From Paraphysomonas bandaiensis (taxonomy: Eukaryota > Protista > Chrysophyceae), in the NCBI GenBank assembly GCA_965644295.1, contig CBFFRP010000563.1, forward strand, positions 1-64,000: a stretch of 64,000 bases of DNA. Direction: 5' to 3'. A program made the position numbers and the translations under genes. The notes under the pieces were generated by a model that was not told the origin of the DNA, searched no databases, and was given only the letters and a program-made list of their open reading frames with translations. The number at the start of each line of letters is the position of its first letter. Position 1 is the stretch's first letter. Below, piece after piece: positions 1 through 64,000 of the stretch.

Positions 1-614
1 GGTCTCCATCCTCATCCATTTGAGTGCATGGGTATCTTCCCCAACAAGTCAAACACATGCTGCGCAACATTCCGAGGCCCTAGAAAACTCTGACACTTTT
101 CCTCTAACTGCCGATCCAAACTACCCTTGTACCTTTCCCACCATATTGGCACCAGCGGCAGAATGTCGCCTTATATCCACATGCTCCCCGCTTCTTCCCG
201 TGTCGCAGTCTGTATTCCTGATAAAGGCCCTCTCTCATCCCTCCCTTCCTATATACCCCGCGTCGTTCTCCCATTCATCACTATCTGTTTCATCAACTTC
301 CTCCATTACACGCATCCTGTCTGAGGTCCTTCCATTGCTATCACAATAGCTGCTCTCTCTCCCTTCTGTATCCATAAACATCCTTGCCTTCTCTGATAAC
401 CCCTTCCCAGCAGCTAACAGCGCCTCTTGCTGAGCCTCCACATACTGTATCCTCTCCCCTATCTGGTTTAGTTCAGTCAGCTGGCTGAGCATCTTAATAC
501 CTGTCTCCATACTACCACTCAATAGTCTACTTCGATTCCGAGCCAATATTCACATTGACTGGTGCGTGTCACAGGTCAACCTTCATTCCTCACTTCCATT
601 CCCTAATTCTCTCA

Positions 615-1511
615 TCAACAGTCGATGTGTTCTCTTTCACTCTGTACACTTCTACTTAATCTCCCAATCTGTCCTTTTACACTCCGTTCTCTACTAGTAG
701 GCTCCACCAGCCATTCAGGTACTCTCATCTGCTTTTCTATCTCTTCTCCAAGACCTCTGGATAGGTCCCTAAAATTCACTTCTCTCGCATAATCCTCTCT
801 TTTACTATATCCAGGACCTCCTGATGGGCCCCTCAAATCTTCATCTTTCATATAATCATCTCTTCTACTATATCCAGGACCTCCTAATGGGCCCCTTAAA
901 TCTTCATCTTTCATATAATTATCTCCAGGACCTCCTAATGGGCCCCTTACATCTTCATCTGTTGCATAATCCTTTCTTCTAATATATCCAGGACCTCCTG
1001 ATGGGCCCCTCACATCATCTGCTCTTGCGTAAACATCTCTCCTTTTAATCTTCTCTTCTCTTCCTGTGCTCCTCCACGAGCTCTTCATATCATCTCTACT
1101 ACTCCTATCCCCCATCTCCAGGTCTCTGCCTCCAAGAATAGGATCACGCATCCATTCTATCTGCTCTGTAGACCTTCCAGACCAATTGGGTTGGGTTCCA
1201 CCTTTCCTGTCATCCATACTCTGCATCCTCAGCCCGTGCTCCAATAGGTCCTTCTGTGCATGGGACCGCAGTTCCTCCTTAGTCTCCTGTCTCTCCTCTC
1301 CCTCATGGTCTAGGCTGATACTCTCAATGTTTCCCTCTTCTGGCAAAGGCTCTCTCCGAGATCGTGCCGATAGTGCGCTGGGTGACGCATGGCTGAGTTG
1401 ATCACTCTCAACCACTGTACCCAGCCCACGTTGTCCACCAAGTGTAACGACTACGGGTGATTGAGCCTCGCTATCATGACTAACATTGCTGGTCTTATCA
1501 TCCCTGTCCAT
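615..1511 (-). CDS. Retrotransposon gag-region ORF with tandem D(V/L)RGP(S/L)GGPG repeats (probably degenerate)
   Basis: First ATG (MDRDDK) at 1511 lies inside the LTR and the frame reads through the PBS. Four ~51-63 nt repeats at ~770-1020. No catalytic motif is visible in the window. Confidence 0.45.
   Translation of the reverse strand: MDRDDKTSNVSHDSEAQSPVVVTLGGQRGLGTVVESDQLSHASPSALSARSRREPLPEEGNIESISLDHEGEERQETKEELRSHAQKDLLEHGLRMQSMDDRKGGTQPNWSGRSTEQIEWMRDPILGGRDLEMGDRSSRDDMKSSWRSTGREEKIKRRDVYARADDVRGPSGGPGYIRRKDYATDEDVRGPLGGPGDNYMKDEDLRGPLGGPGYSRRDDYMKDEDLRGPSGGPGYSKREDYAREVNFRDLSRGLGEEIEKQMRVPEWLVEPTSRERSVKGQIGRLSRSVQSEREHIDC
1425..1440 (-). promoter_or_regulatory. Primer binding site complementary to a tRNA 3' end, most likely tRNA-Ala
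   Basis: Plus strand CCCAC-GTTGTCC-A-CCA reads as T-stem 3' side, acceptor 3' side, discriminator A and CCA. U70/A73 fits Ala identity. It lies 2 nt from the LTR end. Confidence 0.65.
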
Positions 1512-2769
1512 GTGCACAGGTGATGTGGGGTAGGATAGTCTTCTCACAACACTCTTCACTTAACTTCCTCTTCTTACTCTTTACTTCGCTACTTCTTAAC
1601 TTTCAACTCAACTACAATATCAACTTTCACTATTATATCTAAAACTCCATATCCTTCTACCTATATCCCCATAGTTAGTTCTAGAAGTGGTTTCCCAGCC
1701 ATAAATAGCTAGTTTTCTACTTCCAGAAATAATCATATAGAAATCCCTTAACATCCTGCTATCTACTCCTATATCATCCTACAGAATACCTACGTATACC
1801 ATCATAATACTGTACGGGTTACCATAAACGTCCGTTACATCCGTATATACGGGTAGTTCCGGTACACTCCAACCCTATATCTGGCCTTAATACTCGTATC
1901 TTCTAATCTAATCATAACTACCATTTATTCTAACCTTTCCAACTATTCTGTGAATAGTACATCATGATAAAATACACACTTCAGTATACAACAACTAATG
2001 ATTTCACAAGACACAACAGTGCTCGTAAATAATTATGTAAAAGCCTTGTTATTACGTGATAGGAAAAGCCTTATAACTACGTTGTTATAGTGTAGACTTA
2101 GATCTTCGGAACGAGAAAAAATGCTGCATCGTTCGTTGTGACGAAGATTGGGTGCGCTCCTGTGAGTAGCATTTAGTCAATTCACAAGCGTTCTTGAAAA
2201 AATTGTAGAGAATAGCAGGAGCATTTTCACAACTACTTTGCATGGTAAGTCGTATACAACACGCATTGCATCATGAAATTGATTCAGAGTTACTGTAGAT
2301 GAAGAGGAAGTAGTATCAACACTCGTGTCAGTTAGATCATCATCTACCGTAGCTGTTAGTGGAGAAATAGAAAAAGCTTCGAAGCGCTCCTTGGCTTCCT
2401 CGATTTCAGCTTCTACGACCATAGGGTCACTCTCAACATCACACCACAATCCCACAGCACTGGCTCACTGCTCATCACTAAAAGAACTCATCTCATTAAT
2501 TCCTAAAGCGATATCAGGCACATCCGCAAGCTCCTTTACTTTGATACACTCTTCCACACTTTACGTAGTCAACCAGATGAAACACGAGAAGACTTCAGTG
2601 TCTTAATTGTCATTTCGCAGTCCACCAGGATCGGATGAGGTCTGAATACACTAATCAGGCATAGTCTTTAGTCTTCTGCTTCCAATAGAATCAACTCAAG
2701 TCGCATTGATTAACTTTATAATGAACTTAATGAACTCTTCTTTTGATTCTTGTAGTCTGGAGATCGGCA

Positions 2770-2909
2770 GTCAGCATCTTATTTTTCGGGAATAAATTGA
2801 AGCAAAAATACTCTATGCAACTGTAGTATAACTACGGTTAGAATACATATTATTGTTGTCTCAATATTAGAGGCATATTTGAACAAAAATATACCAAGGA
2901 TGCCGATAC
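2770..2909 (+). repeat. Dispersed ~140-bp repeat, copy 1
   Basis: Shares ATAACTACGG..AGAATAC..TTGTCTCAATATTAGAGGCATAT..GAACAAAAAT..GGATGCCGATAC with 53098-53229 (+) and 61847-61987 (-). Confidence 0.85.
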
Positions 2910-3068
2910 GTTGTGCATATCGATTTCATCGATTAGTTCATCGTTTATTTCATCGAAAAATCATCGTTTTTTCATTAAAAAGTCACTTTTTTTCACTTTT
3001 CACTGAAAAAACAATGATTTTTCGATGAAATAAACGATGAACTAATCGATGAAATCGATATGCACAAC
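2910..3068. repeat. Foldback/MITE-like palindrome, ~65-bp arms
   Basis: GTTGTGCATATCGATTTCATCGATTAGTTCATCGTTTATTTCATCGAAAAATCAT... is mirrored by its reverse complement ending ...GATATGCACAAC. No clear TSD. Confidence 0.85.
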
Positions 3069-3230
3069 CACCTGCTGTGTATGTTTCAATTTCAAACAAT
3101 TCAAATGCAAATATTGCAATTGATATTTATTAATCTTGCACATGTTGATCAGTTCTAGCCTACCATAGCCTTCCATAGCCTTAATGCTTGCATCTTCGAT
3201 CCTGATTTTGCAATGTAGATGGTGGTTTGG

Positions 3231-4352
3231 TCATATGAGAGTTAGGCTTCTTGCTGCTGTAATTGATATCGTGCAGCCCGAGTCTAGAATGCTAAAATCC
3301 TGCTTCTCGTGTTCTGTATGTAGGACATGATTGTCTGTGATCATCCCAGAGAATGCACTGCAGTCATTGTCATCGTTTGGCCCCTCATCGTCATAGTCTT
3401 CCAGTCTTAAGTTCGAATCCCGATGACTGTTTCTTGGGTATTTTGATGATGTGTTCTTGGAGTGATGCCCTTTCCCTCTTTTGTCGTCGTTTCGTTTGTT
3501 TGTGGACTTCTGCAACTGTTGGATGTATTCCCAAGAGTGCTTGCACTTAACTTCACGCGACTTTGCACTTGTAGCTCTGGGCTTGTTGAATTTCTTGTGC
3601 TTTTGCTTTTTCGATAGACGGGGGTTAAACGGCTGTTTGCCTGTTGAGCTGTAGTTTGTGCTATCCCGTTTGGTTTCCGTATTTTGTGATAGTAGGGAGC
3701 CTACAGTGGAATGCTCGAATGCTCTCAATCTTCTTATAATTATCATCGCTTTATAATCATCAATTAGGTTCATTTGAAGGTTGATTGCCAGGTCCTTATA
3801 GTTCTGTTTCTCATTTTGAGACCATCCCTTGTGGCCGTTTGAAGCGAGCTTTAATCGCAATTTTTTGACTTCGTCCAGAAATTGATTGATTGTTTGAGTT
3901 TGCTTGATTTTGATTAATTGCAGTTGGCCAATGAGGTCAGTTATCGTGTCGTTTGAGGTTTTGTCTTTGAAATGCTTTTCGATCTCTGACCATGCCCTTT
4001 TTCCATCTCCTTCAGGGACTGTTTCGATAATACCCTCTGCTTCCTCGTTTTGGCCAATCACCGCGCTGGATATAAGTGACCATAGGTAATTGTTGCCCTC
4101 CTCGAAATACTGCATATTTTCGTCGTAGACGTTTTTTATGTATTGGTAGTCCTCTTCTGTTTCATCCTCTTGACGTATAGGCTCCTCTGGGGCATCGTTT
4201 CTTGGGATGTATACTATCTTAGGCTTACGAAACAACCAGGCCCTACTTTTCTTCTGCCATTTTGAGAAGTTCTTAGCGTCGAAGGGTGGCATGGAATCCT
4301 TCCTCGTGTCCGATGAATCGGAGTTATCGTAACTGTTAGTTTTAGAACTCAT
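3231..4352 (-). mobile_element. Ty1/copia gag-protease remnant (truncated)
   Basis: Copia gag-like FDAKNFSKW and GDGKRAWSEIEKHF segments and aspartic protease motif ILDSGCT. Frame breaks after the protease, and no integrase or RT follows. Confidence 0.8.
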
Positions 4353-4394
4353 CCGCTGCCAAAATAAGATTTAAAGCTACGAGTCTTGGTATTT

Positions 4395-4632
4395 TGTAAA
4401 GATACACTTGGTATTATTAGAGAAAATGATTGAATGATTAGGCCTAATAGTAAAATAACAAGACACATTTGAGCAGAGCGTTAGCACCATACATATGTGC
4501 GTATCTTGTACAGTCGCGTATCATATATAGTTTGGTAATTATTCAGTCTATATGGTATTTTATTTTAGATTATACCGTGAATACTACGTCATACTAAGAC
4601 TACACGTCTACCATTAGTGCGTATCTTTACCA
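4395..4632 (-). repeat. Candidate 5' LTR of the copia remnant
   Basis: TG...CA bounded with a terminal inverted repeat (TGTAAAGATAC / GTATCTTTACCA), directly upstream of gag. No second copy in the window to confirm. Confidence 0.35.
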
Positions 4633-4767
4633 AAGTTCATTTCTACTTTTCATTTTCTCATAGTGTCAACACCATAAAGTATTGCACCTTAGCACTTAAT
4701 AATTAGTAGATAACTACTAGCTACATTCAAAATTGTGCTAATCTCAACATTTCAATCTTCATATAGT

Positions 4768-7700
4768 TCACACCGCTTGAGAATGGTAGTTTCCATCTGA
4801 CACCTCCTGAGTCGCCACTGCCACTCTGATCCCCTCCTTCTCCCTCATCATTCGCATGCCAATAATGCAGCACACAGACAGCACAAGAACGACACAGACA
4901 CATATCAATGCCACATATAAAGTGGACAAAGAAGTGGACGAAGATGAAGACGAAGAGGGGTTACTGGTGGCCCCGGACGTGGACACACATGAGCCCAGCA
5001 TAGATGGAAGAAATTCGCCACTCTCAGTGCAATAAGCAACCTGGCCATCAACTAGCACATAGTCATCACCACATACTAAAGTCAATGTGTCTCCGACGAG
5101 CATCCCAGAGGCTTCCAGGTAACCGCCTGTGTAGTTAGTGCTATTCGAAACATCATTAACAGAACAAGTAATCACAACAGTTTCTGAAACGACTCTTTCA
5201 GTATCAGCACTCTGAACTGAGTCCACAGTTGCCAAAGCAAAGCTCTCGTCCCCAGTTGCCAAATAATCAAAGATGCACTCAGATACACACGAACATAGTA
5301 CTTCTGCGGGGCTTAAATCGGTCACATTTCCGGTGTGTAGTAAAGCCAGACAATCAGTGTTGGATAACGAGTCTGAGGAGTCACTCAACATGGTAGGGTT
5401 GAAATCAGGGCGCTGAAAGGACGAGAAAGGCTGCGATGTCGTATAATGGAAGGCGCTATGGGATTCATCCTCTATTGCCCAGGACATCCCAAAGGTATAG
5501 TGAATATCGTGGGATGAGGAATTGGACGGCAAGACAGACCCATCTTTGGCAGTAAAGTCGTCTTCGGGAAGGCCATTGTACACCCCATAGAGTCCCCAAG
5601 TTTTGTGCTGCATCGAAGTGTGCACTGAACACTGCACCGCCAATCCATTTTTCTTGAGAATAACATTCAAAATCATTACTCCTGGAATCGATACAATGAC
5701 CTCAGCCATTGTTGTCGTATTCATGGTGACTACCAATTCACCGATGTCGATAGACGGAATCTGAGCACTAAAGGTGACTGCAGCCCCGTCTATCCGCACC
5801 AGCAACTGTGAACCAAGTCGACTAATTTGAACTTGCGTTTCCCAGACACCTGATGTTGCATTGGCCCCAGCCAGCGGTAGGCCAACAGCAATCGCTGTAA
5901 TTTCTGATGCTCCGGATGACCCCACTTCTTCCATTCTGGATTGGACAACAATAAAAGTATTGTTATCCGACATATCCCACGCTCCCTGGCCAGTCATGTG
6001 AGTGCCAATCATGTAGTGAAAATCGCCCACGCCGTTGAAAATGTACTTCATATTATCAACGCTGACGATGTGAGGGTCTCCAAAGGCAAATCCAGGAGTA
6101 TTAAATTGTGCATCACAGTTACTTTCGATAGGGCGCAAGTACAAATACACAGGTAAATAAAACTTTTTCAAGTGATAGTAGGGTAACACATCCCAAACAA
6201 AATGTAAGAGTGTCCCAATATAGGCGAAGTACTTGTAATGATATCTGTCTGCCGTTCCTCCACCAGTTGGGCTTGTGTTTAAATTTCCATTTGCTGAATA
6301 GCAACATTGATTGCTAGATCCATCCACACTGGGATTGGCTTGTCGGTAACAAACTGCACTGCCCTTGTGAAGACTACAGCTTGACCCTTTCCTACAGCCA
6401 GGATCCTCCTTCCATAGCTCCCCTCGAATTTGCTGTTCTCGACAAGGACACCTCCTTAAGTGTCTGAAGTGATAATAGTACTTGTCATGATATTCCTTTG
6501 TAACTGTGTACCCCCTAATCTGAACGGTCGCGTCGTCATCTTCAGGGATGTGATGCAAACGTCGTCCATTGTACTGACTGAATTGGCTGCGACTTTTGCG
6601 GGGCGCAGTAATTGCGGGTTCGATATTCTGATGTACTTCCAGGGACAACGATGACGAAGTGGACCCGAAAACAAAGCATGACATTTCCGATCTAAGAGCG
6701 ATGTAGTGCTGTGTGGATGTAGTGCCGCTGTTGCTGTTGTTGAGAAATACACCATAATTCTCCAAATAAGCTACAGGATCAATATGCGAGTCGCCTTGAA
6801 CGAGGAGACTGGTTGGCACCAGCTCAAAATACCCCACAAGCTCTACTCCACCATTAAAAACTGCTGCCACATCCCCACCTGAAATGGACAACGAGCCCGT
6901 ATTGGGAAAACTTGACCCCACCAGAGTTGCATCAAATTCAGTTGCATGCTCAGCGTCGTCAGCTGACACAAAAACAAGTCGCAAGGCCAACTTATCAGCA
7001 CCCCATACCCTGTCAGCATCCCAGCTCAGTGATATTAACAATCCTTCTGCATCGTCAGAAATACATATGGGTGCATCACTTTCGTCACTGGTTACTACTT
7101 GAGTAAGAAGCGGTGGGGTCGTTTCTGTATGGGCCGTGTAATAGACGGTATTGAAAGACACGGTGGAAGTCTCATCACCACCAGCCTGGTCCATAATATC
7201 GATTCGGACGGTGTTGGAGCCCTGGCGCCCCATATAAGGAACATTACACACAACTTCCGTGGCGCTGATACGTACAGCTTCGACTGCAACAATATTCTTG
7301 TCCTCAGAGGTGGAAAAGTAATTAACGGTGGCGAATGAGCATGTGACAAGCGCAGTTTCGCCAAAACAAGCAGCCGATGTCGCACGTATTGTCATAATTT
7401 CTCCACCCACAAAATTTCCGATTACTGGGGAAACAAACATTTTGGCATCGTGAGAGCAATTTCCGCTATTAGAAACGTCTTGCACTGAAGCACTACCCAC
7501 AGAAAACATAAACACCCCAGCAAGGCCCACATTGGACATGCTATCGATATCAATTGCATGAGGAACATTAGGGTCTGAGGTGTTGTCACGAGGAGAAAAG
7601 AGGGAATGAAACCTCTCTCGATCCCCAGCATCCAAGCCAACAGAGACATAATTGTCGCCATAACCACCTATCCACTCGATGGACTCATACAGGAACAGCA

Positions 7701-9227
7701 CAAATGAGTCCACACCGTCCGTGACAAGAACACACTGGAAGGTGTCTCGGGGGTCTGCATTCCCTCTCGAACTGAACGGTGGTACATTCACGAAAGTCAC
7801 AATGAAAGCGTTGGTGGAAGAGTAAGCTGGCGGTACCAAGTGCTCGATGTGGCCCGCCAGCATGGAGTCCACCTCACTCAGCAATGCACTGTCCTGGCTA
7901 GAGCGATACAAAATGGAACAATCGTCGCATCGTGAGATGTCGATATCATGCCACAACGGAACGATGAGAGGAACGTCACCAGTCGTGGGTATGGGTCTAG
8001 GAGTAAAGTTATTCACGTGTAGCAAGAAAGACAAAAGCCCATTTGTGCTGATAATGATTTCGGTGTAGTACTCGCCAAAGAATGGAAAATAAAAAGGTAA
8101 AAAGACTCTGGTGGTGTCGTCATCTCTCTGCGGTACGGGAGTATCAATACAATGACCATGTGGAAATAGCAGTGGTGTGGACAAATTGATTCTGTGTGAG
8201 CAAGGGGTGGGTGAGAAGGTGGGTTCAAATGTGGGCTCAGATGTTGGCCCTGCAGTAGGTGCTAGAGAACTGGTGGGCATGGTGCTTAAAGTCGGGAGGA
8301 GAGAGGGCCGTGATGACGTCGGAGTGGATGTGGAGGGCGTGTGAGTCGGATAAGCAGTTGTAGGAGAGGTGGTGGGTGGCAATGATGATGAAAAATTCAA
8401 TACCAAGGAAGTGAATACCACATATCTCGTGTCCTCATTATAGACAAAGTCGTCATCGCCATAACTGTATTCGTAATTATACACATCGTCGTCAAATTGC
8501 GCCCAACTGCCATATTCATAATCATCATAGTTGTAGTAGTCATCGTCATCACTTGCTCTCCGCTGGTTCTTACCGACAAACAAATAGAGGGGCGTGGTGG
8601 CAGCACCAAGGGGGGGGGTCTGCAGATCTTCGCATTTGTCATCATAGAAGTAGGCCATGCCATTCGCATTGATCCCAACACGGATATTGTAATCGGTGAG
8701 GTTGGAGCACTCTTCCCTATCAGTGAAGAAGAGATTGTTAGATGCATAGGAAATGGCTTTCCAACCACAGTTCCACGAGAATCGAACGAAAGGCACATTA
8801 GACGAGAATGAGGTCTGCAATTGCATGGGATCAGAACTCAGCAATAATGTATGCTGATCACATGAACTCCTTTTAACAACAGTAGCTGATATTTCCAGAG
8901 GAGAGTACAAATTAGAGACGTATCGCGGAAGTCTACGGGAACCGATTCCGCCAGCGTATCCAGAGGAGCTACAATATTATCACCATAATTACGGAGGCAA
9001 GTTGTGGCGCACTATCATTTACGATACCTGAATTCTCCGGCAGAAGAAATCAATGTGCATGCGTCATTTTCACACGACTCCACATCAGCAATCAGTGAGG
9101 ATGCAAAGTCAGACGTCGGTGATAGCCACAAATCTGGAGAAATCAGATCAAGATTTGCATTCCCAAACTGGAAGCCAAGTCCAGAAAATAGCAAGATTAC
9201 AACATAAAATGAATCTATTCTCATCAT
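4768..9227 (-). CDS. Mesh/SUSD2/MUC4-like type I membrane protein: signal peptide, Thr/Pro stalk, NIDO, IPT, AMOP, vWD, Sushi, TM (~1466 aa; intron 8969-9027)
   Basis: NIDO (PLWHDID, TFQCVLVTDG..SFVLFLY..IEW), IPT (SPVIGNFVGGEIMTI), AMOP (CPC..WKEDPGC..NQCCY), vWD starting FGDPH, Sushi (GDTLTLVCGDDYVL..C..G) and a C-terminal hydrophobic helix. A phase-2 GT-AG intron joins the signal-peptide ORF 9015-9227 in frame. Confidence 0.85.
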
Positions 9228-9646
9228 CTTATCACTTTATCTTCTTTACTCGCATAGTATGTGCATAAAACATAATAATAACATGCATAAGTCAACAACG
9301 TGTGCATCAATTTCAGGATTTCAAGATTTCAGGATTTCAAGATTTCAGGAAATGTCCGTGTATTGTCCCGTTAGTTAAGTATGACTGCATAGTACTGTAC
9401 GTACAGCACTGCCAGAAGAGTGGAATCATATCGCCAATTTCAGGATTCAGAAAGAAAATCCAGGCTTTTTTGATGCATGTTGTTATATTTCAGAGATATA
9501 ACGAAAAAAGGTCGATTTTTTTGCTGAGTCGATTTATTCCCACAGACGGGATTTCAGGATTTCAGGAAATATCCATGTATTATCTCGTTGGTTATGTACT
9601 GTATGGTATACAAATCGCTAATTTCTAATTTTTAAATCCTATAAAT

Positions 9647-10003
9647 CCCCCTCCCCCCCGTTCGTACCCCCCGTCATCGCATTTAACATGTAACCCTTCG
9701 AGTCATCTCCCCCGTACCCTACATAGTACCCCCCGGATATAACACCCCATACATCTAGGTAAACCCCCCTCCCCCCGTTTACCCCCCCGGATATAATAAC
9801 CCATACCTTTAAACCCCTCTCCCCCCCGTTCCCATTACTAGTGCCCCCCGTCATCGTATGTAACCCTTCGAGTCACTTTGTATACCCTCTCCCCCCGTAC
9901 CCATATCTAGTACCCCCCCGGATATAACACCCCATATACTCTACCTTTCAACCCCTCTCCCCCCCGTTCCCATTACAGTGTCCCCGGTCATCTGTAACCC
10001 TTA
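9647..10003. repeat. Degenerate C-tract tandem repeat (G-quadruplex-prone on the minus strand)
   Basis: Recurrent CCCCTCCCCCCCGT, TACCCCCCGGATATAACACCCC and GTAACCCTTCGAGTCA modules. Confidence 0.75.
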
Positions 10004-10234
10004 AATATCCTTCACTTCCATTCACTTCATTAGATGAAAGTTCACCATGAAGTTCAACTGATATCTTTACATACATTTTCATACATTACATACACACCCA
10101 TACAGTCCATCTTCTCGTCTATATATATACACATATCTCTATATATAACACACTTATCCTCTTCATGATATAATCAGTACCTTATACATCAATAGACTCT
10201 ATCAGTCATCATCTGATAGTGTTATTGAAGGGAA

Positions 10235-11837
10235 ATGGAATCATTAATTGATGTTCATACGGAAAGATTTCATACAGAGATGATGAATCAGTTGAGCCCT
10301 CAGCAACTCCATAAAACTCAAGGTAGTTTGGATATTTATAGTGATAATGGACTCTGTATGAGTTGCAGTGAGTTGCTGTGAGTTGCTGTGTGTCTCTTTA
10401 TATCAACTGCAGGCTATAGTGACATACATACATATACATACATACATACATACATACATGCATACGAGACTATGCATACATACATATGAGTGTATATACA
10501 TACATATGAGGCTATACATACATGTGTACACATACACGTGAGTGCATCTATACATACATATGAGGCTATAGTAACATACATACATGTCTATATACACATA
10601 CGCGTTTATAGCATCACCTCACGATTTGTATGTAGGGTGTGCTTTGACAGCTCCAGGGAGTCCTCCGCATCGGCGGTCGTACATCTCTTACTCTAACGCT
10701 TCTAGCCCATCAAGCCTTTCTCAGCTATCGTATTCACCAAGTAACAAGGACTTCCCTGCATCTCATTCCTCCCATTCCGTCAATTGCATTGAGCTGGAAA
10801 CAGTGAGGTGTATATCCAGCCGTATGGCTGAGACAATACAGAAAGCAGAGAGAGACGGATACATTCCTCCCGAAACGTATTCTGTTTTCAACAGAGAGGG
10901 GTGTACTCAGGCATATTTTCCTGAGGTAGAATTGCTAATTTTGTTTCATTCATGTGGATATGTGTATTCTGCCTTTCGTGGCATTTGTTGTCTCACAAAC
11001 TATTTCTCACTTTCATTTTTTTAGAGTTATGGGAGTGATGCCATTGAATTTCTTTTCACGATTATTCAAGAGGAAACTCAGATGGAGTACGAATGTGTAC
11101 TGATTGCTCTCATTTATCTCGAACGACTCTCGATATCCACATATAATGATTTTCGCCTGTGTGCACTGAATTGGAGACACGCTCTATTTACTTGTATGCT
11201 TTTGGCTAGCAAGATATGGGATGACTTTTCATTGAGTAACGCAGAATTCGCAGACGTTTTTACGAACATGCCGCTGGCTCGCCTCAATAAACTGGAAAGT
11301 ACTGCACTGAATATGCTCCATTTTGATATGATGGTGTTGGAAGACGAGTATATGGAGCTCTTTAATTCTATTCACGAAGTTGTGTACATAGCCAAGTACA
11401 GAAGGTATAAGAAGGTGGACTATATAAGCGAGGAATTGGTCGAGCAAACGGCAACTGATATCAGTGGCTTAACTCTACGTACCACCGATGATGTAGACTG
11501 CTTGCAGGAATTTTACTGCCATGATAAACCTTCTAACCATCGCGTAAGGGTCAAACCACTAAATATGACAACACTGGAAACATCACTACATTGTTATATG
11601 CCAAGTAAGTACACTGGAGATCCCAAACAACAATCTGAGTCATACACTTCGAAACAAAAGAACCGTCGCAATTCTATCACGAAAGGGGTTGCCAAGATAC
11701 TAGCAGGTATTGCGTCGCACTTTCGCCCCAGAAAAAAGTCTATTGGTTCTGTATCTGATGACGGAAAGGTTTATGTGGAGACATCAACTACCGATGTCAC
11801 GAACACTTCCACCGTGACTTCTTTCGTGCTTTCGTAG
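10235..11837 (+). CDS. Cyclin Y/PHO80-like cyclin (exons ~10235-10322, 10612-10925, 11025-11837)
   Basis: Cyclin box IALIYLERL...NWR...MLLASKIWDD..SNAEF...LNKLE..L. GT-AG junctions are phase-consistent. The first exon is less certain. Confidence 0.8.
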
Positions 11838-12411
11838 CCCATAACTATTGGAATTCGCTCTCATTTGAGAGAATCGATATCCTCCGTGTTTTTGGTTGCA
11901 GTGTATTTTTTATACTACTTTTTTTGAACATATATGACCATATATGTTTTGTGTGTGTAATCTACCTTGATATGATATGTTAAATATTGTACTAGCGTGA
12001 GCTGGTATTGTTACATTACTTCTTCTTGGCTTTATAGATATTTTGTTTGTGAATGCGTGAACCATATGTCGTTTGTATGAGACATGTTGCCATTGTGTGA
12101 TGCTCTTGAGTCCTGTGATGACCACTGGGTAGAAAGTTCCCTCAATCTCAAGTAATGGCTTGTTTAGTAATTGTGTTTTTTTTGCTTCAATATTAGGTAG
12201 CATATATGTGTTTCGATTGCAGCTGTTATTCCTTATTTTTTTTAGAATTTTTTATTTGGATTCACTAATAATAATTGGATGACTTAAATCATGAGAACGC
12301 TCTGAATAGAAAAGAATGAAGTGAATAAAGAATGTGTTTATTCTCACTTTTGTCTAAAAAAGTGTTTATTCAGCTTCTTCAATGTTTGGCTCCAACAGAA
12401 ACTCTCTTAGT

Positions 12412-12820
12412 AGTGAAGGTCTTGTTTTTAGCAATGGGCTTAGAACTAAACAATTTAACTATTTTGTGCTTAACTCTAATATTCTATTATTTAACACTAT
12501 TAAAGCTGCTTGTGCGGCACCGCAAACACAAAGGTTCAACCTCTTGTGCTCTATCACTCAAAGCAATCGCAGTGAGTAAGCAGAATGTTAATATTAAATA
12601 TACCCGATATCTGCTGACTTCAGGGTTTTTGAGTCCTTAAAGTAAACATCCCGGATACTTGACTTCAGCAGGCAGCAATACCCCGGATGCGCTTAAGATG
12701 GACCCATTCCCGGATGCCTGCTTATTCGTTATGTCCCAAAGACACCTGCACAGACAAGTAAAACTTACTAGTGACCCTTGTACCATTAGGTACTAATCCC
12801 AAGGCCACCACGAAAATTTC
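12412..12820 (-). repeat. Dispersed ~450-bp repeat with GCATCCGGG/CTGAAGTCA motifs, copy 1
   Basis: Its reverse complement aligns with 60118-60575 and 60969-61320 (e.g. GGCATCCGGGA, GCCTGCTGAAGTCAAG, GCACAAGCAGCTT). Confidence 0.8.
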
Positions 12821-12955
12821 AATACCTCGTAGTTTCTATTTTCTCAGATTTCTTCTGTGGTGGTAATGTATCGTTTTGAAGTGATCTAGAACAATTGTTA
12901 TTCCCTTGTAGTTTTATATATTCAACTACGGGTAGTAATAAACTTTTTATAACAC

Positions 12956-14234
12956 TGTAACGCTATGGCGTTAAACCATTATTCCTGTGATTGAGATCTG
13001 GCTGATGATATCTATGGTTCGGAGCGAGTTGTGCTTATGTGGGCTACATTAGAACGAGTGACAACCTCACTAGTGATATCTATTGTGTATATTATGATTA
13101 CATGTATGCTTGCATGTACATCACACTGTGTCATTGCACTGCATGTCATCATGGTATTTATATTGCGTTAGAGCTATGCATGTGTTAACTATATATCACC
13201 CACACCACATATATATGACACATTATACATCTTATCTATTATTGCACACATACTACTACACTTCACACATTTAACACTGTATGCTGTGTTGGTGTTGATT
13301 CTTCTCTAGCTGCAGATAGAAGGAACTAGAGATCAATATAGTGTATTCATATTCATCCATACCTTCTGCTATCTCTATATATATTATGCGTATTACCATC
13401 TATATCCGTCATTACACTCTTATCATCTTGCATACTGTATGGCATATTGTACACGTGCTTGTGTAAGATCCAAGTCTTGTCATAAGCACGATCTGTATAT
13501 ATACATGCCATGAATATGACGTATGTATGGTATATGTACACATTGTATCACCTGAGGGTTCATTCATCTTGTTATGAGGCCATTGGTACTCTCTGTGCGT
13601 TAAGAGCATCATCATCTTCAGTCTCTTCTTAACTGATGAAAAATATATCAGTTTGGACTGTTCATCATGTTTGGAGCCGTGACTTGTCTGATATATTTTT
13701 CATCACTTAAGAAGAGACTGAAGATGATGATGCTCTTAACGCACAGAGAGTACCAATGGCCTCATAACAAGATGAATGAACCCTCAGGTGATACAATGTG
13801 TACATATACCATACATACGTCATATTCATGGCATGTATATATACAGATCGTGCTTATGACAAGACTTGGATCTTACACAAGCACGTGTACAATATGCCAT
13901 ACAGTATGCAAGATGATAAGAGTGTAATGACGGATAAGAGTGTGAAGTGTAGTAGTATGTGTGCAATAATAGATAAGATGTATAATGTGTCATATATATG
14001 TGGTGTGGGTGATATATAGTTAACACATGCATAGCTCTAACGCAATATAAATACCATGATGACATGCAGTGCAATGACACAGTGTGATGTACATGCAAGC
14101 ATACATGTAATCATAATATACACAATAGATATCACTAGTGAGGTTGTCACTCGTTCTAATGTAGCCCACATAAGCACAACTCGCTCCGAACCATAGAAAG
14201 CACAGGAATAATGGTTTAACGCCACAGCGTTACA
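12956..14234. repeat. Large inverted repeat (~550-bp arms, ~36-nt loop, 135-bp insert in the left arm)
   Basis: 13011-13267 mirrors ~13940-14197 and 13403-13651 mirrors 13688-13936. Outer ends are TGTAACGCT / AGCGTTACA. The ORF track shows the same peptides on opposite strands. Confidence 0.9.
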
Positions 14235-14565
14235 CTACCTTTTCCCATCTCTTTTACATAACTGATGAAAAACAATTGTAGCACCGCTGCACAACACAAC
14301 GAATATATTTTATCATGAAAAGCAACTGAGAGGTATTGAAATTCGTAAATAAGTGTGACGATGAATTTGAAAACAATGTAGTTGCATGAGGCTTCCTCTT
14401 GTTGCTATTATCATCACTTTATTTATATACAACATCACGCTTAAATCCTGACTCGAATTCTATAAGTATGATATGAGGCACATAATTCTGATATGCAACC
14501 CTAAAAGAGCTGGGTACTGCTGCTCCTATAAATCACCTTTAGCATTAGATGTGACATTGAACCTC

Positions 14566-15634
14566 GGGATCTATTTTTCGACCAAGTCAATTTGGTGGAA
14601 TTTCCTAGTCACACCAAAATTGGAGTAAAAACCTAGTCAAAAGGTTAAAAAACCTAGTCATTAAATAATTAGATTTTTAACTTTACAATGACTAGGTTGA
14701 CTAGGTGGAATAGGGTATTCACCTAGTCAAACGTGGGAGCATACTCTACAAATATTGCATGCATGCAATATGCAATGTGCATCATATATTTCAGCATCGT
14801 ATCTTAGGATGGACAAATATCTCATCAGGGGCATCAGAGAACCGACGCTGCCATCGAAACCCTTTCTCGCTCTTGTATACCAGCACCAATCCAAGCATAT
14901 ACATATCTCCAGGCACTCGAATTATTGCAAGGACTGCCGCAAATCCTTTCAGGCATAATGGAGCTTGACAATAATGTTCCCTTACGTTATATAATATATC
15001 TCGTACACACCTCTTGTTATGTTTGTTGTGATGCTCTCCGAGCCATCAAAATGTTGCGTGGTGTGTGCGCATATCTTATAGTGGTATAATATAGTGGGAT
15101 GGTATAGTGGTATAATATAGTGGGATGGTATAGTGATGCATAGTAATATGGTATGGGTGTATAGTGAGATGGTATATGGGTGTATAGTGAGATGGTATGT
15201 GGGTGTATTCTGAGATGGTATAGTGGTGTTTAGTGAGATGGTTATAGTTCATACTTGTGAACTGTATGTAATATATATGTGTAGTCGGTGACTTTTATTG
15301 CTGTAAAACTGAAGTAATATGGAAGAAATTAGTAAAAAATATTATAAATAATACTCTTCACACTGTTATTAACTTCATAGTTATTTATTGTGCATAGTTA
15401 TACCCTTTTCCGACCATCACCAAAAATTTCACCAGGTTTTACATCAAAACCCAGGTTTTGGTATTACCTCGACTTTTAGACAGTCGCAATGTGTAATCAA
15501 TGGATATAAGAACGACTAGGTTTAATACTATATTTGGCTAGGTTGAGTCATTTATGGCTTTGACTAGGTTTTTACACCGAAAATGGAATGACTAGGAAAT
15601 TCCACCAAATTGACTAGGTTGAATAATATATCCC
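14566..15634. mobile_element. Non-autonomous Mutator-like (MULE) TIR element
   Basis: Imperfect ~75-bp TIRs starting GGGAT/ATCCC with a core GTCAATTTGGTGGAATTTCCTAGTCA, iterated CCTAGTCA subterminal motifs, and a perfect 10-bp TSD ATTGAACCTC (14556-14565, 15635-15644). Confidence 0.85.
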
Positions 15635-15961
15635 ATTGAACCTCCAGAAAAAGTCTTGAAGTATTGTTTCGAAGTCCAGGTTACGAAGTACTATCACTTG
15701 TACTATCATCATATTCTGATCTTCTACATATGTGACGAAAGATGGGCTATAACTTCGAGTGTTTGAGAATCTACTCTTGAAAGTTGACTTGTAATTGTGG
15801 TTCCTAAAATAATGAAGCAATGACTGTCAGTATCAAAATTGAGATGAAGATAGGTTTTGTTCGAGCCGAATGGAAGTGGAACGTTTGGTGCTAATATGGG
15901 CGTTCTGTTGAACCCAATTCAGGTAAAAACCTCTTTTGTTAGACTAGAGTGGGAATATATA

Positions 15962-16542
15962 TGTAACGACTACGGGTGATTGAGCCTCGCTATCATGACT
16001 AACATTGCTGGTCTTATCATCCCTGTCCATGTGCACAGGTGATGTGGGGTAGGATAGTCTTCTCACAACACTCTTCACTTAACTTCCTCTTCTTACTCTT
16101 TACTTCGCTACTTCTTAACTTTCAACAACTACGATATCAACTTTCACTATTATATCTAAAACTCCATATCCTTCTACCTATATCCCCATAGTTAATTCTA
16201 GAAGTGGTTTCCCAGCCATAAATAGCTAGTTTTCTACTTCCAGAAATAATCATATAAAAATTCCTTAACATCCTGCTATCTACTCCTATATCATCCTACA
16301 GAATACCTACGTATACCATCATAATACTGTACGGGTTACCATGAACGTCCGTTACATCCGTATGTACGGGTAGTTCCGGTACACTCCAACCCTATATCTG
16401 GCCTTAATACTCGTATCTTCTGATCTAATCATAACTACCATCTACATCTCATCTCATACTACAACCTACATCACTTCATCTTATTCTTCAGCCATAACAA
16501 CCTCCTAAATCACCCATACTTGACATACCCAATTTTGCTACA
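15962..16542 (-). mobile_element. Solo LTR of the element at 1-1924
   Basis: 15962-16441 matches 1443-1924 and starts exactly at the TG terminus. A candidate other end GCTACA at 16542 gives TGTAAC/GCTACA termini and a TATA 4-bp TSD. The right boundary is tentative. Confidence 0.7.
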
Positions 16543-16926
16543 TATAGATGCCATTGGTTTGAAACAATGCTTTGATCCATTAACCACTAACAACAAGCGA
16601 GCTACAAATAGCTCTACATTATAGGTATTAAGTGCTCAATATTTATTTAAGAATAGAGGTAACAACAACCAAGTTAAATTTTACATTGTAATAGCAGTTC
16701 GCATCCCAAAGAATAATAATAAAATAACCATAACTCATATAATGATAAAATTGTTCTTGTGTGCTGCATGACACAATGTCCAAAATTATGTATCTTAATA
16801 TAGTGGTCGTATCGCTCTTAATTCATGATGTATGTTCGGAAACATACATCTAAATTAATGAAATTTATGTACAGTGCCAGTAATCTAAAATCCACTGAAA
16901 CTCGATTGCTTATACTCAGCAATAAG

Positions 16927-17799
16927 TTACAGTGTCGGAAATACTGCAGAAAAAGTTTTAGAATTTGAAGTCTCGTCAACTTGAGATGAAACTAGGGGTG
17001 AAGATGACCCGACCTTGTACTGTCAACATATAGAAAAGTTAGACCAGCGTTCGGCTATATAAGAAGTGCCAGAAAAATATACGTAATTTTCAAGCACAAA
17101 CATCTGATAATACGTTAAGTATTACACAAACAGTGATAACAGTGATTTACCATATTCACAATGAGAATAATTGTTATTGTTACCTTACTCGCCCCATCAA
17201 TATGTGTTCTTTTCCCACTTATATCTGGAAATCTTGTGAATGCTGGTTTATTATTCACAGGGGGTAATTGAGGTAAGACTTTATGAGGACATCGCCCATT
17301 AGGAGGATTTGAATACTCTGATAGAGGAATATCAATCTTTAATTCCAAAATATCTTTGGTAACTTTAGGTACTGATTTGGGACGTCTAAATGACATCACT
17401 GGTGATATATTCTGCGATAGTTGTGATGATAACATACATGTTGGTTGAAGAAGTATTTATGTTTGTAAAATCAAATGCGGTTGTCGGCTCGTTAGTATTC
17501 TTATATATCTTCTTCCATACAGCTTCATTAGATGGGGAATCAGATGATGATGATGATGATGATATTGTATGTATTGTATGACGTCTTTGTTTATGTGTAT
17601 GTGTATGTGTATGTGTATGTCTGTGTTTGTGTGAAGGTGTCTCTGTATGTGTGTGTGTATGTGTGTGTGTATGTATGTGTGTATGGGATGCAGTCGGTGT
17701 GCGTATATCGTCCGAGTTATCTCCAATAAATAATTCTTTCATATTATTTCCATTATATTCAATTTCATTTAAGTGTAGCATCTTATGTTTACTTTCCAT
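16927..17799 (-). CDS. Hypothetical spliced protein (low complexity)
   Basis: ORFs 17386-17799 and 17115-17435, a GT donor near 17182 and a plausible terminal exon ~16927-17018. No recognisable domain, and the splice model is unresolved. Confidence 0.35.
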
Positions 17800-20509
17800 A
17801 TCTGATTAATTGTCTAGCATTGTGAGATATAGATGGATATGTGTGTGTATGTATGTATGCTCTGCTGTTTACTTGGAAACTAAACTCCGTTGAGTTGACG
17901 GTTAATGGAGCCTTTATATCCAATCATTTTAATATAGTCGTATATGATTTGATAATAACAGCACGTCAGATATTTCTTTTTGTTAAGAATTAGGGAAATA
18001 TTGGGTCATAAATATCTGGATTTTTTTGTTTTGTAGAGGAATGGGTTATAAATATCACGGATTTTCGAACAAAAACCAGGTTATATAGAGCAATATGGAA
18101 ATACATGTAGAGAGTATGTATCCTCCCTCGTTGCATATAGAAGAAGATATGCAGAGAATATATCTCACATCTCTCATTATATACAACTGCAGCAGTTTTG
18201 TATAGAGGTCCTGTGATGAAGCTGCATCTAAACTATGCCTGGTGTAATAAGGGAGTGTCTGATCTCATCCACTGGGTTTTCGATAGCTTAGTTTTTAGGA
18301 GGTGGCGGGAAGTACTCCAAAAAACCCTACTAAAAGTTTAAAAATATGCTATTTACTGGAAAAAATCCATTCAAAACACAATTTCCTGGATTTTCGAAGT
18401 ACAGTGTATAATTATCCAGAAATCCAGCAAAGAAAAAATGTGGTATAAATATTGGAGACTATTCCAAAAATGAAGGATTTTCATATATTTCTTAAAGATT
18501 TTTTCATTTTATCAATCAAAATATTGTGATTTTAACACAATATAAATTATAAAATACGGAATATTTCGTTAAATGGGGGCTTTTATAAGGCATTGCATTA
18601 ATATCCTCGTAAGATCAATACATGCATCTGTCTCACGCAGTCAAGCAAGCAACTCAATACAAAGTAATCTATCAAACCACTCTATGCAACTCCTTATATG
18701 ATTCTAATGATTTGTTTCATTCCCATATGAACTGCATCTTTACAGTTATGAAGATGGTCGTCTAAGATGTGGGAATATGCATGAAAGTGCATACTGGTAT
18801 GCAATTGACGTTACTCTCATGCACTATACTGTACCAGGCCTCTTAATACTGAAGTCTTTTAATGATATTATGATGCTCAGATGCATGATCTATCCACATA
18901 CAATGCACCATGCATGAGCCGTTTCTACTCTTATTCTTTATAGATTTATGAAGTTTCAATCCCATGTCGCTATGAGTCTGCGACAGCTCTACAGTCTTCT
19001 CTTTTTCTTCCTTCAATCACCAGAGTCTACATTTTGCTTCAGAGGAGGGGCTTCAAAGTCATCGTCTGGCTTTTCTAAATGCATGTTTATCTCAGAAAAG
19101 TGATGCACAACAATACGAAGACGTGTGTATACTCAAATTAGTCATAGTATTGGGCATATAATGAGCAATAGTTGAGAGTATATCTACAGGTCAGATGAGG
19201 TCTTTCGCAGGTGTGGTGTGCCGGCGTATCTAAATCGACCCCTCCTCCCCAACCAGAACTTATCACCATCAATACTGCGAATCAGTTAAAAGTAAGAGCA
19301 CCATCGTGTCAAGCACCATAAATCGCCGCATGGCGCTATGAGCAATGACCATCTCCAAATACTCCAATTTAATTAAAGTGACTGTGATTTACAGTCATCT
19401 GAGAGTGGGGAAATCCACCTATGTAAGAAAACAAAAACGGAAACGAGGCCGAAAATCTCGTAAGGCGTTCACTTTGAAGATATATATCAAAACATCTAGA
19501 TTATAAATTATATCTACTGTTGGTCATTTGAAACGAAATATGGTTCAAAGCATAACATTTCCAGTGATACTTTTACTGTCATCAGATATACGGTGACTTC
19601 TATTTAAGTGCATCTGAAAAGTGAAAAGTAATCAGCCAAGTTTGATACCCGTCTTCCTAGTCTGTTCCTGTTGTCATTTAAAAAAATTATACGTAATAGT
19701 TTTACATTCTTTATGCAATGTACTGATGCTTTGATCATTGCAATATAACAGTCTGGTGACTGTTTATGCACATATTAGTTCTCAAAACAAGATGTTAACC
19801 ACTGATTAGAAATAATTATAATTTTATTTAACATTTCAGAACATATTCATTTTGTTACATCTGTTTTACTTCACATTGTCATATGTTGACAATCAACACA
19901 CAACACACTATTTTGGTATCAAAACCTACAATCAAAGTAATGAATTATTCAAAATCTGCATTCTTTAGGTATGGCTAGGTGAAAATAACATAAACAGCTA
20001 CTCAACCTAGTCTTATTGTAAACGAAAAATATAAACTCACTAATGACGTTGAGTATCATATATGTCAATAGTTGACGTAAATGTACTTTGAACTTACGCC
20101 ATTACCGCATCAGGGCAACTACATACACTTTTACTACAATAACCAATGGCGTTACGGTACTAATACTTAGTCATAGATGCCACTTACTTCCAAGTACAAA
20201 TTATAATGGTTTGCAAAGGTAGTATACATGTATACACTGCGCTTCAGAATTGGCATAGGTAAGACATACGTAACAAAAATTGATAAGACAGAAGAAATTA
20301 TTACATTTCGATATGATTTCGTTCTATCTTTGGCAGCCCCTTCAAAATAGTAACGATAGTGACTTTTGCGTAATAATATCAGCTCAAAGAAAAATAGCAC
20401 AGCACGACATTGTTTGCCGTGTCTCTATAGAAAACTATCACATACACTAACACAAGTACTGGTGTAAATAGATACTATCGTATAATATCATAATATACCA
20501 ACACATGAC

Positions 20510-23500
20510 TTAGTCGTACAAGTTGTGTTCCTGTGCGAATTCCTCATCATCTGTGTCAAGCTCTTCGCCTTCCTTAATCTTCTTCTTCAAAATCTTGATC
20601 TTGGCCTTCTGGTCACGCTTGGAAAGAGTCTTCTTGACCTTCACCTCACTGACGTTTCCGAGAGCATCGGTCATCTCGGTGATAATCTGGGTATCCGAGA
20701 TCTTGTCGTCCTGTCTGTTCATCCATCCCACTTCGCCCTTGGTGGTCAAGTGGCCAGCGTCCATCACCCACTCCTCAGGACAGAGGGTAGACACAAACTC
20801 GTTGTTGTGGGAAATGATAACGACACCACCCTCGAACTCCTCAATGGCCTTAGCGAGGGCACCCAACGACTCTCTGTCGAGGTAGTTGGTAGGCTCGTCA
20901 AGAATGAGAATATGGGGCTGGTTCCACATGGCAGCGGCGATCACAACCTTGACCTTCTGTCCACCAGAGAGGGCAGACATACGGTAGTGGGTCGCGAACT
21001 CGGCACCAAGACCACAGTCACCAAGGTGCTTCTCGACATTGGCGGAAGAGAGAGTGCGGACATAAAGACCGGCTCTCTGGGCAAGTCTGGCATCAATGGC
21101 CTTGCAGCCCTTGGACCATCCACGTCTGGTAAGAGCCTCAACAGTAACCCAGCCCTCTTCACCACCCTTGAACTTCACCTCGTACTCAGTCTTCTTGTCC
21201 TTGTTCTCACGTCTGTTTCCAACAAGCTCAGAGACAACCTTCATGGCCTTGCGCTGAGTTCCATCATCATCCTTCCAGGAGTGCTCAAAGGGCTCGCTCT
21301 GGAGCTTCTTCTCCTCCTCGGTGAGAACCATCGAAACTTTAACGAGAGACTCCTTGTCCTCCCCATTGGCGTATCTCCAACGAATGTACTCGTTAGGAGT
21401 CTTGTTGAGGTGATTCTCAATGTGGTGGAAAGCATGCTGAGCGACATATGCAATACGGGCATTGGGGTGCTTCCAGACCTCTCCAGTCTGAGGAACCACT
21501 TCTCCAGTGAGCACCTTAATCATGGTGGACTTTCCGGCACCATTCTCTCCGACGCACCCCACACGAGAGGCCATGGACACCTGAACGCTGATGTCGAAGA
21601 GAGTAGGAGTGGTGTTGCCAGGGTAGGTGAAGTCACAGTGGGACATCTTCATGAGGGCCTTGGAACGAGACTTGACACCCTCAATAGGACCAGGCTGAGG
21701 GAAGCTGAACTTAAGCTTGGACTCCTTAAGACTGAAGTAGCTCATTGCCTCAGGGTTCTTGGCGATGAAGCTATCGAGGTTGCCCTTGTACTGGTGCAAC
21801 TTGAGGCGGTCGATCTGAAGGATGTTGGTACAGCAGTCATTCAAGAAACCAGAGTCGTGGGACACCATGATGGCAGTCACGTTGGTGAGAGAGTTGATGT
21901 AGTTCTTAACCCAGGCCACGTTGATGACGTCCAAGTGGTTAGTAGGTTCATCGAGGAGCAGAATATCTGCCCTCTGAAGCATGGCACGAGCCATAGCGAG
22001 CTTCATTCTCCATCCACCAGAAAGAGATGACACGGGGTTATTGGGCTTGGCCTTACCGTTCTCAGTGAACCCGACATTAGCCATGGTAGCGAGAACCTCC
22101 TCACGGGAGAGTCCAGCCAAGCGAGGGTCCTGCATGATGTAGTCCACGCAAGAAAGATGGGAAAGCTCACCAAGGATATCAGCCTCCACGAACACAGTGC
22201 GCACCTGAGAGGAATCAGGGAATCCCTCTACAGATCCGTTGGCGATGGATCTCATGAGGGTGGTCTTTCCAGAATCGTTACCACCCAGAAGACCATACTT
22301 GGCACCTCTCTTGAGACGCATGTTCGTGTTGTGAAGAAGAATCTTGGTACCGTAGGCAAGGGTAAACTGACAGTTGCAGAGCTCCTCGGCATCGTCGTCA
22401 TCATCATCGTTGGCAGTCTCAATCTTGATCATCTCCTTACACACGGGGATCAGGCCCTCGACAGCAGCTGCGGCGGCTGAGTCGCCGATAAGCACTGCGA
22501 GCTGAGAGGAGACATCAGACCACTGCTCAACGTCGAAATGCTTCACTCCCATAAGAGAGCACACCAAAGAGGCGATGTGCTTGAGTGCAACCTCTCCCTC
22601 GGCGGGGACACCAGACACCTTTTCCTTGAGGGCAGTGAGAACAAGGTCGTAGTTAATACCCTTGGTAACTATGCTCTTAACAAGATCATTGAGGCGGTTA
22701 AGCTGGAAAGAAGCACGCTCAGAGACAGCGCGGGCCTCAGGATCAGACATAGCATCGGCAGATCTCTCGAGGGCAGGCATAAGCTCGGGAAGAAAGGGAG
22801 CAGCATCAAGAGGGTCATCGACAAGCTTAGACATGTTGTCAATGATGACAGCAGACTGACGACGTGTAGCGGTGACACGACTCTTGAGACCACGAAGCAA
22901 CAGGGGCACAACCATGGCAAGAGCAGGGGATTGCACAGACTGGACGAAGGTGACGCCAGCAAGGGCATGCATAATCTCAGGGACCTCCTCAGGATTAGTG
23001 ATAGACTTGAGGATGTGAGATGTCATGTGCTCAATATCTCTGTTTCCGATAACGTCACAGGCGGCAGACATGGCAGCGTAAGCAGCCTCGCTAACCTCCT
23101 TCTTCGTGTCAGTCATGCACGCAGTCACCTCAGGCACAACCTGTGGCAGGGCATTTCCGAGCTGCTCAGGAGCGTGGTCGCCAAAACTGGCGATGACATT
23201 GAGAGCCAGCACACGGCAGTTCCAGTTCTCCTCAATCTGAGCAGCAGCAAAGCAGTACTGAAGCACTTCACGAACAGAGTTAGCGCAAATGTTTGAGGTG
23301 ATGGCCTTCACAGAGTCAGCGGCGGCCTTACGAATAGCGCCCTGCTTGCAGCCAGAAGCCTTAAAGAGAACAGACAGACTGGCGCACAGGTGAGCCTCAG
23401 CAGACTGCATGCAGTTGTTGGCCAGCACAGTGTACACACCACATGCATCTACAGTGGCAGACACGTCGCCCTTGCCGGTCTTTGAGACCTGAGCATCGAG

Positions 23501-23620
23501 CTTAGCGATGAGAGGAGGAAGAACCTTCCAGTCCCCCTTAACAGAAGAGATAAGAGCTGACTCATTCTCAGGGCTCAAGGAGAGGTTCTTCATTAGCTGG
23601 TTAACGTCAAAAGCGGCCAT
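20510..23620 (-). CDS. eEF3: Eukaryotic translation elongation factor 3 (eEF3; HEAT domain, two ABC domains, chromodomain insert)
   Basis: ELCNCQFTLAYG, GGNDSGKT, LSGGWRMKLA, DEPTNHLD, GENGAGKST, AYVAQHAFHHI, LSGGQKVK, DEPTNYLDRESLGALA and a Lys-rich tail. Intronless with strong codon bias. Start at MAAFDV is likely. Confidence 0.95.
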   Translation of the reverse strand: MAAFDVNQLMKNLSLSPENESALISSVKGDWKVLPPLIAKLDAQVSKTGKGDVSATVDACGVYTVLANNCMQSAEAHLCASLSVLFKASGCKQGAIRKAAADSVKAITSNICANSVREVLQYCFAAAQIEENWNCRVLALNVIASFGDHAPEQLGNALPQVVPEVTACMTDTKKEVSEAAYAAMSAACDVIGNRDIEHMTSHILKSITNPEEVPEIMHALAGVTFVQSVQSPALAMVVPLLLRGLKSRVTATRRQSAVIIDNMSKLVDDPLDAAPFLPELMPALERSADAMSDPEARAVSERASFQLNRLNDLVKSIVTKGINYDLVLTALKEKVSGVPAEGEVALKHIASLVCSLMGVKHFDVEQWSDVSSQLAVLIGDSAAAAAVEGLIPVCKEMIKIETANDDDDDDAEELCNCQFTLAYGTKILLHNTNMRLKRGAKYGLLGGNDSGKTTLMRSIANGSVEGFPDSSQVRTVFVEADILGELSHLSCVDYIMQDPRLAGLSREEVLATMANVGFTENGKAKPNNPVSSLSGGWRMKLAMARAMLQRADILLLDEPTNHLDVINVAWVKNYINSLTNVTAIMVSHDSGFLNDCCTNILQIDRLKLHQYKGNLDSFIAKNPEAMSYFSLKESKLKFSFPQPGPIEGVKSRSKALMKMSHCDFTYPGNTTPTLFDISVQVSMASRVGCVGENGAGKSTMIKVLTGEVVPQTGEVWKHPNARIAYVAQHAFHHIENHLNKTPNEYIRWRYANGEDKESLVKVSMVLTEEEKKLQSEPFEHSWKDDDGTQRKAMKVVSELVGNRRENKDKKTEYEVKFKGGEEGWVTVEALTRRGWSKGCKAIDARLAQRAGLYVRTLSSANVEKHLGDCGLGAEFATHYRMSALSGGQKVKVVIAAAMWNQPHILILDEPTNYLDRESLGALAKAIEEFEGGVVIISHNNEFVSTLCPEEWVMDAGHLTTKGEVGWMNRQDDKISDTQIITEMTDALGNVSEVKVKKTLSKRDQKAKIKILKKKIKEGEELDTDDEEFAQEHNLYD

Positions 23621-23996
23621 GATAATATAGCTGTTGTGCTTTTGACTTACGATATATGTCACTATAAAGGGGCGAAATAATGAATGAAACTGAGAACTTT
23701 ATGTTTTGAATCGTACGATAGAATTGAATGGCTACGACATCACATCCATTCAATTTATCACTTGCGCTAGTTGACCGTTACGGTATCCAATCATATCGCT
23801 TCATTGTATCAGATGCGATTATGGTTCGTCAGTGGAAAGCACAGTATTTTTGTAGGAAAGTATTTTTGTGTTCTAAAAAAAAGGATATTCTCAAAAATAT
23901 CGGATTTATATGTTTTTTGTTGGGAATTTCCTGTATGTATTTTTATGTACGTTGTGTGTATGGTCTATGTACGATGAGCTACATACGTTTTATGTA

Positions 23997-24345
23997 CGTA
24001 CACAGCAGTGCAACAGTACGTACAGCTGTATACTTGTGGATAGAGTGGTACATATGTATATATACAGCAGTATGTGTGTACTCTGTACAGTAGTACATAT
24101 GTATAGAGTGTACAGCAGTACATATATATACATCTACTGTATAGGTAGAGTATGTGTGTACAGCAGTACATATATCTACTTCTACTGTATAGGTAGAGTA
24201 TGTGCGTGTACAGCAGTACATATATATACATCTACTGTATAGGTAGAGTATGTGCGTACAGCAGTACATATATATACATCTACTGCTGTATAGGTAGAGT
24301 ACAGCAGTACATACGTACATGTACAGTATATACAACGGTACATAT
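23997..24345. repeat. ~48-bp degenerate minisatellite upstream of eEF3
   Basis: Repeats of GTACAGCAGTACATATATATACATCTACTGTATAGGTAGAGTATGTG. Confidence 0.8.
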
Positions 24346-25694
24346 ATATAGAATTTTCAGAACCCCCTTAGGTTCATTCAATGGATTTTGGTGCTGGATT
24401 TTCATTTACTGGATTTTTCAGAAAATCTACGGGCTGAAAAACCACTATATTTGGGTAATCCAGCTAAGGCCGTTCCTTAGGACATGTCAAAATCAAAAAA
24501 ATGGTATTATTTTGACAGTGGGGTGCGTTTAATAGGTATAGCACATCCTACCGAACGATTGCCACATCCGGTATACGTGTATTTAACGCATATAGTGTAT
24601 GTATAATCGAATCCAGCACTTCTCAAAAATCCAGTGAATTGTCTACACAAAACTAAATTCACTGGATTTTTTCCAGCAAATGAGCATATTTTTATTTTTC
24701 GCGTTCGGTATTTTCAAAATCCAGTGTATTTGGACAAAATCCATCACTTTTTTGGTCTAATTATTAAAAAATATATATACAACTGCTGAACGCTGATTGG
24801 CTAGTCACTGCATTTTTGGTCTGTGGCTGTTGAGTTGGTTGAAGGCTCTTCCTATAGGCCTCTACGTGAATCTTCCTGAAGGTGGATATCTCCACAAAAT
24901 TGGCGAAATGTTGCTGAATTTTCTGTAGAATATTGTTCTTTGTTCTCTGCTGTGTCTCTAGATAGTTCATAGAATGTAAATGGTTCTGTATGAGTTGTTT
25001 GTTTCTGTGTACTGTCCTTGTTATGTTACAAGCCTAGCTTTTAACACGTTTAGAGAGGTGTCCCTAAATAAGTGCTTGAGGGTGCTCAGACAGTTGTAAG
25101 ACATAGTAATAAGCACATTCATCTTCACATTTTGCCTCTTGTTGTTATATTTACACACTCATTTTTATATACATAGCTTTTGAAATGTACATAAGATTTT
25201 TATTTAGAGCATATTTCTCGCGTCTTGTTTTATTAATTTCATTTTTATTTTTTCCCAATAACCTTTTTGAAATTCCTTCATGCTGCTCGTGGAATAACCT
25301 GATCTACTTTTATTACAGCAGTTTTTATCCCGCTGAATATAGTGATCCTCGATTGCTGCTGCATTGTAATCACTTAAACTGGGTGTTACTATTGTAACTT
25401 AAATCTCGCTTTTAAGATCATTACATTCTTGAAATAAATCGAAGACTTTTTGTATTCATTATAAGCTGATAGGTGAATGGAGAGACGCTCTTTTACGGAT
25501 AGCGAGGTTTTTCCATAGTATGTTTTATCTGTGTTTTTCTCCGGTAATTTTGTATACAAAGAAATTTTTCATATTTTGTTTTATTATAGTCAAGAAAGAA
25601 TAAACGAATTTAGTTATTTTATGTATGAAAATCGACATTATTTACAGTTTTTATTAGGATGGTTTCAGACTATGGTTTAGTCTGTTGCCTTCTA

Positions 25695-26693
25695 CTAGCT
25701 ATAATCGCTGCAGGTGGGGGTATCAGGCCGCCCAAAGTCTGCGCTGATGCAATCTTGCATTGACACCGAGTAAGCCAAGGATAAAGCAGACTTGAGGTTA
25801 CTGCAACGGTCGGCTGAAATCGAAAACAGCAAAGGAACCTCGCTGACTCGATTGAGGTGCACTACGACAAAACACGAAACAAAATTGGTGAGTAGCACCG
25901 GTGGAGTGCGGTAATTGTTGTCCCCACATAGACCCAATAACTCGGTGCAAGCTTCACGTAGGCCAGAGTGCAGATCACTGGGGTGTGTCAAATCTTTTTT
26001 AATCTCAATGGCAAACAAAACGTTATGGCGAGCAATTTCACCAGGGGGGTCTGCATCCATAATAACGATATCGGTTCTCCCTCGAACTTCTCCCCTGTAT
26101 AGTACTTTCCCCTTCTTCTTATTGAATATATCGTATTCACGCAGAGAGAAGATGGGTGTACTGAATAGAAGACCGTCCGCCAACCTTTGACCATTCCCAA
26201 CAGCAGCACTCACCAATTGCACCTTTGTACTCAAACCGATGAATTCCTTGAAAGCCGCGCAGAATGGATCATACACAGATACTTCATCTGTGCAACCTTC
26301 CGACCACGCCCATTTAAAGTTAAACCGCGAGAAATATTTTTCTGATGTGTAAATATCACTGCTGAGAACGGGGAAATCGATTTTGAGACGGCCCAGTAGA
26401 GCTCTCAGATTCTTCTCTTTGGTTTGGGAATCCGCTGACGGTGTCAAGACAATGTGAAGCACTGTGGCTGGTAGCTGAGATAAAACCTGATGGAGTGCCA
26501 AGTTTTGTCCCTGCTGGTTGCGTTCCACCTCCTGCTGGTGTCGTAACTGCTTGCGTTTCATCTCCTGCTGGTGTCGTAACTGCTTGCGTTCCATCTCCTG
26601 CTGAAGTTGTAGCACCCTCTGCTGATGTCGAAGATTTAATCCAGCAACGAGAGTGATTAATCCAACAACGATATAAAACTGCCAGTCATCCAT
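25695..26693 (-). CDS. N-terminally membrane-anchored protein with RHQQE coiled repeats and a C-terminal PD-(D/E)XK (Crinkler-like REase-fold) domain
   Basis: Hydrophobic FYIVVGLITLVAGL, 33-nt repeats (QLRHQQEM.RK), then RGRTDIVI...FAIEIKK...EACTELL...VLLTN. Intronless 332 aa. Confidence 0.65.
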   Translation of the reverse strand: MDDWQFYIVVGLITLVAGLNLRHQQRVLQLQQEMERKQLRHQQEMKRKQLRHQQEVERNQQGQNLALHQVLSQLPATVLHIVLTPSADSQTKEKNLRALLGRLKIDFPVLSSDIYTSEKYFSRFNFKWAWSEGCTDEVSVYDPFCAAFKEFIGLSTKVQLVSAAVGNGQRLADGLLFSTPIFSLREYDIFNKKKGKVLYRGEVRGRTDIVIMDADPPGEIARHNVLFAIEIKKDLTHPSDLHSGLREACTELLGLCGDNNYRTPPVLLTNFVSCFVVVHLNRVSEVPLLFSISADRCSNLKSALSLAYSVSMQDCISADFGRPDTPTCSDYS

Positions 26694-26723
26694 TCACTCA
26701 ATTCGACTTGTGAGATTAGAAAA

Positions 26724-26837
26724 CATACATATGTATGTATATATGTATGTATGTATGTAGGTATGTATGTATGTATGTAGGTATGTATGTATGTATGTAT
26801 GTATGTATGTATGTATGTAGGTATGTATGTATGTATG

Positions 26838-26871
<34 letters not shown>

Positions 26872-27236
26872 TGTATGTATGTATGTATGTATGTATGTAC
26901 ATATATATGTATGTAGGTATGTATGTAGGTATGTATGTATGTATATATGTATGTATGTATGTAGGTATGTATGTATGTATGTATGTATGTATGTATGTAT
27001 GTATGTATGTATGTATGTATGTATGTATGTATATATGTATGTATGCATGTAGGTATGTATGTATGTATGTATGTATGTATGTATGTATGTATGTATGTAT
27101 GTATGTATGTATGTATGTATGTATGTATGTATGCATGTATGTATGTATGTATGTATGTATGTATGTATGTATGTATGTATGTATGTATGTATGTATGTAT
27201 GTATGTATGTATGTATGTATGTATGTATGTATGTAT
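26724..27236. repeat. (TATG)n microsatellite, ~510 bp
   Basis: Direct reading. It generates the spurious YIHT/MYVC ORFs. Confidence 0.95.
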
Positions 27237-27240
27237 GGAC

Positions 27241-27383
27241 TGCATATGTGAAGCTCTATGGGTTTTTTCCTCATCTAAAAACCCCTAGTGTGAAGCCAAA
27301 AGCTTCACATATGCCTCGAATACGGACAAATATATAGTAGATAATCATATTCAATGCATATGTGAAGCTTTAGGCTTCACACA
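27241..27383. repeat. Small nested inverted-repeat cluster (GTGAAGC/GCTTCAC)
   Basis: GTGTGAAGCCAAAAGCTTCACATATGC (~27288) and GCATATGTGAAGCTTTAGGCTTCACAC (~27357) are near-perfect reverse complements, and each is also self-complementary. Confidence 0.7.
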
Positions 27384-27609
27384 AAAACTGGCACTTTTAT
27401 ATAATAAAAATACTATTTTACAGGGAAATAGCCACTTTACGCTGTTAGAATACTCTACTATTCTCCTCGAACATGGCTGCCGTTAGTGGCATATATCAAT
27501 ATTCGACCATAGTTACTGCAAACATGAGTGAGACAGACTCAGACAGGAAGTAAGAGTTACCCCATAGGGGAAGAGGAAGTGGCCGTATACGCCGACAGCC
27601 GGTTGTGTC

Positions 27610-27920
27610 TGTTGACTCCAATGCTGATAATGTATCTGACTATATGAAGAAACGAACTAAAGCAGGAATGAAAGCAGCATACTAGCAAAGGTTGGCCATA
27701 TTACTGTGTGGTGTAAAACAGAGTACCCTGAAGCTCTAGATGATGATGAAAATTTGAAGATTCCATTCCCGAAAGACATCTGTCTTGATTACTTCGGCCA
27801 TATGTAGAACTAAGCCAGGCAATAGATGGCTACAAGAAAGATATCAATGAACTGAAGAAGAACGAACTAATGAAAGAAGAAGGGGGTAAATGTCCGTTAA
27901 AAAAGAATGGCTGTAACATG
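27610..27920 (+). pseudogene. Frameshifted coding remnant, possibly the N-terminus of a Crypton-like tyrosine recombinase
   Basis: Broken reading KRTKAGMKAAY*QRL / WCKTEYPEALDDDENLKIPFPKDICLDYFGHM* looks protein-like. The family assignment is by resemblance only. Confidence 0.3.
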
Positions 27921-28689
27921 TTAGCGACGAAGATGATGTTAATGGTTCCCTGTGCCATTGCAGGCAGTTGGTCCTATATCTTGTTCAGATGGTCAGATTA
28001 TGCACTTCGTTCCAAAGGGTTGAGATTTACAGCCAGAATTCCATTGATCTGTCTGTATGATTTATGGTTCTATGGAGATAAGGTGAGCTGAATAAGACCA
28101 TATCGTCTCTTAAGTCGTCGGTTCGACGTTTGACATACAGAAGAGTGATGTTATCACTTTTGCTCGAGCTAGTACAGTGCGTGATGTCATTTGTTAATAC
28201 TATCGTGAGTGATATTGGGCTGCTGCCAGATGGATACAAGCATGCACACATATCTTATCTACGACGGCACCTTCATACATACACACACATCTTATATACG
28301 ACAACACCTTCATACATATATACACACACACATCTTATCTACGACATCACCTTTATCTTGATGAATGGTATATGTAAACCTCAGTCATATTTACAGGACA
28401 CAACATAACATTACGAATGATACAGTATTAGGAGTCATATTGTCGAGAGGCGCATCAGTGGTGAACACTTCTGGTGCAGTTATATTACTATTCAGGGTGC
28501 TCCATACGGTCTATGCATGTATATGTGTATGAGTGTTCTATATGTATACGTGCGTATGTATGTATGTATGTATCTATAGATGGATGTGATACTGAGAAAT
28601 CATAATAAAACAAAATGACTGCAACGTTAACGACTTTGAGTGCTATCTATGGTAGCTTTTATAATCACAGCTGCATGCAGGAGAGCTAA

Positions 28690-29585
28690 ACACATATATA
28701 CACATACAATACACCGCATGTATAACACACACATATACATGACCCGTATAACACACATATAACATATATACATATTTATAACACATATACATAACCCACA
28801 TGTATATAGCACTCATATAACACTTATATATAACCCACATATGACATACATTTATCATATATATAACATATATAATATATGTATAACAGACATAACACAT
28901 GTAAAACGCACATATAACATATATATACCACATATATATAACACGAATAACACACATATTTCACATATATAACATATATATAATACATTTATATATTATA
29001 ACTCTCATATAACTCTTTTATAACACATATATCACATAGAACACATATATATATAACATATATAACAAATGTGTTACATATAACACGTATAACATATATA
29101 TAACACACATATTACAATATATAGCATGCATATATACACATATATAACACACATAATATAACATATATACCACTCATATAACTCACAATATACTATTACA
29201 CACATATAGCATATATCTATAACACACATATAACATATATAACATATATATAAAACATATACAGCACTCATACAACACTTATTATATACATCCCACATAT
29301 GACATACATTTATCATATATATAACATATATATAACACACGTATAACACATATAAAACGTATATACAACATATATAACCTATATAACATATGTATAACAT
29401 ACATAACACATATATAGCACTCATATAACACATATTACTTGTATTTAAGACATATAAAACACATATAAAACATTTATAACACATATATAACACACATAGA
29501 GCATATATAAATATAACACGTATAACTCATTTATAACACATGTATCATGTATATATAACACATATACCACATATATGTAACACAT
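28690..29585. repeat. Degenerate AT/AC-rich low-complexity satellite (ATAACACATAT-like)
   Basis: Direct reading, with internal duplicated blocks such as CCCACATATGACATACATTTATCATAT. Confidence 0.85.
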
Positions 29586-29587
29586 GA

Positions 29588-29745
29588 AGTCGAGGTAATA
29601 CCAAAACCTGGTGAAATGTATAAAACGTGGTGAAATTTTTAATGATGGTTGGAAAAATATATAACTATGCACAATAGTTAACTATGAAGAGATTAACAGT
29701 GTGAAAAGTATTGTTTATAATATTTTTTACTAATTCCTTCCATAG
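29588..29745 (-). repeat. Inverted copy of the segment 15318-15474 inside the MULE-like element
   Basis: AGTCGAGGTAATACCAAAACCTGG...TAACTATGCACAATA...TTACTAATT is the reverse complement of 15318-15474. Confidence 0.8.
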
Positions 29746-30752
29746 TATGCATAACACACACTTAACTCATTTATGACAAGTATATAGCACACATATATAA
29801 CACACATATATAAAACTTTTATACGCAACACTTGGAGCAGAACCTGTAAGATAGAGAGGACCATCGAGTGATATTAGTCATTTCTGGTAGCAGATTGGGT
29901 TGTTGGCTATTAGCGGGTCTACATATTGAATGAGAGGCAGCTGCCTTCGTAAGGTTTTGTCACGTCTTTTTTCTCTCTTTTGCTACCGACAGCAAAAACA
30001 AGTCGGGCACCAAAAGCAGATGCAAATATCTCTACTTTGGTAAGTGTTTATCGTTCAGACGTCACTTCTTATCAGTACGATATATGTGACATATATATTG
30101 TATGTTATGAGAAATAAGAAATAGTGTACATGTATAGAGTACTGCAGAGCGAGCGATATGCAGAAACTAGACTTTAAGTAACATCGAAAAAAGTAGACTT
30201 TTCATCTTTTTCCGGATATTTATATACATGGTACATGGCCTTATGTTTTGCCCTACAGTTAAGAAACTTTTCGTATATAACTATCAAAATATTGAGTGCA
30301 ATATATTGTGAGCTAGTTCAACAGAAACAATATTGATGAAATTTTTAACCGATCCACAAATCAATATGTTACCCTATCCCTGATGTTCAGAATTTGTGGT
30401 GTTCAGAATTTGTATTGCACTAAGTTGGTGTATGTTGTGACCGTAATGTAGTGATGGAAGTAACGTTTGCTAAATTTTAGTTACCTTGAACATACACATC
30501 AACTTTGCTTGTTAGTTCGTAATATTTATTATTACGCTCATAAATGCGGACAGGTAACAAACAAATCGTTGTTTGTATACAAGTTGCAACTTTACTTTTA
30601 TCTACTACATTTCTGTAATTTTAACCAATGAGCTCCAGCAGAAGCTAATGGAAAACTCACATCTCCATGCACTGAACTAACTTATAATATGCTTTACACA
30701 TTTAGCTTGGTCGAAGTGCTATATGGATATTCAGTGATACGATGGCGACTGG

Positions 30753-33700
30753 TTAAAATATCCCCATGGAGGCCCTGGCCCCACCTTGACGTAGGTAAGC
30801 AAGAGCCAATTGCAGCTCATCTGGAGTGGCAGTTCCTTGCTCGATCTTCACAACCTATATGAAGATATATGAGATATAGATTGAGCTAGTTGTACTCATT
30901 TCAATGTCTTACCAGGTCTTGCATCTTGACGTCAGCCCTGTAGTACATTATGGCCCTTTCTGCCAGTTTATTGGCTGGCTGGCTCTCCACTACATGTAGC
31001 AATTAGATAGGTACATAGAACAATGCATGCAACCCATGTATAGCAGCCCATACAACATAGTTCATATATATGCACAATGTGAAGTTAAACGACATACCAA
31101 GATGAATGCCCTCCTGGTAGACCATCATAGAAGCCAAAGATGACGCTATCGAGTTCTTCAAGTACTGCACAGGCATTCTCTCCCTAGCTCTATCCCAGGC
31201 AATCTCAGCCAGTTTAGGAGGCAGGTTCTTCCTGCAGAGAAGTATTAACATCAAAATTAAAACGATGGAATTACCACAAACATACCTCACGAGGGGTAGA
31301 AGTTCCTCGAAAAGAGGGTCTCCTAAGTTCTTGTCCTTAAGCTCATCGATAAGGGCATCCGTCACTCTGTTGATGCACCCACTAATTCGCTCAGAAAAGT
31401 GAGGAAGATTTCCTGTATAACAGAAATCATTTCGGATTTGGATAGATATTATGCTGCCTTGTCATACCTGGGAAATTTTTATAGAGAGTGAACATGAGCT
31501 TGGCCTCAGCCTCGGCGATCTTTCTCAGATGAGCCAGAACATCCTTTACTAAAGCTTCTTTGTTCTCAATGAACTCCTCCTTGGATAACAGCATGGAGCA
31601 TGCGATCTCGCATGATGAGGTCACAACACCACACTAATAAATGAATCAGTAAAATAACACGAAACATATCCATACAATAATTCACGAATCAGACCGTGAC
31701 ATCCAAATCATGCTAACGTTTGTACCTTGTTGGCTGAAGAGTCTTTGACAATCATCACACCAGCATGTTTGAAGAGCTCCTCTCTTGCATCTTTAGTGTT
31801 ATAGATGTTAGCTCCCTGTGACAAATATTGTTAGTACACCACTTGTAATACAAGGCCAATTCACAGTATCGCAACGAGCATACCTCAACAATAAGGCGAG
31901 AAGTAGGTTCCCCATTCTCGTCCAGGAAATTGCGCCAGTTGGAAGAGTTAATAGTATTAGGACGTCCTATTTGGTTTCGATTGGTATAATTAATTTGGAA
32001 TATATTGTACAAAGTGCTTCACTATTCATATCGCTATAACAAATATACAGCCACGAATTCGTATAGTACATAATACACAGTACCACAAAGACAAGTAATA
32101 TATATCCCCACCTCCTGCAGGCACAAAGGCATCAGCCTTGACTCTAAATGGCATGGTATTTCTTCTAGCAAGGCCTTCCTCACTCGCCTTAGCCTCCATT
32201 AACACTCCCTCAGAAGAAAGCTACATATACAACGAAGCATGTTATATCGTCTGATCTAAGCGTAGTTGATGGTACAGCCGACACTTTGTATTCAAGTTAT
32301 TTCGCAAGAATTCAAAGTAGTCCTTTTAGTAGGAAATAGGCAATGTATTGTGTATATTTCAGTAGCCCGTGATATTACCTTAGCGGGATTAAAATGAATG
32401 ATACTGCGACTTTCTTCCACCAATCTCATCAATTCGTGTCTATCTAATCCAGCTGGATCCTCAGCAACTCCATCCACATCGGATATACCGACCACCTTGG
32501 CATTGTCACCGTATTCCCTAATAAGTTTTGAATAAATATAGTTAAACTGCCACAAACGCTACAATCGGTTGGTGTTGTGCCTCAGCCATACTAATACAAG
32601 ACATAAAACATATGTATACCAACATATGCCCTACACTCTCACTATATTACTTCTTACAGCCGCTTCTTACCTAAATAGAATTTTCAGCAAGTTGCCAGCA
32701 ACGTCTCCATCGGGTCCTCCGGTAACCTTCACAGTAAAAGGCTGAGTCTTGGGGTCAATACCAAGGCTCTCTTTAAGGGCCACATCCAAGAAGACGACAA
32801 CACCCTCAGAGGTTACACCATACTGCTTGTGGTTGAATCCGGCCTCTGAGAAAACATAAGTAAAGAAATAATCGAAAGCAAAACAGAGATTATTGCTTGC
32901 GCATATAACATATGTTGGGAGGTTGGGATGGAGGTTGGAACTTGGAGCAGATCCAACACTCAGCTTATCCACCCGTAGGCATTGATGATCCACGATAAAT
33001 ATATCACAGTCAGTCAGTACATTTCAATGTATCCGTCTTAAGCAACAATCATGACTCAATGAATGTGAGACTAGTTTAACAAACGGATAGCAGTAGTCAT
33101 GTGGTGTATAAAACGTTGAGTACCTTTCTTGGAGCTCATAAAAGCAGGTGGGATGTTGTACCCACGTCTTGCGGCTCTCTCTACGATCCAGTCGATGTCC
33201 GCAGGGATGACCTACACGCACGTAGTGTTATGCAATCAACGGCTAGAACGTATGGCTCAATTTGAAAACATAATATTGTGCTTTCTTAATCATCGCAAAA
33301 TAGTTGTACGTTACCTGCTCATCTGGTCCAAGGAAAATGACTTCATCTTCCCCATATCTATCAACTACAGTTCTCTCGAACCTCTCGTCTCTGACAGTGA
33401 GATCCAAAATACTGTCCACAAAGGCCTGCAAATATACCAATACGAAGTTATATAATGTACAAATTCCAGCAAATTTTGCACTGCAGAGTCTTCTCTCCAC
33501 CATGGCAGAATGTCAAGGAAATACGAGACAATATACTTACTCTCACGGACTTTCTCTTCAGGAACTCGTGGTGCTTCTTCCTCACGTTTGGTGAGTCCAC
33601 CAGCACAACAGCCTTTGCCCCACCTTCAGGGATATCCTGAACAGTAAAGCACTTAGCATAGAAAAGTGTACGCAGATCTATAACTACAACAGCAATATGC

Positions 33701-36700
33701 AATATACGATCGCATATGTCACACGTCGATGTAGCATCTACATTATATATACAATACCCTCCTAATCAACTATATTACGTCGTTACTACACACCTTGTTC
33801 TTGAGCTGTTGGCCATAGCTGAGACCATACACCTCATCGAACTGTCTTGCTGATTCAAGAGCCTTCGTATCGCTGTTGGGAGGAGTCACGATACGGAGCC
33901 CGCCTCTAGCGATATCCTTGAACCGACAATGGAAGCCATTGAAGTACCTACCATAATATTAGACCATTGTAAGCCGAGATAGAGAACAGCGTTGTTAGGT
34001 CAATAGCAAAGGACGGTAATATGTCAAAAAATAATATCTCTACAATCCAGAATCGTCCGTAGTATTGCATACATGCATTGTCTACTATACCTTCCATGCG
34101 AAAAGAAAACGCCAAATGGCAATTCCTTCTTGTTCGGCCCGTTCATTTCTTCTTCAGAAAACATAACGGCTGGGTCAACTCGCAGACTTAGAGCATATCT
34201 GTATTTAGTTTAGTAACAAAAGGTACACAGAACACATAGCACAAAATGCCCACCTATCATCGTTGTAGAAGTTAGTCTTCAGCGTGTATTTCACGGCATC
34301 TAGCATTTTCTGCAGAGCAAATCTGGCTTCCTCTCTTTGAAGCCTGTTTACCACAAAAACATACTGTCAACACATGCTCATACATACAGCTAGACAATAG
34401 CTATCAAACCTGGCTAATCTTGACTGGATAGCTGCAGATCTCTTTTCGAAGTCCACATCGGCTGCCTCCTTGTCAATGCTCACTATAGCAGGATTGAAGC
34501 GGTCTAAGAACAGCTGGGCGATAGCCTCAGCTTGCTCGGCGAGATAGGGAGATGATGTGACTGTGTCTACGATGGATTGTGTGCTGCGCACATGCATACA
34601 AGTAAAGGCACATAGATAAAATTGCCGAGTACTCAGCGATACATGATGTAAACATAAAAAGATAAAGGGGGAAGTCCACAAGTATAATGAGATAGATACG
34701 GCACAAGCACATTCCTACCTGGCGAAGGCAATAGGGTACTGTTTGCTGAGCGGGGAGTGCATCATACTGCACAAAGCCGTTACGACTTCTGCCTTGGATG
34801 CTCCAAACTGCTTCTTATGCGGGGCATCCTTCTGGAAAGCTAAACGAAGAGTCATGTCATCCAACCACTTGCAACGCTTCAAATCACGTGTAAAGCGAGG
34901 GACGAAGTCTGTCACACAGAGTACATAAGATAGTACATTAAAAATAACAGATATCATTACCAGGTCCAAATATTGAATCAGGTGAGGTTGACACGGAGGG
35001 GTCAGGAGACACAAGCAATCTTAGTTGAGTGGTGTAGCCTGGACTGTAAGCGGAATTTTGGTCGGCCGGAATAGAGTTTCCTGGATCGTAGACATTGTCC
35101 ATATGGGCACGCCAAATATCCATTCCACGCATTGCCAGCATGTCTACAAACGGCCAATATATGTGAGTAATAGTGTTGACTCGGAGTGACTCATATTGTT
35201 CTTACGAAGTTTGGTCGGCATACACTTAGTAGACAGAAACGAAACTACCATAGCATGCAGCACAGTGAAAAAGTAGTGTAGTTTATAAAGTACCTGCAGT
35301 GAGCTTCAGCAACTCATCCGGGAACACATTTCCAGCGGCAAGGGTAACCCAAGCGGCCGTCCCCGATGGAGGACCACCAGTGCCGTGGTACTTTTCAATG
35401 TGTACAGCAGAGTCATCTGTACCCTTCACTTGTTCGTACAGAGCTCTCTGGAAGAATAGCAGAGTTAGCATGGACATATAAATGGAGAAATGAGAGCAGC
35501 TTCTGGTGACATTTTACCTGAATCATGAACCTACGGGGATGGGACGACTGCACATACTGTGGGCTGCACTTCGCCACATACTCCTTCATAGAGGCCTCGC
35601 TAAACAAATTTTCATCGTACTTCGGGACACGAGGGTTGTCGTCGTGTTTTCCCGCCTTCACCTGACACCAACAGTAAGTGGTATTACAGAACATACGTAT
35701 ATAAAATGCTATCGAATGAGTAGAGATAAAGCACGTATCAAGAAGTACAAAACACAAAGCATATGATCTACCTCCTCTATAGCCTGCATAATGTGTTTCG
35801 CATCATCCATAGTGGCGGTGGGAATCTCTGAGGCCTTGGCTACACAGTATACAGTTAAAACGTACGCGGGGACGACATACAGTCTACAATGGTCATATAT
35901 TTGTACACATACGACTATGGAGTACACAAGAAGTACGCAGGTATACTCACGCTCAAAGGTAAAAATGTTAAGAGCGAATTGGCCGTCTTCAGAAGAAAAA
36001 ACTTTGATGTTAGCCAAGTCATGTTGAGGCATGGGGGATTGCATCAATTGCTCCAACTGTCGCGAGAAAAAATGAGTTGAGCATATTGCTGAAAAGCTGC
36101 TTATATGGCATTGCAGACAACAACACATCCTAGATTCGAAACAGCGTATACACAATGCACAAGGAGTACATTGCGCTTGGAGGAAGTAAATATTTTACAG
36201 CAGTATAAAGATTATACCTGTCCAAGGAAAGATCCACTTCTGGTATGGGTGGAAAGAATGGTAACGTGGATTTTTCCATCTGGTTCCTTGTTCATAATCT
36301 TCAGGCTCAGATCACTTTGTCTGAGATCATGAATGGCAGCCACAGCTTGTAGGTGAGACCGACGCATCTCTTCGCTAACTTGATTAAAGTAAGAGTCCTG
36401 CATGAATACATTACTCACGAGATAAAAGAGATCGAGTTCGAACTATACCGGCATAGCTTTGAGAAACCATGGAACCACTTGCTTGACTATGAGCAGAGAG
36501 TGAGATATATACAGTCTCATGCATATACACATCTATAGCTGCATATAGATATGTCTATAGCCATATATATATACATGTATATGCATATAAAGGCATGTAT
36601 ACGTATATATACATACATATGAGGGTATGTATACTTATATATATGTGTGAATGTTACCAGTTTCCATCTGATGAAGAGAGATATCATGAATAAGGGCTTG

Positions 36701-36853
36701 TTCAGTAAGCTTCTGTATGTTTTTATCATCCATTGGAGCCCATGATTTCGTTCCTCTCACTGTATGTGTGATCGATGGAAGTAATCCTTTTGATGTATGT
36801 TTTGGTCCTATTAAAGACCTCAGGATCATCCGTGAACATCCTCTTGATAACAT
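30753..36853 (-). CDS. GDH2: Large NAD-specific glutamate dehydrogenase (GDH2-type), multi-exon, probable organellar presequence
   Basis: Exon-encoded motifs FHCRFKDIARGGLR, QQLKNK-DIPEGGAKAV, IFLGPDE, FMSSK, GFNHKQYGVTSEGV, TGGPDGDVAGN, FVPAGGRPNTIN, IVEGAN and KDSSANKCGVVTSSCEI, separated by GT-AG introns. Confidence 0.9.
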
Positions 36854-39800
36854 GTTGTCTCTATACTATCTTTCTATCAATGTATGATCAGGTTCCACTT
36901 CCCACCAAATTATAATAAAGAATTTATATATAAAGATACATACATACACATACATATACATACATATGTACACACTCACTCCTACTTATCCATACATACA
37001 TACATACAGTGTACTGGTCACTTATAAACCACATAAATTCACCCAAAATCTCATATGTTTTTTTTCAAGATATTTCTTTCTATGGTAAGTTTGTGAGCAA
37101 CTGAAAAATGGATCGTATCTTGAACGGACACATTACCAAAATCAGTTAGAAGAAAAACTCTGTATATATGAGATACTGCTGCTGCTGCTGTATACTCTGT
37201 ACATATACAGTACATTGCCGTACATATACAGTACATGTACAGTGGTACAATGTACAGCAGTGGTAATTTTTTACCTATTTTTAGTATATAAATAGGGTCT
37301 ATAATTCTGGAAAAGTCAAAAATAAAGAATAAATTTACTATTTTTAGGTAAACGATCAGTGTAAAATCTCGGATTTTGTGGAGTGTTTGTGGTTATATAG
37401 ATGTAACTTCTTCAGTGAGCCTTACTGCATAGAATATAATCACATTAAGCAAAGTTAAGTACTCTATTAGAAGCTATGAAGCATTCTGAAGACCTTTTCA
37501 TTGTCAGAGGAGCCATTGGACAATACCACTGTACCTCAAAGTATATGAATCGTGCCGTGCAGTGACGTGATTTGGTTAGACACAAGTGGCTATATGAGCC
37601 CAGTCAGACATGAAAGGAACGTGATGAAACACACTCATTTCGTCGAAAATATCAGCTGTATATATGAGAATGAACAAACCATTCAATACACTATGCGGTA
37701 AATACATTGAAATACTGTTTGAATGTATCACTTATGGGAAACTATTCGACGGATACTCCATTCGATACATGTGCTGTCGACATCGAATGAAATCAATCCC
37801 GATATAGTTCTAAGAAGATCTTTTCATTATACTTCATTTTATACGTGTGGTGTGTTCAGTTCTGTTGTGTCATATGAATGTATTGTGCAATTAAAGGTTA
37901 ATAGTGTGCAATACGTGAAACGAACTCAAAGGAGGAGGGGTTTCAAAGGATGTAGATTGACTAGTGAGTAGATGATAGTAGGATGGGCAATAGAACACTT
38001 GTCCATTGGAAATATTACGAATATTATGTGATGTGTTTGGATTAATAATTACAACTCCTTCTGGGAAGTGTTGTATTCGCAATGCCCAACACTGCTACTA
38101 ATAATATATAGAGAAACAGGTAAAAGTTTTATAACCTTGCGAAAAAGTAGGTCAAGGCATTTGTATAACAAGTGCCAAATTCTGTGATACGTCCTTACTT
38201 TGTAGGGCTAGCGTTGGAGTGACTGCACTGTTTTAATCAATATATATTCAGTATCAACGTCATGTCAATCGATTGAATAACATATTCTAAATGTTTTTCT
38301 TTCACTCTTTCGTAGTAGTATATGACGTTGTCACTCTCCTCGGGGTAGTCTTTTACCCATGTACAGTTTCTTTCTCAGTTTCACATATTCTGTACTCTAT
38401 GATATCGAAAGATCGCCGGCAGCGATTGCTCCTTGAGCCACACAAACTCTGAGCTTGAGCTACTATGCTATGAAAGAATTGAAGCCTTCTACGCCAGGAG
38501 GTATTATTGTGGAATACCGCACGAAAAAGATACATTTTCTATTCCTACCCTATTCTATTACCCCTATCCCTGTTTCTTTCGCACATATGGAAAGTCCCAC
38601 AGCAGCCTTGAGGGGAAGAAAATAATGATTTTTACAAGACACATAATTTCTAACATTTCCAACAACTCAAATTACTAATCCCAATGATTAATTGAACTCT
38701 ACGAATAGCCTGATTAACCCAAAAACAATCTCACAAGCAGTTTTAACTACGATTCGCATTGACCGATATTTGCTATTGTTGCTAGAAAATGAACTTTTCT
38801 TGTAAATCGTCGTTATCTGGTGTTACTAGAAACTGAAGGTTTGGCCTCAATATCCGTCAAGGGACATTGTTACGGGAAGGACAAGAGCAACTGAAGCAGA
38901 GAAAGAGTAAAATGGAGGGATTATCATGATTAAAACTTGAGTTCTTAGTAAAGGATGAGCTGTGGGGGCATGATCTGAAGGGGATGATGATAGAGGGCAA
39001 GTTATTGCTGATGACTCTGTCACATATCTATAATAGAAGAGATTGAGTAGTGAGATGATTACTCCTTCTTAAATGATTCTCCACACACTGCTGCGTTGTT
39101 TCCAGTGTGAGAGGAAGGGAGTGGTTTTGTATAGGAATCTATGATTCGCAAGTGTCTTTATGGGCTCTAGCTAACTGCCCGGTCTAGAACACTTCGAGAA
39201 GGCTAATAGAGAGCATTTACATTCCAACTAAGAGACTTACCACACACTAACAGTGTCATAGGCTATCATGCATGTTGTAATACTCAATGCAAAAGCCTTA
39301 AAAAACTAGCAAGAAAATCAATACATACACTGCATACTTTATAGAATAAACTCCTAAAACCGTCGATTTTCATATAAATATGTGTTTTTATGCTACAGTT
39401 CCAAAAATATGCTTGTGGCCAAAAAAAATACAGAAAAATATCGAAACATTGAGAAAATAACTAAAAAATAAGGATTTTTATAATAAAACATAAACTGAAA
39501 GAAACATAATTGGTCCATAAATCTCTTTAAGATATGTTTTTTATAGGAAGTTGGAACGAAATAATCTTATCCAATCATATGATAAGATAATGAAATCAAG
39601 ACATCCAATCAAATGAATGGTTTGGATGGTAATTTAGTTAAGTGGAACTGTGTATGTATGTATAGTCAGATCACTCCCTCTGTGTCACTATATATACATA
39701 CATATCAAATCATTTAATTTAAGTTCTATTTAATTATTTCATATCATTTTTTTTTTGTATTTCATTATCTCATTCAATTCTTTTATACCTTTGTGTTTGT

Positions 39801-39883
39801 TTAGTTATTCATATTATCTAGAGAGACTCTCCCTCCCCCCCCCCGCCAAGTGTTTGATTGATCTCTATATCGACTAGTTTAAT

Positions 39884-42800
39884 ATGTCTAATAAATCAAC
39901 TACAACTCTAAATAAGGATGCAAAAGAATTTGTTCCAGGAACTTCATCAATTCCATCAACGATTCCAATGATGCCATCAGCTCACTTAAGAGTAAGTGGT
40001 ATAGTCATATGGACTCTGATGTTATATATATGTATACTGATATACTATAACAGCCAGCAGCACAAGAGTTTGTCCCTAATAGTTATCCTCATCCATCACA
40101 TGTTCCTCCGGTAAGAATTATTAATGTATATATATGTATTATTGTATTTGTTTGACTCTATATATCAGATGATGGATTACAACAACAACTATGGATACAA
40201 CCATTACTATTCGTATTCTGACTTCCCATATGCACCACCGATGCCGACGTATGCCCCACAGCGTTTCTATCCTGACCAGCCTCAGCAGCAAAAGAAACCT
40301 AAGCCTGCCGGTGTCCCACAGAGTTCACAACAAGCTACACCCTTAAGTAACAATGCCAGTGTAGTTGATAAAAATACCAATGAAACTCCTGCTGAAGTTG
40401 CTACAGTCAATGATAAGACTGTGAAGAGTGTGGATGAAACTGCGGCCACCTCTGTGCCTGAAACTACACAGGCTGAGGATACTACACCTACTTCTCTTGA
40501 TTCTAATAAAAAGCAGGAAACCAAGCCCCCTGCTTCTCCGGAACCTGAATCTACAACTGTAGCTACTCAACCTGAAGTTAAAACTTCTGTGGCTACTGAA
40601 TCATCAACTGAAGGTTGGTCTAGAGGGAGCGAATTGACCCCTGAGAAAGTGCCAGCAACGGAGGGGTCGAATAACTCAGCTGACGAGGTTACTTCCTGGA
40701 AGAGGGGGTCGACAATGGCAGAGAAGACTCTTGATGACATGCTTCGTAGGACTGATGGTATTATAAGGTATTGTGTTATGTAAATTCCGTGTATCATTGT
40801 ATGTACCATACGCCATCTGACCCTATGTATCAACAGATATAGCAAGGCAAACCTCTTTAGTATGAACCAATGGGGTAAAACGTTTCCGCAAGAACTGCAG
40901 ACCATATACGGAGGTTTGACTAGCCGAGAACGCCCTCCTGTAACTGAAAACAGAGCAGCTGGCCATCAGCATGGTGCTCGAAGTCCCAGCAAGAAGAAGC
41001 AATATGGAAAGCCGGTCGACGATCCTCATCCCGATGAAAAACTAATTTTTTCTGCTGATAATTTGAATAGAGAAGAAACGTTCAGGTAGTGGTGTGTGTG
41101 TTATATGTTTGTATATGTATATACATGTAAAACAAAGCGTAGATTAAAGTTTATGGTATATGTGAATCAATTAAGTAAGCTGTTTTGGCAGGTACCAACC
41201 GAATAAAGTTCTGGACGAATCTACCCCTGAGGCGATTCTGATGAAGGCCACTCTCATCCTTAACCAGCTTTCTTTAGAAAACTTTGAAAAACTTTCTGAG
41301 AAATTTATGAACATTGGAATGGAAACTGACGATCTCATGTGCAAGGTTGTAGACTTGATTGTATCCAAGGCGCAGCTAGAGGAGCCGTTTTGTTTCATGT
41401 ATGCTGATCTGTGCCGCAAAATTACTGACAAATGGGGACCACCTAAAGATGGTGACACTGATAAGAGTGACCTCGGCAAAGTGTTCCGTACAAGGCTGTT
41501 GAATCGATGCCAAGAGGAGTTTCAACAAGATCGTGAGGCTGCTGTTAAGGCAGTCATGGATATGGATCTTGATGAGGCGGATAGAGAGGAGAAGCTACTT
41601 GTTTTAAAGAAGCGTTACACCGGCCACATGCGCTTTGTTGGCGAAATATACATGAAAGATCTCATCAAGGCCAACAAAATGCACTACTGCGTGGAAGAGT
41701 TGCTGCAGTCAAGAGATGAAGAGAAACTTGCATGTCTATGTAAGTTACTCCAAACGATCGGGAAGAAGCTTGAAGACTACGATACTTCGAAGAAAAAGAA
41801 GAAATTCCAGTCTTATTTTACTACCATCAGCGAAATGTCGAGAGATAAGTCCCTGAGTAGCAAAATTCGCTTTGCATTCAAAGATTTAATCGAAATGAGA
41901 GAAAACCAATGGACTGCCCGCCGTGAAGAAGAGAAGGCTAAAAAATTAAGCGAATTTCGTGAAAAGGATGGTTCGATCAAAATACAAGCCCCCCCTGCTA
42001 ACACCGCCAGCAGCATGAAAAGTAAACCCCAGGATTTTAGACAAGATGCTCGGCAAGATGCTCGCCAGTCCGCCCCTGCTGCTACTGATGAGTGGACTAG
42101 TGTTACAAAGCGTGGTAAAACTCGCGGAGCACCGGCACCGGCAACTTCTAAAATTAACACTTCTAACTCTTTTGGATCTCTCCAAGGCTCTACTGTGGGA
42201 AACAAATTTTCCGCTTTGACTGTTGCGACAGATAAGAAGTCATCTAAGAAGGGCTCACTGCCCAGCAATAACAGCTCACCGCATCTGTCTTCCCAAGGAT
42301 CCAATAGCAGCGACACAGGAGGGTGGAGCAAGACTAGTAGGAAAGGGGGTAATATGTCGAGTGACAACACCCCCAGAGGGTCGCCAACCAAACCCAAGGG
42401 ACAACACAATAACGGCTACACCGGTGCTGAGGGGGAAGACGGAAAATTAGACACACACACAGTGAATAGGGTGAGTGTACTTTTCCACTGACAATGTGGA
42501 GTGTGCTGCTGTTGTTTTTTAATAGACCTTCATATATATATTTCCACCTCAATCGAAATTATGTGTGTAGGCTATCGCATGCATGAATGAGTACTTCCTC
42601 AACGACCTACTTGATGAGGCTGTCGAAGTCATGCGGGAGTTGGTACATCCCAATTCAATGTCCCATGTAGTCAAGGGAACCATTCATGCAGTATTAGAAA
42701 GAAAAGATGCGGAAAGAAAAAAGTTCAATGTGTTTTTGCCAGGTTTGTATACTCACGGGGCTTTGTCCTCCGAGCAGGTATTTTTTCAATTTATCGCGTT

Positions 42801-43386
42801 AGCATTACATTTATTCGCATTGTTGAGTAGGCTATTGCGGGCTTGGAGGCGTTTCTTCATGACTATGATGAAATTGTCATTGACGTACCTCGTGTATCAC
42901 AGTACACATCTTCTATAATGGCTCATTTATATACTAATGGCGCCATTCCGAATTTGGAATTCATATTCACAGTTCCCGATGAAAACAACTTTTCTTTGAG
43001 CATGGGCAAATATGACCTTCTTGTTCAGGTATATGGTCGCTTGTGAATCTTGATTCCGTACCTTGGATATACAACCTGTATGTCAGTGCACATTATTTGT
43101 ATATTTATATATCAATTCACTAACATGTTGTCTGAATATGTCTTACTTTTGTCTTGTTAAATGTGATTCTGTTTTTTTTAGACTGCCGCTGCTGTGAAAG
43201 ATCTGAAAGATGAAGATTCGGCTCGCAGCTTCTACAATGCATCTATAGGTGACACCCAAAACATGGATAGCATGGACAAAGAACAACTCGATCGAGCGTT
43301 AGAGAAATATGGTGTCAACACATACCTGGTAACTGTCTTTTTACTTTATGTATTTCGACTTGTAATCGAGTACTTCACAGGTCTGA
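39884..43386 (+). CDS. eIF4G: Translation initiation factor eIF4G (eIF4E-binding motif, MIF4G, MA3), multi-exon
   Basis: ILNQLSLENFEKL...KAQLEEPFCFMYADLC...FRTRLLNRCQEEF...KLLQTIGKKL...IRFAFKDLIEMRENQW (MIF4G), spliced YSKANLF matching YXXXXLphi, and MA3 segments MNEYF..DEAVE and DEIVIDVP. Confidence 0.92.
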
Positions 43387-45447
43387 TGTGCGAGGGGAAC
43401 ATTCTAACATATCATATGAATGAGATGAGCCATCTGATGTCATTGGGTTATATTCAGAATTCCGTGTATCTGATGCTAGCCAGAGGTTCCATTTTATACT
43501 ATCCAGTGTAGCTTGTAATATTGATATAGTATGTCCTACTTGTCAATTTAATCATTATAATATACAAAATATTGATACATAGATATATAGTATGTAGCTA
43601 ATAGGCGGAAGGCGCTATAATGCTCTTCTTTCAAAGCTTTTCTTTTACTACATTGTTGTATTTGTCATTAAATATTCTGATTTCCTTTGCGTCATGAACC
43701 CTGGTCACACACTAAGTAGCGACATGTACAAAAATTGGTCTCAGCCAAACTCATCACAATCGCACCAAAACACCGTTCTGATTGAAGTGAGTTAATAGTG
43801 TGCAATAGGTGAAGTCAGCTCATACGTGTAACGGGTGACCATAGTTACAAAGGAATTAAATTCAGTTACTGATGTGTGACTATATAAGATATAGGAGTTA
43901 CTGGTGAACGTATGATAAACATGTTGCTGAGAACAGATGTTTTACAATTTACACGAATATGTAGTTAAGTCTTCAGATTAATAATTATGATTCCTTACTT
44001 GAAAGTGCATTGTGTTCAACAAAGCAAGATTAAGGTTTACATGTAGAGCAAGGTTAACTTCAGTGAAATATCCAATACTAACAATCACTATATTCCGTGT
44101 TACTAATATATACTTATCGTCACTCATATTCTCACAGTACGACTAATAAGTATACTACTGTAATTTATAATCTGAATACCTTATAACTACAGCTTTCAGT
44201 TGCACTTATATAACAGGACTCAACATGTTGATATGATTGTAATAATGATGGGCATCAAAATTTGACATAAGAGGATGGTAAATACTTGATAAACAGAATT
44301 TTTTTTTTGTAAATTATAATAAATATCACTTATCATTGATTGTCATTTGCCATCTGCAAAATTTATGTTATATCAACTACCAATCATTTTCATACGATAT
44401 TATATAGACGCGATCTTGCACAGTCAATATATTTTAGTTTCATCGCTGTTATTCCTATCACCACAATAGTTCGTTTGACACTGTTAATCACTACTGCATT
44501 CTTCATGTCGTAATTGCGCTTTTTTTAATACCTTAGAGCTACAGCTTTTAATTGCGCTCAAACACCAAACCTCAACAGTAGGAGTCAACATACTGCATAT
44601 CATCATGAGCAGAGATGGAGAATCAACCCACTGAACTATACTGTCAAATTAATGAGCAAACGGTTTCTGAGATGACGGACGAACCGTATACTGTACAGTG
44701 ATAGTTAGTATAATAGGTTGGGCGGATATGGCGATCATTTTACTGGCACTTTCTTATTGACTGTTTAGACTGGCATTCTATAACAGGTAATAAGAAAAAC
44801 ATATTTGTATGAAGACGACAGCATCAATTTAAGCAGTTTGGAGTTTACTTTTTGGTGAATAGCTTGACAGAGACAGACAGTACGATTTGTAATGTTGAAC
44901 ATGAATAGTGTTCTTAGTTGTAGGTACTTATCATGATTGTTCGATGTTATTACAGTAGATGAGTTATGTGATTATGAAGAGTCGTTTATGATTAATCAAG
45001 TATATTTTCTAATAAGACACACTAGCGTAAGCAATATATTGCGAGGCCAAATTTTGTAGCAAGCAAAAATAAATAATTGCAATATTTATAGCAATATATT
45101 TTAATCCAATATATTTTTGACTGTCCCTGTGCATTATGTAATAGTTACACAATGTGGGAAATCAAGTCTCGACAACTTGTATGACTTCAAATATTAGTTT
45201 GAATTCTTATGAAGTAGTTAGAATCTCTGACATTGACGAATTCAAGATCTCTAGAATTACATAGCTATCGTAAATATACATCTGAGAAAGGTATAATAGA
45301 AAAAGATTAAGTACTTTTTAGATTAAGTATCTTGACTGCTCTCATACACACTACTACAACTATTTGCATGCTGTGCACTATAAAAATTCATATAAAAAGT
45401 CAATTAAAATTCAAACTGGCTAGATAGAGAATAACACATATGGCCCA

Positions 45448-48400
45448 CTACCGATTCGCTAAGTTGGTAACTACTAGATCGATTATCTTCCCCGATTGAG
45501 ACACCATGGACGACTGTAAATCCTGAAGCAACTTTCTTACATCATCGAGTGAGTCCTGTGCAAAATCTCTATCAGGACATCAACGAGGAATACATACACT
45601 TCTACCTGAGTGGCCATTACTCTCCGTAGTCGCTCATTCTCTTGAACCAACTCAGCAATACGTTTGTCCTGACTGTCTGCTCTCGTTTCAAGCGCAACCA
45701 AGCGCTGCAAGATAGTCTTTTGTTCTACCTCTTTGTCGGTCTTAAACTGCTCATGTTTCAATCGCTCCTGCTGAAGCTCACTCTTTAAACCCTCTAGAAT
45801 AGTAATAAGTAGTTAGTACAGCATAAACGCACGCTATTAAAGTTTTCAGTGTTAGCTGATACCGGGTACTATATGTACACAAGACTACGGTATACAAGAA
45901 ACTAATTCTTCCACAAATCAATAATATGATGAGCACAGAAAGTATACATCTTACCTATCATTCTATTGGCATTCGATGTTGACTCATCTACTTGACGTGC
46001 CAAAAAACTCATATTGAAGGCCATTACACTATTAATATCAGAACGCAATTGCTGGACGGCAGTCAATGCGTTTTCTGTGCTCTCTGCGACAGAGTTGATC
46101 TGTGTTTTACTGGAATCGACTTCTTGTATTAAGGCTTGCATGGTCATATTCTGAGAAGATATGGCCTGGTTGAGGGAGATTTGCATTTGTTGTATATCTA
46201 CACCACGCAGCTTCATATCCATACTGTTAACGTGACTGTCCATTTGTTCAATTTGTTGTTGTGTGGAACTAATATAACTCTCGAACACTTTGTAGGAAGA
46301 GTTAACAGAAGCAAACACTTGGTCCAAAGTCCTTCTATTGACACCTGTAGCCAACGTCAAGTTAAAAACCTGATCTCGAATTTGGAATATATCTGACTGC
46401 GCGGATAGGGTGGTATTGGTAAGGTACTGCAACGAAACATCATCTACAGCAGATTGCTTCTCTAGTAACATTATTTTGTTCCAAGTTTCCATCGAATTGT
46501 TTTGTAGCCGCGCCAAATCTGATTGCATGTCGGAGACATTAGCTTCCAATAACGCAGACTGAACTGTCAGAGCACTCGAAGTATCGCGTAACGACGCTGT
46601 TAAGTTCTCCGTTTGAGAGATACGAAAATAAGCCTGATCTAATCGTCCGCTAGTGACCGCCGTATACGTATCCAACATTTGCTTTTGCTGATTTTCTGCA
46701 AAACGCAAAGAGCTATTTACATATTTCTCCGTATCGTAAAGACTGGAATGAAGGGATCGATTGATAGCTTCGACTGAATTATTCAAGGATGAAATATTGC
46801 CATATAAGATACCCATATATACATTCATATCTTGCGATCTCATCTGATGAATGGTGTTCAACAAGTCACTATTCACTTTTGTTAAATCACTTCGAAGTGA
46901 AGTGAAGTTAGACCGGACCTCGTCTCTAGTACTGCGAATAGACACCGCTGACGAATCAACAGCCTGATCGATTTGCTGACTCAGTGACCGGCTTTGGTGA
47001 TAATACAGATCCATGAGTGTTGTATTGACACCATCCACAGTTGTTCGCAATGTATGGAGCAGGTGGTCGCTACTATTGCTCAGTTTAGTATCTAGGAATA
47101 GTCTATCAGCCTCTATTTGCTCCTGAATCATTGCGTAGTGATATGATACATTATCGTGAAGGTTTCGTTTGTATATATCCAACTCAGACCACATGACAGA
47201 CTGGTTGGCTTGAAATTGCCGCAACTCCTCATCCGTAACTAGAGCATTGGCTTGGATGCTGTTCACAGTATCATTCACAGATGTCACATTCATAATTGTC
47301 TCTCGTTTCCAATGCGCTATTCCCTCTGTCATAATAGACTGTACACTAGTTAAGTTCTGATACGCTTCTTCCAGTCCTTGTCTCTGTGATTCGTTTAGAA
47401 ACTGGATATTTGACTGGAGCGATACTATGAAATTTGATAGTGTGTTGTTCAAATCCATGAGACGAAGAGTCGTATTTGATTCTAACTCATCAATTGACTG
47501 CTCCAATATCAGCTTAGCTCTCGTAGCGTTATTCAAGAGATATGAAACATTTTCAAGTACTGTCGTGTTCAAACGCTGAAATCCGGTAGTCATGTTGGTT
47601 TCCAGACTTTTATAGCGACTTTCAGCAGTACTGGATAATAGCGAGATAGTTTCTTGAATATTATGTTCAATGAAAGTCAGATTTCGTCGTGTACTGTTTA
47701 AAGCTTCGTGTACGACGTCATCATTCGATTTCATGGTTGAGTTAACAAGTTCCAATTGTTCACTCATATGACCCTCCAATGCTTGAACCAGATCATAAAG
47801 AGACACGTTTACATAAGATAAGTTCGCAGCAGACGCATCACCAAGGCTAGTCAAGTCGTTCTCAAATTGCAAAACTGCGACTTGGTATGTTTCCTGTAAT
47901 GAAGCAAGAGACGAGATCAGGGTGCTATTAAGCAACTCCAGAGAATCATTGGAGGAATTATGGTTAGAAGCGACGACTACTTCTAGAGCCCCAAGATTTG
48001 AAGAAATATTTTCAGCAGTTTTGTGCACTAAATCATATATCGATGTGTTCAGTTCCTGCTGATATTTCTCAGAAAGTAGCCGAAATTCGTTCAGTTCGCC
48101 ATCCAGACGTTCTAAGTGTGATGGTCTATGAACCATATCTACCACTTCCCATGAGTCATCCACCTCAGCACCACCCTGTATATCGGAATGTTTCAATGGG
48201 CTCGGTGAGTTGGCTTTACCCACTTTTCCGTTGACATCTCTCAAAATTTGTCGTACATCCCTCACATCTATTCTTGGTTTAGGCTTTGCTCCCTGCACTG
48301 TAGAGGTGTGAACAGCCTCCTTATACTGGTCATTCTCCGTCTGGTCATAGAGTACAGTGGCAATCTCACCTATGACATACTTCAATTCCTTCAGCTGATT

Positions 48401-51400
48401 TTTTATAAACGTATCTACTACTTCAAATCGACTGTCTGTACGCGCCTCGTGCGAATGAAGGTGTTTTGATAGACTGACATTGAGGAGACCAATGTCATCA
48501 TACAAACTCGCGTTGAAATCCGCCAATTGTGTTGTGAAAGAACCATTCAAATCAGAAATTCTGTATAAAGTATCTTGAGAAGTTGCCACAACACTATCTG
48601 CATGCTGCTCGAGAACAGAAGACAAATTGGTCACACTGTCATTCAACATTGATGTATACTTTGCGATACTATCATGAGTTCTGATATCAGATTCATTCAG
48701 TGCGGCTTGTAGCATGGTAGACACACTTAATAACTCTTCATTTAACGTTGTCAACGAAGTATTCACTTCATTTCGAATTGAGTTTTCAAGGGTAGATAAG
48801 TTGGACAGTAATTCAACTTCCACTTCTTGAAACTTTAGTCTGGACAAGTTCTTAAAGTCAGATAATGAGACATTCACGTCTCCAATTACTCGAGCAAGTA
48901 TTGAATTACTTCTTGCAATAGCAGCCGAAGTATTGGATGCTAGTTCGTCAATATATTCGTTGGTTTCATTCAGAGCTGCATGAAGCAGAGAAAAATTTAG
49001 AGATGCCATTTCAGTTGCATTTCCAACTTGCTCCTGCAAGAAACTGATGTTTCTTCTTGCTCCTTCAAAATCATTCTCTACACGATCTTTCAACACAATC
49101 AATTCAACATTGATACCGTTAGTGAGATTATCTTGTAACTCCGACAATTGTGTTTGGGTATGGTGAGATTGGTTCCTGTAGAGTTCTGTCATGGAATCCG
49201 TGTTGCTCGTCATATACTCTAACAAGGTATCACGAAGATTGGTAAGGTTTCGCTGAACTTGATCAGATAACTCCTCTGTCGCAGTGGTGGTAAGTAGAGC
49301 AGACTCATTTCTAAGATTCTCAAAGTCGCTATGAATTCTCGATATGGAACTCTGGACTTCTCCAACGGTACTGTTAACTAATTCCAGATTAGCTGTGGAA
49401 GAATTCGTGTACGCGTCCAGTTTGCTTGAAATATAATCGCGTATCGTTTCCCCAAGGGCGGATATGTTCTGGTAGCCTTCAGAGCGCAGTCTTCAAACAA
49501 GACATCATAATGCAATATTATAAGATTGTAAGAGAGCACGTACTCAGTAATATTTGTTTGTATTTCATCGCGTAGGGAACTTTGAATTTGTGTACTCCAA
49601 GCTGGTAATACCTCAAGCTGTAGATTTTCAATTGTAGAATTCATATCGCTTACTGATTTAACTATATCCTCAAGAGAAAATGATAACACCAGAACCTCCT
49701 CCATAACGCTGCTATTCATTGATTCCACCATTGCCTCCGATGTAGTTCTAAAAGTTGCCAAATTTTCCATTACTTCGGTAGATAATCCTTCCAGTTGTAG
49801 GCTTATTTTCGAAGAAAAATCAGTGAAACTCGCTTGATTGTTCTGCAATAACTCATCCAGTTGTGAAGCTGTGGATGACTGAATACTATCAACTCTAGCG
49901 GAAATCGGCTGTATCAGTGTAGATTCAATATAATCAGAGATGGCCTGCAGAGTACAAAATCATTGAATACTATTCATAACAGTCAATAAGTAAATGTCAA
50001 TACAGAATAAAACAATGCCATGGCAATATGTACACTATCCATCGATGAGTGCACACGAATCCCTTCTGAAGATTCGCCACTCAGAATATAGGCGGAATTT
50101 ATATATATGTATATGTACTAATTCAGCATACCTGTTGAGCAGATGCTTGTGCATTTGCTACTTTTTCACTTACAAAGAGCAAGCTGTCAACAATGGAGAG
50201 CATGTTGCTTGACACCTGTGAATGCGTAATTATCACTATCGTACATGATGTGTACTATGTATCAACTATATAAATCACTGCATATGTGGTGGACGAATAT
50301 ATACTGCATCGCTAGACAACAATAGTACTGAATTCATTTCTCAATACAGTATACTGTCGCTCATTATCCATTTATGGGTGGTATGTAACGAACATACCGA
50401 CGGGTGCCCGGCATTCGACCGCTCTTTGCATTCCTCAGGAGTAGCAGTTGTGTCAAACACACCATCCACAATACAAAGATTGTATGCCACCTATAAATTA
50501 TAATACATGTAACCTCGGCCGTACTAAAGTTGTGATTAAAATACTACCTTTCTAGAAAGCTCCCTATCGAGTACAACATCTCTGAATGCCGCATTACCAC
50601 TCATGCTAAATAGGTAATAAGGACTCTCGTCAGGAGCGTAAATTTGAATCACCGTCTTCTCATTGTGATGCAAGGAAAGTTTCCCCTCATTCATCATTGT
50701 AATCCAACGGATCAATCCCTTGGCCTTAAAAGCAAATGACATACATTACTTTGTACGAAAACTTATATGTCATATTAGGAGGAATGAGTTCCGGTTCATG
50801 AATGCAGTAAGTATAACACGAATGGGTTGTACTTACGAATTCAATATGCGTTGGTGAATACTTGAGTGTCCCACCACTAGTCACGATTTCGAGTATATCA
50901 AGATCGATTTTCAAACCATTTCCATGAACTCGTGTCATACGAGGTTGCTTGGTGTCGAGGTTGAATGAGGAGCCCTTGACCATACCACCACCTATAACAA
51001 AACAGTATCACTACTAAGTAGTGCATATATATGACTGTATGTGCATATATATGACTGTGTGTGTATATATAAGACTGTATGTGTATATATATGACTGTAT
51101 GTGTATATATATGACTGTATGTGTATATATATGACTGTATGTGCATATATATGACTGTATGTGTATATATATGACTGTATGTGTATATATATGACTGTAT
51201 GTGTATACATATGACTGTATGTGTATATATATGACTGTATGTGTATATATATGACTGTATGTGTATATATATGACTGTATGTGTATATATATGACTGTAT
51301 GTGTATATATATGACTGTATGTGTATATATATGACTGTATGTGTATATATATGACTGTATGTGTATATATATGACTGTATGTGTATATATATGACTGTAT

Positions 51401-53101
51401 GTGTATATATATGACTGTATGTGCATATATATGACTGTATGTGTATATATATGACTGTATGTGTATATATATGACTGTATGTGTATATATATGACTGTAT
51501 GTGTATATATATGACTGTATGTGTATATATATGACTGTATGTGTATATATATGACTGTATGTGTATATATATGACTGTATGTGTATATATATGACTGTAT
51601 GTGTATATATATGACTGTATGTGTATATATATGACTGTATGTGTATATATATGACTGTATGTGTATATATATGACTGTATGTGTATATATATGACTGTAT
51701 GTGTATATATATGACTGTATGTGTATATATATGACTGTATGTGTATATATATGACTGTATGTGTATATATATGACTGTATGTGTATATATATGACTGTAT
51801 GTGTATATATATGACTGTATGTGTATATATATGACTGTATGTGTATATATATGACTGTATGTGTATATATATGACTGTATGTGTATATATATGACTGTAT
51901 GTGTATATATATGACTGTATGTGTATATATATGACTGTATGTGTATATATATGACTGTATGTGTATATATATGACTGTATGTGTATATATATGACTGTAT
52001 GTGTATATATATGACTGTATGTGTATATATATGACTGTATGTGTATATATATGACTGTATGTGTATATATATGACTGTATGTGTATATATATGACTGTAT
52101 GTGTATATGTATGTGTATATATATGACTGTATGTGTATATATATGACTGTATGTGTATATATATGACTGTATGTGTATATATATGACTGTGTGTGTATAT
52201 ATATGACTGTATGTGTATATATATGACTGTATGTGTATATATATGACTGTATGTGTATATATATGACTGTATGTGTATATATATGACTGTATGTGTATAT
52301 ATATGACTGTATGTGTATATATATGACTGTATGTGTATATATATGACTGTATGTGTATATATATGACTGTATGTGCATATATATGACTGTATGTGTATAT
52401 ATATGACTGTATGTGTATATATATGACTGTATGTGTATATATATGACTGTATGTGTATATATATGACTGTATGTGTATATATATGACTGTATGTGTATAT
52501 ATATGACTGTATGTGCATATATATGACTGTATGTGTATATATATGACTGTATGTGTATATATATGACTGTATGTGTATATATATGACTGTATGTGTATAT
52601 ATATGACTGTATGTGCATATATATGACTGTATGTGTATATATATGACTGTATGTGTATATATATGACTGTATGTGCATATATATGACTGTGTGTGCATAT
52701 ATATGACTGTATGTGTATATATATGACTGTATGTGTATATATATGACTGTATGTGTATATATATGACTGTATGTGTATATATATGACTGTATGTGTATAT
52801 ATATGACTGTGTGTGTATATGTATGTGTATGCAGCAGCAGTTACCTCCTCCTCCGAGTCCATTCCCCATCATAGAGACGCCTGACATACAAGGTCTGCAT
52901 GCCAGTAACAGCACACCTACTATACATAAATGCATATACATACTTATATTTCAATTACTTTAATAAATTGATTGCAAATGTATTGAATGGAATCTCTGCT
53001 TGCAATACATACATATGTATGTGTATATATACAGAGCTTAACGTAATATCTTGCCAGTGTATACACACACACAACATACATACACACACCTACCGTCTCA
53101 T
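45448..53101 (-). CDS. Large secreted coiled-coil glycoprotein, multi-exon (>1500 aa); 5' end uncertain
   Basis: Hydrophobic leader (VGVLLLACRPC) spliced across the 20-bp array intron to GGGMVKGSSF..., long open exons 45902-49920 with heptad-like periodicity, and dense N-x-S/T sequons. Confidence 0.7.
51022..52830. repeat. 20-bp minisatellite (ATGACTGTATGTGTATATAT) x ~90, inside an intron
   Basis: Direct reading. On the minus strand it is flanked by a GTAACT donor (~52844) and a TTATAG acceptor (~50992). Confidence 0.95.
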
Positions 53102-53229
53102 ATTTCGGGAATATTTTGATGTAAAAATGCTTTATATTACTGCTGTATAACTACGGCTAGAATACAGATAATTATTGTCTCAATATTAGAGGCATATTCG
53201 AACAAAAATATAAACAGGATGCCGATACA
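53098..53229 (+). repeat. Dispersed ~140-bp repeat, copy 2
   Basis: Matches 2770-2909. It abuts the probable start of the minus-strand glycoprotein gene. Confidence 0.85.
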
Positions 53230-53968
53230 CAGTACCTCCAACTGCCTCAAAACTCCATACCCTCAAGAAAGTAAAAAACCTGGGTATTCATAGAATTTGG
53301 AATAAGAGATGAAACAAAAAAGACGTTTTTCTACAAAATATGAGGTTTTTGTAAGAATAATGTGTGTAAGAAATTCCTTCGAAAGTAACGTTGCACATAC
53401 AGCAGTGTGCAATAAATGGGATTTTATGTGTCTGTATATTACAAATGAAGGGTTTATGTAATCATAATCCTAATAATCCATAGTTTCTATGAAAGTATGA
53501 TATATAAAGTGGAGATTTTTATGTGTGAGTATGATGGTGTTAGTTACAATACTCTTCAATCGTATGAATTGTTACGTATGCACTCCAATGCTCGTAAAGC
53601 TATAATTCCATTCATTATATTGAAAGGTTGATACTTGCTTATAAAGTACCGGTTTCTGTATAGGGAACGAGAGCGAGGGTGCATTAACTCAAAACCCCTG
53701 ATTTAAAAGCATTAAAACCTCGATATTTCTATAAAACAGAGGGTTTTCCCATCTGTACGTACGACGTAGTTGTTGTTACACCAACAGCAGCTTCCTTCTA
53801 CGCAAAACCCTTGATTTATATATTAAAACCATGAAATGCCATTAAAGCTTGTTTTTATATGAATGGCAGGTGTGTCATAGTGCTCATATGATAATATTTA
53901 ACGGTTAAAATCACTCCATTAGCATCTTATTACATCATTCATTTAATATACTCACTATCTAATCAATC

Positions 53969-56900
53969 ATGGTGGCACAAAACAATGATCTTAATGGTCC
54001 TAAGAGTATTGGTATGATAATCTTATTGTTTAGTAGCATTATTGCTGCAACTGCCAATACACTCCTATTTAAGATTGCATTGAATGCATTTTCATCACCA
54101 ACAACGAATTATGGTTTCTTTGTATCTCAATTTTCTACATTATTATATACACTTCAAGCTGTATTAATATCATGCATTATGATGTGGAGAGAAAATATTT
54201 CAATTAAGGATTTATTAACTACGAATCAGCCCGTATATCTCTATATGGGGGGATTAGATGCGGCAAGTGCAACTATTGGTGCTATTGCAGGTGCAGATAC
54301 ACCTGGAGAAATGCAAACTATTATAAATCAAATGATTATTCCATTAACAATGATTGGTGCCTTTTTATTTCTTGGATCACAATTTGAGACTTATCAAATA
54401 TGGGGAAGTGTATTGATATTATTTGGTGCTGCTGTCGCCTCCAGTGATTATTTATTTTACCCCACTCATCATGATGAAGATTCTAATGGTGGCATTGCAT
54501 TGCCCGTGGCGATTACATTGTACGTAATTTCAGTGGTTCCTTCTGCTCTGTCGAATATTTACAAGGAAAGGAAGATGAAGGAATTGGACATGAACGAAGT
54601 ACACACATCTACCATTGTCTCCTTTTGGCAACTTTGGATTGGATTTGTATTTTTACCGCTGCTCTCTCTTCCGTCGTTAGGTATCATTTTGTCGTGAATC
54701 ATATTGTCTGTAACGTGTATATTAGGTGGCTTGACGTATCATCAAATGACCTCTCAGCTCTCAGATGGCTTTACTTGTTTTATGGGGACCAACCCCAATG
54801 ACCCTGACCATGACTGCTCCAATTCAGCAGCTATACTACTTGTTTACATTGTCCTCAATTTCATATATAACATCATGATGTTAGCGATAACCAAGCGAGG
54901 CAGTGCTGTTCTATTGGTGATTTCTCAGGTGTATTTTGTCTTCGGTGTGTATTCCATCTGTATTGGTACATTTCGTTGCATTACCTTCTTTATTTATATA
55001 CGCTAATATTTATCTTCTTTAGGCCCTCTCTCTACCACTAACAAACATAGCGTTTACTTTGACACCTCTTATGGGTGATGATGCCGAGCCGCTATCAATA
55101 ATGGATTTAGTAGGACTGGTTCTGGTTTGCATTGGCTTTTTGGCCTATAGCGGGTTCGGTTTTGCTTCAAACTTTATGGTAGTCCAGGTAATAATCTCTT
55201 TTGTAACCAATCAGACCACGTGCACAATTTATTGATATTACGTATATATAGGGACCGCCTGGTCAGATGGCATATGCTCACTTCGAAGACCATGACGAAG
55301 TGATTGTATCAACGAAAGTGGCCAGCGACCCTCAGGAGCTTGCAGATTTCATTGTTGGATCTATACTTCAAAAACAGATATCACGGGAGCAAAGCTTAGT
55401 CAACCCAGGTATATGATACAAACAAGAGATTTATTGTCCTACAAAAGCAGGACTAACATGTTACCATTACGATATAATCCCAGTTATAGCTGGCGTTGTA
55501 AATTCTAATGAGAACTTCGTATATGTGGTCAATGTATAGTTTGATGATGTGGCATGTGATGAGTGATAGTATTATCTGTCAATCCGCTGATATCTCTCAC
55601 GAGAATCTGACGAGAGTCTACTACATATCATTCTGATGCTGCATTGTTATTCCTGATGGTTATTATGATTTCGATGATGACTTTGTGTATGTGGTCAATG
55701 TATAGTTTGATGATGTGGCATGTGATGAGTGATAGTATTATCTGTCAATCCGCTGATATCTCTCACGAGAATCTGACGAGAGTCTACTACATATCATTCT
55801 GATGCTGCATTGTTATTCCTGATGGTTATTATGATTTCGATGATGACTTTGTGTATGTGGTCAATGTATAGTTTGATGATGTGGCATGTGATGAGTGATA
55901 GTATTATCTGTCAATCCGCTGATATCTCTCACGAGAATCTGACGAGAGTCTACTACATATCATTCTGATGCTGCATTGTTATTCCTGATGGTTATTATGA
56001 TTTCGATGATGACTTTGTGTATGTGGTCAATGTATAGTTTGATGATGTGGCATGTGATGAGTGATAGTATTATCTGTCAATCCGCTGATATCTCTCACGA
56101 GAATCTGACGAGAGTCTACTACATATCATTCTGATGCTGCATTGTTATTCCTGATGGTTATTATGATTTCGATGATGACTTTGTGTATGTGGTCAATGTA
56201 TAGTTTGATGATGTGGCATGTGATGAGTGATAGTATTATCTGTCAATCCGCTGATATCTCTCACGAGAATCTGACGAGAGTCTACTACATATCATTCTGA
56301 TGCTGCATTGTTATTCCTGATGGTTATTATGATTTCGATGATGACTTTGTGTATGTGGTCAATGTATAGTTTGATGATGTGGCATGTGATGAGTGATAGT
56401 ATTATCTGTCAATCCGCTGATATCTCTCACGAGAATCTGACGAGAGTCTACTACATATCATTCTGATGCTGCATTGTTATTCCTGATGGTTATTATGATT
56501 TCGATGATGACTTTGTGTATGTGGTCAATGTATAGTTTGATGATGTGGCATGTGATGAGTGATAGTATTATCTGTCAATCCGCTGATATCTCTCACGAGA
56601 ATCTGACGAGAGTCTACTACATATCATTCTGATGCTGCATTGTTATTCCTGATGGTTATTATGATTTCGATGATGACTTTGTGTATGTGGTCAATGTATA
56701 GTTTGATGATGTGGCATGTGATGAGTGATAGTATTATCTGTCAATCCGCTGATATCTCTCACGAGAATCTGACGAGAGTCTACTACATATCATTCTGATG
56801 CTGCATTGTTATTCCTGATGGTTATTATGATTTCGATGATGACTTTGTATATGTGGTCAATGTATAGTTTGATGATGTGGCATGTGATGAGTGATAGTAT

Positions 56901-59515
56901 TATCTGTCAATCCGCTGATATCTCTCACGAGAATCTGACGAGAGTCTACTACATATCATTCTGATGCTGCATTGTTATTCCTGATGGTTATTATGATTTC
57001 GATGATGACTTTGTGTATGTGGTCAATGTATAGTTTGATGATGTGGCATGTGATGAGTGATAGTATTATCTGTCAATCCGCTGATATCTCTCACGAGAAT
57101 CTGACGAGAGTCTACTACATATCATTCTGATGCTGCATTGTTATTCCTGATGGTTATTATGATTTCGATGATGACTTTGTGTATGTGGTCAATGTATAGT
57201 TTGATGATGTGGCATGTGATGAGTGATAGTATTATCTGTCAATCCGCTGATATCTCTCACGAGAATCTGACGAGAGTCTACTACATATCATTCTGATGCT
57301 GCATTGTTATTCCTGATGGTTATTATGATTTCGATGATGACTTTGTGTATGTGGTCAATGTATAGTTTGATGATGTGGCATGTGATGAGTGATAGTATTA
57401 TCTGTCAATCCGCTGATATCTCTCACGAGAATCTGACGAGAGTCTACTACATATCATTCTGATGCTGCATTGTTATTCCTGATGGTTATTATGATTTCGA
57501 TGATGACTTTGTGTATGTGGTCAATGTATAGTTTGATGATGTGGCATGTGATGAGTGATAGTATTATCTGTCAATCCGCTGATATCTCTCACGAGAATCT
57601 GACGAGAGTCTACTACATATCATTCTGATGCTGCATTGTTATTCCTGATGGTTATTATGATTTCGATGATGACTTTGTGTATGTGGTCAATGTATAGTTT
57701 GATGATGTGGCATGTGATGAGTGATAGTATTATCTGTCAATCCGCTGATATCTCTCACGAGAATCTGACGAGAGTCTACTACATATCATTCTGATGCTGC
57801 ATTGTTATTCCTGATGGTTATTATGATTTCGATGATGACTTTGTGTATGTGGTCAATGTATAGTTTGATGATGTGGCATGTGATGAGTGATAGTATTATC
57901 TGTCAATCCGCTGATATCTCTCACGAGAATCTGACGAGAGTCTACTACATATCATTCTGATGCTGCATTGTTATTCCTGATGGTTATTATGATTTCGATG
58001 ATGACTTTGTGTATGTGGTCAATGTATAGTTTGATGATGTGGCATGTGATGAGTGATAGTATTATCTGTCAATCCGCTGATATCTCTCACGAGAATCTGA
58101 CGAGAGTCTACTACATATCATTCTGATGCTGCATTGTTATTCCTGATGGTTATTATGATTTCGATGATGACTTTGTGTATGTGGTCAATGTATAGTTTGA
58201 TGATGTGGCATGTGATGAGTGATAGTATTATCTGTCAATCCGCTGATATCTCTCACGAGAATCTGACGAGAGTCTACTACATATCATTCTGATGCTGCAT
58301 TGTTATTCCTGATGGTTATTATGATTTCGATGATGACTTTGTATATGTGGTCAATGTATAGTTTGATGATGTGGCATGTGATGAGTGATAGTATTATCTG
58401 TCAATCCGCTGATATCTCTCACGAGAATCTGACGAGAGTCTACTACATATCATTCTGATGCTGCATTGTTATTCCTGATGGTTATTATGATTTCGATGAT
58501 GACTTTGTATATGTGGTCAATGTATAGTTTGATGATGTGGCATGTGATGAGTGATAGTATTATCTGTCAATCCGCTGATATCTCTCACGAGAATCTGACG
58601 AGAGTCTACTACATATCATTCTGATGCTGCATTGTTATTCCTGATGGTTATTATGATTTCGATGATGACTTTGTATATGTGGTCAATGTATAGTTTGATG
58701 ATGTGGCATGTGATGAGTGATAGTATTATCTGTCAATCCGCTGATATCTCTCACGAGAATCTGACGAGAGTCTACTACATATCATTCTGATGCTGCATTG
58801 TTATTCCTGATGGTTATTATGATTTCGATGATGACTTTGTGTATGTGGTCAATGTATAGTTTGATGATGTGGCATGTGATGAGTGATAGTATTATCTGTC
58901 AATCCGCTGATATCTCTCACGAGAATCTGACGAGAGTCTACTACATATCATTCTGATGCTGCATTGTTATTCCTGATGGTTATTATGATTTCGATGATGA
59001 CTTTGTGTATGTGGTCAATGTATAGTTTGATGATGTGGCATGTGATGAGTGATAGTATTATCTGTCAATCCGCTGATATCTCTCACGAGAATCTGACGAG
59101 AGTCTACTACATATCATTCTGATGCTGCATTGTTATTCCTGATGGTTATTATGATTTCGATGATGACTTTGTGTATGTGGTCCATGTAATGTATTGTTGT
59201 TGTTTTTTTTCTAAATTTTTTTGTGCAGTAGATGATGAGCGCTCTCTTCTTGTTTCGAATGATGATTCTTCGAATCCATTGGAGGCGAGTACGGCGGCTT
59301 TAGATGTGTTAAAGCAAGCCACTGTGATTGTTGAGAAGCATGTGAGGGCTCTTCAAAGAGGGGTAACTGCTACTCACATGACCACGCCAGAGATTATGCG
59401 AAGATACAACACAGTTACATCGTCGCCGCATACAGGCAATAAAATTACTTCGCACAATTCTTCGAAGACTAAAGATTATAATTACGGTAGTATAGAAATG
59501 CCACTGCAGGAGTAA
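53969..59515 (+). CDS. CRT-like (chloroquine resistance transporter family, DMT superfamily) transporter; exons 53969-54680, 54726-54928, 55023-55187, 55252-55408, 59229-59515
   Basis: About 10 TM segments with LDA..TIGAIA..TPGEMQTIINQMIIP.TM, PSALSNIYKE, GFTCFMG.NP and YNIMMLAITKRGSA motifs. The phase-1 donor at 55409 matches the phase-1 acceptor at 59228. Confidence 0.85.
55519..59182 (+). repeat. 166-bp tandem array, 22 complete units, each carrying a box C/D snoRNA; located in the last intron of the CRT-like gene
   Basis: GTGGTC anchor at 55525, 55691, 55857 ... 59177 (3652/166 = 22). Units appear identical except one G/A variant in the spacer. Confidence 0.95.
55551..55640 (+). ncRNA. 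Box C/D snoRNA (SNORD110/snoR14-like guide for 18S rRNA Um); first of 22 copies, repeating every 166 bp
   Basis: C box GTGATGA 55556-62, guide ATCTGTCAATCC 55574-85, D' CTGA 55587-90, TCTC/GAGA internal hairpin, C' TGACGA 55608-13, D CTGA 55633-36 and terminal stem GGCA/TGCT. The guide is the reverse complement of the conserved 18S GGATTGACAGAT. Same strand as the host gene. Confidence 0.88.
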
Positions 59516-60095
59516 ATGTAGGACAAGTGGATTATGTTATTGTTTTGTTGATAACGATTTTGACATAGAACGAGCTTGAAGATGAGAGATAATAAATATA
59601 TAAGCAGTTTTATAATTAGAATTTTAACAAAGTGTTTACACTATCTACTTCTTGGTTAGTACTCGAAAGAACAGCAGCGCTTTTTCCTACGATATTCAAT
59701 GTGAGAATAGTTCTATTATTCTTACATAAAGCATATGGTCCAGCATGAGTTGAAATGAAATCTACTCCTATATATATACAAGTCGTGTGTATTATAAAAT
59801 CAACTGAATAAATGGTTGTAGATAAATATTAGTACTAGCGGTTTCAAATCAATCACACTATCATAACAATGTGATCATACAATATCTTGAGTTTGGAGTA
59901 ATTTTTATATTGAGCTTTGCTATTTGATGGCAATGAAAAGCTGAAGTTCTATGACCGTTACATGAAGGAATACAGTTGTTATTCGCAGTATTACATGCAC
60001 TATTGAGATTATGGTAATCATGAGTAGTGAAGCTGAAATATACTGACTGTATAAGATCGTATGAAAATGATTGGTACTTGAGATAGTGTAAATTT

Positions 60096-60575
60096 CCCTC
60101 AACAAAGTCGAACTCGCACCTTTTCGTGGTGTTCTGGAGGATAAGTACCGGACAGATTCTCTCTGGAAAACTAACGTGAGCCGCATACGCAGTCAGCAGA
60201 TAGAGTTCTGCCCTCTCATAGCCATGTGCTTGTGTGGTACAAGGGACACCAATAAGTGTCACTTGTGTAGACGTCTTTGGGCCCTGACGAATAAACAGGC
60301 ATCCGGGACAGGGCCCACCTGAAGGGTAACCGGGGTATTGGGCTGCCTGCTGAAGTCAAGCATCCGGGATGTTCACCTTAAGAACTCAGAGTGGAAGTGG
60401 TCGCACCTTGGTGATTGCGGTGACGCACAAGCAGCTTCCGTAGCGTTAAGTAGTAGGATGAAAAAAGTGTTTGCTGATTAGTTACAAGTAGAAGTCTAAC
60501 TAGTATGTCTAGCATTCATCTAGCTACTAAGTTGGTGCAGGTTTTTAACGCCTATTGCTAATAATAAGACTTTCA
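60096..60575 (+). repeat. Dispersed GCATCCGGG-motif repeat, copy 2
   Basis: Starts CCCTCAACAAAGTCGAACTCGCA and aligns with 60969-61320 and with the reverse complement of 12412-12820. Confidence 0.85.
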
Positions 60576-60968
60576 ATATATATGTAATTTGGCGAATGAC
60601 AATGAATGATATGTGAGATTCATCATAATTTATAATTATAGCATTGAGTGTGAACAGGAAGTATCTTGTATATTTTATATGTTATCTAGCGACAAAAATT
60701 GCATAAATGGTAAATTACATTCCTTATGACACAATCCATTGTCCAAGTGTTGGTCAACTTCAAATTTTGTCATGAAATTAGGATTATGAGGCCATTCTTT
60801 AGTGACAATCCAAATTTCATGATCCCAGGTAAACAACAGTACAATTAAATACACACTAATAACATATAGAAATTGACGTTAATATTCGTTACATTAAAAT
60901 GGATATATATCTGACGGTTACATATAGTGGTGAGATGAATGCAGATGTTACGATGATATTTCTATGAG

Positions 60969-61320
60969 CCCTCAACAAAGTCGAACTCGCATCTTTTCGT
61001 GGTGTTCTGGGGGATAAGTACCGGAGAGGTTTTCTTTGGGAAAATAACGTGAGCCGCATACGCAGTCAGCAGATAGAGTTCCGCCCTCTCATAGCCTGCT
61101 TGTGTGGTGCAAGTGCAGGGACACTGATGTAAGTGTTACTTGTGTAGACGTCTCTGGGCTCTGACGAATACACAGGCATCCAGGAACAGGGTCCATCTGA
61201 AGGGCATCCGGGACAGTGAGATGCATGCTGAAGTCAAGCATCCGAGCTGCTCATCTGAAGGACTCAACCATCCTGAAGTCAGCAGGAGTCAGTGATTGAG
61301 TGAAAGTGGAGATGGTTGCA
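60969..61320 (+). repeat. Dispersed GCATCCGGG-motif repeat, copy 3
   Basis: Direct diverged repeat of 60096-60400 with the same start. Confidence 0.85.
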
Positions 61321-61591
61321 TTTTGATGCATACAATGATGATATCAGCAACTATCGTAGCATGATATTGTAAGATATCAGAGTTATGCATTGACTGTTCC
61401 ACGCTTCTTGTTAATATGCAAGACCTTCACTACCATATCCATCTATACTTATATAAAAGTCAGTTAAGAAAATCTTAAAAAATAGCCAATATTTGGTTTT
61501 TTTAAGGGGTTTTGGGATTTTGGGTATGAAAAATGGACTTATTTGGACCCGGTCATCCCTTCCATACAGCTCCCACTTTGGCCCAGCATTT

Positions 61592-61663
61592 TCCAGACCA
61601 TACCAGGCCAGACCAGACCAGGCCAGACCAGACCAGACCAGACCAGGCCAGACCAGACCAGAC
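61592..61663. repeat. (CCAGA/CCAGG)n pentanucleotide microsatellite
   Basis: Direct reading. Confidence 0.9.
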
Positions 61664-61846
61664 CCAAGAGACGGTATATAGAAGTGGATGGGGGTTGTTT
61701 TTTTGGGGGAGGGAAATTTTCACATCTATAAAACAAGGAAAATTTCAAAATAGTTGAGTTTTTGTAACTAAAACTGGCATATTTATGGAATGAGTTTGTT
61801 CATAGTGAAGAGTCGTAGAGTTGGTGTTGTTAATAGCAGTCTCACG

Positions 61847-61987
61847 TATCGGCATCCTTTGTGTATTTTTGTTCAAAGATGCCTCTAATATTGAGACAAT
61901 AATTATCAGTATTCCAGCTGTAGTTGTATGTATGTACTATAGACAATTTTTACTTCAATTTATTTCCGAATAATAAGATGCTGACTC
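61847..61987 (-). repeat. Dispersed ~140-bp repeat, copy 3
   Basis: GTATCGGCATCC...GCCTCTAATATTGAGACAATAA...ATAAGATGCTGAC is the reverse complement of 2770-2909. Confidence 0.85.
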
Positions 61988-62066
61988 TGATACACATCTC
62001 ACATCATCTCAATCCATATACATACATTGAAATAAAGCCAATCCATCCCATAATTCTCATTAAAAG

Positions 62067-62353
62067 ATGAAAGATTTTAATAAAACTATTAATAAAAAAC
62101 GTAAATTATCATTCTTAAGATCAACAGGTGTGTGTATGTGTGTATATGGAGAGATGGAGGGGTATGAGTGTAATTGTTGATTAATGCAGCTATGAAGAGA
62201 CTGAAAACATCAGAAACAAATCAAAGTCATGAAGAAAAACAATCAAATCCATATTTAAAAGAAGTTTTAAAATTAAAAAAAACTATCAAGAATTGGGACT
62301 GTTTATTCAGTGCAGATGCAGAGAGACGCATGGAAGACTGGATCCGTATAGAT
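62067..62353 (+). CDS. First two exons of an unknown gene (62067-62127, 62190-62353), continues beyond the window
   Basis: MKDFNKTINKKRKLSFLRST-A-MKRLKTSE...RRMEDWIRID, with a phase-consistent GT-AG intron, a GTAAGA donor at 62354 and NLS-like KKRK. Confidence 0.55.
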
Positions 62354-64000
62354 GTAAGATACATGTGCACTATACACTATATATGTATATGTATGGAAGA
62401 CTGGATCCGTATAGATGTAAGATACATGTGCACTATACACTATATATGTATGTATGGAAGACTGGATCCGTATAGATGTAAGATACATGTGCACTATACA
62501 CTATATATGTATATGTATGGAAGACTGGATCCGTATAGATGTAAGATACATGTGCACTATACACTATATATGTATATGTATGGAAGACTGGATCCGTATA
62601 GATGTAAGATACATGTGCACTATACACTATATATGTATGTATGGAAGACTGGATCCGTATAGATGTAAGATACATGTGCACTATACACTATATATGTATA
62701 TGTATGGAAGACTGGATCCGTATAGATGTAAGATACATGTGCACTATACACTATATATGTATGTATGGAAGACTGGATCCGTATAGATGTAAGATACATG
62801 TGCACTATACACTATATATGTATATGTATGGAAGACTGGATCCGTATAGATGTAAGATACATGTGCACTATACACTATATATGTATATGTATGGAAGACT
62901 GGATCCGTATAGATGTAAGATACATGTGCACTATACACTATATATGTATATGTATGGAAGACTGGATCCGTATAGATGTAAGATACATGTGCACTATACA
63001 CTATATATGTATATGTATGGAAGACTGGATCCGTATAGATGTAAGATACATGTGCACTATACACTATATATGTATATGTATGGAAGACTGGATCCGTATA
63101 GATGTAAGATACATGTGCACTATACACTATATATGTATATGTATGGAAGACTGGATCCGTATAGATGTAAGATACATGTGCACTATACACTATATATGTA
63201 TATGTATGGAAGACTGGATCCGTATAGATGTAAGATACATGTGCACTATACACTATATATGTATGTATATGTATGTATGGAAGACTGGATCCGTATAGAT
63301 GTAAGATACATGTGCACTATATATGTATATGTATGGAAGACTGGATCCGTATAGATGTAAGATACATGTGCACTATACACTATATATGTATATGTATGGA
63401 AGACTGGATCCGTATAGATGTAAGATACATGTGCACTATACACTATATATGTATATGTATGGAAGACTGGATCCGTATAGAGGTAAGATACATGTGCACT
63501 ATACACTATATATGTATATGTATGGAAGACTGGATCCGTATAGATGTAAGATACATGTGCACTATACACTATATATGTATGTATATGTATGTATGGAAGA
63601 CTGGATCCGTATAGATGTAAGATACATGTGCACTATACACTATATATGTATATGTATGGAAGACTGGATCCGTATAGATGTAAGATACATGTGCACTATA
63701 CACTATATATGTATATGTATGGAAGACTGGATCCGTATAGATGTAAGATACATGTGCACTATACACTATATATGTATATGTATGCATGGAAGACTGGATC
63801 CGTATAGATGTAAGATACATGTGCACTATACACTATATATGTATATGTATGGAAGACTGGATCCGTATAGATGTAAGATACATGTGCACTATACACTATA
63901 TATGTATATGTATGGAAGACTGGATCCGTATAGATGTAAGATACATGTGCACTATACACTATATATGTATATGTATGCATGGAAGACTGGATCCGTATAG
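62330..64000 (+). repeat. 61/63-bp minisatellite (~27 units to the window end) made of the exon 3' end plus 5' splice site
   Basis: Unit ATGGAAGACTGGATCCGTATAGAT|GTAAGATACATGTGCACTATACACTATATATGTATATGT. The first unit overlaps the exon. Confidence 0.95.

Follow-up and report, generated by a model that had tools for sequence, protein, structure and literature searches.

The locus raises the question of whether a satellite-like stretch in the intron of a transporter gene is in fact a set of RNA genes, what these genes would act on, and why so many copies of them are present. In the window, that is, the whole 64,000-nucleotide stretch of DNA analysed here from the marine protist Paraphysomonas bandaiensis, Tandem Repeats Finder delimited an array with a 166-bp period and 22.1 copies (matches, 99%; indels, 0), in which 22 instances of the anchor GGCATGTGATGA follow one another at a spacing of always exactly 166 bp. 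Repeat finding and the location of the boxes thus bear out the original prediction of 22 sense box C/D units of 166 bp with 76-nt spacers. The 90-nt snoRNA part shows 100% identity across all 22 copies, with the boxes, guide, and stem intact in each of them, and variation is confined to the spacer, at column 8 (G/A; units 1, 9, and 18–20) and column 5 (unit 1). The spacer has no occurrence outside the array in a search of the genome, and no significant cleavage-site structure was found in it (two-unit fold versus shuffled sequence, z = +0.27). Unrelated satellites are also found in the 64-kb window, with a 20-bp unit repeated 91 times, a 63-bp unit repeated 26 times, and TATG repeated 127 times. 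The features of the locus are collected in Table 1.

Table 1. Positions, within the window, of the host gene, the array, and the elements of the snoRNA unit
Feature	Positions	Strand	Evidence or remark
Exon 1, CRT-like transporter	53969..54680	+	Start codon 53969; PF08627 E 3.8e-35; RNA contig X9 record 11
Exon 2, CRT-like gene	54726..54928	+	RNA contig joints; PF08627 E 7.9e-08; 66-84% identity to relatives
Exon 3, CRT-like gene	55023..55187	+	RNA contig joints X9, X16; 80-85% identity to relatives
Exon 4, CRT-like gene	55252..55408	+	Donor CAG/GTATATG at end
Intron 4, 3820 nt, GT..AG	55409..59228	+	Houses entire array
Tandem array, 22.1 units	55514..59188	+	Unit 166 bp = 90-nt snoRNA + 76-nt spacer
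snoRNA copy 1	55551..55640	+	Boxes, Rfam snoR14 alignment, terminal stem
Box C GUGAUGA (copy 1)	55556-55562	+	
D' guide AUCUGUCAAUCC (copy 1)	55574..55585	+	Antisense to 18S GGAUUGACAGAU
Box D' CUGA (copy 1)	55587-55590	+	
Box C' (C)UGACGA (copy 1)	55607-55613	+	
D guide CUACUACAUAUCAUU (copy 1)	55618..55632	+	Upstream of box D
Box D CUGA (copy 1)	55633-55636	+	
Last (22nd) snoRNA copy	59037-59126	+	21 further copies each +166 from copy 1
Exon 5 (C-terminal tail, stop codon)	59229..59515	+	Identical to RNA contig loose ends; weak homology to relatives' tails

The unit shows the features of the box C/D class, namely box C near the 5' end, box D near the 3' end, internal boxes D' and C', and an rRNA antisense element. 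The ends next to boxes C and D are joined by a terminal stem (GGCA/UGCU), extendable to ~9 bp in the fold. Box C' (UGACGA at 55608–55613) has one departure from UGAUGA, and the D'–C' linker of 16 nt contains a short UCUC/GAGA stem. The RNA evidence consists of assembled contigs (Logan); among them is a 196-nt unit contig in the probable RNA run X9 (record 12), which does not in itself demonstrate a mature RNA.

The rDNA of the organism was located by the target pattern and by Rfam scans of candidate loci, and the target GGAUUGACAGAU was found in a canonical 18S rRNA at L020:891-2686. The D' guide forms 12 Watson–Crick pairs with this 18S, over positions 2–13 upstream of D', and position 5 of the duplex faces U1226 (GGA-Um-UGACAG), at which 2'-O-methylation is predicted. 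Both the complementarity to the host 18S and the placement of position 5 on the first U had been anticipated, and both hold in the organism's own rRNA, in which this duplex is the sole match of the D' guide in the rRNA searched. By our own arithmetic, the chance of a random 12-mer matching the 18S is ~1800/4^12; a 12-nt guide that stands next to CUGA and fits the organism's own 18S at a methylation site known to be conserved is far beyond chance. Judging from this pairing, the array snoRNA is likely to guide the 2'-O-methylation of 18S U1226. Neurospora crassa CD44 guides 18S-Um1227 via D', with snR82, snoR14, and HBII-55 as homologues (PMC2780460, Table 1), and human 18S-Um1288 is attributed to snoRD110 (PMC8677024); in silico, the site of this snoR14/SNORD110 family (N. 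crassa Um1227, human Um1288) is U1226 here. Yeast snR55 was considered as guide of the equivalent site and ruled out, the snR55/U33 site being Um1265 in N. crassa (PMC2780460). A search for a target of the D guide in 18S, 5.8S, and fragments of the LSU (model positions 1–476, 669–1451, and a 2391–3399 fragment) gave no duplex of at least 10 bp; most of the LSU is unassembled, and a target may still lie there. Genome-wide, matches to the D guide show no excess over a control pattern.

In a permissive scan of 511 bases, the best Rfam family was snoR14 (20.5 bits; E, 0.19; gathering score, 40), with an alignment that covers the full model (1–84) and agrees at box C, the guide, D', and D. The whole-window Rfam scan at gathering thresholds gave zero matches. 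The expectation of a SNORD110/snoR14 match was hence realised as to the family but at a score under the gathering threshold. The link to snoR14/SNORD110 drawn at the outset finds support in this sub-threshold best match together with the two published assignments (PMC2780460, Table 1; PMC8677024). Since its score lies below the gathering threshold of the snoR14/SNORD110 family (Rfam clan CL00076), we file the array snoRNA as a functional counterpart and not as a sequence member.

Transcripts of the host gene define the setting of the array. Contigs X9 record 11 and X16 record 1 stop at 55408, and their loose ends read TAGATGATGAGCGC..., which is the window from 59229 onward; position 55408 is thereby joined directly to 59229 in RNA contigs of two independent runs from separate studies. 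The contigs were laid on the left flank plus five units, so that the acceptor side of intron 4 is seen through the loose-end sequence only. Because the RNA contigs make this junction, the intron around the array is genuinely spliced out, and the array is sense to the host; the intron borders are exactly those originally proposed, and both the Pfam match of exon 1 and the splice in two RNA assemblies confirm that a CRT-like gene carries the whole array in a single intron. The joint of exons 1 and 2 (54676/54722) has GT..AG at cut +4. The exons, which were searched for homology singly, total 1524 nt (508 codons), and the frame is kept over the intron 4 junction. The other three introns measure 45, 94, and 64 nt, which makes intron 4 40–85 times longer. 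No internal exon between array units appears in the mRNA contigs, in which exon 4 leads directly to exon 5, rare isoforms being beyond the reach of such contigs. The last copy ends 102 nt from the 3' splice site and is the only one at a conventional distance.

The 22 copies of the array are all the copies in the 62.5-Mb assembly. The lone other genome-wide snoR14 match (C314, 24.2 bits) has neither the guide nor box D and was read as a chance match, and a search of the genome with the SNORD59 profile (RF00273) gave no match. The combination of box C, guide, and D' is common to at least 119 environmental eukaryote loci, 112 of which (of the 119) carry one copy, with a maximum of three. The same genome also contains a U14 array of ~57 copies. 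The amplification, which had been called very unusual, therefore deserves that description among eukaryotes at large, whereas in this genome it is no exception. The unusual aspects are the copy number and the layout; the RNA itself is an ordinary, widely conserved guide. In the comparison with relatives proposed at the outset, intron 4 and the guide are absent from the CRT-like genes of those sampled (57–65% identity; none closer was found).

Altogether, the array most probably consists of 22 functional, identical box C/D genes, which are the counterpart of snoR14/SNORD110/snR82/CD44, form the genome's only source of this guide, and reflect recent amplification or homogenisation. The copies would be transcribed by Pol II within intron 4 of the transporter pre-mRNA, the splicing of which is itself shown by the contigs, and every C/D kink-turn would be bound by Snu13, Nop56, Nop58, and fibrillarin. 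Endonucleolytic cuts in the spacers, followed by exonuclease trimming to protein-protected ends, would then yield ~90-nt RNAs whose D' guide is predicted to pair with 18S GGAUUGACAGAU, as modelled in silico, and to direct methylation of U1226. A single intronic unit may have become the array by recent tandem amplification, or its uniformity may be maintained by homogenisation, in a genome that is prone to satellites and keeps snoRNA genes, U14 included, as arrays. The likely effect would be a higher snoRNA yield per host transcript and nothing specific to the transporter. The sub-threshold Rfam score, the lack of significant structure in the spacer, the unconventional distance of all but the last copy from the 3' splice site, and possible neutral amplification speak against this explanation.

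The amplification may be neutral because unrelated satellites share the window, and the most serious rival accordingly holds that a satellite-making process amplified the unit passively, that one or a few copies mature (for example, the last, nearest to the branch point) while the rest are degraded, and that the copy number is non-adaptive. The near-zero divergence among units points to a very recent expansion, and the unlike depth ratios between runs (~11 versus ~36) suggest fast turnover; the position of the last copy, alone at ~100 nt from the 3' splice site, and the spacer devoid of evident structure fit as well. Against these stand the boxes, guide, and stem intact in all copies and the arrayed state of a second snoRNA, U14, in the same genome, which suggests a multi-copy processing pathway or selection for dosage. 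Polycistronic snoRNAs are, moreover, known to be processed in plants and yeast. We consider passive amplification unlikely.

It is highly improbable that the assembler inflated the repeat from a locus of far fewer units. Support for the copy number comes from assembled contigs rather than from spanning long reads, but in the independent DNA-like runs X5 and X8, which bear other organism labels, the unit contigs are many-fold deeper than the single-copy flanks (word depth, ~34–38x in X5 and ~9–15x in X8, although the depth of contigs reflects copy number poorly). The spacer variant is, furthermore, ordered along the array, as in a resolved long-read assembly, and at each edge the array continues into unique sequence, on the left side in X5 record 2 and on the right side in X8 record 10. 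Equally improbable is an array that controls the host transporter, through splicing speed or nuclear retention, or titrates C/D core proteins: the great length of intron 4 would suit it, and splicing could conceivably be slowed by 22 sites of snoRNP assembly within a single intron, but the U14 array gives no sign that arrays are tied to this transporter. In addition, a conserved housekeeping guide has the array as its sole source, and two RNA assemblies contain fully spliced host mRNA. The earlier proposal of a core-protein sink coupled to transporter expression accordingly finds no support.

A broader, tentative reading, which we hold to be possible but on balance doubtful, is that this lineage replaced the usual eukaryotic layout, in which a highly expressed host carries one snoRNA per intron, with homogeneous arrays, placed in single introns of ordinary, modestly expressed protein-coding genes and between genes, and that these arrays undergo concerted evolution with a tuned, strain-variable copy number that matches snoRNA supply to ribosome production. 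Such lineage-wide arrays would need an efficient splicing-independent pathway that cuts at least 22 snoRNPs from one intron. Maturation of all copies would give 22 snoRNAs per splicing event, and a spacer-cutting pathway must then exist, since exonuclease trimming from the intron ends would be insufficient. The locus would offer a natural system for the release of polycistronic snoRNAs from introns, for the setting of snoRNA dosage without a highly expressed housekeeping host, and for the uniformity of tandem arrays. It also carries the practical warning that protist "satellites" may be essential RNA genes.

What is new at this locus is the gene organisation, with 22 identical, satellite-like copies in one intron of a protein-coding gene as the genome's sole source of the guide; the RNA itself is known, as a textbook rRNA methylation guide. 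Its closest known counterparts, snoR14 of plants (RF01280), human SNORD110 (HBII-55), S. pombe snR82, and N. crassa CD44, have the same D' guide, UCUGUCAAUCC-N-CUGA, and the same 18S uridine, and CD44 is also intronic. In comparison with this family, the array snoRNA has a lineage-specific D guide and 22 identical tandem copies instead of one to three. The intronic clusters of rice and Drosophila comprise few, mostly different snoRNAs. Liang et al. (NAR, 2002) and Huang et al. (RNA, 2005), both cited in PMC2780460, reportedly described these clusters, which, like the array, place several snoRNA genes in one spliceosomal intron in the sense of the host and thereby imply cutting in the spacers; here, in contrast, a single snoRNA recurs in 22 copies, satellite-like and with identical spacers, and mixed snoRNA species are not seen. 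Tens of near-identical C/D copies on one Pol II transcript are also found in the mammalian SNORD115/SNORD116 and SNORD113/114 loci. There, repeated non-coding exons separate the copies, each of which has an intron to itself, and these snoRNAs are not known to have an rRNA target, whereas the copies of the array all lie in the same intron of a protein-coding gene, with a canonical rRNA guide. The tandem snoRNA genes of Euglena and trypanosomatids resemble the array as a case of protist dosage by tandem reiteration and as a genome-wide habit, but are transcribed independently or polycistronically, outside the introns of protein-coding genes, in units that mostly contain several snoRNAs. In Euglena, the U3 genes are likewise multi-copy (PMC2784804).

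The stretch 55514–59188 was resolved by Tandem Repeats Finder as a single array of 22.1 copies with a period of 166 bp (matches, 99%; no indels), in which 22 occurrences of the anchor GGCATGTGATGA lie exactly 166 bp apart. Seventeen of the 22 units are identical, four carry one base change in the spacer, and the first carries two. The 90-nt snoRNA core (55551–55640 in copy 1) shows 100% identity across all 22 copies, and each unit has the complete, canonical box C/D layout. No further copies were found beyond these 22 in a genome-wide search of the 62.5-Mb assembly; a snoR14 match on contig C314 lacks both the guide and box D, and was rejected as stray.

Elements of the array snoRNA, with positions in copy 1
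Feature	Sequence or length	Position	Remark
Terminal stem	GGCA/UGCU		extendable to ~9 bp as GAUGUGGCA / UGCUGCAUU
Box C	GUGAUGA	55556–55562	
D' guide	AUCUGUCAAUCC	55574–55585	one nucleotide separates guide from D'
Box D'	CUGA	55587–55590	
D'–C' linker	16 nt		holds short UCUC/GAGA stem
Box C'	UGACGA	55608–55613	
Second antisense element (D guide)		55618–55632	
Box D	CUGA	55633–55636	

Both guides were scanned for duplexes with the organism's own 18S, 5.8S, and reachable LSU pieces. The canonical 18S of the assembly (locus L020, 891–2686; 1796 nt; 1773 bits to RF01960) contains the target GGATTGACAGAT, and a single duplex was obtained in total, that between the D' guide and this 18S. It consists of 12 Watson–Crick pairs (positions 2–13 upstream of D') with position 5 of the guide facing U1226, in agreement with the predicted complementarity to the host 18S. 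For the D guide, no target was detected in the 18S, the 5.8S, the LSU pieces, or a 3' LSU fragment, although one may lie elsewhere in the LSU, most of which is missing or scrambled in the assembly, and the complement of this guide is no commoner genome-wide than a control pattern. The Rfam scan of the window gave zero families at their gathering scores. In a permissive scan, snoR14 (RF01280, clan CL00076) ranked first, as had been expected for the unit, with an alignment spanning the full model and matching box C, guide, D', and D, but its 20.5 bits fall below the gathering score of 40. Neurospora CD44, an intronic snoRNA whose D' guide targets 18S-Um1227, has the homologues snR82 in S. pombe, snoR14 in Arabidopsis, and HBII-55 in human, with none in S. 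cerevisiae (PMC2780460 Table 1), and snoRD110 is given for 18S-Um1288 (PMC8677024); the link to snoR14/SNORD110 made in the original prediction is therefore right. The array snoRNA is the functional counterpart of this family, and not a member of it by Rfam score.

On the + strand, the ORF upstream of the array encodes a CRT-like transporter (PF08627, E 3.8e-35), to which the array is oriented in the sense direction. Marine metagenomes are among the public sequencing runs that contain the locus. Assembled contigs from four public runs were aligned to 53900–56400. Two contigs, one of 1589 nt from X9, which is probably an RNA run, and one of 434 nt from X16 (a polyA metatranscriptome from a separate study), revealed GT..AG introns of 45, 94, and 64 nt in the host gene, and both jump at 55408 to TAGATGATGAGCGCTCTC..., the sequence starting at 59229. 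Therefore, the intron 55409–59228 is real and excised as a single piece, which, together with the boxes and the PF08627 match, bears out the original prediction of a sense-oriented box C/D array in one spliced intron of this gene. The five exons total 1524 nt and constitute an open frame of 508 codons; the donor site is 142 nt from the first box C, and the last snoRNA copy ends 102 nt upstream of the acceptor site. Every spacer (e.g., 55680–55700) contains GTGTATGTGGTCAATGTATAG, the start of which resembles the host 5' splice sites (GTGTAT/GTATAT) and the end the 3' splice sites (TATAG). No use of these sites was seen in the RNA contigs; cryptic or recursive splicing within the array may be possible through them.

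In two DNA-like runs bearing other organism labels (X5 and X8), unique sequence is joined to both array edges. Word depth is 3615–4005 for the unit contigs versus 105.8 for the flank in X5, and 37.9 for the unit contig versus ~2.6–4.2 for the flank in X8, ratios that lend indirect support for many copies only, contig depth not being copy number. The number of units probably differs between strains.

The finding is real and the RNA itself ordinary, and the original prediction is supported. The most economical reading is that, in a genome where arrays form and are homogenised easily, the amplification yields more snoRNA from each host transcript. By what is established for snoRNPs, core proteins would bind every C/D motif in the nascent intron, and exonuclease trimming would stop at the protected ends; since end-trimming could free the outer copies only, the spacers would have to be cut by an endonuclease. 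Spacers of plant and yeast polycistronic snoRNAs are cut in this way. No significant structure marking a cut site was found in the spacers here. A serious rival is that the array is a neutral passenger expansion. The suggested role as a sink or regulator tied to the transporter found no support. Intronic snoRNA clusters, the mammalian SNORD115/116 arrays, and reiterated protist snoRNA genes are known arrangements, of which the 22-copy array is a new variant.

The window also contains a TATG x 127 array, a 20-bp satellite of unit GTGTATATATATGACTGTAT (51021–52825; ~91 copies; 97% identity) that immediately precedes the CRT-like gene and yields long spurious minus-strand ORFs, and a 63-bp satellite (62330–64000, continuing past the window end; at least 26 copies; 95% identity). 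These satellites are unrelated to the array, and therefore tandem amplification is common in this genome, with or without snoRNAs. Of the 58 genome matches to U14 (RF00016), contig C434 holds 57, mostly spaced at ~255 bp, and a copy there bears the U14 hallmark CCUUCCUUGGAUGUCUGA; SNORD59 had no match in the genome search. SNORD24 is matched at 53.2 bits, above its Rfam gathering score, at locus L026 (G000:C188, 5610–5685, minus strand); the match directly adjoins a tandem repeat with a 322-bp unit and at least 4.9 copies (L026, 4000–5582), and an rDNA fragment lies a few kb away. In the assembly, the rDNA takes the form of many pieces that are truncated or have internal deletions (G000 contigs C68, C188, C196, C420, C437, C438, C516, C525, C543, C551, and C653), such as a whole-model 18S in 1227 nt, an LSU fragment fused beside 18S, and LSU model positions 2391–3399 compressed into 542 nt, and an intact LSU was not detected. 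These pieces could be mis-assembly or genuine dispersed rDNA fragments.

The host-gene exons were compared with those of relatives one by one. In the CRT-like genes of the nearest fetched relatives (exon 1 identity, 57–65%), exons 4 and 5 are essentially contiguous, and no guide copies are present. Scanning of metagenome contigs for the pattern of C box, guide, and D', by which the guide is thus fixed, gave at least 119 loci, which belong to many lineages of eukaryotes and have a lineage-variable D guide. None of the 119 lies inside a CRT-like gene; 112 carry one copy, six carry two, and one carries three, in assemblies of short reads, in which repeats collapse. At face value, these comparisons make the intron lineage-specific, along with the snoRNA's placement there and its amplification. 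In some other lineages, at metagenome loci L099, L102, and L114, the same D' guide is combined with a D guide whose end, CCUCUAAGAAG, is complementary to ACUUCUUAGAGG, a different conserved part of the 18S that is the U61/SNORD61 site. Between lineages, the second guide in the snoR14/SNORD110 family seems to be swapped.
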